In this document: piece after piece, positions 1 through 64,000 of the stretch
Numbering within the stretch: position 1 is the first letter of the stretch
Layout: every line of letters starts with the position of its first letter
Origin: Patellaria atrata CBS 101060
Lineage: Eukaryota
DNA: 64,000 nt
Reading direction: 5' to 3'
Assembly (NCBI GenBank): GCA_010093705.1
Contig: MU006092.1
Coordinates: forward strand, 1,516,111-1,580,110
Translations under genes and position numbers: made by a program
Notes under the pieces: generated by a model
What the model was told of the DNA's origin: nothing
Database searches by the model: none
The model's input: the letters and a program-made list of their open reading frames with translations, nothing else

Positions 1-3000
1 TTTTGGGATACTAGGGACAGCATTTTGCGGGACGGTTTTCCGCTTGGAATATTGCAATACGTTCAAGGATTTTGGAGATCTGGTCAACAGTCTCGCAGTT
101 TTCTTTCCTGCAAATAATTCATTGTTCTATTCAGTTCAATTTACTTTTTCATTTATCACCTCTTTTCTCTTGCCTGGAATGGTAATTAGAGCGGTGTTAC
201 CCTTTCTATCCATAGTTAGCTCTCTCAGCTAAAAACCTTGAAAGCTCAATCTTCGATGAGCTTATCTCTCAGCCCTGCCCACGCTCCGTGAAGCTGATCG
301 CATGACATGCTTTGCTCAAATTGCTTGTTTGCTATGTACGACCATCGATGCAGTTACACTGTCGGCAGTCGTGTATGGCTTCTATTTCGTCCGACCACTT
401 CATTAATTATCGCGTCTATTTTCGCATCTCTTTCCTCCTGGTATTCCACACAATCCTCGCGATCAGACTCTACTTCACAGTCCCATTCTTTTTTAATTTA
501 CAATTAGACCCCAGGATCCAAATCAGGGAATTCGGACCCCAAAAGTCCACGACACGGCAGGGTAACCCGGTTGCACCCGCGTCTAAAAATCACTTTCACC
601 CGAAGGTTTGACTGTACGCTCTCTATATCACCGAGTCTACCTACAGTGACTCCCCGTTGACGTCGCTTCATCGCTTGCGACGCGGGCCGTTGATGAGCAG
701 ACAATCATGTTCTGATGATGATGATGATGGTCGTACAGAACGGCGATAGCAAGGGTTAGACCTACGCGGCGCTGCATCGCGGCCCCCCACAGGATTCCTC
801 TAGAATTTTTTTTTTAGCATCGTGACTCTGTAAAGATGCACGGCCGTTTCAAGTAGTTCAAGGGAATAGAGTCCGAGAATGTTCTCGAAGGCGGTCACCG
901 TAGCTCCAGAGTTGTCACGAAGTGGTTTTCGGCGACTTTTTGTACTACCATCGCGTATAAGTCAAGTGTAAAATTGTCCGGTAGTGGTTCGTCTGGATGC
1001 GCACAGTGCATCATATGCTACTATAAAGACACGGTAGAACTGTTGATGAAACCCATCCCGGTTATTCTAGTAATATGCCTACTTGGGTCTACTGTTCGCA
1101 GTGTTCAGGTGGAGGAACTGGGGAGAAGGATTCAGACGCAATAATAAGCTTATGCGGATTGAGGTACATGTACAGTATCTGTAACTGACTACCAGCCTTA
1201 TGGCTCAAATGACCTATTTCTATAGAACCAATACTATCGCCGACATAGCTGGCACGAGCATCAGATTGCTGAGTGATTAGCGATCTCACCATCTGCACTC
1301 CAGGTTCAACACCATCTTCCCCCATGGTGTCGTATGAAATTGGTAATATCGGAGTCTCGATTGCTTGCACATGACATAATCTGATTTCCTTATACAGCAT
1401 TGCAACCATCCGGTTGGATCATAGCTCTCAGTAGAGCGACGTAAGATGATATATTCCGTACTCTCCGTACCCATTTTTGCATACAAAGATGGTTCTCGTT
1501 GACGCACGCTCACTCTTATCATTTATTCGGTGGTGTCGGTCAAGCCGCCAGGAAGTTCGATTTTGAACAATTTGCTCTTTGAGATCTTCAGAAGCAGGGG
1601 CACGCTTTTTGCGATTTGAAATCTTTCTCGCTTGACATTTCAAGAAAAAGACACCAAGGGCTCGTGGCACCCGATAAGGCGTTCACTAAAATTCTATAAG
1701 GCGTTAGGAGCGTTAGGAGTGCAAGGTCACCCATCGCTTGGTGCACAAGGGGGTTATCTATTCTCGTACCACGACCCTTCTTGGCACAAGGCACTCTTCC
1801 TGTCTCGCCAAGTCGAATTCTAAGCCTCATCTTCCGTTCTCTTCATCCCCATCTACCGTAATTTTCGCACAACTAGCGGCTCTGCTCCTCAGGATCAAGG
1901 GATATAGAAACTGCCACTTTCCATATTTACCTCTTACGATCATTGGGATTTGCTCAAAGGCCCTGGTCTAAGTCTATTGTCAACTCATTTTACCAGAATC
2001 AGCCTCGTACGATGGGCATTGACTTATCGAACTATGCTTCCTTGAATAACTATCGAGTCTTCAGTCACGACCACAACAGCAGTCTATCATAGCCATGATT
2101 CATGCGAACATCTTTCCTACTATCAAGTCATCGCTACCTCCGACATCTTGGAAATCACAGCATTCGCTTTGACGACAGAGAGGTAGGCATCCAGCGCATT
2201 CGTTTGCCGGACGAAAGAAGTTTCCCATCTACCTGCTCGTAACTCTCCTGTCGTTGCATTATTCTTGTCTGTTTTATTTACCGCATGTCACTATATTGTG
2301 AACTGTCCCGACAGATCACTTCTTGGAAGGGATGGAGCCCACAAAACCTCATTGCTCTCGTTGCTTTGCGTCGCACTCAAGCAACAAAGAGCTCTTGACC
2401 TGACCGCTTATGATCGTTACTATAACTACCTTTTAGGAGAAAATGGTGCTCTAGAGTGTTGATCCCTCTACTGCTTTCATGGAAGGCAACAGATTGAGGA
2501 TAGAGTAACGCTTGGGTTGTTTCCACTTATCACCTCAAACCGTCTCTCCACATGTCAGCTTTTTTATCGTAAAATGCGCCTTCAACTTTCCCAGATGCCG
2601 ACTGTATGCGTCGTCTGCCCTTGGACTCCCCCCTTGAGGTGATTTCTTTTCGTCTATTTTGGAAATGTTTTCCGCGCAAAATTTTCGGTGCCCCTGCGGC
2701 CTTCTCAAGTCATAACTATCGCCAGCAACGGCAAGACTGTGTCTCAATACTACGAAGTTAACATAGTTATGGGATCATTGATCTCAAACGAGTACAACTG
2801 GGGTTGATTCTTCAATCACGGCAGATCACGCAGTATCACTGTCAAGAAGCCAGATGACCGTGCGGTCTGTACCCTACAGTGATCAGCACCTCGACGGCGA
2901 AAGAAACTCACGAGCGTCTTTGCATTCTGCGTGCTCTAGGGTGACTGAGTCGCACTCCAGGTCTCGATACCATGATTTTCCGTGCACAAAGAATGGCGCA

Positions 3001-6000
3001 GCACTGTAAAGACAAACTGTGTAACCTCCTAACGAACTGGGAAGTCATCAGGAGTAGTGGCTCAGAGTCAAATCCGTTATCTTGCTGCCGTGAGGGCTTA
3101 GCTTTCATAGACTTCCCCGCTTGGAAAATGCAGAAGATATGCAGAATACCCCTGCCGTTGTCAAACTGAAGAATGGGGTCTTGTTTCAATTTCATACTGA
3201 CCTTACCTATCGGTCCTGTGAAGCATGAGGGTGTACAGACTGTGCGGAAGGTGACTACGCTTTGTTACAACCCATAGCATCACTGCGCATTTTCGAAATC
3301 AGGTATCTGAGTGTAAATTGAACTTGACGGTTGTACAAGACGGCAAGTCGGGACGTGGGGAGCACAATACCATTGCAGCGGATGTATTCTGCAAAGTAAC
3401 ACACTTCGACGAGACGAGCCGAAGACAACGTCGGGCGATTTATGTCACCTGTGCATCCGGACAGGGTTGTGTTGACAGTGCATCGGCAATATCGAGGTAA
3501 ACCAAAAAAAGACATGTTCACTGAATAAAACAAGATGATAACAATTCATATCCTCTCCAGTCCCCGCAAGTGGAGGGACCGTATCCTTGGAATATCTACT
3601 GCAGTTTCCAAATGTTGGTACATTACTTCGAATCAGTAAGATAATGAAACGAGATGAGCTATTACAAGATCACCACATCTGTGCGCACTGTATAGAACTA
3701 CACGAGGTTTCCAGGGTATCTAGTCGTCGATCAAAATCATTCAAGGCATCGTTATTTTGTGATACGTGTCAAAAGTCCTCTTCGATGCGAGTTCAGCTGG
3801 AACACCATGCCCACCCGCAAGATCCATATCGGTACAGCGAACCTGCTTGTTGAAGGTCCGCATAGTTCTAGGCTACGAGGTACATCCATTACCAACACAT
3901 AGTGGGGAACTTAGAAGTATCAACATTGGAAGAAGAATAGGTTCTCGAGGCGATTATTGCCGGAATACTCACCATTTGTTAGGCAAATCTTACCTCAGGT
4001 CGCCACAGAAGCCTCGTGCAGTGGCAACAATACCTCGAGAGTATTGAACCGACCAACCATCGTTATCCGATACTGATCCACCCCGATAAACACGAGCGCC
4101 GTACATGAGGATGCAACACGATCCTGAGAGCGGGGGATGTCCAATACCCAGAGTATGGATGCCTACAGCCACGCGACCTGGAATCAGCGATATGCGGCTC
4201 GCCGAAAACGCAGCGGAGGTATTCTGGGGCTTGGATAAATACTTTAACGGGTATACAACAGACGATCACTCGTCAAGAGACGGCAAGCTCGCTACTTTAT
4301 CGAGGTTGTATGCGAAACGTTGAACTCAACCTTCGTGGAATGAAACGAGTCGTTGCTCTTGCAGGACGATCATAAGTCGCTGAAATCTATGATAAGAAGT
4401 GGCAATATCATGCAGACCACCCTTTGTCGAGTCCTTCAGAAGGAATGATTGACCAAGGTCGGCGACTGTATGAGAGCGGGGTTCGGCCAGAGGTAGGCAC
4501 AAGTATTGTTCCTGTACGGTATGTTAACGAGAGAAGTAGATTCTATTTTCCTGCCTTCGAAGGCAATGATTTATTGTCTGTGCAAGCGGGAATAAGCTGA
4601 GCGATGGCAAAAAGCATTGATACCCACGAGTTCTGCGCCGCGTAAATGTCCGAACACCACGAGCTGTTACGGCAAGCACGCGAGAGAGGCGCTACGGCCA
4701 TTCCGTAGATGCAGTTTGATAGCCCAGTTCTTCAAAAGAATACCGTTGATGGCGGAAATACACTTCAGCGGCAAATTCACCGGATAGAAGACATCGCCGA
4801 CTGTTCTGCGAATGTATCAGGGACGGGAACAGGTCGTGACGATAAAACAACCTAGAATTTCAAACCCAAAGATTTACCGCAGCTGAATTACAGTAGAGAT
4901 CCATCAGCTCTCTCCGGAGTGCCCATCTCAGTTCGCCTCCTACCTTGAAATTTCTTTCACGCGACTAGTCTTCCACATTTCTAGTTGTCAATTTCAAGAT
5001 TCCCTAGTCATTCACGTACAAGCTCTATTTGATCTCTATCATATTCATTGCTGGAAATTTCTTACCTTACGATATTTATTACCAAGCTTTTAAGGTACTT
5101 CCCTCAACGCCTGTAGATTTACCTTCTCCAAAGTTTGTCCGCTTTGTTATATCACTTGTACAGTATATCAGCATCCTACCGTCAATCATTTTTACAGTGG
5201 TGAACAACGTGTGAACAGAGGGACACCAGAATTGACGTCCAGCTTTCTGGAAAATGTTCACGAGGTCGAGTTCATGCCTAGAATCACACTCCAAGAGTTA
5301 CTTATCAATCCAGAGCCAGCGTTTCTTCTCGTTATCGAAACTACAATTCTCGTATGCATTCTTCTAGTGATATGAAGGGTAAGAAACCTAGCGCCATTCC
5401 AGTTCATCTGATGCTACATCGTCCGCGAAGCAGATGGTTTCAGTACGTAGTTCCGTAGCATCTCATAGCCTTCCAACGAAACAGTTGAACAAAAGTAAAT
5501 AAAGCAATCCAAACTCAACACCATCACACTCGGTCATGACAAAATGATGTTCTGAAATGTTTCGTAGTCTTATCGCCCTTGTGCTTTATCCCATGTTGCG
5601 TTTACAGTCTCCTATGAACTCATTCGGAGATTTTCTTCCCTACACCTGTCCTTTATAAAGTACATTCTACACGCCTACCCATCGGTCCAGATTAACTCGT
5701 CAGTACTAGATTGACTATACTTACCATGTTTGTCCCGGCGCAGGTACTCTGCATGGGAGCTTCAAGTCCTTTTTCGTTCGACGGGATTTGTGTGTTGAGC
5801 CCATAATGGTTGAGCATTAGGAATGATTATGACCGATGTTTCGGTTCTCCTGCTGAGATGCCGGTTTGGTTTTTGTTTGCTCTCTACTCTGTTGGTAGAG
5901 TAGTGAGAGAGGTGTCGATATCGGTCAAGCATAGTAAGCAGAGAGCTCCCCGTGCCCTCCTTCGATTAACAACCCCTTATCAGTCTTTCGATCATATCGC

Positions 6001-6205
6001 TTCGTGTTGTGTTATCTACATGACCTATATTACGCTACAGATTACCAAATAACCGCATCTCCACCCCCAAAGTTGAAGAACACCTTACGTCGTCCGCTCC
6101 TGCCTTTTTATATTCACATCGTTTCCCAACTCAGCGTCCGCACGCTAACTCGACTTAAATCCAACCTACAACGCCGAAACCCCAAAATTTCTCCGTCACA
6201 GTCGG

Positions 6206-8394
6206 CTACTCCGGCCCATCCTCCCGCTTGATAGGATGAAACAGCATACCCCTCAAACACATCCTCCCACTCCCCTCATTCTCCTGCTTCGCACCCCCCT
6301 CACCCCCCTCAATTTCACCCAACCACCTCCTCCACACCCTCGGTGCAAAATCGCTATTGTAATAAAAGCTACTGCCTTTCAAATTATGCTCTCCCCACCC
6401 AAACGGGCTCTCATGGGGCTTTTGCGGGTAGTTGAAAATCTTATCCATATACTCCAGGTCCCAGTTGTGGTCGAAATAGACCGGGTGCGGGGCGTAGACA
6501 GCTTTGAGACCGTAGTGGAGACACATTGTCGGGGGGAACATCTCGGCGAACATGTTGCGCTTCTTGAGGACGTTTTCGTCGTGCATGGTCTGAAGCAGAC
6601 GGCGGGAGAGGCGGGAGACGGTGACGATGGCGGCGCGGCGAGGGGGAGGGGGGAACTTGCTGTTGTAGCCGTTTATATCGTTGCGGAGGGGCCAGTTGGT
6701 TACTTCGACGTCGAAGAGGGGGTTGAAGGATATGAAGTCGGCGGGTTCGTCGACACCCCATTGGTTGTTGTCCTCTTCGTAAGAGGATGGGGGAATGGTT
6801 CCGGTGATAGAGGGAAGCATGCCGGTGTTTTCGAATTTCAGAGGACCCCAGATTGGTGTCTTGCCACGGTTTGCTGTCTCCTGATCAACCATGGTGGAGA
6901 ATTCGTTCCAGTTGCCGTGCTTGCGCGGAATCCAGAACCAAGCACTCCGTTCCCAAAGGCCCTTGCGGGGCTGCTTAGTTGCCCAATCCGCGATCCGCGA
7001 GGTGAGTTCATAATAATGACCCGAGTATCTGAGGTCCATTTCCCAGTTCCAGAAATAGTCGTATTCGGGGTGCTGCTGCGCAAACCACTGCAGCGGCATG
7101 TGTGGACTTCTATAAACGCCGTGAATTTCACCTTTTGGGTTTACATCCAGCTGGAAGTCGAAAGGACCAGGGTAGTAGGCTCTCATTTGTGGAACCGACC
7201 AAAGCGTTGCGAGACCCCAGAACTCCTCCGGAAGGTTCTCGTGGATGGTGCGGTTATAGATCTCTTCGGAGGCGAAGATCGGTATGTTTTCATCTTTGAC
7301 ATGTAGTAAAAGATGCACGTCATATTCACCGCCTGATTTCAGGGAAAGCTCGTTGATCATAGCACGTAGAGTCATGATACGATACGGATTCCACTTATAT
7401 CCTGTCCAAACGCGCAGTACAAAGGCTTGTCGTACGAGTTTCTTCTTGTCGCTTTGGGAATCATCATGATATCTCTGCTTGTTCTTCTCATAACATTTTG
7501 CCTGTGCCTTGCCCCAGTCCATCTTACGGTAGTCAATCTTTCCTATAACGTCGAATATCTTCTCACTACCAGCTCTTTCAGACTTATCTCCTAATCCAAG
7601 GCCTCCATCTTCAGGGTTATACCCGTACCCGTACGGAGCGAAGCGTCCGAAACGGTCAAAGCATTTGTCCTCGGTTAAAGTTAGTTCTTCATACGATCCA
7701 AAGAACGGCTCAGTCATGTTTTGCGGGACCCCAGGATAAGCGTAAATGTCTGGCGCATGGACATTTTCTTCATCGTCCAAATAGCATTGTTCAATGGGCT
7801 GAAAATTGTCAAAGAATTCCAACGACTCATATTGCGGATAAGGGTTGAAAGGGTCGGGATCGAGTGGGAGAATAGGCTCTGAAGAAGGAGGTGCGGCGGC
7901 CTCAAACGAAGGGGACTGCGAATCAGGCGTTGTAGTATTAAAGTTCTGTTCGGATACATAATCGGAGTAAGGAACTAGTAGTTTAACGCCATTGTAGAAA
8001 CCACCAAGTCTATAAATTACATAGGTCAGTTACTATGCTATACTTCAAAGATGCTATCATCCTACTTTGGGTACAGTTCCCAAGGAAACACCAATTTCGG
8101 TTTTTTGTGTTCCTCAACCCATTTGTTGCGCCGATGGATTCCCCCCGCAATGATGGCCGATAGGAATAGTAGAACTGCAGTTGCTAATACGATCAACCGC
8201 GCGGAGAACCTCGGTTGAGAGAAGACTGCATCCTTCGGACTCAGAGAACGCCATCGGAATTTCCTCCAAGACAGAGGGCTAAAGGGTGTGGATGCGCTCG
8301 AAAGCTCGTGTTCGGGTAGTTTCTCGTAAGAAAAGTTCGTCCTGAGCTTAGGGAAGGAAATCAAGCCGGCAAGTCGCGACAATGTGGGATTCAT
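6206..8394 (-). CDS. DUF3405-family type II membrane protein (2 exons; intron about 8065-8010)
   Basis: ATG at 8394. Exon 1 encodes one TM segment (LIVLATAVLLFLSAIIAGGI). Donor GTAGG at 8065 and acceptor AG at 8010 lead into the frame of the 538-aa ORF. Motifs YDYFWNWEMD, RLSRRLL and FGWGEHN match my recollection of fungal DUF3405 proteins. Confidence 0.8.
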
Positions 8395-9809
8395 CACTCC
8401 TTAGGTTATCTGAGAAGGACGCGCATCACGGTTTGAGGGGTACGGGAAGCTCGCTCGATTGCACGTGGGACACCTCCAGTTCTAACCGGGGGAGAAGAGG
8501 ATGGTTTTCGGAGGAAATATGGAGGGGGGAGTTTTATTGTAACGACCGTGAGTATCTGAGGTGTAGAAAACATGGTGAAGGCGAGAAGAGGCAGAAGAGG
8601 AGAAAGGTAGACGGCACTAGTTCTGGAGGGTACGTACACAATGTCAAGGTTGTTTGCTAGTTAATCTGGAAAGTGCAGCGAAGGAAGTTGCTTCTACATG
8701 CAGCGGTTACCATTTTAAGCCGTAACCTAATAGATCCCGTCATAGATTGGCTTTCGGTGGCTTGCTCGTGCTCTACTAGCATGAGTGTTGATTGGTTTTG
8801 TTGATAGCTTAAATTATGATTGACCATTCATCTTTAGGTTTGCAAAGCTTAATAAAAAGCGATTCCATATCGAGTCAGAGCGTGGCGGAAGAAATATGGG
8901 TACCGCGTATCGGCTAAGAAGAGGACTAATGACGAATTTGACCCTAGTTCTGAACTAATTTCTCGCCGCTGCATTCTCTAAAATTCCTTTTCTCATCTCC
9001 TTTACGATGCATCTGTTTTCCTTCTCCATCTCATCGTCTTATATCAAAATCGACGCTCTAAATATACTGTACAGTACCCCTTTTTGGGACACCATTATTG
9101 CCATTATTACCCCTTAATCACAGTTGGCGATGATACAACCTAATATATCTGAAACCCAAACGAGATTGTCGCTTTTCCGAACCTTGCATTTAACCAGTTT
9201 TCATTATGAGGCATGCCAGGCCATTATTGAGAAGGCGCCTCCCGCTTCCTCTAGATTTCCCCTGAAAATATCGGCGTCGAACTTCATACTCCAAAGATGT
9301 CAAACGTTAGAGCTAGAGAGTCTTGGTATAATACAGTAACTGATGAATGAATTCTCTCGAGCGTTCACTGCAGTTGGTAAGCATACAATCTTATCGCTAA
9401 GATTGCAGGCCCTTGTCAGATCCTTATCGATTCCTTGCTCTTGGCCGTTCATACGATCCAACAGCGAACCTTGCGAAGAGTTCGGAATACAGGAACACCT
9501 TCCCTATTTACACTTTGGCCTACTACAATATAGTTCTTGTATCTCCGGCTGTCGATCGGGGCTTTGCTTTGGTACGCAAGCATTGCTTCAAAGTATGCGC
9601 TACATATCAGTCGTATTCTCTATCCATCCCTTAATCGGTGCTTCCTAGAGAGATACAGAGTCCGCAATTTTGCTCGGCTTTGACTAGAGCCTGCCAAACG
9701 GATAAGGATCAATAAAAACAAAGGGTTTCATCGGAACGATTGATGATCGCTGAGGCTCCCGTCAAAGTTGATTAATATATGAAGATAAAGTGGTGTGTTG
9801 AGTATATCT

Positions 9810-10558
9810 TCAGTCAGTCCAAACATGATCATCACCAAAAGTCCTGCGCCCTAGTCGACGCTCTACATCTCTCCATTCTCTACTCACCCAAGACATCCCA
9901 GTATTATGAGCGCCGGGGACTGGCTCTGTTTCATTGCCATTCTGTTTCCTTTTTCCCCTTCCTTTCTTACCACTGGTGAGTTCAGCGATTTCTTCAAAAG
10001 CTTGAATGTCAAATTGCGTTCCATAGGTCGTCCGACTGAGTTCTGATGCATGATTCTGAATATATAAATTTTTCTCCACAAGCTTGTTTTCGAGCGCTTT
10101 GAAGCGGATGTATTGGTCCCTAGTCAATTTCTTCAACTCTGGTTTGTCGAGCATGGAATTCATCCGGGGCGGACCACATATTTCTCGGGACAACTCCTCA
10201 TCCCCAAATCCGGCCAGCTCGGCTCGCAGACAGATCTTCCAGATCTCATTGGGCTCGATTTGGTAGGTTTCTCTGACCTTCTGGCTCCGCGAAGTGCTGC
10301 TGGCCATTTCATCGGAACCTGGCCCACCTATTTCAGACTTGTCAGCTCTAAAATCCCAGCAATATTGTTGTATTTTTTTATTCAACATATACTTCTTGGG
10401 TCCTTCGTTTGTCCATCATACCACCATCCGCGTTCCTTCATCCGAGCGATAAACTCCGCGCGAGATATCTCAGATACCTCAACAGGCTCTTCCACCTGTC
10501 GGAATACAGGCATCTCTTCGGTTGGGTCAGAGGAATGCTTTTGCTCTCTTCTGGCAGT
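9810..10558 (-). CDS. Hypothetical protein, at least 2 exons; 5' end unresolved
   Basis: An open frame from about 10558 (TARREQKHSS...ERGWWYDGQTKDPR) joins the 9810-10388 ORF in frame through an intron at about 10392-10329 (GTATAT...GCTGAC...ATAG). No homology recognised. Confidence 0.4.
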
Positions 10559-11211
10559 CTAAGGAGTGGCCAATGACTTCTCTTCAAGAAACGGATGATG
10601 ATGATGGTGAGTATAGGAAGCACTGATATGTAATCAGAATGTTTGTTTCCTTTGTCATGAGTGTTGACGCTCATACTACAAAGGTGTGCGCAGTCACAAG
10701 ACATCAAGCGTCCACATGTGTCATACCATGTCACACTCTCATGCATGTGAAGGCGAGAGATGAAAATTGACATAGTACCGTGATTTGGCAATGTCTCTTT
10801 CTGGATCAGCAGGGAGGTGTTATCCCAGACCACCTGGTATTCTAATTGATGCTATCGTGAACGAACAAGGGTAGGTATAGAAATCGTGGAACTTTTGGTC
10901 AATAAATCTTTGCTAACGAATGAACTTCGCAAACAGAGGTACTAAGATTGCCATGGAAATGGTCTCTCAGTAAATGTAACAAACTTTCTCACCGGCCCAT
11001 TATCTTCCCTTGGGTCATCATCCTTCTTCCATTCTACGTAATCGCACTCATCAGCCGTCTTGTCACACGTGTCTGGCTTCAGCATTGAATTAAGTAGGAA
11101 AAGGGGAAAACCAATATCTCCGATAGAGGCTCAAGCATCTAAATAACCACCTCCCCCAAATGTAGCGAAAAGCAAATAGCAAAACGGTTCCCACCTGCTC
11201 TTCAAACCCTG

Positions 11212-11232
11212 TTTTTTTTTTTTTTTTTTTTT
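11212..11232 (+). repeat. Poly(T) tract (about 21 nt)
   Basis: Homopolymer run seen directly. Confidence 0.9.
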
Positions 11233-12419
11233 CTGATCATATCACCCATATGGTAACAGATTGTTGGACAGATAATGGCTCCTCAAAGGGATGAACACGG
11301 CCAGTATCATTGCGGCGTGGTTTGTCCGTGATTCACGTTGACCCGATATTACGTTACCGGCCACATTATGAAAGAAGCTAGTAAAATATTGTATGGAGTG
11401 TTAAAGGCATAGTCATGGTGTTTGCCTGTTTACGTGGGTTCGGTGAGGGAAGTTATGGAGAACGTAAGAGTTTGTTGATGATCATTGGGTATGTATAAAG
11501 AACTTACGGGTATCGAATGACATGACTGTTCGGTCTTGTGGGTAGAGTCATGCTAACGAGATTTTGAATTGTAGTATGGTATCACAGGATCGAACGTATG
11601 GCCTAGTCTACTGCCTTTTTGGGGTTACATAGCCCGCGCAGCTCCCTCTTGAGAACTATCTACAACTCAAATTAACGCGGGTCTTAAACAGTCCATCGAG
11701 TGAAAGTGCTAACTTCGGGTGAATTCCTTGAAGACGCAACATTGCCAAACAAGGGAACAAGGGGGAACATAGTTATGAGCCATTTTGCTAGGAATTCCTC
11801 CCTCACCTTACCCCTACACCTCCATGGCGTTCACGCAGTGTCCACTTTCCAATGATGCTGGACTCACTGCCCGATATCATGGGGAACATCACCATGATTC
11901 CTGACTACTGCTTATCACCACCTGGTTATATTGATGATGGACATCATCACCTCCCATCTCCCATCTCGTACCTTTGATTTCCGGTTGGGCTTGTAAGCCC
12001 CACAAACCCCAAATAACACATGTCTCTCATCTAGGCACCACAAGCCCAAAACAATGAAAGCTGATACTGTGTAGTGGGGAAACCCTCTCTGTCCTGTTTC
12101 TCCAAGAATCTGTCAAACTTTGCTGCAACGGTGGAAGAGAACGTCGGGACTTTGTATATGAGCAGAGGCTCGTATCTGGTTCGTTTCGCAAGACAGGGTC
12201 AAGCGGATCATGATGGTATGCTGGTATGCTGCGAACTCCCGCACGTGGAGTTGAATTATAGGTATCATTCTTTTGTGCAGCGGTATAATGATGAATTCTC
12301 CGTCGACAGGATCTTTTCTACGGTTTCGTTTACATCATGATATCTGCTGGACTCTTAACGCCCTGCCGGAGCGCAGAACTAATCTCAAAGCTATTGTAAA
12401 TGGGGTTTACGAAGGAACT

Positions 12420-15400
12420 GATTTCTCGCTCTCGTGTCTATTTTCTTTTTTTCTTCACTCCATAATTCCTCTGTGATGATTGTGAGTAATGCTCCATTGT
12501 TGTACTCGCCATTATGTTATCATTTCAGCGTTTTTTTTATCATCATTATTCCTTGGTTATCCAGATTGATAATATATAGAACTTACTACGGAAGCACAAT
12601 TCAGTGCATTTCTATACAGCGCAAATCCGCGCAATCTTCAATTTTGCGGCGTGTCCGAGGACGATATTGCTACTTGATTCCAACACAGACTTATAAAGAG
12701 AGAACAAAGGATAGGAGCAACTAGAGAGAAGAGATCTTAATACACCCACCGACAGCTGATATGATCACTAGAGTCGCATGACCACGCCGCTCTCTAACAT
12801 ATCTGGTCATGTAAAGCCCTCCTTTGTTAGTCCTCGTCTACAGAACCTTCATCTCTCTCTCCTTAATTAGTGATGGAGACCTCAAGGGAAAAGTTCAAGT
12901 GTATTTAGTTCCGACTCTGTTTCTGTGCCCCTACTGTCTCGCAATCTTTTGGCTCCACTTTTTTGTCGCTCTTAATGAAGTTTGGTGATGGAGATCATTA
13001 CTTCATGTCGATGTTAGCATTCATCTAAAACATGTATTTGGGATCTGTTACGTTATCTAGCAATGATTGTGCGATCCCTAGGATACTGTCTGCTCTCGTG
13101 CCCGCCTATTGATCATATATTCTCTCGAAGACCGCAAATTTTCAGGAATACTATTTTAGCTCACATTCCCATGTATCTCTTAAACCACTGCTAAAGCTAC
13201 GGTCAATATGGAAGAAGAATGATTTAAATGGGAAGAGTTGAAAGGGGGAGTTGATTTTATACGCCAGCATCCTAACACATGGATCACTATATCAGCTGCA
13301 CGGATTATTATTATACCAAGGTTCGTAGCATCTGAGGGATAAGCCTTAGGATTGCCTCGTTACATGCGTACTGCACGTTGTCTTTTGCATGTCTTTGTTA
13401 TATCCAGGCGCCTATAAAACAACGTCTCGATGCTCAACATTTGTAGCTTCCACTAAACTTTTCTTCTAGCTATTCCCTCCAAGTTGGAAGCTGAAATCCT
13501 TCGGAGAGCTCCTATCGCAGAAAATTGTGGATTCAACCTTCTGCATGATTTTACCGAATCCAACGATTTGAGGAGAGTTTCTCCTTAAACTCTTCATTTT
13601 CTCTTAGATCTCCCGTTACTTTATGGCCCAGGTTGTTTGAGTGATGGATCCCTTAGAGGCACTATGATGAGGACAGTCATCATCTCGTAGTCTTGATCAC
13701 TTGCAGTTTTTGATTGATATGATTGTCTATTATATTCCAACCACCTATAGACCACTTTTCTATCGGTTCTTTTCTTCATTCGTTTCCTGCGCAAATACTC
13801 ATCCAATACGAGGAAATCCAGCTTGAAGGGCAATGATCTCCGCGAGCACGCCCGAGAATCTTCCTTATCCGGCTTATCAAAATAGATAATGGACCTTTAT
13901 GTGAACCGAAGAGGGAGAAAGTGGAGGGAAGAGACGGACTTAATATATCCTTGGATATTCCTTCCAAATAACGGTTTGCTGGGTTCCATGGGGTGAGTTG
14001 AGTGAGAAAGTAGGAAGACAGAGGCAAATAAGGAAGTTGATATACTTATGTAGTGCGGGAATGTACGTGTAAGGGTCATGGAACGTTTTTCTACAACTAT
14101 CATTTCTATCATTGTCGTTTAGTTCTTGTTCAATTTCCACTTTAACCCCTTTAGCGGGTAAAGTCGGACAACCCCTTTTGTTGTATTTATTGCGTTCTTT
14201 CGCCTTCCATTCCACACCAGCCTCTTAAGATAGTTCGGAGGTTAGGGATCAAAGGAGGTCGTGACGTTAATACTAACCAACATCATATTCTTATTCAAGC
14301 GATGCTGGTCAAAACCGCATATCTTCGTTTGTCTAAATACTCAAACCCCCTATTGTAAAGATGATCAGCATCACTATCTCACCAAGGACCTATCATACTG
14401 TTCATTTCAACCTCGTTCTTTTACCCTCAGTCCAGAGTGTCTGAAATCCACTTACCCTTCCAACGATAAAAGGTGTTAGTCGAGACTTAACAGGGGCAAT
14501 TTTACTCTTTCTTCATAAAATTAATAACCTTATGATGTCGACTTCAAGAAAAGGAGAGAGGAAGATAGGGGAGGTAGGAGTGTATATACCCTGCGTCCTC
14601 GGATTCAGTAAGACACCAGCTGAGTTTTGCGTCAGGAGTTCAGTGATGCATGACCCCTGAACATGTCCCTCGCAGTTGGTTCACGGCGCTGTTTTCTTGC
14701 CTTGCATAACTGATAAATACCCTTTAGGGCGATATATCTCAAACTCTTAACTTTCCACTTGGTCAACTTCTTTCGACTAGGAAGAAGGAGACCATTTGCG
14801 GAATGCCATTTGCCCTTCTCCCTCTGGGCTTCTGGTATAGTGCATAAGAGGATGAGATAAACGCATCTCATCGCCTTAAATTGAATTTGCACCTTTCCTT
14901 CCGCTCCTGCTCTTAGTACACTTAAGACTCTTGAACCTGTGTGGTGGTGGAAATCGTCGGGGTACTATTTCGATTTCAATAATTTCACTGCCACTACCTG
15001 TCACGGGTTAGACCCGATAGTTATAAGTGCCTTGGATGATCCAGCGGCTTAGTCAAACTATACTTTAGTAGAACAGCATATGCTGTCTCAACACTTTCTT
15101 TCCTTAAGTTGAAGCTTAAGCTTCATGTACATACAGCAATATACCTTTCAGTTTCCATCTGAGGTTGAGCCATGACACTACCCCATTCATTCCTTGGGCG
15201 TGACAATTATCCCCATTATGAAGGTCATATTATTGTGAGCACTCGATTCGAGAAGTAACTCCCTCCTTATCCTTCTTGACAGTTTTCTCCAGAATTGTCG
15301 TGAATCTTCATAAAAGGTTCCAGATCCGCTACCTCCACCTAAAACATTGTTATGACGGTGTTTAATTGTGAGGGTAAGAAAGAGAAGAAAGATGAGGTGC

Positions 15401-18400
15401 GATTTATACCAGGGCCCGACGTTGTGATGCCCATATGAACACGCAGTCTATGGCGTGGGACACTATGAGATCGTCTTGTCATCGTCCTTGGACCCCTTTC
15501 CCTCTGCGATTCATTGTCTCTTTGGCTCTTTTAAAGTGAAATTGTATGCTTCTTCGTCTGTATACTGTAACCCCTGCTTATCTAAGTTATGACTCCTCTC
15601 TTTCCAGAGACCATCCTCCGGCTTCAAGTGATTCCCCTTTTCCTCCCTCTTTCGGATTAGTAAACGAGACTGGATCAGTGATGACAGTTTATTTGAATGG
15701 TAATGGAAGCTACCTTAGGAGAGTACACATGATACTGGACTCTTAAGATAATTTCAAGCACTCATAGCGCTATGAGATAATAGTCAAACGTCACTGATCA
15801 TTTCACGCCCCTTTTTCTGCCTCCTTTTCCGCCCCTTTTCCCTTTAGAGTAACCCCAACTCGTCCTCAAATCCTCTGGTGCTTCCCAGACGTAGACAGGC
15901 GAGTAATAGTTTTGCTCTGTAAACAATTCGCTTCAGAATCGCTGTAAAACAGCTGGTAGCAGGAGCCCGGAGAACGTGCTGCGGCGTTGTGGAGATAAAA
16001 CAAGAAGGAAGGGAAGGAGGAGTTTATATTGCTTCAAACTGCTGAACTTGTTATTCACTCCCTGCGAATTGGCTTGGGTATCAAGAAGGTTCGGGCTAGA
16101 CCACTTCAAAGCTCACCTGATTCTGGTGGTGAATGGTAGCACGATTCTCACCCTTTCACTGTTGATAGAGGTCACCATCTTCTGCTCGCCCTGGCTTATT
16201 CTTTCAACTTTTGGTTTTGCGACACTTCCTCCAAGCCAAGAGAATAAGCAATAGGGGTGTGGACAAGGCTTCTATTAAAGTCAGGGTGTCAGAGGGTATC
16301 TCCCACAAAGGAATACAATGATGGATGATATATTGATCCCATTATACACAGGGGAATATTGCTGTGATATTGTAATTGGAACAAGAGAAAATCAAGAAGG
16401 GGATTGAAGCCTACAGAGGGTGTTAATATATCTTCGCATACTAAGGCTAATACTGTGTGGAAGTATCGCTGGGATGGACATCGCAATTGCTAAAGCATCA
16501 GTTAATCCAGATTATCGAATTATAATATTGAATATTCTAATCTTTGGACAGTAGTGATTTTCATCAGTGTATTTCGCGATTCAATATTCAACTTTTCTTT
16601 ACGATTCCTTCCCAGATCAGCTAGAATCGAAGCAAGTACCATAAGACATTAGGACGTTTTACGGATGAAGAAGTCGAATCTGTCAGAATATCTATATGGC
16701 AGGATTTTTTTCCAAGCAGAGTCTGTTTAGCCGATCCGGTAATCTCACGATAACACTACTCTCAAGAAAAATGAGAGTAAAAGAGAGAGACAATGGAAGA
16801 AGGAGGGTTATATACCCGTTACAGCATTACTTCCACGTGCAAAGTACCGTCAGCTATGTCAGGGGAACGGACGTTACAATGCATGAAGATTCTTACACTT
16901 GAACGATAATTGTGAGATAAACTGGATCTGCAGGTGCACTGAATATATCGCTTGATTCTCAAAAGAGAGGTTCTATCTAGCTGTTATATACTGTAGGTGT
17001 GTACTAAAACGGACGGAACAGTATGAAATCTATGTCTCAGAAAATAACGAAAATAGCGCTAACACAAGAACTAAAAGGTAGTGTTATGTTAGTTTAGAAA
17101 CCCTAGGTTACGACGATACCGTAATTGTGGTGGTATAAGCGACTAGCTCACTACCCCTGGTTACCACAAGAATCAACACCCCGATAGCTCCACCATCTAA
17201 CAATAATGATGATCTCCAGCCCCTTAAGGGTGATATTGATCATCATCATTTCTTCAATCTTTCGTCCTCCTCGTTGCCCTTAAAAGTTATATTTAGACCC
17301 AGGAAGAATGATCCAATCACACTACACTCTCCTGAATCGGAAGGCTTACCACCACGCCCAGGAGACGCGGGAAAAATCGGCTTGTGGATGAGTTAGACAC
17401 CTTTCCACAACAAGGTAAAACAATGTATTATAGAAAAGAGGACGAAGAGGATAGAGGAGAGGGGCCTATATAGCTATCGTCCCCACGATCACGTGGAGAG
17501 CTCAAAGCTGACATGGTATGTTAGAAACACAGGGACTGGTGATACTTGTAAAGCACTCTCAAATTATTTGATTAAACTGAAATCTAAATACCTCATAGTC
17601 CCTGAACTGCTGGCAATGAAGATTATCACCACTGACTCTTTCTTCCGCATACAATATCCTTTGACCTTTGGCAAAGGATTCAGGAGCTTAGTCACAGGAT
17701 TTTGCCAATATCATGGAGGTTGTCGCGATTGTAAAAAGTCGGGCTGATGCCTCTGTTAATTCTCCTGGGCGAAAATGACGAAACTTAATGAAGAAAAAAG
17801 AGAATAGAAAGGGAAAAAGGAAATAGAAAAGTGATTATATCACCAATAATGCTAATATAACCCAAGTCCTCCGTTAGAGCTCGCGAATCGTGATACTCAA
17901 AATCTTACCCGCTTGGATTATTGGGATGACGAATAATATATCCTGTGCTCGGTGATGATGATCAGTTTTGCCCATTTCTCCTTATCACTTGGTCTCCCCC
18001 GCAAAACATTCCTGATTTAAAGCAAGACAGCTCGGCGCAGCCTCTCTAGCATATCCACACCCATGAAGGCGCGAATCTGCTTGTTTTCGTATGCAGGACG
18101 CGAGTACAATAGATTGCCTTGAGGATTTCCCGAATGTTTGACTTAGCCCCTGAAGTTCTCTGGGGCTAGTAGCAGACCGCCGTTATGTTTTGAAGAAAGA
18201 GAAGGAAGGGAAAAGGAAAGGAGTAGTAGATTTATATACCTGCAGAATCCAGCGTCTCTCCACCTAGGTAAAGCGCGAAGCTGACCTATATCGGGAGAAA
18301 AGCGTCCCGTGATATCTCTAAGTCCTGCGGACTCGGACAATCGTGATGGTGAGTATAGTCCAGAGTGGCTATTGATCATAATCACCCCCATTACCCTTTT

Positions 18401-18600
18401 TCACGCGACTTACCCTGCTAACTCCCTCTGTATATCCACCCTTCGCAACGGACGTAATTTAACTCATTAGTGTATGGTGGATATAACAATATGGCTTTTA
18501 CTTCTCGTGGCGATATACCGTCTACAGTGGTATTACGATCTTGAGAAAAAATAAAAGTGGAGAGGGAGGTAAGGGGTTGGGTTTTATTTATTATCCCTCT
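12420..18600 (-). ncRNA. Array of at least 11 diverged TATA / pyrimidine-tract / fold-back units; candidate structured ncRNA cluster
   Basis: Minus-strand TATA-like boxes at about 12740, 13258, 13944, 14585, 15405, 16025, 16811, 17470, 17837, 18235 and 18588. Each is followed by a 30-45 nt CT tract, and most have a complementary GA tract downstream. Shared words between units; no conserved ORF. The repeat structure is seen directly; the ncRNA call is inference. Confidence 0.45.
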
Positions 18601-18604
18601 TAAC

Positions 18605-20733
18605 TCACACATATATAGGCGCAGTCGTGTTAGGAGATCTCCGTCTTGTGATACCTAGGATTTGTCTACCTCGGACAATCAAGGTCAGCCTCTCCACCGG
18701 TCTCAACTCTGGGCCCAGGGTTGTAACTGCCACGCGTCCGACTTGTCCATCATTCACCCTCACACCTCCGACCATTATCTTGACATTCTTCATCATACGT
18801 GCGCGTTCCAGACCATTAGGAGTTGTGCCGTTGTCGGGAAGGTCAAGATGAGGGTTGTCGCGAGTGAGAGAGGAGACGTAACCGAAAATATCGGGATCGA
18901 GTGTGTGCTTGCGGAGTCAGAGGGAAATAGCTGCTGCTATGAAGAGGATTGTGCAGGAGACGAAGTCGACGGCAATCCAGGACCAGGATATGGCGTAGTG
19001 AGGTTCGTACTCAGCGCCCTTAAGATGAATGTACTCTACCCACGGGTTATGGACAGAGGGTTCAAAGTTGGAAACCATATCTTTGCGAATAGATGCCAAA
19101 AATAAGGAATTGATTGTTCTTGCTAGGAAGCGCTGTTGGAAGTTCGAGACCGCTATTTCAGCCGTAGTAGGACGAACAAATGGCTCCCTGTTCATGTTTT
19201 CTCTTAAGTTCTAAGCAAGAGCCCCTCCAATGTCAGTCTGACGATTGATGCTGGTTTGTGGTCCATCGTAGAGAAGCATGCTGCTGTAGAATGCTTGAGC
19301 AAAGCTTCTATCCTGACATGGGACCGCCGATAGAGTATCATCCTTTTGGGATTTATTGTCTATATATCTCATTTTACGAGCTTGGCAACCTTCAGTTGAA
19401 CAAGACACCTGAATATCCACGTGAATTTCTGCAATGTTGCAGACAATTTTAGCTCTACCATTAGTACTACTATAATAGTTCATCGACTGCTCAGGAATCC
19501 AGCGAACCCAGAGTTCGAATTCCGGAAGTGAGACTCCCATTGGATCTTTAGGCGTCCGTTTCGTTCCGACCGTCGCATTGATGCTCACACTTTGAGTCGA
19601 AAGGGTGGCGCTCGGAAATGCATCATACTCTAAGGCTATAGGAGCGCCACAAGAGACGGAAAAATAACGAGTAGTTGTCTTATACTTCCAATAGGACGGA
19701 TTGGCCAAGAGCCCTCGCTTCCTGTCGCACCAAATTTCTTGGGAGTCGGACCTTCCAAATTCTGACCAATATCAGACGTATAGGGGTTTTTTGACGACTT
19801 CGAAACATTTATCCATCCATCTTTTCCTGGATGAGCAGGTTCAATAGCAGTATCCGCAGCAAGAGCGATTACGTCCTCCTTAGGATGAACGACATAATAG
19901 AGATCGGGTATAATCATGCCTCCATTGTTGTCAATCCCAGGAGTATTTGCTGACCTCTCGTCAGCAGCTTCCACGGCAATATGCTGATGTACAAGAAGCT
20001 CGTGATAGAGCGCCTTGAGATTCCCCAGGTGCTATGGAAGGCCGGGGCTCATCAAGTGCATCTATGAAAATGAATGTATAGTTTGGCGGGTTCATCGCAA
20101 CATACATATTACGGAAGGAGTCCGAATTTACAAATTGATATTCCAGAGTTGTTGCTTGACTGTCAAGATAGTAGAAGGACCAAAGTACTATAAGCGCCCA
20201 GGACAGCGTCCCAAAAACTCTGAGTGACCAGATGAGCTTGACCGTACTAGGAAGACTGATGCTCCTCTGAAGCTGCTCTAGTTCAATCACAGAAGCTCCT
20301 TTTTGTGCTTTGTATAGTGCGTATCTTCGAGCGGCAGTATTCATTATAGTAACGAAAATGATAGTAAAAACGGTGGTCATCTGATGATAACACAATAAAG
20401 CAGAGTCGTCCTCACCTGACTGTTGAACTTGACCAATTGCTTGGTCAACTCGTTAACTATATCGATGAACGTTCCCCGATGTTTATCTTGATGCCACGCC
20501 ACAATACACAGACCTGTCTTCGTAGCAAGAAGGATCAGGACGAGTAAAAGGGCAGCATCATAACGAGAAAGGATTATGGCCGTGGTCCTGTCTGGTTGAA
20601 GAGGAATTGGCGTTTGCGGCCACGCTTTCGCTGAAGGAGTGGAGTTGAGGGGTCTTTGAGATTCATCTTCGCTAGACCCATGAGATACTGGAATCTCAGT
20701 GAGCTTCACAATAGTATCTTTCTCACTCGCCAT
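18605..20733 (-). pseudogene. Disrupted gene for a fungal multi-TM hypothetical protein
   Basis: ATG at 20733 and a probable short intron at 20415-20381. Frameshifts near 20030 and 19710; in-frame stops at 19211-19213 (TAG) and 18917-18919 (TGA). The frame continues past the last stop into a family-typical C-terminus (PDIFGYVSSLTRDNP...GLERARMMKNVKIMVG...VGRVAV). Confidence 0.75.
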
Positions 20734-21709
20734 CGGAACGCGTTTCAAATATTGGCAGAAAGGGAATGTTGAGTTAATGTAATAATGACGGAGAATCCAG
20801 AAGTTCTGGACAGGGAATATTTGATAACATCCAAACCTGGACTTCCTCATAACTATCTATGTCCTGATCCTTCTCAGGTGCGCCCCGTAGACGAACACCA
20901 GCTACCTCAAAAGCCAACATATTGTCGCGCCTAAGCTTCTGGCTAGTATCTCTAACCTATTATAGAGATTTTAAACGCGTATGGGGAAATATAAAGACTG
21001 AAGAGTTGTCAAAGACCAAATGTGGAATAGGAGTGGGAGGTTGTTTTCGTGGCGAACGTGAAGATCACATCCAGTGGCATAACATCGCACGAGCCATTGT
21101 TGTGGCAGAATCTGGACTCACCTCGAATAAATTGTAATTGCAAACAAGGATAAATTCATTGGTTGACGCAGTGTGATTCCGGATTTGTTGTTTCGTTGTT
21201 CGCTCTGGCCGAATAGACAGAATGCTGCCCCAAAAGTCGATTGCGTTTCTACTGGAAGGGTGTATAATTTCAATTGAGCCCGAGAAGAACTATGGAAAAG
21301 ACGTCTTCATTTCCATTTTCCTTCGGTCTGTATCGCGCGAAACTACATGATCTCGACCGCATAGGAATCTGATCATGTCAGGTCAGCCACTCATCGGTTC
21401 GCATCGCTGACGCCGATCATAGAGTTCCAGTATTTGCTGCGTGATGCCGTGAGCGCGAAGTGGCAGAGGGTAAAAAGATCCTTCCCATTTAGGTAGTTAT
21501 ATTATCGTCTAGATTTCTTCCTATCAGTTTCAACCCTAAGTCTGGCAATAGAACAACTTTCTAAGAACCATCACACCATCTCCCAAACTCCTGGTAATGT
21601 GTTCCTCATAGACGTTGCTCTATAATTAGTCATTGAACGGATCACCCTAGTTGTATAGAGAAGTCTGAACGTCGAGAGCTGTATATTCCAAAGAACGTAC
21701 AATGTGAGC

Positions 21710-22628
21710 TCAGAAATCCTTGACTTGAGCCACAAGAGGTATATCCCCATTCGTAATCTCCTCAACAAAAGCAGGGTCTGGTCTGTAGAGCATGACATGG
21801 AAATGCTCAACCGCATTTACGGACTTCAGGGACCGCCAGTTTTTGAACCACATCACCTATTGTTCTTCAATTAGCCCCTGAAGCTGAGGTTGTCCCTTCT
21901 TCAAAGAGCTATAAACATCATTGGCGACTACTTACATGTTCAGGATCTACCCGCTGACAGAACTTTCTCCTGACAAACTCATCGATCTTCTTCCGCGCTT
22001 TTGGTGTCAAGTCATCGGTATTCGGGTCGTCTTCGAGCTCGAATTTCGTCCAGATCACGAGATGCACTATCTCTGGATCTACACCATACGGCCAGTCATT
22101 GTATAAAATCTTAATGTCCTCTTTGCGGAAGTATATAGCATCAGAAAACAATATTTCGTTATCGCTGTTGTGGCGGAGACGGGATCGATCGACATACCAT
22201 TCTTCTCGAACTCCTTCCCGATGGGTACCATATCCACCCAGTCGAGTCGTTGTGTGATCACAAAGTTCATAACAGACCCATAATCCTGTTTTAGCTTGTG
22301 CATGTACTTCCTATAGTTGCGAAGGTCTGATGGGAGACGCTGGAACAAGTCTATGCGGTTGGTGCCTGGGTTCTATCTCAGTCTTATTTGTGGTAATTCA
22401 GGAGACATGAAGGGAAATTGGGCCCTATGATGAACCCTTAGGTGTAGTTGAGCCCTTACGTATCAGTTCTTTCACCTCTTCCCACGTCGTACGGTGGTAC
22501 TCCTCATCTAGTGTCCCAATGATCCTCCTATCCTTCTCCGAGACGTCTAACAAGAAGTCCGGACAGCTCGGCGGCCATTTATCTCTCGGAAGATTGACTT
22601 TCCAGAATAGTAGTTCCTCGTGCGGCAT
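21710..22628 (-). CDS. GIG1: N-acetylglucosamine-induced protein 1-like (DUF3605), 4 exons
   Basis: Spliced pieces give TWEEVKELI / [13 protein letters not shown] / [23 protein letters not shown] / [19 protein letters not shown], the HIT-like DUF3605 motifs. Stop TGA at 21712-21710. Confidence 0.85.
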
Positions 22629-23563
22629 CCTTTAGGCACAGGAGTGGGGCGTGATACTCTAAATCCCAAAACAAAGCAATTGAGACTATGAATATTCTGA
22701 ATTGACAGATAGAATACTCAACGGGAAAGTAGGTATCTTGGAAGGTGACTGAGAGATATAGAGAAGGTTGGAGAGAAGGGAAAGATAAAGAAAGTGACAT
22801 GTTGAGCGTCACGACTCAGCAAACGCAACGCAGGAACGTGCCGGGACACCTACACCGCCGTCATACGCAGCGCTGAATGGGGATATGCAACCTGCGAGTG
22901 GATCCATTCTTTGGAAATTGATAACACGTCTTTAACTAACATCAGATCTTATGGTTAACAAGGTAGAAACCTCCATTGTTTGCAAATATTGATAAGACGA
23001 TGAATTGGGAGAAATGGCTCGAAAGAGAGGTGGTTCAAAAGAGATCGGTGCGAACCTAACATATTGATTCTTCATGCTTAATGTAACACTTCAATACACT
23101 ACAAAAAGGGATTGAAGAGTAATCCAAAGAATTTCCCGATATCTACAATACAACTAAATTTCAAGTCTCACGTTTATCGTTCTTCTACGCAACGTTCGTT
23201 CCCCATCTTCTACTTAAATATATCTCAAAATATCCGCAAAATAAAAGATTAGCCTAAATGCGGTAGCTATGATGCTATTGGGTAGGAGAAAAGATCCATC
23301 ATAGGTTGTTCACAGAATAGCATTTGTACCACCATAAAACCTTTGAAGGTAAGGGAGTAATAGGACGCCCAGTGAGCAAGAATTTTATACATTTCGAAAG
23401 CGTATAACTGTAATGTACAGAGCGCGCTCTACGCAAAAAGGATGACATATGTAGCATAACGCCGTTCATTCCTTTTAAAACAAACCCCGTCCGTGTGAAT
23501 GCATGATAGGAGTGGAATATACCAATAGTCAGCTTGCACTAAGCCCCTCGTAGACCGCTCAAA

Positions 23564-25271
23564 TCACTTTTTCTCGTCTCCCTTGCTGCTAAAATAACCC
23601 AGGAAACCGCTCTTCATGCTCTTAACCTGCTCCTCGTGTGCCTTCTTCTCTTCTTCCTCCATTTCCTTGAGCCATTTAGCACCGTTCTCTCTAATGTCTC
23701 TCTCCATGGCTTCATATGCTTTCTGACCCCTTTCTCTAATTTGATCTGATAACATCTTCCCTTGTTCATATGCTTCCGCCGGACTTTGCTCTCCCGGAGG
23801 TATGATCAGATTCTGCCCCGGTTTCATTCCCAATGCAGAGGCAAGGAAGCCCATTCCAGATCGCTTTGGGCGCTTCGCTCTTTCTTCAGCTAATTGTTTG
23901 TTGAATTGTTCGCGGGCGATTGCTTCACGTCGTGCAAACTCTGTAGGTATATGTTTCCCTTCAAATGACTTGATGACTGGTCGAACGTCAGGCACACCCA
24001 TAGAAGCAATATGCTCGAGGAACGGGATTAAGCCAACTAGGTCGCGATCGCCTGGTTGACCTTTCCATGGCGGGAGTATGATGGAATTTTCCGGTTGCAT
24101 TTTTGCATGCTCGGCCTTCGTGTCGATGAGGATGACTTTGGAGAGATCGCGGTTGAGGTAGGAGAGATCCTGGATATGTATTAATACAGAGGCCATAGAT
24201 AGAACTAAAAAATCATACCTTAATATATTCGCCCTTCTCGTAACGAGTAGCTTCACGGAAAAGAGGCCACATGATAATATGGAAAGGGTCAAGTTTCCGA
24301 ATTATAGGATCCGCGATACCCATTGGTTGGCTTGTGAATATAACCAACTCAAAGTATTGGCTCAGATACCGGACAAAGTAATCCATACCAGGGCGTTTTG
24401 CGGTTCTCCAGCCGTGTTCCCGCGTCCACTCACTATGAATAAGGAGATCCTCCAGTGACATCACTAATGTGTATGGGGGGGCAGGGTCCATGTCTGGGAG
24501 TAGTTTGTTAAATGTAGGTTCGGTGTAATATCCCATTTGATTTGATACCCTAGCTTTGATACGTCCGTAAAAATGCGACCAGTTCCAGCCAGATGGACAA
24601 TCGGGGTGTGCCTTCTCTTCTTCTTCGGATTCCCAATCGCGTCCAAGGTATACAACACCAGTTCCGCCCAATAGAAAGAACGCGATGAACATGTAGTTCA
24701 TCATCTGACTTCGACGCCTATCAAGAGAGGTCTCATAGGCCGATTTTGGAAGGTCACCGCCGTCCCTCGCCCCACCACCGTACGATGTTTGGGACTGATC
24801 TTCGGTGATATTCAACTCATGTGAAGGCGTAGTATCTGGGGTAGCTTTCGCCTTTATGAACTCGGCTTCGAACGTAGATGGGATACCCTGCCTAAGGTCT
24901 GGTAACGGACCCGTCGCGGTTGATGGCTTTTCCGGAGTTTGGTTCGGGGACGAGTTCTCATTGGGTATGTTGTTCCTTTCTGGAGCAGCTTTCCTATCTA
25001 TTTCGGGTTGTTCTGGTTTGTAGTCTGTCTTAGGGGTTGGTTCTTGACTGCTCCGTCCAGCCGCAAATCTTATGGGGTCGGATCGCTTCCATGTTTGATC
25101 TTTAGATGCTGAATCCGATCTTGGGGTTGAGTTAGAAAACTTTTCATTTGATCTTGAAGGTTTCTTTGGGGGTCTGTTGGCTGCGTAGGATCGTGTGACG
25201 GCAGGTATCGAAGCTCGAGGGAGGGAGGTCGTACGCGCAAAAGCTGCCCTCCCGGCAACCCGGGAAAGCAT
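23564..25271 (-). CDS. TIM50: Mitochondrial inner-membrane translocase subunit Tim50 (intron 24218-24170)
   Basis: Arg-rich presequence, single TM segment and FCP1-like domain (LEDLLIHSEWTREHGWRTAKRPG...YIKDLSYLNRDLSKVILIDT). Confidence 0.96.
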
Positions 25272-25626
25272 GGTATAGGAATATAAGTATAAAACAGAAA
25301 TAAAAGTATAGAATTAGGTAGTACCTCTCGAGCAAGTTAATGCGCGTGAGGGTGATGATATCAATGGAGCGATTGTCGAATAGAAATGCTCCTAATGAAA
25401 ATGTCGAAGTGACGAAGGATGGAAGTCTTCCGATGATTTACCGGCGTGGGATGATAGAGGCCAGAAAGCAGATACTCCAGTAGACAAGAATATCTATAGG
25501 ATATTCTACATATCCGAGTGCCTAGAACATGACGTGAACAATTTCTCTTCATTCAATTTACGTGCTTCCAAGTTTCCACTGTCTCATTTGCTTTCTCATG
25601 CCTTTCCACGTCTCCTTCACCCGGGA

Positions 25627-28600
25627 ATGCTACGGAATAATCGGCCGTTGAAATGCGACGGTCTCAGCAACCAAGTGGGCGTATCCCACTTTATCTGGTC
25701 ATTTTGGTCACTTCTGCTATTCTTGGTGACGCTCGCACATTGCATGACAGATGAAGGAGTTGGAAATTTAAGGTTTGTGAAAAGATATCACCTAACATCA
25801 TGCGAACAGCCCAGCCGTCTAACATGACCTCAGACAGGAAACACGGAACATCTTCTATCATGGATTCGATAATTATATGGAACACGCTTTCCCCGCCGAT
25901 GAGCTTCGTCCGGTGACTTGCGGACCTTTGACACGGGATCGTGCGAATCCTGCACATATCGAGCTTAACGATGTCCTTGGGAACTACTCTCTGACACTAG
26001 TAGACAGTCTCTCCACGCTTGCTATATTGGCATCTTCGCCTCCGGAGAAGACAGACGGTCGTAACCCCTTAAAGGACTTTCAAGATGGGATCGCTGCGCT
26101 AGTACAGTTATACGGTGATGGAAGAGACGGCCCCTCAGGACAAGGCTTACGAGCTCGTGGATTTGACCTCGATAGCAAAGTACAGTTATTTGAAACAAAC
26201 ATTCGCGGGCTTGGTGGCTTGTTGAGTGCGCATCTTTTTGCAACCGGCGAACTACCCATTACAGGGTATGATTCAAAGGTTCAGACTAAAAGAGGCCGGA
26301 CAGGCATTTTCTGGCCGAATGGCTTTGTTTACGATGGCCAACTTCTACGTCTAGCTTTAGACTTGGGCAAGCGACTTCTACCCGCGTTCAATACCCCAAC
26401 AGGAATACCATATCCACGTATCAATCTCCGTTATGGTATTCCCTTCTATGCCACCTCTTCAGTCAGCACTGATCAAGAGCACGGTCAATGTTTGAATACT
26501 CCTGATCCATCAACCGGAAACCCCGAAATCACCGAGACTTGTAGTGCCGGTGCAGGGAGCTTGATCCTAGAGTTCGCCACACTCAGCAGGCTAACCGGAG
26601 ATCCTCAGTTTGAGAATGTGGCTAAAAGGGCATTCTGGGCTATCTGGGAGAGAAGAAGTATGCATGGGCTTATCGGTGCTGATATTGATTCAGAAACCGG
26701 TCAATGGATCGGCCCGTATACGGGTGTCGGCGCCGGTATTGATAGTTTCTTCGAATACGCTTTCAAATCACACATTCTACTCTCTGGATTACCTTACAAT
26801 AGTGGGACGCGAGACGACAACGATCCTGATGCTTTTCTTTCAGTATGGAAGGACGCTCACGCAGCTATTCACCGACATGTCTATCGTGGCGCTGCATTCG
26901 GCCATCCCCATTACATTCAAGTTGATTTGTATACTGGCGCAACCAGAGCTCATTGGATAGACAGTCTCAGCGCCTACTTTCCAGGCTTATTGACGCTTGC
27001 AGGAGAACTGGAGGAAGCAATTGAAACACACCTCCTCTACGCGGCCTTATGGACGCGATATTCTGCTCTTCCGGAAAGATGGTCAACCGCCACTGGTACC
27101 ATTGAGCATGGACTTCGTTGGTGGGGTGGAAGACCTGAGTTTGTTGAATCGACATGGTACATATACCGCGCAACAAATGATCCCTACTATTTGCATATCG
27201 GTGAGATGGTACTACGAGATATTAAACGCAGGTGTTGGACTGCCTGTGGCTGGGCTGGCCTTCAGGATGTTCAATCTGGTGAAAAAACTGATCGTATGGA
27301 AAGCTTCTTTTTAGGGGAAACCGCCAAGTACTTACACTTACTATTCGACCCAACCCATCCTTTGAACAAGTTGGACGCTCCATTCGTCATGACAACTGAA
27401 GGGCATCCGCTTATTATTCCAAAATACTTCCGAAATCCAGAAGTGTCAACCATCTCAAATATGACTCGTGTAAGTCGGAAACGACGTACTAAGGTTTATG
27501 AGAAAGTTTGTCCTGTACCTCCACCTACAGTTCCATTTACCGTCTCTGCTACCGCTGCCAGACAGGACATCTTCCACGCTGCAAATTTAGTTAGGCTTTA
27601 CAAAACACCTAAATCTATAGACGTCGAAGGTCCTTTGGTTGACTTTACTAGTCAACATCCGAGTATAACTGCAGCTGACCTAAGCTCTCCATCTAACTAT
27701 ACATACTATCCTTGGACGCTCCCTCTCAATCTTGTCCCCCAAAATGCGACAAGTGCTAAACTAGCCCTTAGGACCACATTGGATGTTTCTTTTCCCTCAC
27801 AAACGGATGGACCTCTTAATATCGGCGGAGTACAACGTCTAACAAATGGTATTCTCGTCAATTCTATGAATGGTCTCCGTTTGGGGATGATACTGGAACC
27901 TGACAGTATCAAAGCTACTGGTGAAATTGCCTTGAATCAATTTTTCCGAATACATTCCGTTTCCAATGTCCCCTTAGGGAGGGACGAAAAGGTATTTCTA
28001 GAAAGAGAATCAGTTGCAGATTTCAACCCACTAGATCCTTACTTCACCCGAGTCAGGGACATGCAATCTTTGGACATAGTACTCGATATGGAACCCAATA
28101 TTTTATCTTCTATACCTACTTCAGCAAAGAAAGCCGTCGAAGACCTTCTATCATCTGTCAATGGTAGCACTCTATCGTTGGACCTCGATGATCTCTCATT
28201 CGTGGGTGAAGGTGGTGAGGATGGAACTCGATCGATGTTTGACTCTCTCCTTACGAAGATTCAGAACATCCTTTCTACCGATTCCGTCTTTGTGCGGGAT
28301 TCCAATATTCTAGCGGACAATTCCGCAGGCCACGGGCTCTCCTTTGAGCGGACACATATGGAAGCTTCATTGCCCGCTGGCCCTGGGGCCGCTCCAATAC
28401 CTGACATTGACGAGGAGCCTACTCTCACTAGAACATCATCATCGTCTGAAAAAATGGAGAATTCTGATCTCCCATGGGACAAGATATATGTGACTCATGA
28501 TCATCTGTGTGGGCCGACGCTTCCAGCTCACATCCCACGGGAAAACCAGATTCTTGTTATCACACGGGGCAGTTGCTCTTTTTCCGAAAAACTTCAGAAT

Positions 28601-28879
28601 ATTCCATCATATCCTCCATCATCATCCTCTCTCCAGCTTGTTATCGTCGTCTCATATGATGTGGATGAGGATGGTGACCCTAGACTCATCCAGCCATTGT
28701 TAGATAAACAGCAAACCCTTACGAGCGGGCTGGCCAGACAGAATCCAATTCCACTCGTCATGGTTGGTGGAGGTGATAAAACTATGGACCTTCTGAAGCG
28801 AACAAAGGGCTTGGGTATCAGAAGAAGATGGAGCGTTTTGAGTCAAGGAGTCAAGATTGGGAACTTAATTGTTCTTTGA
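25627..28879 (+). CDS. MNL1: EDEM/Htm1-like GH47 alpha-1,2-mannosidase with C-terminal PA-like domain (intron 25773-25833)
   Basis: The signal-anchor exon splices in frame to FYHGFDNYMEHAFPADEL. GH47 motifs FETNIRGLGGLLSAH, GAGIDSFFEY, RPEFVES, DRMESFFLGET and TTEGHP; PA-like RGSCSFSEKL. Confidence 0.93.
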
Positions 28880-29089
28880 ACCTTAATGCTGGGGTATATA
28901 TTACTCCTGAATACAAGGAATCCTAAATCACTCCACACTGTCACACTATCTATCCGATTCCGATTCAGGGGATGCTCTCGATTAAAACTTGAAGCGAGGC
29001 CCATCTTTACCGAAAGAAATTCATTATATGCTCGATATATTCTAACCGCGAAAGTAGAGAACTTCAATCGTAACAGGCTATTTAATAAT

Positions 29090-29684
29090 CTAAGCGGCAT
29101 CCAAAGCAGCTTTCGCCGCCTTCCAGTACTCCATGCGACCCTCATCCATAGTAGTACCGATACACTTGACGGTATAATCATTGAATCCCGCCTCCGTACC
29201 AGCCTGCAGTCCAGTGCGAATATCAGCATCACACTGGGTAGTAAAAAACCACATCGCGCTCCCAAACGAATACTTATCCTTCGTATTCACCAACTCGAGT
29301 ACCGCATCCGGGCCTTTCGTCCTCGCCGCAGCAACCTCATCAGGATACAGCTCGGTGGCATACTTCTCATTAGAATCGGGGCTCTGTATGTTACGCTTAC
29401 CCTGACCCAGACCGCCGGACTCCGGAAAGTGGTTGTGGTTGTATGCGAGGTCGCCGCTTTCCAAGGTAATGAGGGACAGTATCGCGGATTGTTCGGGTAG
29501 AGCGGTGATCTCATATTTGGCGAAGGCGGTGATGATAGGCGCTACGGCTTGGATATTCTTTGGTAAATTTTGCGGCTGCACAGGAGGAGGATTTGGGTGC
29601 AATTTTTAGGAGGGCCGCTTCTTGAGCGGCGTTGGCAGCGACGAGACCGGTGAATAGGAGGGAGGAAAGGGCTATGAGCTTCAT
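29090..29684 (-). pseudogene. Secreted protein of a conserved fungal family (possibly lysozyme/GH19-like), frameshifted near 29550
   Basis: The signal peptide frame (MKLIALSSLL...KIAPKSSSC) and the conserved body (LESGDL.YNHNHFP..GQG.RNIQ...SFGSAMWFFTTQC) are in different frames with no GT-AG intron between them. Confidence 0.6.
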
Positions 29685-30158
29685 GTTTATGGGGAATACG
29701 TCAGGTTTGGGGGTATCGTTTTGTATGATACGGTTCAGCAAAGGTATTTATGTGTTTTTAGCGTTACGCTTTCACTGCGAGAAATGAAAATATTTTGGGA
29801 AGATTTGGATACGGTGTTTGATGGGAGTTTGTGGTTATTCAACTAAGAATCCACTTCGGATAATTAGAGCAAAAGAGAGGTATGTCATTCACAAAAAACA
29901 TAGGAACATTATGACTGCTCTTTGTTCTAGTCAGGATCTATTGATGCAACGCCCTTTCTCGACAAAGACACCTGTTCAACAACAAAGAAGGAGCCTCTGT
30001 CAAAGACAGTATACAGCTGGGTTTGACGTAAACCAAGTGCTCCGAAGTAATTCTTTCTCCCTTTTCCGTAATCCGCCCCAAACTTTCAATAACTTCCAAC
30101 TCATTGCTTCCCAATGCTTTCATCCTAATACAAAGCTCCCCTCCTCAAATTCTCTTCT

Positions 30159-30554
30159 TCAAACAGGAGCCCCCTCCGTAGGCGGCACACCGACCGTCTG
30201 TTTCCCTTGCAAAGCGTAGCAACCTCCCTGTCTGCACTCACACGCCGAGATCTCCGGGAAACCGCAGACACTGACGTAGCCGGGGCCCGGGCAGGCGTCC
30301 TTTGGAGTGAATTGCGCTTTCGCGTTCGCACACACGGGATAGTAGCCGCAGCAGTTGCCTCGGTTGATGATAGCGCAGTCGCTGCTCACGGTGCAGGTAT
30401 AACGGGCATCGATGGGTCTGAGAGGAGGTTAGTGGGGAGTGGAGAGTAGGAGGATGCAACGGGGGAAGGCTTACGTTGAAGTTGGAGCTGCTGGGAGGGG
30501 ATTTGCGGAGATTGTGGCCGCGAGGAGAGCCAGTATTATTACGGAGAACTGCAT
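30159..30554 (-). CDS. Small secreted cysteine-rich protein (about 112 aa, 10 Cys; intron 30474-30418)
   Basis: Signal peptide MQFSVIILALLAATISA. The intron GTAAGC...ACTAAC...CAG splices in frame to PIDARYTCTVSSDCAIINRGNCCGYYPVC...SVCGFPEISACECRQGGC. Confidence 0.88.
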
Positions 30555-33500
30555 GATGGAGTTTGGTGGTTATATTTTCTGATTCGAGTTATTTGGTGTT
30601 GCGAAATGAAGAATAGGAATGTTGGGGCTGGAGTGTTCAGTAAGAGCTACTTTTATAGTTTTTCACTGTACCACAATCAGCGTTTTTTGTGCCACTTGAA
30701 GAGAGACAAAATCAGTTCAAGCTGAACAAGCAGAACAGTAAATTACTACTGAGGTATATATACCACAATAGGTAAAACATACATATGTCGTCTCGGACGT
30801 TTCTATGATCCATATGCTAAGATGTGGTTGCTCGGTTACCATAGCTCTTTGGCGTGTCGTAGTAATTAACCATCTATTCGGCTGCAATTTACGCAACCTT
30901 GTCTTATTAATTAAATCCTCCGTGAGCCTATTTATCCCTCGTGTTCATCATTATCAAAACCTTTTTTTAGTAGTTCAAGATTCGACTTAGGAATTTTAGC
31001 AGCGCACCGGTAGCCAGGAATTTTCGCTCGGTTGCTTGCGGATTTGCGTATAGTGCCGACCCAGATAGCTCAGAACCCGTAAATTTATATTGTAGAGCTA
31101 CATTGGGAAGAGGAGGCATTCGTAGCTTAGTTCTAGACTTTTCTGAGATACCCTTAGCATTTATACTCAGAGGGTATTTAGAGATTGGTTTTTCTTTGCA
31201 TCCTACCTTAGGCTCGTGTCCGCATAGTTCCTTCCACGCCCAAGTCTATATTAAAGCAAGTGAAGGCGATTAGGCGAAGTCGACAAGACACGGCAATAGT
31301 GATTCAGTGAAGAGCCTATTCATAAGCTTCGATCTTTTCCGCACTCCGATACTTAAAGGCCCCAAACTTCATAAAATCATAGCATTACTGGGTTGGGAAA
31401 GAATGACTTCAAGTAGTTCTACGGGATGCGTTTCCGGCGATGATTCTATGAATATTTCCCAGTACGGACTGAAAGCAAGGTTGGCCTAGCTTTGGCTTCC
31501 AGAAAGAACAGTATACTGATTTGGAGTCCTGTAGTGATTGACTAAGCTAGCTTTTGATCCGCATGTGATTCGCTACAGATGCTAAAAGAAGACATGTTAG
31601 GGATCTAAGAGCAGGTCAACATATCGGTGAGAGACGCCGTTCATAGGCGAATCGAACAAACTTCGGAAGACCTACTCAATGGAGCAAACTTATTGATTTT
31701 ATAGATATTATTTTCCTTACTACGGTGCTTTCAGTTTATTTTCGGTCATGTGTATCATCCATGACTTTTAATCGAGTGATATCTGACGGATACATCTTGT
31801 GATGGAGCATGCATACAGGAAACACCTAGCGGCACGAGCTTGACTTAGACATAGGAAAAGCTCCTCGGGTGTACGGTATCTATTAAACGGACGTTAACTG
31901 GATCATTCAAGCTACTAGAGCTGATATAAGCAGTACGTATCGATTTGGGGGCGATAAATACTTTTACAGCTCTCGGGTCGCATGGACTGTTTTGCCGGAA
32001 TTGATTTGGTCCAACTGATAGTTCCTGAGTATGATGTGCGTCGTACAAATGTTGATTTATTGATACCATAAGCTAGCATGACTTGAATTTCCCTCGACCC
32101 GAGTGTTCGAAATAGCGGTCTTTTAGATACATGGCCTGAAGTGGTGTTTCGGACAGATAATCTCAGACAATCAGATTTACGACTGCTGCTATTGGTTGTC
32201 ATGGAAACTCTAGACGTTATCAATTAGACGCTGTTGTAGGTGATATGTCTCTGATGCTCGCAATGTGTTGACATCCTAACGTCTTAGCGGATGTTCGTAC
32301 TTATACGTTATACAATTATATGATGTTCAGAAGGAAAGTGCAGAATCCATTACGATTACTTTATAATTTTGGTTCGTTCCCGTTATATTCGTCTTAAGGC
32401 ACTTGGTGAAGCTTGTATTTCGTCAGAGCATCTCTATTCAAAAATGATCGCCATGATGGGGAGAATTTGGGGACCTGAGAAGTTTTGAACTCAACAAGCA
32501 CAAATGACATGACAGAGATCGCGGTATACCGGCGTAGTAAATGGTTACTGAAGTGAGACGTAATTTTCCTGAAGCTTTCTATAAGCTATCAGGTGTACGA
32601 AAATCGCTGTTTTGCGGTCACCAGCCTCATGGAGCATGGTAGAAGCCGTTGAATTTATTTCTTAACTGTAAGGATTACCCTCATTGTCCATCACTATTAT
32701 AAGATGGATAATGAACTCAAAGGTATATACAACGATGATTGAAACTGAGCGGAACTAGAGTTATTTGGTGCTTATAGGCCTTCTGGAAATGAACGAATAG
32801 AACTATTCGAAGTCGGACTTGTGTGGGATTTGCAATCATATTCCTTACGGTTGCTCTAAGTGCACTCAACCTATCTCATATAGAAGATAGATTTGCTTAT
32901 CAAGCCAGGATCTGCTTAAGTAGTTCTATTGAATTTAAGCTCAGACTTCCACACTAGAAAAGGAAACTTACATTATCTCAAACCATTCGCCCAATAATCA
33001 CTCCTTAAATTTGGTGTGCAGTATCCAAGTGATGTGAATCTCTTGATGTCCGTAAAGAGCAACGGAATGAAAAGAGAGTTTGTGCATCTTCCACGATTCT
33101 GGATATCTGTCAGGCTGGCACGGTGGTTTTTGCATGGGTTGGCGTTCAAAATAGCTGAATTGGTGAGTGATCGACATGATGGCGCTGCGATTTGCCAGCT
33201 GCATGTCCGGGGCAGGCGAATACCCAAATTTTGACCTACCGATATGAGCTGTATAACAACTTTACGATTGGTAGATATGATTATGTTCCGCACTCAAACT
33301 CGCATGCTCCAGATCTGCCTGATATGAAGAACCATCCGTCTGAAGCAGCTGGGAGGGCGGCCAAGGTGAAAATATGTGACCGTGGCTGCGGTTGAGGTCC
33401 GCCACTTAAATAACATTGGGTGTATCTGGCGCTTCTGTACTGGAGAGGTATGCTATATCCACCATTTCACCCAGTTGGCTTAAGAACTATTTCTGTATAA

Positions 33501-33585
33501 GCTCTGTGTGAGGCCCATCGTACACTCGACCGTTTCTTTCTTCAATATCGCCTTTCGGCGCCGTTCTTAGTTTCATCATTCCGAC

Positions 33586-34752
33586 ATGAACTTCCTACCT
33601 CGAATTCTCCGTCCTCAAAAAGAACCAGGAATGTCAGTCGAAGATGGACTCAGTGACGCGACCTTCTTCCAAGGCCCCGGTGGAAGGCGAGCGACACTCA
33701 TTCCAGCGGACGACAAATTAACAACATTTCGTTTAATGGTTGGAATTCAGTCCACGAGTTCTTTGGGTGGTGTTGCTGGTCCGTTTGAATTTGCTGGACG
33801 CTCCGCTCCGAACATCGGAATATACAACCGAGTTGTACAGAGAGAGAGAAAATCCAAGCAAGGATATAAATTCGCCTCCCTCCTCATTAATGGGTGTCTT
33901 GGGCTTCAAATAGTCGTTGCCGCTTCGCTGACCGCAATGGGCGCTGCAAACTCAGACAGCAAAGCCGTCACGGCTTTCGGAGCTATTAATACTATAATAG
34001 CGGGTATGCTGACATATCTAAAAGGGTCTGGTTTGCCGAATCGGCTACGATATTATGAGAACGAGTGGAAAAAAATTCGCGAATACATTGAACAGCGAGA
34101 AAGGGAATTTACCCGGCCGGACTGCGATCTAGATGTTCTCCAAACTGTTGAAACCATCGAGAATATGTACGAGGAAGTGAAAGCAGATATACAAACAAAT
34201 ACTCCGGACAATTTCGTCAGCGTAGGTGATGTGAGAAATCGAAAATCACCGACGCACCCAGCACCGAGACTATCCTCAGTTAGAGGGTTTGGGGATAAAC
34301 ATAAAGATCTCGACTCAAGATACGGTGGTACAGCAAGACATTTCATTGCGGACATTGGAGATAAGGTAAAACATATGGGAGCCTTAGAGAAAGACGTAGA
34401 GAAAGAATTAGAGTCAGGACGAGCTAAGGCTGTGAATGTCGGGAAAGACTTTGAAAAGGAATTAGAGGAACGTCGGTCAAGACTATCGAACGTAGGCCTT
34501 GAAATAGACAAGGAACTAAAAGTTCATGGCCAGAGAGTAGAGGACATTGGAAAAGAAGCCGAGCGACAGGGGGGGAAACTAGAAGAGGCCGCAAGAGAAG
34601 TCAAAGAATTTGCGCAAAGAAGAATGGGTCACCTTATCGGCCAAATGACTGACTTGCGATCTCCTGCTATAACCATCAATCTCGCACCTAATGAACAACC
34701 ACCGGTTGATGAATCGAAGAAAAAACATGACAGCTCTCCACACTCACTATAG
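33586..34752 (+). CDS. SLATT_fungal (SMODS/SLOG-associating 2TM effector) domain protein with charged helical C-terminal repeats
   Basis: Single 388-aa ORF. The two-TM block LQIVVAASLTAMGA...VTAFGAINTIIAGMLTYLKGSGLPNR...IREYIEQRER matches the fungal SLATT pattern as I recall it. Confidence 0.8.
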   Translation: MNFLPRILRPQKEPGMSVEDGLSDATFFQGPGGRRATLIPADDKLTTFRLMVGIQSTSSLGGVAGPFEFAGRSAPNIGIYNRVVQRERKSKQGYKFASLLINGCLGLQIVVAASLTAMGAANSDSKAVTAFGAINTIIAGMLTYLKGSGLPNRLRYYENEWKKIREYIEQREREFTRPDCDLDVLQTVETIENMYEEVKADIQTNTPDNFVSVGDVRNRKSPTHPAPRLSSVRGFGDKHKDLDSRYGGTARHFIADIGDKVKHMGALEKDVEKELESGRAKAVNVGKDFEKELEERRSRLSNVGLEIDKELKVHGQRVEDIGKEAERQGGKLEEAAREVKEFAQRRMGHLIGQMTDLRSPAITINLAPNEQPPVDESKKKHDSSPHSL

Positions 34753-35394
34753 TACATATAGTTCACATATTCATCCTTCTGTGGACAAGTATGTTTTTTA
34801 GTTTCGAAAAGGCGTTGATAGCATGATGTATTGGGCTTAATATGTCTTTTCTGCCTGTCGTCTTTGTTTGATCCGAAGGAGTGAAAGGTCGCCATACGGG
34901 GGAAAGGGGCTGGAGTTGAAAAGAAGGTTTTAGATACTTTGAAAATATTCAGTAATAGGCTCCTCCGAACGGTTGGCTTGTTTGAATGTTTGATTTATGA
35001 GCGGAATAATCTGAGAAGATCAGTTAAACATTGGAGATGCCTCTTTGATGCTGAAATAGAACTATTGGACTCGGGCTAACCATATGTCTAGTTCTCTTCC
35101 GTGCCACGTACTTTATATGGCAGAATTATTTTGTGCTTGCGTTGAAAACTGGGGTATGAAGGATGAGATATCAAGTTTTACCGGTGAATCAATTGCCACG
35201 GGTATCTAATAGAGAGACTGTAATAAGACTAGCGTAGCTCCTCTGGTCACATGAGCGCGGCAACCACACCTCTCGCCAGGTCTTTGGACCCACCCAAACG
35301 CGAGAGTGTACTGACTATAAATTCTACTCCCAACATTGAGCTCAAATTCCCATTCAACCTCTACCTTACCGATTCTTTACCGGAGGATTCAACC

Positions 35395-35692
35395 ATGTCC
35401 TCTACTGCAAGCACCGACTCCACTTGCGGTTCCTGCAATAAACCTCAAGGTGAACTTGCAAACGCTCTCAAGCCATGCGCCAAATGCAAGAAGGAGTGTT
35501 ACTGCTCCCGTGAATGCCAAAAGGCTGATTGGGAATCGTCATAAACCCTCCTTTGGTCACTATAGCTCTTCTCAATCCTCATCCACTGCGAATCCGTCAA
35601 ACACCGGGACTTCGAATCAAAGGTATGGATACTTCAGTCATGTGAATGAAATCATCCTAATCAAAGGAGCTCATAGCTCCTACATCAGGTGA
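35395..35692 (+). pseudogene. MYND zinc-finger gene fragment, frameshifted
   Basis: CGSC...CAKCKKECYCSRECQKADW is a MYND finger. The expected W..HK..C end lies in another frame (TGG G AAT CGT CAT AAA), so there is a +1 shift at about 35532, and the last Cys is absent. Confidence 0.65.
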
Positions 35693-35906
35693 ATTGACGC
35701 GTGATGAATCTAAATGCTCTGTTCCAGAATTCTACAACCAATTCCTGTCAGTCCCCGAATTACTGAAAAGTCTGTTTATAGTCTCTACTACAATACGTAT
35801 TAGTCTATGTCTAGAGTATTGTTTAAAGATCAGTGCGAACCGTTTATGTAAAACTAGGAGTAGAAAATAGCCAATGGGGGTGCACGCTGGATTTGAAGCA
35901 TTCGAT

Positions 35907-37122
35907 CTATAAATAGTTAGTAGTGGAAAGCTCTTGAAGGTGTCGGTCCTTACCGGCCACCTCTGATGCGGATAATCCATTGAATATATCCCGTGACCGC
36001 ACAAAGTCGACAAAAATGTACGCGGTGTCGTCTCTAAGGAAGTCCCAAATCCGGATAGGAAGAGTAATGTATATATGAGTTGTCCTGCCTCCTTCTAGTA
36101 CGCTATGTATCTCTATAGACCGCGATGGCCTGTTAAATGCCATATTCCAGATATACACTTCTGTGTATTTCTTCAAGCGGCAGTCTGGTTTTGACGAGCA
36201 ACTAATTTTGAGCAATACGCGAATATCAAAGCCATCCATGATAGGACTATCCATTAACTCGGTCCGCGCCCTTTGTTTATGGTTCATCACTGGCGCTATA
36301 AATAAACTCTTACACCTTTGGTACACTTGGTGTATCGGTATCGGTTGATTTCTCTGCCTATTCCATTTCGCAACTAGCATCGCGTGTATCTCCGCAACGG
36401 TTACCGGTACACCATCCATTCGCTTCAAAAATTCGGTGAGTGCAGGGATCATTGAGAGCCACTGACAAGTAGGTACTCCAGAATCCGACCAGGACGCAGT
36501 TGCTAGTGTCTCGCACATTGGCATCATGTTTATCCCTGTAGCATATGCACAGTCCATTATATACATTACAGGGCTAGGTGAAATTCGATTGACCACTCGC
36601 TGCTCCGGCCAGTTAAGTCTTGAGCTTGTAATGCTGCCAGTTTTGTCCTGTTTCCCCCTAGCAAACGTTAGCGAGTCTATACGTTCAGAAAGACCTATAG
36701 AAACGTAGATGGACTTACCAGATCCAGCAATTGGTGCCTTCAGGAGAACTATACCCAGAGTAGATGAATATCGTAAGGCAACGTACACAGTGTGTTGAGC
36801 CGAACTTGCCTCGAAACTTTGCCATCGCCTTGGCTAATACATCGGTACTACGAGCGTCGATCGGAATAGCGAACTGGGCCGTATGAAATCCGTATCTCCG
36901 CTTCAGTATCTTCTCGAGTTCATACCATCGGGGAAGAACGCTCAGTTCGTCTTTTTCCCAGTGGATGAACAATACGCCTACATGTGAGTACCTGAAATCC
37001 TCATGGACTTTGGAAGACGATTTGCAAATGGCCGCGGCAAGGTCATTCATAAAGACATTTATATTGACACAACAGGATTTTGCGTAAGCTGCACCTGGTC
37101 TAACCGTTGATGTCATTTTCAT
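35907..37122 (-). CDS. Hypothetical protein with a fungal caspase-like (C14/CHAT-type) N-terminal fold (intron 36718-36658)
   Basis: The intron GTAAGT...GCTAAC...TAG joins the two ORFs in frame. The pattern Y..V.VLFIHW..D.L.V...L...YGF....IP...TIFIYSGY...YIMDC.YA resembles the fungal YxGHG/LDCC family. Confidence 0.6.
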
Positions 37123-39448
37123 GCAGTTTCAAATGGGTATCTTATACTGAGAAGTGAAAATAACCAGATTGGAGATAAGATGAGCAGTAAGAAAATGAGG
37201 AATGCAATTCTACATGGAAAAACATCGAGATAAACAAGAGTGGAAAGAGCAAATGTTAATCAAGATATACAAATCTACATTTGGTAACAAGCGAGGATAT
37301 CGATCCCAATGTTGCTTCTTCGCAGGTTTCAACATTACTTCAGTTCCGCGGTCTACTGCACTCAAGTGAAGTCGGATGAAAACGACAAGGATTAATTTAA
37401 ACCTAACGAGAATTGTCTGTATTCATGGTGAGGAGACCATGTCCACGAGAGGATGTACAGTACAGTACACCGCCGGCTTTTTCTTCTACTAACTTCCGTT
37501 AGGGATAGTAGTTTCCTATTACTTGTATGCTCGAAGAACCCAGGACCCAGGACCCATGACGGATGATGTCGGAATGAAACCCACGGTGCAGAAGTTAAGT
37601 AAAGGATTGCTTTAGGAGTACAGAGTAACTTACTCTCTTTTTCTAGTGAGGGAGAATCTGAACTAGGAACTGGGAAGCTAGTGCCGAATCAGCTAGACCG
37701 TCATGGGAGAACTCCAAACTCCCCCGTCGTAGTTTGAACTTCTTTCTTCCCATCTTTTCTCCTTTGTATTCTACGACTTTTTCACGAATTATTGGTAATG
37801 TGTGTATGCGACCATATGAGCAAAAACCTATCGTGCTAGGCGGAAGCCGTTACCGGATCATGAAATTGCCAGCCTTGAACTATTGTTTCATCCTTTTTCC
37901 ACGGCATACCATGCCATGGGGTTCTCATACGATTGTACGAAAAGTTTGTCACCCATTGGAATATATATCAGATGCAATCATCCATTGTCCACCGTCAGCG
38001 GTAATATCATTTGTAACCTCTCGGCTGTTTCCATGTTTTGGAGCGTACACACCACCATCATTGTCACCGATTCCTTCTAGAAATCCATGCGACAGTAGAG
38101 ACAAGTCTTCGCAATTTCATCGGGGTCAAGATTCTATGCACCTACGGAGCATGTCGTTGAAGGATATGTTTACTGTCTCTGAATCTAATCAAAACTCCCA
38201 AAGGAGTTATTGAGTGAATTCAGACCTGCCATCTTCTCGCCACACTTTCAGGGGAATCACCCTTTCTTTCACAACTTCCACACTTGCATCACAGACCTAT
38301 CTGCTTCTCAGTCATCTTTTCTCATATCTGTCCTCAAACATAGGGTTTCATCTCTCAGTATCTTCGCATTTTCTCTCTTTCAGAACGAAGGAATGCCCAA
38401 TGAGGTACCAACTCTTAGGGAAGATCTCCTGGATAGGCTCTCCTTAGCACTCCACGTGCAAGCAGCACAACCCCGGTCATTATTCGACCTTTCGCTACGG
38501 GAGATCAAACGGCACGAAACTCGCTGAAGTTTATCTCAGTGTTGGTGCATTACGAGGAACATTCCAAGGATTCATACGCTTAGAGGTCTTAACTAAATCA
38601 GTATCAATGTTGACATTTTCTAGGCAAGTTTACATGTTTAGTACCCGTAATTATTATTCTCAGAGATGAATTGATTGGGTAACATTTACAAGGAGTCTTG
38701 GTCCTTGGTCCTTGCTGACAGGCTCATAGGCTGAATTCGAGAGCGCATTTGAGCGGGTTTACATAAGCTTTCATTAACATTCTATCTACTGTCAACTAAG
38801 GAATGCATCCCACAGACATTTTCTGTACGCTCTCAACTTATTATCTGGACATCACGGTAGTGTAAGTACTGTACAGAATGGATCCATTTTGGATCATCAC
38901 CGCAAAAATAAAAAACATAAAAAAATCTTTTTCCATGCCAATCGAACCGCACATCTTCCTCACTCCCAAGAGACCATGGCTCTAAAGTCCATGAGGGGTT
39001 TTTTTCTTTCCTATGAAGGCAACTCTATCGCTTTACTCCGTAAAGGGTCAGCTAGTAGAAATTCTGGACTAATAAGTTACACCTGGACTACAAGTGACAC
39101 TCGCCACAAGGCACGGCAGCTCATATCCTTGACATCTTGGCTGAGCAAGTTTACATGCCAAGATTGAAAGAATTAACCAGCTCATAGACGATAATATACA
39201 ATCCGAGTATCTAGATCTTACGCCTCCAGAAGGTTAGTGACATCTATTTCAAAAGCTCGTCTCCTATTCGACCGAGAATACAGGTAGGTTACTTCTTTTC
39301 TTTTAAGTCCTGTCACACTACACTCACTGGCGGCTCTCCTATACAAATCCACGGTCTTGGAAGAGCCAAAGACGTCTTTTTCTCGTCTTCATAAGAGACG
39401 GGTCTCCCTTCCTGTCCCTTTGCGCATCAAAGTCAACAATCAGCAAAG

Positions 39449-41613
39449 ATGAGGTCTCTACTCGCTATATGTCTCCTTGGGAGTTCAATCCCTCTTGCAA
39501 CAGCATTCGTCGGCCTTGGAAAGATGATGTACAAACCTTCTTGTGCTTACGCGTGCCGTGCCGCTATAGAATCGGCAACACTATCATGCTCAGAAGAAGG
39601 ACATAGTCATGGAGGCCATATGGGACACGGTGGTGGGATGATGACGACCCCAGAATGCCGAGCGGGAGATACACCCTTCCTCACTACATTGGCTTATTGC
39701 ATCAACTCTACATGTGAGGAATTCGATGTCGACTTCTGGAAGTTGGAGAAGTACTGGCACGATAAGACGACTGGCGACGTGGCAGCTGTGCCGAAGTGGA
39801 CGTATGGAGAAGCAGTCCTAGAAGCTGGGAGGAATCCGCCGGAGACAGAATGGGATGGAGAGTCTACTCTGAACTTTACTGCCCTTGTGCCGAAAGAGTC
39901 GTGGATCGCGCAGAAGATGACCTTGGAGTATTTCGAGGAGCAGGAGACGCTGCATGCAAGATATGGGTTCGTTGACACTCGCTACAATCTTTATATCGAT
40001 CAAATACTGACATCAGAGACAGTGTCGTACTCCTCGTCACTGGTTTCGCCATCCCGATAGTGTTCACTCTCATCAACTACCTCCCTTTCATGACCGCACT
40101 CCTGGAACGTCTAAGCCCATACATCATCTATCCCTCCCTTATCGGTAACTATCACGTCCGTCCTCTTCCCTACCTCCTCGGCAATGCCCCGACTATTGGC
40201 CAGTCTCTCTACATCTTTTTCTTCTTCTCCCTCAACATCCTCTTGAGTGCAGTCGAGTACCGTTCCACCCAACCAAACACCTGGTTCGCAACCCGCTGGC
40301 AAGAAATCGCCGGCTACGTCTCCTGCCGCACCGGTGTCCTGGCCTTCGCTCTCGCTCCGCTAGTCATTCTGTTCGCGGGACGGAATAACTTTCTATTATG
40401 GGTCACGAACTGGAGCCACTCGACGTTCATGCTGCTGCACCGGTGGGTAGCAAGGATCTTCGGTCTCCAAGTTATCGTCCACTCTATCGTCGAACTCGCG
40501 CTGTATATCGACAACGGGTCGTTCAAAGAGGAAACGGTCCAACCGTATTGGATCTGGGGCATCGTCGGCACACTAGCCTGCTCCATCATGCTCATAGCCA
40601 GCATGCTCTATTTCCGCCGCCTCTCCTACGAAGTCTTCCTCCTCATCCACATCTTGCTCGCCGTCTTCGTCCTCGTCGGGAGCTGGTACCACGTGGACTT
40701 CCTCTTCGAGAACCGCTGGGGCTACAAGTACTGGCTGTACGCCGCCTTCGCCGTGTGGGCCTTCGACCGCATCCTCCGCCTCCTCCGCATCGCCAAGACC
40801 GGCATCAAGACGGCCAAGGTGACGGACGTCGGCGACGGCATTGTGAGGATCGACATCCCCGGCGTCCGATGGGCCACGGTCCCGGGACGGCACGCGTACG
40901 CTTACTTCCCCGCCATCAGCGGCTGGAGGCCGTGGGAAAATCACCCCTTCTCCATCATTCCCAGCGCGATGCTGCATCCCTCCGCCACTTCCCCCGTCAC
41001 CGCTCCTAACACCAACGCCGCCACAGCCACATCCTCTGCTCCCTCCTCCGTCTCCGAAACAAGCGACCCCGAAAAAGCCCTCCCGCACACGCACACCAAA
41101 CCTCTCTCCTCCCCCCACCGCCCCGCATCCCCTACCCCTGCCTCTGGAGTGACCCTCTACATCCGCAAGTCCACAGGGACAACGCAGCACCTAGTCGACA
41201 GCACCCGCATGACCGCCGTCCTCGACGGACCGTACCCGAACAGCGACACCGCGGCCGTACTAAGCTGTGACCGACTGATCCTCATCGGCGGGGGGATCGG
41301 GATCACGGCGCTTTTACCCTTCCTAGGCGCGCACGCGAACGCGAAGTTATATTGGAGTGTCCGTGCCGCTGGGGCGGGGTTGGTGCAGGAATTAGCGTCT
41401 GCGCTGGAAGGTAGGGAGAAGGAGGTTGTTGTGGGGAGTCGGTTGGATGTCGAAGGGGTGCTGGCTGTGGAAGCGCAGGGGGGCTGGGAGAGGATTGGGG
41501 TCGTGGTTTGTGGACCCGGTGGTCTGTGTGATGGGGTTAGGGATGCGGTGGCTAGGGCAGGGAGGAAGGGGAGGCCGACGTGGGAGTTGGAGGTTGAGGC
41601 TTATAGTTGGTAG
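39449..41613 (+). CDS. Ferric/cupric reductase transmembrane component (FRE family; intron 39967-40022)
   Basis: Signal peptide and Cys-rich N-domain; heme-ligand His motifs LLHRWVAR...IVHS and LIHILLA...WYH; FAD motif HPFS; DGPY; NADPH motif GGGIGIT; CGP and terminal EAYSW. Confidence 0.93.
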
Positions 41614-42017
41614 GGTTGATACAAGCAGTGGAGCCGTTTGAAATTTATGTTATCCCCCCGCTACTTCTTAAATTACTAACGGTGAAGAGAAATTGCTTCT
41701 TGGCATTGAGCTATGGGACGAGATGTATAAAGTTGGGAACTTGAGTATGTTATTTTACTAACGATCCTCGGAACCAGTGTAAACGCACCAAGCCAATGCA
41801 CCGATGCCAAATCCATATAAAGCATGCTTGTATGCGAGAGAAGACGGAGAGAGATGATAGTGAAAGAGACATGCATATTGAGAAATCAACAATAGTATCA
41901 AATACATGTCATCCAAAATGTTTCAGAAAAACAGGAGAACAACCCTAACGCCAAATCAAATGCAATCAAAGCAGATCTCCTCTCCATACATACCTTATTT
42001 CTCATCCCCATTCCTTA

Positions 42018-44015
42018 CTATCCAGAAGCCGCAACACCATCAGTACCACCATACCTCCTCCCTCTCGTTTCCCCATTGCTCTCACCATTAAGTAACCCCT
42101 CTCTCTCGCCCCCCGCAGCCGCTGGAATCCTCCTTTCCTCTGCATCTTGCGCTTCAGCCTCCAACCCACTCCTCCCCATCTTCTTACTCTTCCGCCATAC
42201 ATACCCCACCAGTGCTACTCCCACAACTAGTGCAGTGCCCAGAAGGATCAAGTTGACGGGGACGGGGTTGGAGTCGAAAGCCTGGTGCGTGAGGGCGTCG
42301 AGGCCGGATTGGGAGAAGTTGAATAAGCCGGCCAAGCAGATTATGAGACCGTAGACTTTGCCGAAGGTTGCGAAGCCGAAGACTTTGGCGGCGTAATCGC
42401 TGTTGATCGGTCAGTACTGTTGCTGGGCGCGTTTACGGGGTCGAATAAGGGCCTAGAAGGTATTAAAGGAGGGCAAAAGGAAAACCGGAGCTTACGAAAC
42501 AGTTGTATAATAAAGTGGCCTATACACCACAAACAAACACACATTGGCATATGCGGCCCACATCTGCGGAATGACCCCGAGTATTCCAATCATCGTGGCA
42601 ATCGTAACCAGCAACCCGAGCACGAAAGTCGTACTCGAATTATCCAATATTAACCCAATGAAAGGCACCGAGATAACACCACCAAGCGGCAAGGCAACGT
42701 CGAAAAATGTATTAACCTGTACCGCTTTACTATAGTCCCCAAGGAGGTATTCATATTGGGGCCGTATCGTCGCGACGAAGTAATTGATCCGCGTCATCTG
42801 GACGACGGTAAAGAGCGTGACGAGCACGAACCAGGGGCTCATAATCTGTTGGAGAGCTGTTTTGCCGTGCATGGCGCCCCAGACGCCGGACTTGTGTTTC
42901 TTCTTTTCTTCTTTTTGGGTTTGCTCCACCGCGTCTTTACTCCCGAGTAGTTCCGTGATCTCGGAGACGATGGACTCGCGGTGCTCACGGCGCTCAGCGC
43001 GAAGACGCTCGATGGTTGCGCTGTCCTCTGCTCGTGCGAGGAGGTCCGAGTCGGAGTGGGCCAGGCCGTTGTCTTCGGCTTGAACGACGAGCTCACCTAC
43101 CGTTTTGTAGCTCTTCTCCGGCATAACTAGCAATTGTACAATTAGGATATACGCCGGGACAACCAAATATGCAAGAAAGAACTTCTTGGGCCAAAAGCTG
43201 CCGCCAGACGCTTGATAGATCAACCTATAGAATAGGAAGATCGCACTACTGGTGTCGAACGCGCCGGTCAGGAGCGCGAGAATGAGACCAGAGTATCGCG
43301 GAAAGGCATTTGAAAGCTGGAAGGAAGAGATGAAGATGAAGGGTCCCGCGAGTGCAAGGAAAAGATAGCCCGGAATGTAACCGTCGAAGGGCATTTGAAA
43401 GGCAAAGGCGAAAAAGAGACAACCAGCCGTCAGGAAAAACACTCCGACTAACCCGGAAACACGAGGGCCATACCGGTCTAGGATAGTACCTACGGGGAGA
43501 GCGGCGACGTTGGTGGAGACAGCGGCAACAGTGAACATGAAGTTCAAACTGGTGGAAGAAAGTGAGTTCTTGACTGATGTTGGCAGATGAGGTCTAGGAA
43601 ACGTACCTGATCTCTTGGTAGAAGCATACTCTGACTCCATCTTCAATTTCTTGTTCTGTGCACTTTTCTCTGTAGACTTCTTCTTTGATGAGGACCGGTT
43701 TGATGGCCGCATAACCAAACACGATTCCGGCAGCAAAGAGACAGTATATCACAGCACAGATTATCTGCACTGCACCGATCACATATTAGCATCTTCATTC
43801 CTCTTATAGTGTTTGAATTGAAAAATTTAGATTCACTAACCTATCCTCTTCGCCTTTGAAACCTCAAAAGCCGCAACTGGATTTTCTTCGTTCATTGGTG
43901 GTAACCAGGTGTTCACGGGATTGAAACTCAACTTTCTATTCTGCCCCCCATTAGGACTCAAATCTCGCCATCGATCATACTCCTCGAGCGTCGAGACACG
44001 CTCAGCGAGAGACAT
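42018..44015 (-). CDS. FMP42: MFS transporter of FMP42/SLC43 (LAT3) type, 4 exons
   Basis: Exons give CLFAAGIVFGYAAIKPVL, LPVGTILDRYGPR, ALLTGAFDTSS, QMTRINYF, YRPLYYT and DYAAKVFGFATFGKVYG. ATG at 44015. Confidence 0.88.
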
Positions 44016-44882
44016 GATGGAGTATACAGCAACCCCGCACAAAAAAGATTTACGGGATGTTACGATATATAGCGATTTCGGAGATAAAAGATGGTGGGAG
44101 GGATGTATCTAGCTCTGAAGTATCAGGTGGTTGGAATACTTAAAGTAGAGCTTGTCAATTGGACAAAGATGATAGGTGAATGCGGTGGCGACTGGGCGAA
44201 TAGCTCTCTCCTCTCTCCCCTTTCACTCCTCCTCTTTAACCTAGTTCTAATGCAAGGAGCAGAAGATTTAGGACAATTGGAAAAATGCTCCTTACTGGAG
44301 CTGAGTACTGTGAAAAAGCTGAATGACTTAAAAGAAGACTTAGCTGTCCTGTATTTTTGAAATCCGGTCAGAAATGGACAAAAGGGAAAGAAAGTACAAA
44401 AGATGAAGACGAGTTTGGGAGGCGGGGGGCAAGCAGAAGCTCAATCTGCAGGGTGAGGTCAAAATTTTGCCTTGGCTTTGGTGGCAGTTCCGATAACACT
44501 AGAACTATAAAAACTACCGGTATCAAGCCTCAAATCTTTTAGCACTAGAACGGATATCGTGGGAGATGGATGTGATGGAGACTGATAGTGATAAGGATTT
44601 GTTACTAACTGCGATTTCTGCTGTATGAAGATCGGATGAAGCAGATGGCTTCCTCTCTATTTCCAACGCGATGGATCTTAGGTTGGATCGTTAAAAGGTG
44701 CAAGGTCAGATATAAACCCTGAACAAAATATGCAAAAGTTATGCAACGTGATACAAAAGAATAGAGGGGTAGCTCTTGCTTGGCTTGGTGGGGTTACCGC
44801 GAAACTCGGCATCAGTCAATTACTGAAAACGGCAGTATTTACTTTAGATTATCAGGAATGAGCGCAAAAATCCTAGTTCAAA

Positions 44883-45000
44883 AGTCCTGTGACGCAGTGG
44901 TTAGCGTGTCGTTCTTATATTTACGTTCCTCGCTTGCGAGGTTGTATGTATGACCATTGTGGTAATGCGAAAGTCGCGGGTTCAAGTCCCGCCAGGACTA
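44883..45000 (+). tRNA. tRNA-Ile (anticodon UAU) with 45-nt intron at 44920-44964
   Basis: Acceptor stem AGTCCTG/CAGGACT plus discriminator A; D arm ACGC/GCGT; CT-TAT-A anticodon loop followed by the intron; T arm GCGGG-TTCAAGT-CCCGC. Mature length 73 nt, with a T-run terminator about 10 nt downstream. Confidence 0.95.
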
Positions 45001-45561
45001 GGGCTTATCTTTTTGCTTTTTCATCCTCCAGTATATGTGAATTTGTTGTTGAGTTCCAAGGTGGTTGGATTATTGATATTTTTTGGTGGATTCGGGGAAC
45101 TGGAGAAGCAGGCGGGTAGGTAATTAAAAGAGGCTTGGCGTAAGAGATAATCGATTTGGGGTGGAGCGGAGTTGTAGATGGCATTCTCACTTTTTTTAAT
45201 ATCATAACGGAATCAGACTAAGAAAAGATTGAATCAGGTTAATCTCAGATAGGGCTAGAAGATAATCTTTGCAAATATCGTATATATGTATACCTTATAT
45301 ATCATTAGCTTGACTCAGTCTATGCTGTAGAAACTCTCAAAGTCTCAAGAAGAAAAAAACAAAAACACCATTCCATGCACCTTATCGCCCAAGATGCTAT
45401 AAACCAAATACGATATGTGCGAACGAAAGACAATCTTTCCCACAACGCCACGCTATGCAATGCTAATCACCATATCACCATCCTCAAAACCCGTCGCGAG
45501 GAGTTATCTGGTCAGTCTTATTACAAAAAATATATTCCACTAGAAAAGTCAAGGATCAAGT

Positions 45562-46791
45562 CTAACCATAAAACCTCATCGCATGCCGTCTCTGTGCATG
45601 TCTCACAATATCCTCTCTAATCGGTTGGGCATGGACAAGTTCATCTTCCGGTTCGATGACATCGCGTTTCTGCACGCTACCCGTTGCTTGAGGACGCGGG
45701 AGGGTGATGGTCTCGACGAGTGTCACGACCATCGTGGTGTATTCTTGAGACTGCGATGATGCGGGGGATAGTGTTGTCGTTGGCAAGACAGCAGGATCAG
45801 AGCTGACGGCAGGAACAGAGGACGGCCTTGTCGCAAGAGTTGTTGAGGCAACAGGAGCGGTTGGCACAGCGAAACCTGGTGGTGTAGTAGCTGCTGGTGC
45901 AGTGCGAGCGAAGGTGTAATCTTTGAGCGGATCTGTTGTCAAGGCCTTGCGGTTCTTGTAAGCAGAGACAGCAGCAGTTTGAGGATCCTGTTGAATCATA
46001 GGGTTCTTCGGTGCACCTTGAGGTTTCTCCGCGACGATATCGACATCAGAACAGGTGGTATAGTACTCGTCTTTGCCCCTGGGGATGTTGGGATCGATAC
46101 CGGGTAGGGTTGGCCACTGCCAGACCCAGTAGAGTGTCATAGTTGTCCCGACTTGGGCGTCTGTTGGCATCAAAACATCCGTTTCGCAGAACTGTTCGTG
46201 TGGGGCAATGTTTGATCCATCGCGAGCCGCAGCCGCTTCTTGGCGCGCGATCGCTACAGGGGAGTTGTTCAGTTGGTAGCATCGGCCATCATCGTAGTTA
46301 TTGGCTGCCAGGAGTTTGCCACGCTTATCACCACCGCTGCCGTCCTTGGTCCACCTCATAACCTCAACGATCTTCTCATCTGTTTTGGGTTGAGTTGTGC
46401 CAAAGACGAAGACAGTGCCACCACCCTCTGGTTTTCCAATGTTATTATCACGAAGTGAGACGTGGCCGTTCTCCGCATACTTCATTGCGATCCATTGACC
46501 GGGAGGAACCTTGAGACGAGGGAACCCATTGTTCTGTTTAGGGTTTTGTTGTGAAGGGCGGCAAAGAGGAGAGGCCTCAGTGATGCGGTCGTCGACATTG
46601 GGGACTAGGAAGTTGTTGACCGCAGCGTCGAAACCGGGGGCACCGCGTTCGTGGAAATCCCGCGGATAACCATTTTGGCCGACATACTTGCCATCAGGGC
46701 CGATAGCAGTGAGCTGATCAAGCCAAGTATGGGCGAGGGCTCCGGAAGAGAGGAGAGAGAGAAGCGAAAACTTGAGCAATGAAGGCCGCAT
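45562..46791 (-). CDS. Secreted protein with N-terminal His (LPMO-like, DUF7492-type) and a Ser/Thr/Pro-rich tail
   Basis: Signal peptide ends at ALA/H-TWLDQL. Motifs YAENGHV, YWVWQWP and EYYTTCSD; low-complexity STP C-terminal region. Single 409-aa ORF. Confidence 0.8.
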   Translation of the reverse strand: MRPSLLKFSLLSLLSSGALAHTWLDQLTAIGPDGKYVGQNGYPRDFHERGAPGFDAAVNNFLVPNVDDRITEASPLCRPSQQNPKQNNGFPRLKVPPGQWIAMKYAENGHVSLRDNNIGKPEGGGTVFVFGTTQPKTDEKIVEVMRWTKDGSGGDKRGKLLAANNYDDGRCYQLNNSPVAIARQEAAAARDGSNIAPHEQFCETDVLMPTDAQVGTTMTLYWVWQWPTLPGIDPNIPRGKDEYYTTCSDVDIVAEKPQGAPKNPMIQQDPQTAAVSAYKNRKALTTDPLKDYTFARTAPAATTPPGFAVPTAPVASTTLATRPSSVPAVSSDPAVLPTTTLSPASSQSQEYTTMVVTLVETITLPRPQATGSVQKRDVIEPEDELVHAQPIREDIVRHAQRRHAMRFYG

Positions 46792-47024
46792 ATTGAGGTA
46801 TAGAGAAGTATAAGTATAGAGTTTGGATATCTTTAGACTTGCGCTGCGAGAATCTCTAAAGTGACTTGTTCAGAAAGGGTACAAAAAGTAGATTTCGTGG
46901 TCGAGGTACGAGTTGTGCTCTCAGGATAGATGTTTCTGATGTTTGATGCGGTCGACGCTGATATTTAGAAGTAGATGTGCTCTTATAAGTCTATGATAAA
47001 AGATATGTTGTAGAAAGAAACAAC

Positions 47025-47212
47025 ATTGTCAAGGCCAGCATGACAATGAACAAAGAGTGAGCGATAGTAACAATGGCGATTCAACAAAGGTCATTGTTGA
47101 AGTGGGCCGTGGCCATTGTCAGCAGTTCAGAGAACGTGAACAATGGGGAGGTCGATGACAATGAGACAATAGACAGCGGGTGAGGGGGGGTTTTGAGGAG
47201 GACAATAACAAT
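47025..47212. promoter_or_regulatory. Cluster of ACAAT/ACAAAG motifs resembling HMG-box binding sites
   Basis: Ten ACAAT/ATTGT and two ACAAAG within about 190 bp, 230-420 bp upstream of the ATG at 46791. Confidence 0.5.
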
Positions 47213-48668
47213 ACAGTGAACATCAGTGAACAGCACGTCTGCAGCAAACAAGATTCTTGACAGCCAATGAAATCACCTTATCAAAACCCGACGAAACGAG
47301 AGGTAAGGCAATGGACACGCGAGAATATGAGTTTCTATTCTCGAACAAGCCTCAATGCTTGATGTGTTCCGGATTACCAGGATTTGAAGAGCCGCATCTG
47401 GGTAGAGGCCTATACATATCTACAAGGAAGGCCTGGGCGGTTTGCAGAAAGAGAATGCGCGCGGTATTCCGGTCCTTCATTATATCCAATTTCCACGAAC
47501 TTGCTTATGATTCCGGATATTTTGGTCCATTACTGCAAATCCATCTGCCAGCAGTTCATGAGTTCCGCTGTCGTGATACAGTCGGGGGGCGAATGAGTTA
47601 CGGAGAGAACACCTCGATATCAGGAATCTTTTGGCAAAGATAGCATCTCAAACCCGATCGTGAGTACCACAACAGCACTTCATCCTCCCGTTACTCCCCA
47701 TCTTCGTCCCGGTTGCAAGATGAGTCAAAGGCACGAGTGGCTCCTGTCATTCTTCCAGACCTGTCCGCATGGTCAATTCAACGCGTCGGAGTAGGAAAAC
47801 CGGGATATACAATCATGCAGGACATGTTCTACTGGCACTTTGCGACAGTCAAGAGTGAGTAGGGCGGCTCGAGAGGTCAGAGATTATCGAGGTCGTTGAA
47901 GTCGTGTTTCGCTTGGCGGGCGTTTCGAGAACACTCACTCTTCTTTCGATGATTGGACCGCGCAGCGCTCTTCAAAACTGCAACCCAAACGCCGACCATC
48001 TTTAGAAATTTCAATCTCGCTAATAACTTCGAAATATCAAAATACGGATTCCTGAGATGTAGTGGAAATGGAATGGTAATCATCAAATATGGATTCTTCC
48101 TTTTTTTTTAGCCTCTGCGCTTAGAACTACCTCGACAGGTGTTTATAAGATGACGTGTTGCTCGAAACAATGTTGAGTACCTTTGTCCTGTACGCTGTAC
48201 ATACCGATGCCACTGTAGTGGCTTATCGGGTAGGTATGATTACTATCCGATACTGACTAATTGATATCGAGATCATTTTTGTGCGCAAAAGACGCACTGA
48301 GGAGGATATGCTTTTAAAGCCGTAATTATACAGTACTAAGAATCATATTGTACATACATCCTCGGGTCCGAGTTATTCGTACAATTTTCACTCCTACACA
48401 TAGGAAGGTCCAGTTCGTACAACGTCTCCTAACTGTACGTGGAACACAAGAGACGGAGAATACAGATCTCATATACAGCACCGTTCGCGAAATGCGTAGA
48501 TCTATCTCTTCACATTATCGTCCTTTCAACTGAATATAAATACTGTCAGCATTGCGAAGGGGAGGAAAGCAAGGTTTAGGACTTACCGATTCTCAACCAC
48601 AATAATACAATGGTGGGATTTTAAATCCATACCTTCCAATATTCCTTCTCTTCTCAATCTCTAGGGCC

Positions 48669-49910
48669 TCATTCCCCTGACGAGATCTTTTTGAGTTTCT
48701 CCTTCAATACCTGACCCTCCAAGATCTCATTGACCTTCTCCCTCAAGGCCTCATCCCAGATCGGATACCCGTTCTTGTCCAGATCCGCTCCATCAAAATG
48801 TCTCTTCTTCAAACAGCTCGGCTGCTCAATCCATAATATCCTTTCTCCCCCCACCTTCTCATTCACCTTCTCCACCACTTCCTTCAAGTATGCGTTCGCG
48901 CCCTTCAACGCCGTCTCCTGGACATCTGGACGCTGGAACATCGCGACCGCGAGCACCTGGCTGTCCTCTATCAGCAACAGCAGCCTGAGCAGAAGCTCGT
49001 ATGCCCGGAGAACCTCCTGACTAAATGGGAGCATCCGTCCCACTCGTAAATCCTGAGCACCCACCTGTACCACCCACACCTTTATCGGGGTTGGAAGTTG
49101 CATCAGTAGGTCTAGTAACCCCTGTTGCAGTCTGTACAGCGTATGTTGCACCTTCTCGTTGCGTACGCCCGCGTCGAAGTTGCGCGCATCGTTCAGTAGG
49201 CTCCTTGGCGTACTGGGATACCTCGGGGCGGAGAAGGGGGCGGGACTGAGGAGGATGCTCTCGAGGTTCATTGGCGGGTTGGTACATGTCGTTTTCTGGG
49301 GTGCGAGAATGGAGGAGCAGAGGAATACGGTATCAAGCCTAGGCGATGAAGATGCCGAGTTGAGAGCTAGGTAGTGAATTCGTAGCGCCGGGACATGAGC
49401 GTTGAAGTGGATTTGGTGGGAGTGGAGTTTGTATATTGCGAGGCTATCAAGTTCTGTGAGCAAGAGTTGAGGTATACTTGGGCGAACGTTGCCTTGTATG
49501 GAGGGGGGGAGGAGTGATGAAATCTTTTCATTAGAAGTATTTTGTAGTTCTTCTGGATGGTCTATTATCCCAGTACGATCCTCTCTTTTTTTATGATCTG
49601 CTCCTTCGCAATCAGCTTCTTCTTTGCGGTCTGCTCCTTCTTCGCAGTTAACTCCCTCGTTACAATCTACCCCTTCTTTACAGTCTCCTCCTTCTTTATA
49701 GTATGCTTCTTCTTGACAGTCTACTCCCTTTCCAGAGTCTGGTCTGTCCATATACTCTACTCTCTTCGTACACTTCCTCAGTTCCGTACACCCTCTCCTA
49801 GTAATACTCTTTGGTGCGGGAAACTCTGAGGAGGTGAGAGAGGAAACAGTACTCCAGTTGTTCCTATTCTCTAACCGTTTGTTCTCACCTATTATCTCGG
49901 TATTCACCAT
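48669..49910 (-). CDS. Hypothetical protein: N-terminal 6-aa repeats plus a degenerate SGNH-hydrolase-like domain
   Basis: First ATG at 49910. Blocks VFLCSSIL, FDAGVRNEKVQHTLYRL, VVQVGAQDL and FDGADLDKNGY correspond to SGNH blocks I, II, III and V with altered catalytic positions. Confidence 0.65.
   Translation of the reverse strand: MVNTEIIGENKRLENRNNWSTVSSLTSSEFPAPKSITRRGCTELRKCTKRVEYMDRPDSGKGVDCQEEAYYKEGGDCKEGVDCNEGVNCEEGADRKEEADCEGADHKKREDRTGIIDHPEELQNTSNEKISSLLPPSIQGNVRPSIPQLLLTELDSLAIYKLHSHQIHFNAHVPALRIHYLALNSASSSPRLDTVFLCSSILAPQKTTCTNPPMNLESILLSPAPFSAPRYPSTPRSLLNDARNFDAGVRNEKVQHTLYRLQQGLLDLLMQLPTPIKVWVVQVGAQDLRVGRMLPFSQEVLRAYELLLRLLLLIEDSQVLAVAMFQRPDVQETALKGANAYLKEVVEKVNEKVGGERILWIEQPSCLKKRHFDGADLDKNGYPIWDEALREKVNEILEGQVLKEKLKKISSGE
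49588..49732 (-). repeat. Coding 18-bp minisatellite (about 8 units of xEGxDC)
   Basis: Translation reads KGVDCQ EEAYYK EGGDCK EGVDCN EGVNCE EGADRK EEADC- EGADHK. Confidence 0.8.
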
Positions 49911-50608
49911 TGTACGGTATTCAAATGTTCTTTCTTTGAGTTCGAAATATTGGTGTATCAATGTAACTATATTGATTCGGTTAAATACAAATGGCTCACC
50001 TCAGTATTTATAGCAAAGGAATCCATCGCACCAGAGTTTGTATCCACTTATACTTCAACAAGTTTTATTGAGTGCGATGACAAGTGACATCGAGCGGTAT
50101 CGAGTAACCCCTGTTACTGTACCATGGGATGATATCGAAATTTCCCCAACCTCAACAATGAGCAGTCCTATCTGTCAAAAAGTATGTCCCACCATATTCA
50201 CCATGCTTTAATTTTTCCTAAAGTCTAATAGTTGATGGAGATGTTCTTGTGGTAATATTGCTTTGGTAGCATAAATGTTACCGGGCCGTGGAAGTACCAG
50301 ATATCGGCCCGAAATCTGGATACGAGCGGAAGTCTTAAAGAATGAATGTACAATGGAATAGGATACTACGGCGGCGGAAATGGATAGAAAAATCACTACT
50401 AACTCACCCTGTGCACAATAAAGTAACCGGAAGAACAGAAGATTGAACATGAAATTATCTTTCGATCCATGGATATATCAAACTACAGTGAAAAAGAGTC
50501 AAGATACCTATCTGGTAGCCCCGAAGCGCATCATCCCAGCGCCTATACATGATACCCTTATACGCCTGGAGCCACTAACGCCATCAAATCACCTAACTAC
50601 GAAACGGT

Positions 50609-52929
50609 CTAAGCTACCGGGTTCCTATCATCCGCTAACTCCCCCTCGACCTCCGCCGCCAAATTCTCTGCCTCCCGTTCCCGCATCCCCTCCTCCTTGA
50701 CCCTCGCCTCCTCTGGAACCTGGTCAACGTCCATAGCGGATGTATCAGCCGCCCCATTCCCACCGGAATGAATTGGCTCTCCTCCCGCTAGAGGGCCGGG
50801 GACGGGAGATTCGGGAGGGGTGATGGTGGCCTTGGTCTCTCCGGCCACTGTGGAGGAGGAGGAATTGAGGGTTGGGGAGGAGGGAGCGGGAGCAGCGGTG
50901 GTACCACTGGGTGCAGCGAGGGATTCCTGCAATGTACCAGCAGATTGGTCTGGTACGGCATCTGTGGTGGATGCGTCTAGCTTTACGTCCGTTGTATCCG
51001 CCATCTCGACGTCATCGTCTTGATCCTGTACCGTTGCAGCTGGTGGCGCAGATGGGGGTACAGAAGACTTGTGGGATTTGCTGCTTTCATTGTCGGCAAT
51101 AAGGAGATTCGGATTGGTATTACCGTTCGCCTTTCGGCTGCTGGCTTTAGATTTCGAGGTGCTGGACTCAGCATCGGCTTTGGCGGCAAGGATTTCGGCG
51201 GCTACAGCGGCATTTGCAGCGGTGACATCGCCATTTGTGGATCCTGGGACACCTTCCGCGGGAGTTTGAATGCCCGACTCATCTTCAGGAGCGTAGGGAT
51301 TGCGGTGGTCCATGATATTCCTCCTCCTTCTACCACCAGGTTGGCGTCTCACGCCATTCCTCTCATTTTCATCTTCATCCTCACTCTCGCTGAAATCGCG
51401 ATCATCTTTGGTGTATTTGTCCCATCTCCGCTGGGTATATCTTGTGTCCTTGTTCTCGTCTTCGTCGAGGTCGTCCATAATGTTGTCCATATCATCATCG
51501 CCTGTTGCGTTTAGGGACGAGCGGGGTACGTCTTGGACTTGCACGGAGGGGGCGAAGGCGGTGCGCTTGAGGTTTTCGATCACTTGATTTTTGATCTTGG
51601 TGAGGTATTCCGTGCTATTGGCATTGTCCATGTTGGAGGGGCGCACGTCGAGTTCATAATCGGGTCCGAAATACTGAGAATGCTTAGCAGTGTACCCAAA
51701 GGGTGAAAGTCGGAACTGGACATACCTCATAATATTCGTTGAACGGTAATTGAGGGCCCAGTTCTTGTCCGACGAGTAGTCCAGTCTCATAAGCCCACGT
51801 TCTTGCGACGTTGCGCATGGTGTAACCTCCACCTCCAAGCACTAGGACCGGCATGTTGAAGCTCTTGACGAACTTGACGCAGTTTGCGTGTCCCTTCATA
51901 CTCAAGTTGAAACATCCTAATCGATCTCCCGATAAGCTGTCACCTCCGCACTGTAGGACTATCGCTTCTGGGCGGTACCATTCCATTACTGCTTTGATGA
52001 CCGGCTCGAAAACGTTCTTATAGGTAACATCGGTGATGCCGTCGCGGAGGGGGAAGTTGACCGAGTAGTATTTACCATTGCCGACACCGATATCGCGAAG
52101 TTCACCAGTACCGGGAAAGTATTCGCCATACTTGTGGAAAGACACGGTCATGACGCGATCCGTGGTATAGAAAGCTTCCTCGACACCATCGCCGTGATGG
52201 ACATCGATATCGATATAGAGGACGCGCTGCTTAAAGCGCAGGAGTTCGATGATACCCAAAACAATATCTTGAAAGAGGTCAGCAGGGCCATTGTACAGCC
52301 GATAGCGAAAGTCATACCATTAACATAGCAGAAGCCACTTGCTTCACTCTTTTTCGCATGATGAAGACCTCCCGCCCAGTTGACGGCGACGTCACACTTT
52401 CCTCGATTTAAACGAGCGGCACCTTCCATACTACCACCGGCGCTTATACCACAGAATTCGAATAGACCGTCAAAGACGGGGCAGTCATCTCCCACATTAT
52501 ATTTGTTCTGCTCCTTGGCGTAGGAGTCCATATTGTCTGGTGTGACCCTCTGAAGGAACTCGACATATTCGTCTGTATGAAATTGAGTCATTTCAAACTT
52601 CGACGCAGGTTTTGCGCGCTATTCCTCAGTCAGACGAAGTGATTCAAAATTGCAGTGCGATCTGGAGCCATATGCGACGATTCAGACATTCCGCCAGTAT
52701 CGTCGCATTCGAGGGAGGGGCAATAGGGTGAACTTACATAGATTTCCATTTTCTTATATAGACCATAGTTCATGATAAGGCTGTGCGCCATTCGAATCCT
52801 GTGCGGTTTCATAGGGTGGCCAGCGACATAGGCATAATTGCCCACATCAGAATCGTAAAAGTACGCAACTTTCTTCGGCTGCGAACCATTCGTAACATTC
52901 AAGTCTAAAGGGGGGCCTACACCGGCCAT
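50609..52929 (-). CDS. RPD3: Class I histone deacetylase Rpd3/RpdA, 4 exons
   Basis: [45 protein letters not shown] and [12 protein letters not shown] motifs, followed by a fungal acidic C-terminal extension. Confidence 0.98.
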
Positions 52930-53407
52930 GATTGAAGGTTTGATGTGAGTTTGTGAATATGAAGCTATGAAAATAATAAACAAGCGTGAAAGATCTCGGG
53001 GAAGGTGCGAGAGAAGAAATTGGTGAAGGAAGGAGTATGAATGTGGAAGGTATGATGGAGGAATAAGCTTTGAACTTCAATGGCTGGGGGTTTTGCGGTG
53101 GAAGGTCTTCTCGTCTGCCGTAGGATGAGATTCTGCCCGGCAGAGAGCAATTCACCGCCTGAAATTGCTTGGCTCTCTCATCTCAGGCACAACCTTACCT
53201 GTAACCCGATAGCTCAACGCAAGCTCCTACAATAGACAATAGCTAAAAGGAAGACACCTAACTCTCAACAATAACATCTCCTCCATCGACGCGCCATATC
53301 CTCCGAAGATCTGTTTCGTCCATCGGAAGCTCCGTAGGCCTACGCTATCATCTTTACCCTCATTTCCGAACCGTCCCAGCTGTCGCCGCCTCACATAACA
53401 TACTGCA

Positions 53408-54547
53408 ATGGATCGATTGAGCCGCATGATACAGGCCGCCCAAAGTATGGGTGGCGGAGGAGGCCCCGCACAGGATACACACCTTATAGATAATTCCGAA
53501 ACCGTCTACATCTCCTCCTTAGCACTACTTAAAATGTTACGGCACGGACGCGCTGGTGTACCGATGGAGGTTATGGGTTTGATGTTAGGCGAGTTTGTCG
53601 ATGACTACACAGTGCGAGTGGTAGATGTGTTTGCCATGCCGCAAAGTGGTACGGGTGTCAGTGTTGAGGCTGTCGATCCGGTGTTCCAGACAAAGATGAT
53701 GGATATGTTGCGGCAAACAGGACGGTAAGGCCTCTGAAGCTTCATCTGGAGGTGAATAGTGCTGATATATGTCTCCATGTAGGCCAGAGACAGTAGTAGG
53801 CTGGTACCACTCCCATCCAGGTTTCGGTTGCTGGCTATCCTCTGTAGATATCAACACACAGCAATCCTTCGAACAGCTAACCCCACGTGCCGTCGCTGTT
53901 GTCGTCGACCCTATACAGTCCGTTAAGGGAAAGGTCGTCATAGATGCTTTCCGTCTCATAAACCCGCAAACGCTTATGATGGGCCATGAACCGCGCCAAA
54001 CAACCTCCAATCTCGGTCATCTCAACAAACCCTCCATTCAAGCACTCATCCATGGGCTGAATCGCCATTACTACTCCATTGGTATCAACTACAGAAAGAC
54101 TGGACTGGAAGAAAATATGCTGATGAATCTGCACAAGCATGTCTGGACGGAAGCACTGCAGATGGATGACTTCCGGGACGAGGGTCAAAGTAATAAGGAG
54201 CGGCTATCGAAACTGGTAGGGCTGGCGGAGGGTTATGAGAAGAGGGTGAAGGAAGAGACGGAGTTGACGAAAGAGCAACTAAAGACAAGATACGTGGGCA
54301 AGGTGGACCCGAAGAAACGTACATACACCATTCCTTTTTGCTCCGTTCCAATATGTTGAGTTTTCAGAGGATTTATGCTAACTTATCCTCTCTAGATCTC
54401 GAGGATGTAGGTCAACATCTCATTGAAGACAACATCGTTTCCGTATCGCGGCAAATGATCGACAAGGAAGCCTCAGTCCCTAAACCAAAGGGACCAAGCA
54501 ATGGAGCAGCAAATGGGGACGTGGAGATGGATGAAGATGACGAGTAG
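53408..54547 (+). CDS. RPN11: 26S proteasome lid deubiquitinase Rpn11, 3 exons
   Basis: [19 protein letters not shown] and the JAMM motif [17 protein letters not shown]. Confidence 0.98.
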
Positions 54548-55873
54548 ATTCTAGCGAAAAGTATCAAATAGTAGTACAACGATACTGACAGCACGAAAAG
54601 AATAATAATAAGAACTGATCAACCAATATCCCCATAATTGTCTCACGGGTAGAGCTCTATTAACTTTAGACCAACCCTAGGATTCTCACAATTGCTATCA
54701 GTGTTAGTTAGCTATCTTCAAGTCAATGAGTCTGAAGCTTTGTGTTCAAAATTGAGCATTTTAAGAACTTATTGTTTCTGCTATCCAGTTCTCAGCTCAG
54801 AACTGCTTGCAGTTACGTTTCGTTTTCTGTCACATCTTTCCATCTTCTTAACTTGTTTACTTTGTAGAGTTCTTTCGATGTCTTGCTTTACCTGTTTTCC
54901 CATCTTGGAACCCCTAGTTAAGCTTTCGGTTATCCTAGGACTGCTTTCCACCACGGTTACGTTATGGTTCGACTCCATAATCTGGCTAGCCTGTAGGAAA
55001 CCCCTTGATCGTAGGAAATCACCGTACCTTAACGAAACTAGTATGCTTCACAAAATCACTGGTACAAGATAAACTACTTGACTATACCAAGTTTGACAGT
55101 TCCCCTCCCAGAAAAAACTTAGTGAGTCAAAAAAGAAAAACAGCAATAACTTGTCGGGCAAGAAACCAACACGCCCTTTGGCATCGGGAAATCTCACCGT
55201 TGCTTCTTAACCTAACGTTGATTGGACACCCGATACATGATCGAACTGAGAGCTTACCGCTCAGCTTCCTAGGTTCGTGGGCCGTATTTGCTGTGATCGG
55301 TTGGCAGGCCTGGAAGAGAGATGGGGTTGGATTTAACAAAATCAATGGAGTATTACAGAAATAGTCCACCGTACGGAATTACTCGACTGTACAGAATCAT
55401 TGAGCTGTAAAACTCTAGACCGAAAATATGTAAGGATTCCACGGACACAGCGAATGCGTTTCTTTCCCATAACAACACTGCCCCTATTGTAAGCTTGGTT
55501 CTTAAAACAGTGTTCGACCTCGTTGTGCCTACTGATTGGATCGTATGCGGGAGTCTCAGCTGTATGAACGGTTAAAATAGATTGTTACAAAGATTTCATA
55601 TAGGGTGAGAATCCTCTTCCTTTCAGACATCATCTCATGCGTCAGAAAATGTTCAGAGGACATGACCGACCGTTCGAATAACGCACAACACTCTCAAGCA
55701 GAATATATGCGCAGATAACGCTAATGAGCGTAATGTGTAAGGTTAAGATCTCTGTATTAAGTTTCATATCTACATTCAGCTTAAGGAGAGACTTGAAGCT
55801 AAGTTATTACCTTATCAGACGTCCATCCTAGCATTGAGTAATCCGATCTCATGCCTTTGAGCCTTGCATCTGC

Positions 55874-57035
55874 TTAAGTGCAGTGCACGACACCGTCGGA
55901 ATGAGTGTGGCACTCCTATCACCCGTTAGTAATTATTTCTAAATCCTAGTCTGGAGATTTATGACTTACAGCAGGTGCAGCACTTGTCATAGACGGGGCA
56001 TCAGGGACGGTGGACGTCGCAGCATGCCCATGGTCATGATCACCCTCAGTTGGCTCTGGGGCCTCGCCCACACAACCCACACCCGGAACCGCGATATCAA
56101 ACGCATAAGCCTCGAGGGCAAAATACTGTAAAGTATCACTGTTCCTAACGGCTTCCTCGGGGTTCGTCTTTGCTAGCTCAAGGACCTCGAGGTACTCTCC
56201 GGCATAGTGCTCGACGATTTCTTCGCCGATCTGCGGGACGTGGTAGACACGGTGCAAGAGATCGGAGGCGAAGTAGAAATTTGTTTCGTAGCCGGCGATG
56301 GTATAGCCCAGAGCGCAGAGGGATTCGAGTGAATGGCGGGTGCTGTAGGAGAGAGGGCAGATCACAGTTTCGGAGGTTGCGTTGGAGCCTCGCCAGTGTC
56401 CCCCCCAGCCTAATGGATTGTCAATTAGATTTGAAATTGGGTATGGATTCAAAATATTCACTGTGAAAATGGGGAGGATGGGATGGAACTCGAGGGGAGA
56501 GGCCACAAAGAGCAGAGCAGGTGATAGGAGATGACATGAAGGGAAAGTAAAAGGACAGAAGGGATAATACCTTCAAGGGCGCAGTTTCCATCGGGATTGT
56601 CGCAGCGGAACAACATGTCACCGCGATCACCACGAACGACCTTCTCGAACCATCCGATCGGCTCCGCAGTAGCAGCGCTTCCGAAATACTTGGTGTAGAT
56701 CTCGGAGCTATTGCCGAAGCGGAGGATGTGATCTCTGGCGTGTTCGGCCAACTTGATCATCTCACTGATACCTCTCTTGAGCATATGACTATGTAAGGTT
56801 ATAAGATATGCCTAAGTGTGTAACAATGCTTCAGAGGAACTTACACCTCGGTGGAATTGCAAGATTCGTGAATGGGATAATCGACGACAGCTCCAGTATC
56901 CCAGGCTGGTGTCTCGGCAGGTCCGCTAACAGTCTCAGTTACGGTAACAACATGGCGCTGGATCAGAGGACGAGGAGATGCCAGAGCAAAAGAGGCGCTG
57001 GCAAGCAGCAGAGACAGATTCTTGAAGTTGGTCAT
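55874..57035 (-). CDS. aspf2: Secreted zincophore Aspf2/Pra1, 5 exons
   Basis: Signal peptide, YPIHESCN, FRCDNPDGNC, WGGHWRG, HRVYH (HRxxH), DTLQYFALEAYA and a final mini-exon ECHTHSDGVVHCT*. Confidence 0.95.
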
Positions 57036-57246
57036 GATGAAACTGAAGGAGACAGTTGACTGACGCTCAAGGAAGTCAAGTTGAACAAGTGGTGCGAGAT
57101 GAAGAGAGCTCCCTTACCGGGTTAATGGGCCCTTTTGTAGCTGCAGCTACCCTGTCAGAAACGAGGGCAATGATACCATTCACGTCATACTTTTGATCGA
57201 CTCATAGATGCTACTATTTGTTTCTCGCTTTTTCAGCATGATGGCG

Positions 57247-57983
57247 AGGTACCTTGATGGAGAATATCGCCGCTGAGCTGATGGCGTGGGGATTAACTGA
57301 GTCCTTTGAACTCGCCGTAGGTACGTCCGGAGATGTTGTTACCTTCCTGTATCGGTATCATCAGGAAGAGAGGGCCTGAAAAATCTACATCCGTCGAGAA
57401 TCTTTCGGTAAACTCTAGTAGTCTACTCAATAGTTGGAGTAGCCAAGAACAATAGTTCTAGATTGGGATGTTTAGCTTTAAAGGAAGTCACTTTTAGAGA
57501 ATAGATGGCTTCCCTCTATAAAATGCTCTTACGTAGTAAGAACACTGATGGTGAGCTATGAAGTCTTTTGACATAATGTAGACATAAGAGAGAGGTCCAT
57601 AACATGTTGTTGCGTGGATATAGTTCGGCAGCTGGTCTCCTTGGCCCTTCCCAGAGCCAAGGCAGTGGAGTTGGCGGCCAAGGGAATTCCATCAAGGTCC
57701 TCATTTGGACGATATTGAGGACACAAATTCTCTCGAAACTCGTGGCAGATCCGTCGCCTTTTCCGCCTATTCCCGTGGGGTTTTGTACTTGTCGTCCAAA
57801 GGCCAAATGAGCATGCAGACAAAGCGATTCCTAGGTCTTGGCGTCGGTCCAGCATTTCCCTTTCCGCTGTTGGTAGTGAGGATGTTTAAAAACTTAAGTT
57901 GCTTAACATGGGCGGGCTTACCGATACCAAGCCTTCTTTTGGGGACGGGGCCTCCTTTTTCTGCACTGGTCATCAAGGTACCG
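57247..57983. promoter_or_regulatory. Bidirectional promoter with 3 ZafA-type zinc-response motifs and 5 PacC GCCAAG sites
   Basis: TCCATCAAGGTACCT (57247-57261, minus strand), TCCATCAAGGTCCTC (57688-57702) and GTCATCAAGGTACCG (57969-57983). GCCAAG/CTTGGC at 57442, 57640, 57656, 57677 and 57837. Confidence 0.8.
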
Positions 57984-58138
57984 TGCATGACAAATGAGAC
58001 TTGATCGTTGGTTGCTACTGCCGGTCATATATGAGATTTGCAGCGCCATGCATCCAGCCGCCTTATACAGTTCCTACGACATACCTCGCTGACCGCTAAC
58101 CTCTTTTTTTCCGATTCCAAGTCCAGGATATGTCCAAA

Positions 58139-59966
58139 ATGAGCTCCCTTGGGCGAAACCTTATCAAGTCGTGTGCTCTCCTTTGCTGCGTAACTGTAGT
58201 TGCTGCACAACAGACGCTCACTCTCTCAAATTGTGTACAGAGTGGATCAATAGAGTAAGTTATAAGTTGTTCGTGTGCTTCTACAACATTGATATTAACG
58301 GCTTGAAGGCTATGTCAGGGACCGGGAGGAACAACGTACCCTTTCACGAGGTCCGTAGCACCTACTACCACTACTGTGGAACCGGTGTCGATAACGGAGG
58401 GTTCTCCTCCATCATCTTCAATAACGGCTGTCTCTGGTTGCCATATGCATGAAACACAACAGTCAGTGATAATCTGATCCAAATATCCATACCACGTGAA
58501 ATCTAATCCGAATAGATTTTGCATAGCAGGAACCGCTGAATATGAGATCATAGGGGCTCCGACGGGGACCGAAGAACTGCCTGCAAGATACACTGGTTGT
58601 CATTCCCATGGGGAAGAAATGTGAGTTTAATCTACGTGTAACTATGCTAGAAAATCACTGAGCATCTTTAGATTCTGCATAGCACCAGACGGCAGTGAAG
58701 TCGAGATTGCACCGGAGGGCGCTCATGAAGAAGGACCGGACTGTCATTTCCACGCTGGAGTCGAGTAAGCAGGCTGCGAGTGATATCCCAGATCCATAAA
58801 TTAACCCAAGAACAGACATTGCATTGGCGGATCGGAAGAAGTTACCTGTGAAAGGGTAGATCGTGACTATAACGTACCGCTCCGGATCGGATTGCTCTTC
58901 GTCATCTTGGTAACGAGTGCAATTGGTAAGGGTGTGATATCGTCCTTCAAAGTGTCCCGCTTTCTAATGGTCTTTCAGGAGTCTTTTCCCCCATACTCGT
59001 AACATCGTTTACCAAGATTCATACCACGAGCATTATCTTTGTGGGGTTGAAGCAATTTGGCGCTGGAGTTATCATCTCTACTGCCTTCGTTCATGTAAAT
59101 CTTATTCTAGTGATTGTCAACGAACCATCTAACCAGTAGCAGCTCTTTACTCACGCATCTCTAATGTTTGGAAATGAATGTCTCGGAGAGCTTAAATACG
59201 AAGCAACCACTGCGGCAATTGTCATGGCTGGAATCTTTATCTCATTCCTAGTTGAATACATAGGAACTAGATTTGTTCTATGGAGGCGAAGCAAACGTGC
59301 TCACTCCCCTGCACCCGGCGAGAACGTCGAGTATGAACGTAATGGCGATGGGAAGACCGTGCAGGATGGTGCGCAAATAGGACCAGTGGCACTTAGTCAC
59401 CACGGTCATAGCACGCCTCCAGGTTCAACTACTGAGAAGCTGAACGTTCTAGTCCTGGAAGCAGGGATCATTTTCCATTCCTTATGTAAGTGTCTAGGAT
59501 AAGACTGTGTCCGGTGAAAACTAGCTGACATTAGATAGTGATTGGTCTTACGCTAGTCGTTGCCGGCGACTCTTTTTTCCTGACGCTTTTCGCAGTCATA
59601 GTCTTCCATCAAATGTTCGAAGGTGTCGCACTCGGAACCTGCATTGCTGCTCTACCCAGCTCTGTCTCTTGGTCACATAAGTTGCTCATGGCAACTGCCT
59701 TCATGCTGGTGACCCCTGTTGGCATGGCCATTGGAATTGGAGTCTTGAACCAGTTCAACGGGAGTGACCCGTCGACGATAATTGCTATTGGAACTTTGGA
59801 TGCTTTCAGTGCTGGGATTCTCGTATGGGTCGGTGTAGTGGAGATGTTAGCATCGGACTGGATGCATGGTGTGCTGCTCCAAGCACCGGTGGGGAAGACT
59901 GTTGTTGCTCTGTTGTGTTTGATAGCAGGTATGGCCTTGATGAGCTTACTTGGGAAGTGGGCATGA
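58139..59966 (+). CDS. zrfC: ZIP-family zinc transporter of ZrfC type with extracellular CHxH repeats, multi-exon
   Basis: ATG at 58139 with a signal peptide. Small exons encode GCHMH, GCHSH and CHFHAGVEHC, then DYNVPLRIG, KQFGAGVIISTAFVH, LEAGIIFHS and FHQMFEG, ending LGKWA. Confidence 0.93.
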
Positions 59967-61487
59967 ACGGAGACTTTGTGAAAAGGAGATATAACGAAGG
60001 GTTAGGAAGGGGAACAATAGTGAGACTAAGATAGGCATAAGATACTCAAGACTAAGAATTGAACCATTTGATCCACCATGACGTCGAACGAGCCAAACAA
60101 CTCGTGATGATATCTACGAGATATCGCTGAGATGTTCAGATGAGACGGGACGGCTGTCGGATCCTTCAGCCGTGGTTGCCTCTTCGGGCATGTCCAGCAG
60201 AAAGCGACCTAACATCGAAAGACCCAGAGATAACTTACGAATACAGTCGTCCTAATTTTTGATTGTGATATAGATTTAGGTTGTGACTGACTTACAGATT
60301 GCAGAACGCCATCTCTTGACATTCTGTCGCATGATTCATCCATCAATCCTTTGACACGGGAGAGAAGAAAAGAACTTCACACTGGGTTCACCGTTTGAAG
60401 CTTGAGCAATTGATATCGAGAATTAAAAGATATGAATCGTTTGTCTCAGAAATATTTCATGTATGAACTTTCGTCTCTAGATGACGGTAAATATTATCGA
60501 GGCTGAAATGAGTATGTCGAGGGTTTATATAAGAGAGGACTTGAGGTTCAATCATGTTGAATGTGTACTTTAGAGTCAGGCAACCTTTCGGCACAGACCA
60601 CTGAGGATATCGCGGGACGGCTAAATCCATCTTCAACGACAGCACTAGTTCTACAGTAGCCCAGCAACCCAGCAGCCCTACTCTTGTTATGATGTTGTAC
60701 CGTTGGACGAAATCGTTATCCGCATGACCGTCACCGCCCTTTTCTTTATCTTTCCAGAGATATAGGATGGGGGATACGCCGTCATCGTTCTGGGTGTCTG
60801 GTGCACAGAAACTTCATCCCCCTCCGCGGCACCTCGACGCGCGTGGTTCTACCCATACGTGTCGCACATGATCTATCATGGAAGCCAGACACATAAGCCA
60901 ATGCCAAACAGAACTTTTCCCATCCCATAGCAGATAACACAGTCAGGATGTGCTAGACTTCCATGGAGTTGACAACGGTCCAGGGGCGACAAGTAAAGAG
61001 CCAGCAACAATGTCCGGGAACCGCTGCATGAATCACTCAGTTAATCTATGTTTTGCTCATTATCGCCCATGGAATGAGAGCGTATATAATCACTCTCAAC
61101 CGTGTCGCACGTCTAAACGGATACGGGATCTCGTTGCCCCCAATTCATCATCTATTACCTGATTTTCCCATTCCCAAGATAAAGAGCATGAACCTCTCGA
61201 CAGCATAGACGAGCAAGAACATTCCAGAGTAAACATTTCAAGTAAGCATCAATTTTATCTATAGCTCTCATATCTATTATACAAATGAAAACAGGGCACA
61301 AATTCCCTCCTATGAATTCTAGATGGTATAGAACATAAGCACACCTCTCTAGTAAGATAAGCAACATAGCTTTATGAACCTTTTTAATCCTTCATTAGAA
61401 ATTTTTCCATGGGTATCATTCTGTCTAATATGTCTTCTAACTTTTACCACGGTTGTATGGACTATTTCGATAACACCCGGTTATTTC

Positions 61488-63547
61488 TCAATTTCTAGGT
61501 TCGAAGACACACCAAGTCGGACCTGGTTGCGCGGTGACCTGGTCTTTCATATCTCGCATTGGAGCCTCACTATCGTACTGTTCCGAGAAGCGGATCTTGA
61601 ATCTTTTCAACAAGATAGCTGCTACATATCGTAGTTCGACCCAAGCAAGCGTTTTACCGACGCACATACGACTGCCTGTAGAGCAACATTCAGTTGGTTT
61701 TACAACTTAACGATCTATTCTTTAGGGAGAAAACTTACCGGTATTGAATGGCGCATATGCTCTTTTGTCGTGGCAAAGCTCTGGTTGCGAGTACCACCGT
61801 TCCGGGATGAACTCGTTTGGATGCTCGAATGCTTCGGGCACTAAAGGACAGTCAATTAGTGGAAGTTGACTGGAAATTGTTTAAGCTGGACGTACTCCTT
61901 GCAAGTACATATTTCGGTGCAGTAACTTTTACTCCTCCTGGAATCCATGTATCATCGAACCAGAGACCTTCCGGGCCTGTTATTCTTCCGCCACCGGTCA
62001 GTTGAGGGGGAACTAGACGCAATGCTTCGTGAATAACTCCGTTGAGATGCGGAAGTTGAGCAAGTGCGTTCGCATCAGTAACATCAACGTCTTTGATTTC
62101 ATCATAAACCTTTTCCGCATCTTTTTGGTGCTTGGCCAAGAAGTACCAGGTGCTGATGAGAGTTGCACGTGCGGTATCACTATCATCGGGCGCATAACCG
62201 TTAGTTATAATAATTCTTATTTGAACCTCTTATATCTTACCTGCCGGCCACCACAACTGTTACGGAATTACCGCTTAGAAGCGCTTGACGACTGGCGAGG
62301 GTATCGGCTGAAGTTGGCTTATTATACTCATCAATGAACCAAGATGCAATGTTTGTATCCTTGACAGTTTTCTGGTACTTGTCGTCAGTAAGGGACTTCT
62401 CATCTAAGGTGCGGTATGACCGACCTTCATCCGCTTCTCCATCTGCTCTTCGCAGAACGCGATCATTCCCAGGAAATCTTTCACTTTTCCTAGCCATGGG
62501 AAAAAGGCAAATGCGAACCGAACGATCCAGGGGATATCATTAATAGGAGCAAGCAAAGAAAGAGCTTGGTGTTGGCGCCACATGGCCGGATGCCATTTGT
62601 TCGACCTCATCATACCAAAATCTTCACCAAATGTAACTTCTCCCATGGCATCGAAGGAGTACCAAGACATGATATCATTCACATTGACCGGTTCAGCTCC
62701 ATAGGAAGCGACACGGTCACCTAGCTTTTCGGTCAATCGTGCGAGCCTTGGAGCATAATCATTGACAGCTGACAGTTTCTGTATCAGCTACCCGCATTAC
62801 CAACCCAAGATTCGTGGCGTACCTTTTGTGGACACTGATTGACTCCATATCTTGCGCCTAATCTTGTGGTGTTCTTCATTTCGCGTAAAGATGGATGAAG
62901 TGCGTGGCTGCAATATATCATACCATCCATCTTTGTACGTCTTGTTCTTTGGACCGTCGAGGATTTCTACTGCTCCGGTATGGAACACAGTAATCTCATT
63001 AGGGCCTAATGATTATCAGCCACATTCTGTTTGGTATTGGGGGTAACACCAAGCCCTATGAAGCGATCGAGCTAGCTGGACGACTCGTCATGCTGTTCAC
63101 TTGAACATACACCGACAAACCCTTGAGGATTGGGGAATATTTACCTGTACGAACGAAACTACCATACTCCTCGTGTATTCTTGTCATAAGGAGATAATTG
63201 GTGGAGTTCCGATTATGGAAGATTTGCCAAAACTTCGTGACAGCCGCAAGCTTTGGTCCAGGGAAATGACGAAGTCTATGAAAGAAGAGTCGATATATAG
63301 TCATACTCGAGAACAATCCGGCCAGATAGGATGCGAACATCAGTCCAGTAGTGTGGAGCTGCCATCCTGTTCCACCAGATGGGGAGACTTTCGTTACTAG
63401 AATCCACCAAATGCTACACAGGAGCGTGATATGGCCGAAGACGATTGGCTTTGTGCGCATGTGCCATTCCCCATGGATAAACAAGCCTATATGCGCAAGA
63501 ACACCAAACGCGGACGATCCCGCGAACAATATGACTGAAGACAACAT
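61488..63547 (-). CDS. Cytochrome P450 monooxygenase, multi-exon
   Basis: N-terminal TM, FPGP, I-helix AGSDT, ExxR (EALR), PERW and the spliced heme motif FNTGSRMCVG. Stop at 61490-61488. Confidence 0.95.
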
Positions 63548-64000
63548 TTCAAGAATTTACAACAACTTTGAAGAAGAGAGAAACCCGAGACCATAATCAA
63601 GATACTTTTGTAAGAGCTACTAGTGCTTCCGTGTAGGACAGCCAGCCAGCCGCAACTTTCCACGACCATTATTGCACCCTACTATCTTACCACTCAGACG
63701 CTCCATAAGCGAGAGTTAGAACTAGCTAAGAAGTCGATGGAAGCAACCCATGTCTTACTCGGAGCTGCCCTACAAAGTGCTCAAGGATTACTGTACTATC
63801 CGGCCCCGGTCGATTATTACAGAAAACTAAAAAATACGCAATATCCCGGAATTATCGTTTTCTGGGGGGGAAATCTTATCATGAAAGCTGAATCGCACAG
63901 GCCAAACCCTTTCTAGCGCCTACAAACACGCCGCAGCGCAGCAGTTACGGACAAATTCAACGGGTGTACAGTATCTTGCCTAAGAACGAGTACCTCAATA

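What the first reader, a model, noticed from the sequence alone, without database searches (positions are those of the whole stretch)
12420..18600. Head-to-tail array of at least 11 diverged TATA-headed fold-back units: candidate undescribed structured ncRNA or miRNA-like cluster
Seen: about 6 kb with no credible ORF in an otherwise gene-dense window. On the minus strand the same layout recurs with spacings of about 355-820 nt: TATA-like box, then a 30-45 nt pyrimidine tract, then 60-250 nt often containing small hairpins, then a purine tract complementary to that unit's pyrimidine tract, often followed by TGATCA. Boxes lie at about 12740, 13258, 13944, 14585, 15405, 16025, 16811, 17470, 17837, 18235 and 18588; weaker extra copies lie near 16427, 16988, 14042, 11775 and 11115. 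All point the same way. Primary sequence is highly diverged while layout and pairing persist. Inference: this pattern suggests selection on RNA structure rather than a recent tandem repeat or a decayed transposon. The units could be individually promoted ncRNA genes or a polycistronic hairpin precursor cut by Dicer/RNase III. Caveat: a Pol II start 30 or more nt past each TATA would omit part of the 5' arm.
Basis: partly seen in the sequence, partly recalled or inferred. Interest (0 to 1): 0.9.

Follow-up and report, generated by a model that had tools for sequence, protein, structure and literature searches.

The report
Tandem array of fungal promoter-like units
A 6-kb gene-free stretch of a fungal genome holds about a dozen same-direction copies of a textbook gene start signal with no gene behind them, which is odd and worth an RNA experiment, but the proposed hairpin-RNA reading does not hold up.

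Summary
The array is real. A TATA box followed by a pyrimidine tract recurs 10-13 times on the minus strand between 12693 and 18617. It occurs nowhere else in the window or in 219 kb of other fungal DNA. Six successive intervals are 367-399 bp once a high-copy insertion is subtracted. A purine-rich stretch and a TGATCA element recur at about +160 to +274.

The fold-back reading fails. Units fold no better than shuffles. Each pyrimidine tract pairs with other units' purine stretches as well as with its own. Rfam finds nothing.

The TATA, CT tract and CA sit 37-51 nt apart, as in the TATA-type Pol II core promoter mapped in Aspergillus nidulans. The "5' arm" would therefore lie upstream of the transcript.

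I found no ORF, coding signal or conserved peptide. Residual homology survives only between adjacent upstream units, and outside the putative transcribed body.

Best reading (about 0.5): a birth-and-death tandem array of short, independently promoted non-coding Pol II units. The main rival is a decayed tandem duplication. No RNA data could be obtained. Two dispersed high-copy elements, one introner-like, are inserted in the two longest of the intervals.

The parts
12693..18617 (-). Whole array: 10-13 head-to-tail units, each with a TATA box, a pyrimidine tract, a variable body, a purine-rich stretch, a TGATCA element and a spacer
18542..18617 (-). Unit 1 promoter-like module. It is atypical: TATATATG, then an AATAAA-rich stretch, then a CT tract at 18577-18542
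18189..18238 (-). Unit 2 module: TATATAAA plus a 43-nt CT tract. CA lies at offsets 46 and 51
17786..17839 (-). Unit 3 module: TATAAT plus a 50-nt CT tract. CA lies at offset 49
17430..17472 (-). Unit 4 module: TATATAGG plus a 36-nt CT tract. CA lies at offset 47
16763..16814 (-). Unit 5 module: TATATAAC plus a 46-nt CT tract. CA lies at offset 41
16378..16430 (-). Unit 6 module (weak): ATATATTAAC plus a 26-nt CT tract
15989..16028 (-). Unit 7 module: TATAAACT plus a 38-nt CT tract. CA lies at offsets 37 and 39
15367..15408 (-). Unit 8 module: TATAAATC plus a 36-nt CT tract. CA lies at offsets 38 and 40
14544..14588 (-). Unit 9 module: TATATACA plus a 39-nt CT tract. CA lies at offset 51
14000..14045 (-). 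Extra weak module: GTATATCAAC plus a 37-nt CT tract, 95 nt upstream of unit 10
13903..13947 (-). Unit 10 module: TATATTAA plus a 37-nt CT tract. CA lies at offsets 44 and 46
13226..13261 (-). Unit 11 module (weaker): TATAAAAT plus a 25-nt CT tract
12693..12745 (-). Unit 12 module (weak): GTATTAAG plus a 28-nt CT tract
18373..18378 (.). TGATCA element of unit 1 (+235), in the context GGTGATTATGATCAATAGCC
17959..17964 (.). TGATCA element of unit 2 (+274), followed by TCATCACC
17237..17242 (.). TGATCA element of unit 4 (+230). It is part of a 13-nt-arm inverted repeat at 17202-17250
15795..15800 (.). TGATCA element of unit 7 (+228). It follows the strongest purine tract, 15847-15801
14362..14367 (.). 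TGATCA element of unit 9 (+221)
13694..13699 (.). TGATCA element of unit 10 (+248)
18308..18421 (-). 'Tail' of unit 1 (purine stretch, TGATCA, TATCACG). It is homologous, at about 62% identity over 114 nt, to the tail of unit 2 at 17889-18005
   Evidence: z 5.3-7.8
14998..15134 (-). Inserted high-copy element bounded by GTATGT...CTAAC...CAG (introner-like), inside unit 8
16909..17202 (.). Second inserted high-copy dispersed segment, inside unit 4. Its family and orientation are unresolved

Best explanation
The locus is a single-copy tandem array of about a dozen paralogous short Pol II transcription units that encode no protein.

Each unit begins with a strong TATA-type core promoter of the kind mapped in filamentous ascomycetes. 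A TATA box is followed by a sense-strand CT tract, which ends at a CA initiator 37-51 nt after the TATA. Transcription would start at the 3' edge of the CT tract on the minus strand and run through a fast-evolving body of about 110-180 nt. It would probably end near a purine/A-rich stretch and a TGATCA element at about +160 to +274.

The array grew by tandem duplication of a unit of about 385 bp. The most recent growth was at the 18.6-kb end. Constraint kept the promoter and inter-unit module while the bodies diverged.

Shown here: the layout, its statistical exceptionality, its single-copy status, the absence of coding and structure signals, and residual homology confined to the inter-unit part.

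Inferred: that the promoters fire, where the transcripts end, and that the products (or the act of transcription) matter.
For: 1. Non-random array. TATA plus CT occurs at 8-9 strict sites on one strand in 4.3 kb and nowhere else in the window. The expectation is 0.01. Only 1 site occurs in 219 kb of other fungal loci.
2. TATA and tract are coupled. 10 of 13 array tracts have a TATA upstream, against 0 of 45 elsewhere.
3. Promoter geometry.
   - In the 8 best units the first CA after the tract lies 37-51 nt after the first T of the TATA, and +8..+40 is 84-94% pyrimidine.
   - Passages of PMC4046813 report for A. nidulans: TATA mostly 30-45 bp upstream of the TSS with a peak at -45, a TC-rich sense strand from -50 to +25, and CA at 49% of tight TSSs.
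4. No coding signal. There are no conserved short ORFs and no codon-usage signal (best array ORF 8.0 bits, against 27-96 bits for the Pfam-supported or long ORFs). 8 of 8 correctly specified ATG ORFs are absent from the protein collection.
5. A second positional module. The purine peak lies at +157..+238 in 9 of 12 units. TGATCA lies at +221..+274 in 6 of 12, P = 1.8e-7.
6. Paralogy with uneven constraint.
   - Adjacent units 1-2 align at about 62% over 114 nt in the tail (z 5.3-7.8).
   - Bodies at +50..+185 give mean z 0.19 over 21 pairs, against 1.08 for tails.
   - Intact TATA boxes persist in units whose tails have lost all detectable homology. This is hard to reconcile with equal neutral decay (inference).
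7. Units are single copy in the genomic DNA runs, at depth about 324 and 487, and there is no RIP signature.
8. An introner-like element sits in sense orientation inside unit 8. This is a weak hint of minus-strand transcription.
Against: - No transcript evidence exists. No RNA run was available, and the two runs found behave as DNA.
- No relative genome could be searched, so conservation of the array is unknown.
- None of the other pyrimidine tracts in the window carries a TATA in front (0 of 45), and the strict scan finds no site outside the array. The motif is therefore not shown to be this organism's usual promoter.
- Pyrimidine tracts survive transitions, so their persistence is partly expected under neutrality.
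- TATATA followed by A-rich and U-rich sequence is also the layout of yeast-type 3'-end signals (recalled, not tested). In unit 1 the TATA is followed by AATAAA-rich sequence.
- Most unit pairs show no homology at all. 'Paralogous units' is demonstrated only for the first three or four.
- The TGATCA position window was chosen after looking at the data.
Confidence: 0.5

Rival explanations
1. The array is a decayed, functionless tandem duplication, a minisatellite-like array with a unit of about 385 bp. Only mutation-tolerant low-complexity features remain recognisable: the pyrimidine tract, a TA-rich box and a purine stretch.
For: - Six intervals are regular at 367-399 bp after an insertion is subtracted.
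- Almost all pairwise similarity is lost.
- Transitions preserve pyrimidine or purine status (inference).
- Distal units are weaker and irregular.
- Two mobile elements have inserted without visible cost.
- The surrounding 12 kb holds only orphan or unsupported ORFs.
Against: - TATA consensus is retained in 10 of 13 tracts at a fixed distance. This includes units whose flanks are no longer alignable. A 6-8-nt mixed A/T motif is not protected by transitions.
- Homology is uneven, with tails conserved more than bodies.
- TGATCA is kept at a constant offset in 6 of 12 units.
- TRF finds no array.
Confidence: 0.25
2. The array acts at the DNA level rather than through RNA products. The repeated modules would bind factors through the palindromic TGATCA/GGTGAT..ATCACC element and the CT/GA tracts. 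They might act as an enhancer, a boundary or a factor sink, or be H-DNA-prone tracts.
For: - The conserved part is the inter-unit module, not the putative transcript body.
- TGATCA is palindromic with partly palindromic flanks.
- Perfect short inverted repeats are about 2.5 times enriched, 11 against 4.2 expected.
Against: - No known factor site was matched by any tool.
- The strict strand polarity of TATA then CT then CA fits a directional promoter better than a symmetric binding site.
- 6-mer enrichments are modest. The control maximum is about 7 of 12 units, the same as the best array 6-mers.
Confidence: 0.1
3. Each unit is a structured fold-back ncRNA, or part of a polycistronic miRNA-like precursor, in which the pyrimidine tract pairs with the downstream purine tract and is cut by Dicer or RNase III.
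For: - MFE folds of units 18577-18370 and 16026-15793 do pair the CT tract with the purine stretch.
- Small perfect hairpins are modestly enriched.
- Unit 1's own pairing ranks first of 13.
Against: - The mean minus-strand z over 11 units is about -0.4, and none is below -2.1.
- The tool's own shuffles give -1.01, 0.18 and -1.80.
- A 100-nt z-scan gives mean -0.13, with 10 of 248 windows below -2 and no consistent position.
- Own-unit pairing is no better than cross-unit pairing.
- There is no Rfam hit.
- The CT arm lies between the TATA and the predicted start.
Confidence: 0.05
4. The array is the remnant of a tandem LTR-internal-LTR array of a miniature LTR retroelement (TRIM-like). The TGATCA would be the LTR 5' end, the purine stretch the polypurine tract, and the TATA the U3 promoter.
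For: - Unit size is 370-400 bp.
- A purine stretch lies just upstream of a TG-initial element in 6 of 12 units.
- A TATA lies inside the putative LTR.
Against: - I saw no TG...CA termini and no tRNA-complementary primer-binding site after the CT tract on reading the sequence. No terminal repeats were reported.
- Units are single copy in the DNA runs.
- The purine stretch is separated from TGATCA by several nt and is degenerate.
- The polypurine-tract and LTR rules are recalled, not tested against a library.
Confidence: 0.07

Closest known systems
TATA-type Pol II core promoter of filamentous ascomycetes (A. nidulans TSS map, PMC4046813; passages read)
   Same: The TATA lies about 30-45 nt upstream of the start, the sense strand is TC-rich up to the start, and there is a CA initiator. 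The array units show a TATA, 84-94% pyrimidine, and CA at 37-51 nt.
   Different: Here 10-13 such promoters stand head to tail every 370-820 bp with no ORF behind any of them. None of the window's other pyrimidine tracts has a TATA in front (0 of 45).
Clusters of independently transcribed small ncRNA genes (snoRNA/snRNA genes with their own TATA promoters)
   Same: Both are short non-coding units, each with its own upstream promoter, with bodies unrelated in sequence.
   Different: There is no Rfam match even at E up to 10. No convincing C/D or H/ACA box arrangement was seen. There is no excess structure.
miRNA-like or polycistronic hairpin precursors
   Same: The arrangement is head to tail, and CT and purine stretches can pair in MFE folds.
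   Different: Stability does not exceed shuffles, the arms are not unit-specific, and the 5' arm probably lies outside the transcript.
Tandemly duplicated spacer promoters of rDNA intergenic spacers (recalled)
   Same: Repeated promoter copies face one way without coding sequence between them.
   Different: Those are Pol I promoters inside the multicopy rDNA. This array is single copy, has no rRNA and has Pol II-type TATA boxes.
TRIM / solo-LTR tandem arrays (recalled)
   Same: Unit length, an internal TATA, and a purine stretch before a TG-initial element.
   Different: There are no LTR termini, primer-binding site or dispersed copies.
Introner-like elements of Dothideomycetes (PMC4457414, passages read). 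This applies to the insert at 14998-15134 only.
   Same: The element is bounded by GT...AG and has a CTAAC branch site. The summed contig depth over the bin that holds it is about 84-88 times that of the flanks. The host is apparently a Dothideomycete.
   Different: It sits in sequence with no ORF across the junction. The fold is not unusually stable (z -1.31). Family membership could not be tested without the genome.

Membership tests
Ascomycete TATA-type Pol II core promoter | TATA box about 30-45 nt upstream of the start site | tested here: met
   In the 8 best units the first CA after the tract lies 37-51 nt after the first T of the TATA. The reference geometry comes from PMC4046813 passages. 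This is a sequence-level test only.
Ascomycete TATA-type Pol II core promoter | Pyrimidine-rich sense strand between the TATA and the start, with a CA initiator | tested here: met
   +8..+40 is 84-94% pyrimidine in the 8 best units and 75-84% in 4 weaker ones. CA is present at the tract's 3' edge in 12 of 13.
Ascomycete TATA-type Pol II core promoter | Transcription actually initiates there | not testable with these tools
   No RNA holder was listed, and the runs that were laid behave as DNA.
miRNA-like / fold-back hairpin precursor | Fold more stable than dinucleotide shuffles | tested here: not met
   z ranges from -2.06 to +0.86 over 11 units. The tool's own values are -1.01, 0.18 and -1.80. 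The scan mean is -0.13.
miRNA-like / fold-back hairpin precursor | Arms specifically complementary within a unit, or showing covariation | tested here: not met
   Own-unit duplex ranks are 1, 9, 4, 3, 12, 7, 2, 1, 6, 13, 8, 8, 10 of 13. Units are not alignable, so no covariation test is possible.
miRNA-like / fold-back hairpin precursor | Small RNAs map to the arms | not testable with these tools
   No small-RNA or RNA run is available.
Any Rfam family (snoRNA, snRNA, miRNA and others) | Covariance-model score at or above the gathering threshold | tested here: not met
   There are 0 hits in the array at gathering threshold. At E up to 10 there are 4 weak hits between 14.9 and 26.1 bits, all far below threshold.
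Box C/D snoRNA | C box RUGAUGA and D box CUGA 60-150 nt apart with a terminal stem | tested here: inconclusive
   Motif positions were listed. One C...D pair (16566/16501) was inspected by eye and has no convincing terminal stem. No dedicated snoRNA finder or rRNA target test was run.
Dispersed transposon family (MITE/LTR/TRIM) | Multiple copies elsewhere in the genome | tested here: not met
   Units are covered at single-copy depth, about 324 and 487. Only 14998-15134 and about 16909-17202 are at high depth. Old, diverged copies below 95% identity would be missed.
Dispersed transposon family (MITE/LTR/TRIM) | Terminal inverted or long terminal repeats, target-site duplication, primer-binding site | tested here: not met
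   None was found by the repeat finder or on reading the sequence after the CT tracts.
Tandem repeat / satellite | Detectable similarity between successive units | tested here: inconclusive
   TRF finds none and blastn finds none at E up to 0.1. Smith-Waterman detects homology for units 1-2 (z 5.3-7.8) and weakly for units 1-3 and 1-4. Spacing is regular for six intervals.
Introner-like element (insert 14998-15134) | Canonical 5' splice site, branch site and 3' splice site at the exact ends of a multicopy element | tested here: met
   GTATGT...TCTAAC...CAG spans 15134-14998. Loose ends of other copies occur at 14998/14999 in both runs. A unique contig resumes at 15135 in X2. The summed depth of the bin is 84-88 times that of the flanks. 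The upper boundary rests on one run.

The most novel reading that the evidence does not exclude
The array is a living birth-and-death cassette array. A conserved module of about 250 bp (3'-end element, upstream elements, TATA/CT/CA core promoter) is repeatedly duplicated. Each copy drives a different hypervariable non-coding RNA of about 110-180 nt. That would be a fungal locus type in which promoter and terminator are conserved while the RNA bodies diversify, in the manner of guide-RNA or piRNA-type gene families rather than structured RNAs. No such family is in Rfam. Three full-text searches on CT-rich/TATA promoters, tandem arrays and fungal snoRNA clusters did not bring up any description of one.
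Probability: 0.2. Interest if true: 0.8.

Novelty: new variant of a known kind. Interest (0 to 1): 0.5.

Why it matters
If the promoters fire, this would be a compact natural array of a dozen strong, near-consensus core promoters. Each would make a short non-coding RNA with an unconstrained body. That would bear on how ncRNA gene families are born and turn over in fungi. It would also bear on transcriptional interference between closely stacked promoters.

If the promoters are silent, the locus shows how a tandem duplication can decay until only low-complexity and TATA features remain. Those leftovers can mislead structure-based readings. That is a useful caution for sequence-only scans.

The introner-like insert adds a candidate lineage to the short list of fungi carrying such elements.

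Tried and rejected
- RNA evidence: the look-up of sequencing runs listed no RNA holder. The two runs listed (X1 and X2, one sample, one study) behave as DNA with uniform depth. This says nothing about expression.
- Own genome: none is held.
- Synteny:
  - The flanking ORF 19211-19771 has no relative in metagenome contigs.
  - The DUF3405 neighbour gave 15 loci at 34-47% identity. They hold no array (1 TATA+CT site in 219 kb) and show no similarity to it.
  - Searching the long contigs behind those loci was not possible.
- Small ORFs and micropeptides: the first ATGs give unrelated peptides of 1-15 aa.
- Multi-exon gene: intron-like signal triplets number 12 against 8.1 expected. No ORF crosses the putative intron junction.
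- RIP-mutated repeat: the indices are ordinary.
- Retrocopy at 11205-11560 (TGATCAG followed by A21): no target-site duplication and no similarity to the units, best z 3.0.
- Reb1-like GGGTAA, GATA and other 6-mers: no convincing enrichment.
- TIR search on the two high-copy inserts: nothing.
- Protein look-ups of array ORFs: 8 correctly specified ORFs are absent from the collection, and 2 + strand references were mis-specified by me.
- Literature: four full-text searches on promoter arrays, fungal snoRNA clusters and the species name found nothing describing such an array. Only listings were seen, apart from the passages of PMC4046813 and PMC4457414.
- The 100-nt z-scan used a shuffle that was only approximately dinucleotide-preserving. 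Its own check failed.

Full report
CONTEXT

The window is fungal. Long ORFs carry DUF3405, SLATT_fungal, DUF7492, GH47, ferric reductase and MFS domains. GC content is about 45% and there is no RIP signature.

The flanking ORF 9813-10415(-) has one database match. It is a 100% identical hypothetical protein that its source names as from Patellaria atrata CBS 101060, a Dothideomycete. The window therefore most likely comes from that species or a near-identical strain.

Yes for the core layout.

- A strict scan gives 0 sites on the + strand and 9 distinct sites on the - strand, all within 13947-18238.
- The IUPAC pattern TATAWA-N4-Y28 with up to 3 mismatches gives 18 overlapping matches at 8 sites, all in the array. 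The expectation from 100 shuffles is 0.01.
- 13 of the 29 minus-strand pyrimidine tracts in the window lie in 12693-18577.
- 10 of these 13 have a TATA within 20 nt upstream, against 0 of 45 tracts elsewhere on either strand (Fisher 5e-9).
- 219 kb of other fungal DNA (L001-L015) holds a single such site.

Intervals between boxes are 375, 399, 367, 658, 387, 399, 620, 820, 546, 95, 689 and 513 nt.

The DNA runs show two high-copy segments inside the array, at about 14998-15134 and about 16909-17202. Subtracting the second from the 658-nt interval gives roughly 370-390 nt. Six consecutive intervals therefore cluster at about 367-399 nt.

The purine tract and TGATCA are positional features, but weaker ones. 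The best 40-nt purine stretch (72-92% purine) lies at +157..+238 in 9 of 12 units. TGATCA lies at +221..+274 in 6 of 12, against 0.23 expected, P = 1.8e-7, with the position window chosen post hoc.

WHAT IS NOT REAL

The claimed unit-specific complementarity is not there. In a 13 x 13 RNAduplex matrix of each CT tract against each unit's downstream sequence, the own-unit rank is 1, 9, 4, 3, 12, 7, 2, 1, 6, 13, 8, 8, 10. Any CT tract pairs with any purine stretch.

Units do not fold unusually well.
- Units taken from the CT tract to TGATCA fold no better than dinucleotide shuffles. Minus-strand z is -0.78, -0.70, -1.54, 0.14, -0.01, 0.38, 0.40, -0.25, -2.06, 0.86 and -0.70. Plus-strand z ranges from -2.35 to +1.50.
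- The fold tool's own 200 shuffles give -1.01, 0.18 and -1.80 for three units.
- A 100-nt sliding scan of the minus strand gives mean z -0.13, with 10 of 248 windows below -2 at inconsistent positions. Its shuffle was only approximately dinucleotide-preserving.

Rfam gives no hit at gathering threshold and only four far-sub-threshold hits at E up to 10.

Perfect short inverted repeats are modestly enriched, 11 against 4.2 expected for stems of at least 8 bp. This is the only residue of the 'small hairpins' remark.

WHAT THE UNITS LOOK LIKE

In the eight best units +8..+40 is 84-94% pyrimidine. The first CA after the tract lies 37-51 nt after the first T of the TATA.

Passages of the A. nidulans TSS study PMC4046813 describe the same geometry:
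- TATAA is mostly 30-45 bp upstream of tight TSSs, with a peak at -45.
- The sense strand is TC-rich from -50 to +25.
- CA spans 49% of tight TSSs.

Each 'head' is therefore a near-consensus ascomycete TATA-type core promoter pointing along the minus strand. Most of the CT tract would lie upstream of the transcript.

Behind the promoters I found no coding potential.
- The first ATGs give unrelated peptides of 1-15 aa.
- The best array ORF scores 8.0 bits in a codon-usage test, in which the Pfam-supported or long ORFs score 27-96.
- 8 correctly specified ATG ORFs are absent from the protein collection.
- Intron-like signal triplets are not enriched, 12 against 8.1 expected.

ARE THE UNITS RELATED?

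TRF and blastn at E up to 0.1 see nothing. Smith-Waterman with shuffles detects homology between adjacent upstream units only. The tails of units 1 and 2 (18421-18308 and 18005-17889) align at about 62% over 114 nt, with z 5.3-7.8. Units 1-3 and 1-4 are marginal, z about 3.

For the seven upstream units, the tails (+186 to the next TATA) give mean z 1.08. The bodies (+50..+185) give mean z 0.19 over 21 pairs.

A MAFFT alignment of -150..+60 suggests shared GTATCAC (about -85), YCTRAYA (about -60) and TCAGCT (about -50) in a subset of units. This alignment is suggestive only.

Two conclusions follow. At least the upstream end of the array arose by tandem duplication. What is retained is the inter-unit and promoter module rather than the putative transcript body. 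Good TATA boxes persist in units 7-10, whose flanks have lost all detectable similarity. I read this as constraint, because transitions protect a pyrimidine tract but not a TATA box (inference).

COPY NUMBER AND INSERTS

The two runs that hold the stretch behave as genomic DNA, with flat depth of about 324 and 487. The units are single copy at 95% identity or more.

The bin 15001-15400 has 84-88 times the flank depth. The bins 16601-17400 have about 19-33 times the flank depth. These are summed contig depths, not copy counts.

The first insert is bounded exactly by GTATGT...TCTAAC...CAG (15134-14998, minus strand). Loose ends of other copies fall at 14998/14999 in both runs, and a unique contig resumes at 15135 in X2. 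This matches the description of introner-like elements of Dothideomycetes (PMC4457414, passages). It lies in the same orientation as the promoters. No ORF crosses the junction, and its fold is unremarkable (z -1.31).

The second insert is unresolved. No TIRs were found. A possible + strand GTGAGA...CTAAC...CAG reading at 16912-17219 has z -0.22.

EXPLANATION AND RIVALS

The best-supported reading (0.5) is a birth-and-death tandem array of short, independently promoted, non-coding Pol II units. In it the promoter and inter-unit module is conserved and the bodies are free to diverge. The 3' ends are inferred to lie near the purine/A-rich stretch and TGATCA. Nothing about actual transcription is shown.

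Rivals:
- A functionless decayed tandem duplication (0.25).
- A DNA-level factor-binding or structural array (0.1).
- A TRIM-like LTR remnant (0.07).

A further caveat applies to the best reading. TATATA followed by A-rich and U-rich sequence also resembles yeast-type 3'-end signals (recalled). In unit 1 the TATA is followed by AATAAA-rich sequence, so a terminator reading of the 'heads' is not excluded.

COMPARISON AND NOVELTY

The heads match a known promoter type. The array as a whole matches no Rfam family, no recognisable transposon architecture, and nothing that four full-text searches brought up.

I rate it a new variant of a known kind (tandemly duplicated Pol II promoter or short non-coding units), with interest 0.5. 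It is real, statistically striking and cheaply testable. It comes from a single genome, has no expression or conservation data, and its headline structural interpretation is refuted in silico.

Noticed in passing
window 14998-15134 (-): A 137-nt element is bounded by GTATGT...TCTAAC...CAG. The summed DNA contig depth over the bin that holds it is about 84-88 times that of its flanks. It is a candidate introner-like element in what appears to be a Dothideomycete.
   Followed up: partly
window ~16909-17202: A second dispersed high-copy segment has bins at about 19-33 times flank depth. DNA contigs break at it. No TIRs were found. A + strand intron-like reading (GTGAGA at 16912, CTAAC at 17196, CAG at 17219) is possible but unproven.
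   Followed up: partly
window 44883-45000 (+): Rfam calls a tRNA (51.7 bits) spanning 118 nt, so it presumably contains an intron. ARAGORN in its default mode reports nothing in the window.
   Followed up: no
window 11205-11253 (-): GGGTGATATGATCAG, resembling the array's TGATCA element, is followed directly by an A21 run. DNA contigs break there. No target-site duplication or unit similarity was found, so a retrocopy is not supported.
   Followed up: yes
window 18917-20856 (-): A chain of four or five consecutive ORFs (97-186 codons) in shifting frames has a mild coding signal. The one ORF queried (19214-19771) has no relative in the protein collection and no relative in metagenome contigs, and none of the ORFs has a Pfam hit. 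It may be an orphan gene or a pseudogene directly upstream of the array.
   Followed up: partly
window 9810-10512 (-): The gene downstream of the array is a species-restricted orphan. Its only database hit is the 100% identical 212-aa hypothetical protein.
   Followed up: yes
window 18431-18487: A perfect 10-bp stem with a 35-nt loop sits inside unit 1's body. It is the longest perfect local hairpin in the array.
   Followed up: no
window 17202-17250: A 13-nt-arm inverted repeat (AATAATGATGATC / GATCATCATCATT) links the TGATCA element of unit 4 to the edge of the second high-copy insert.
   Followed up: no
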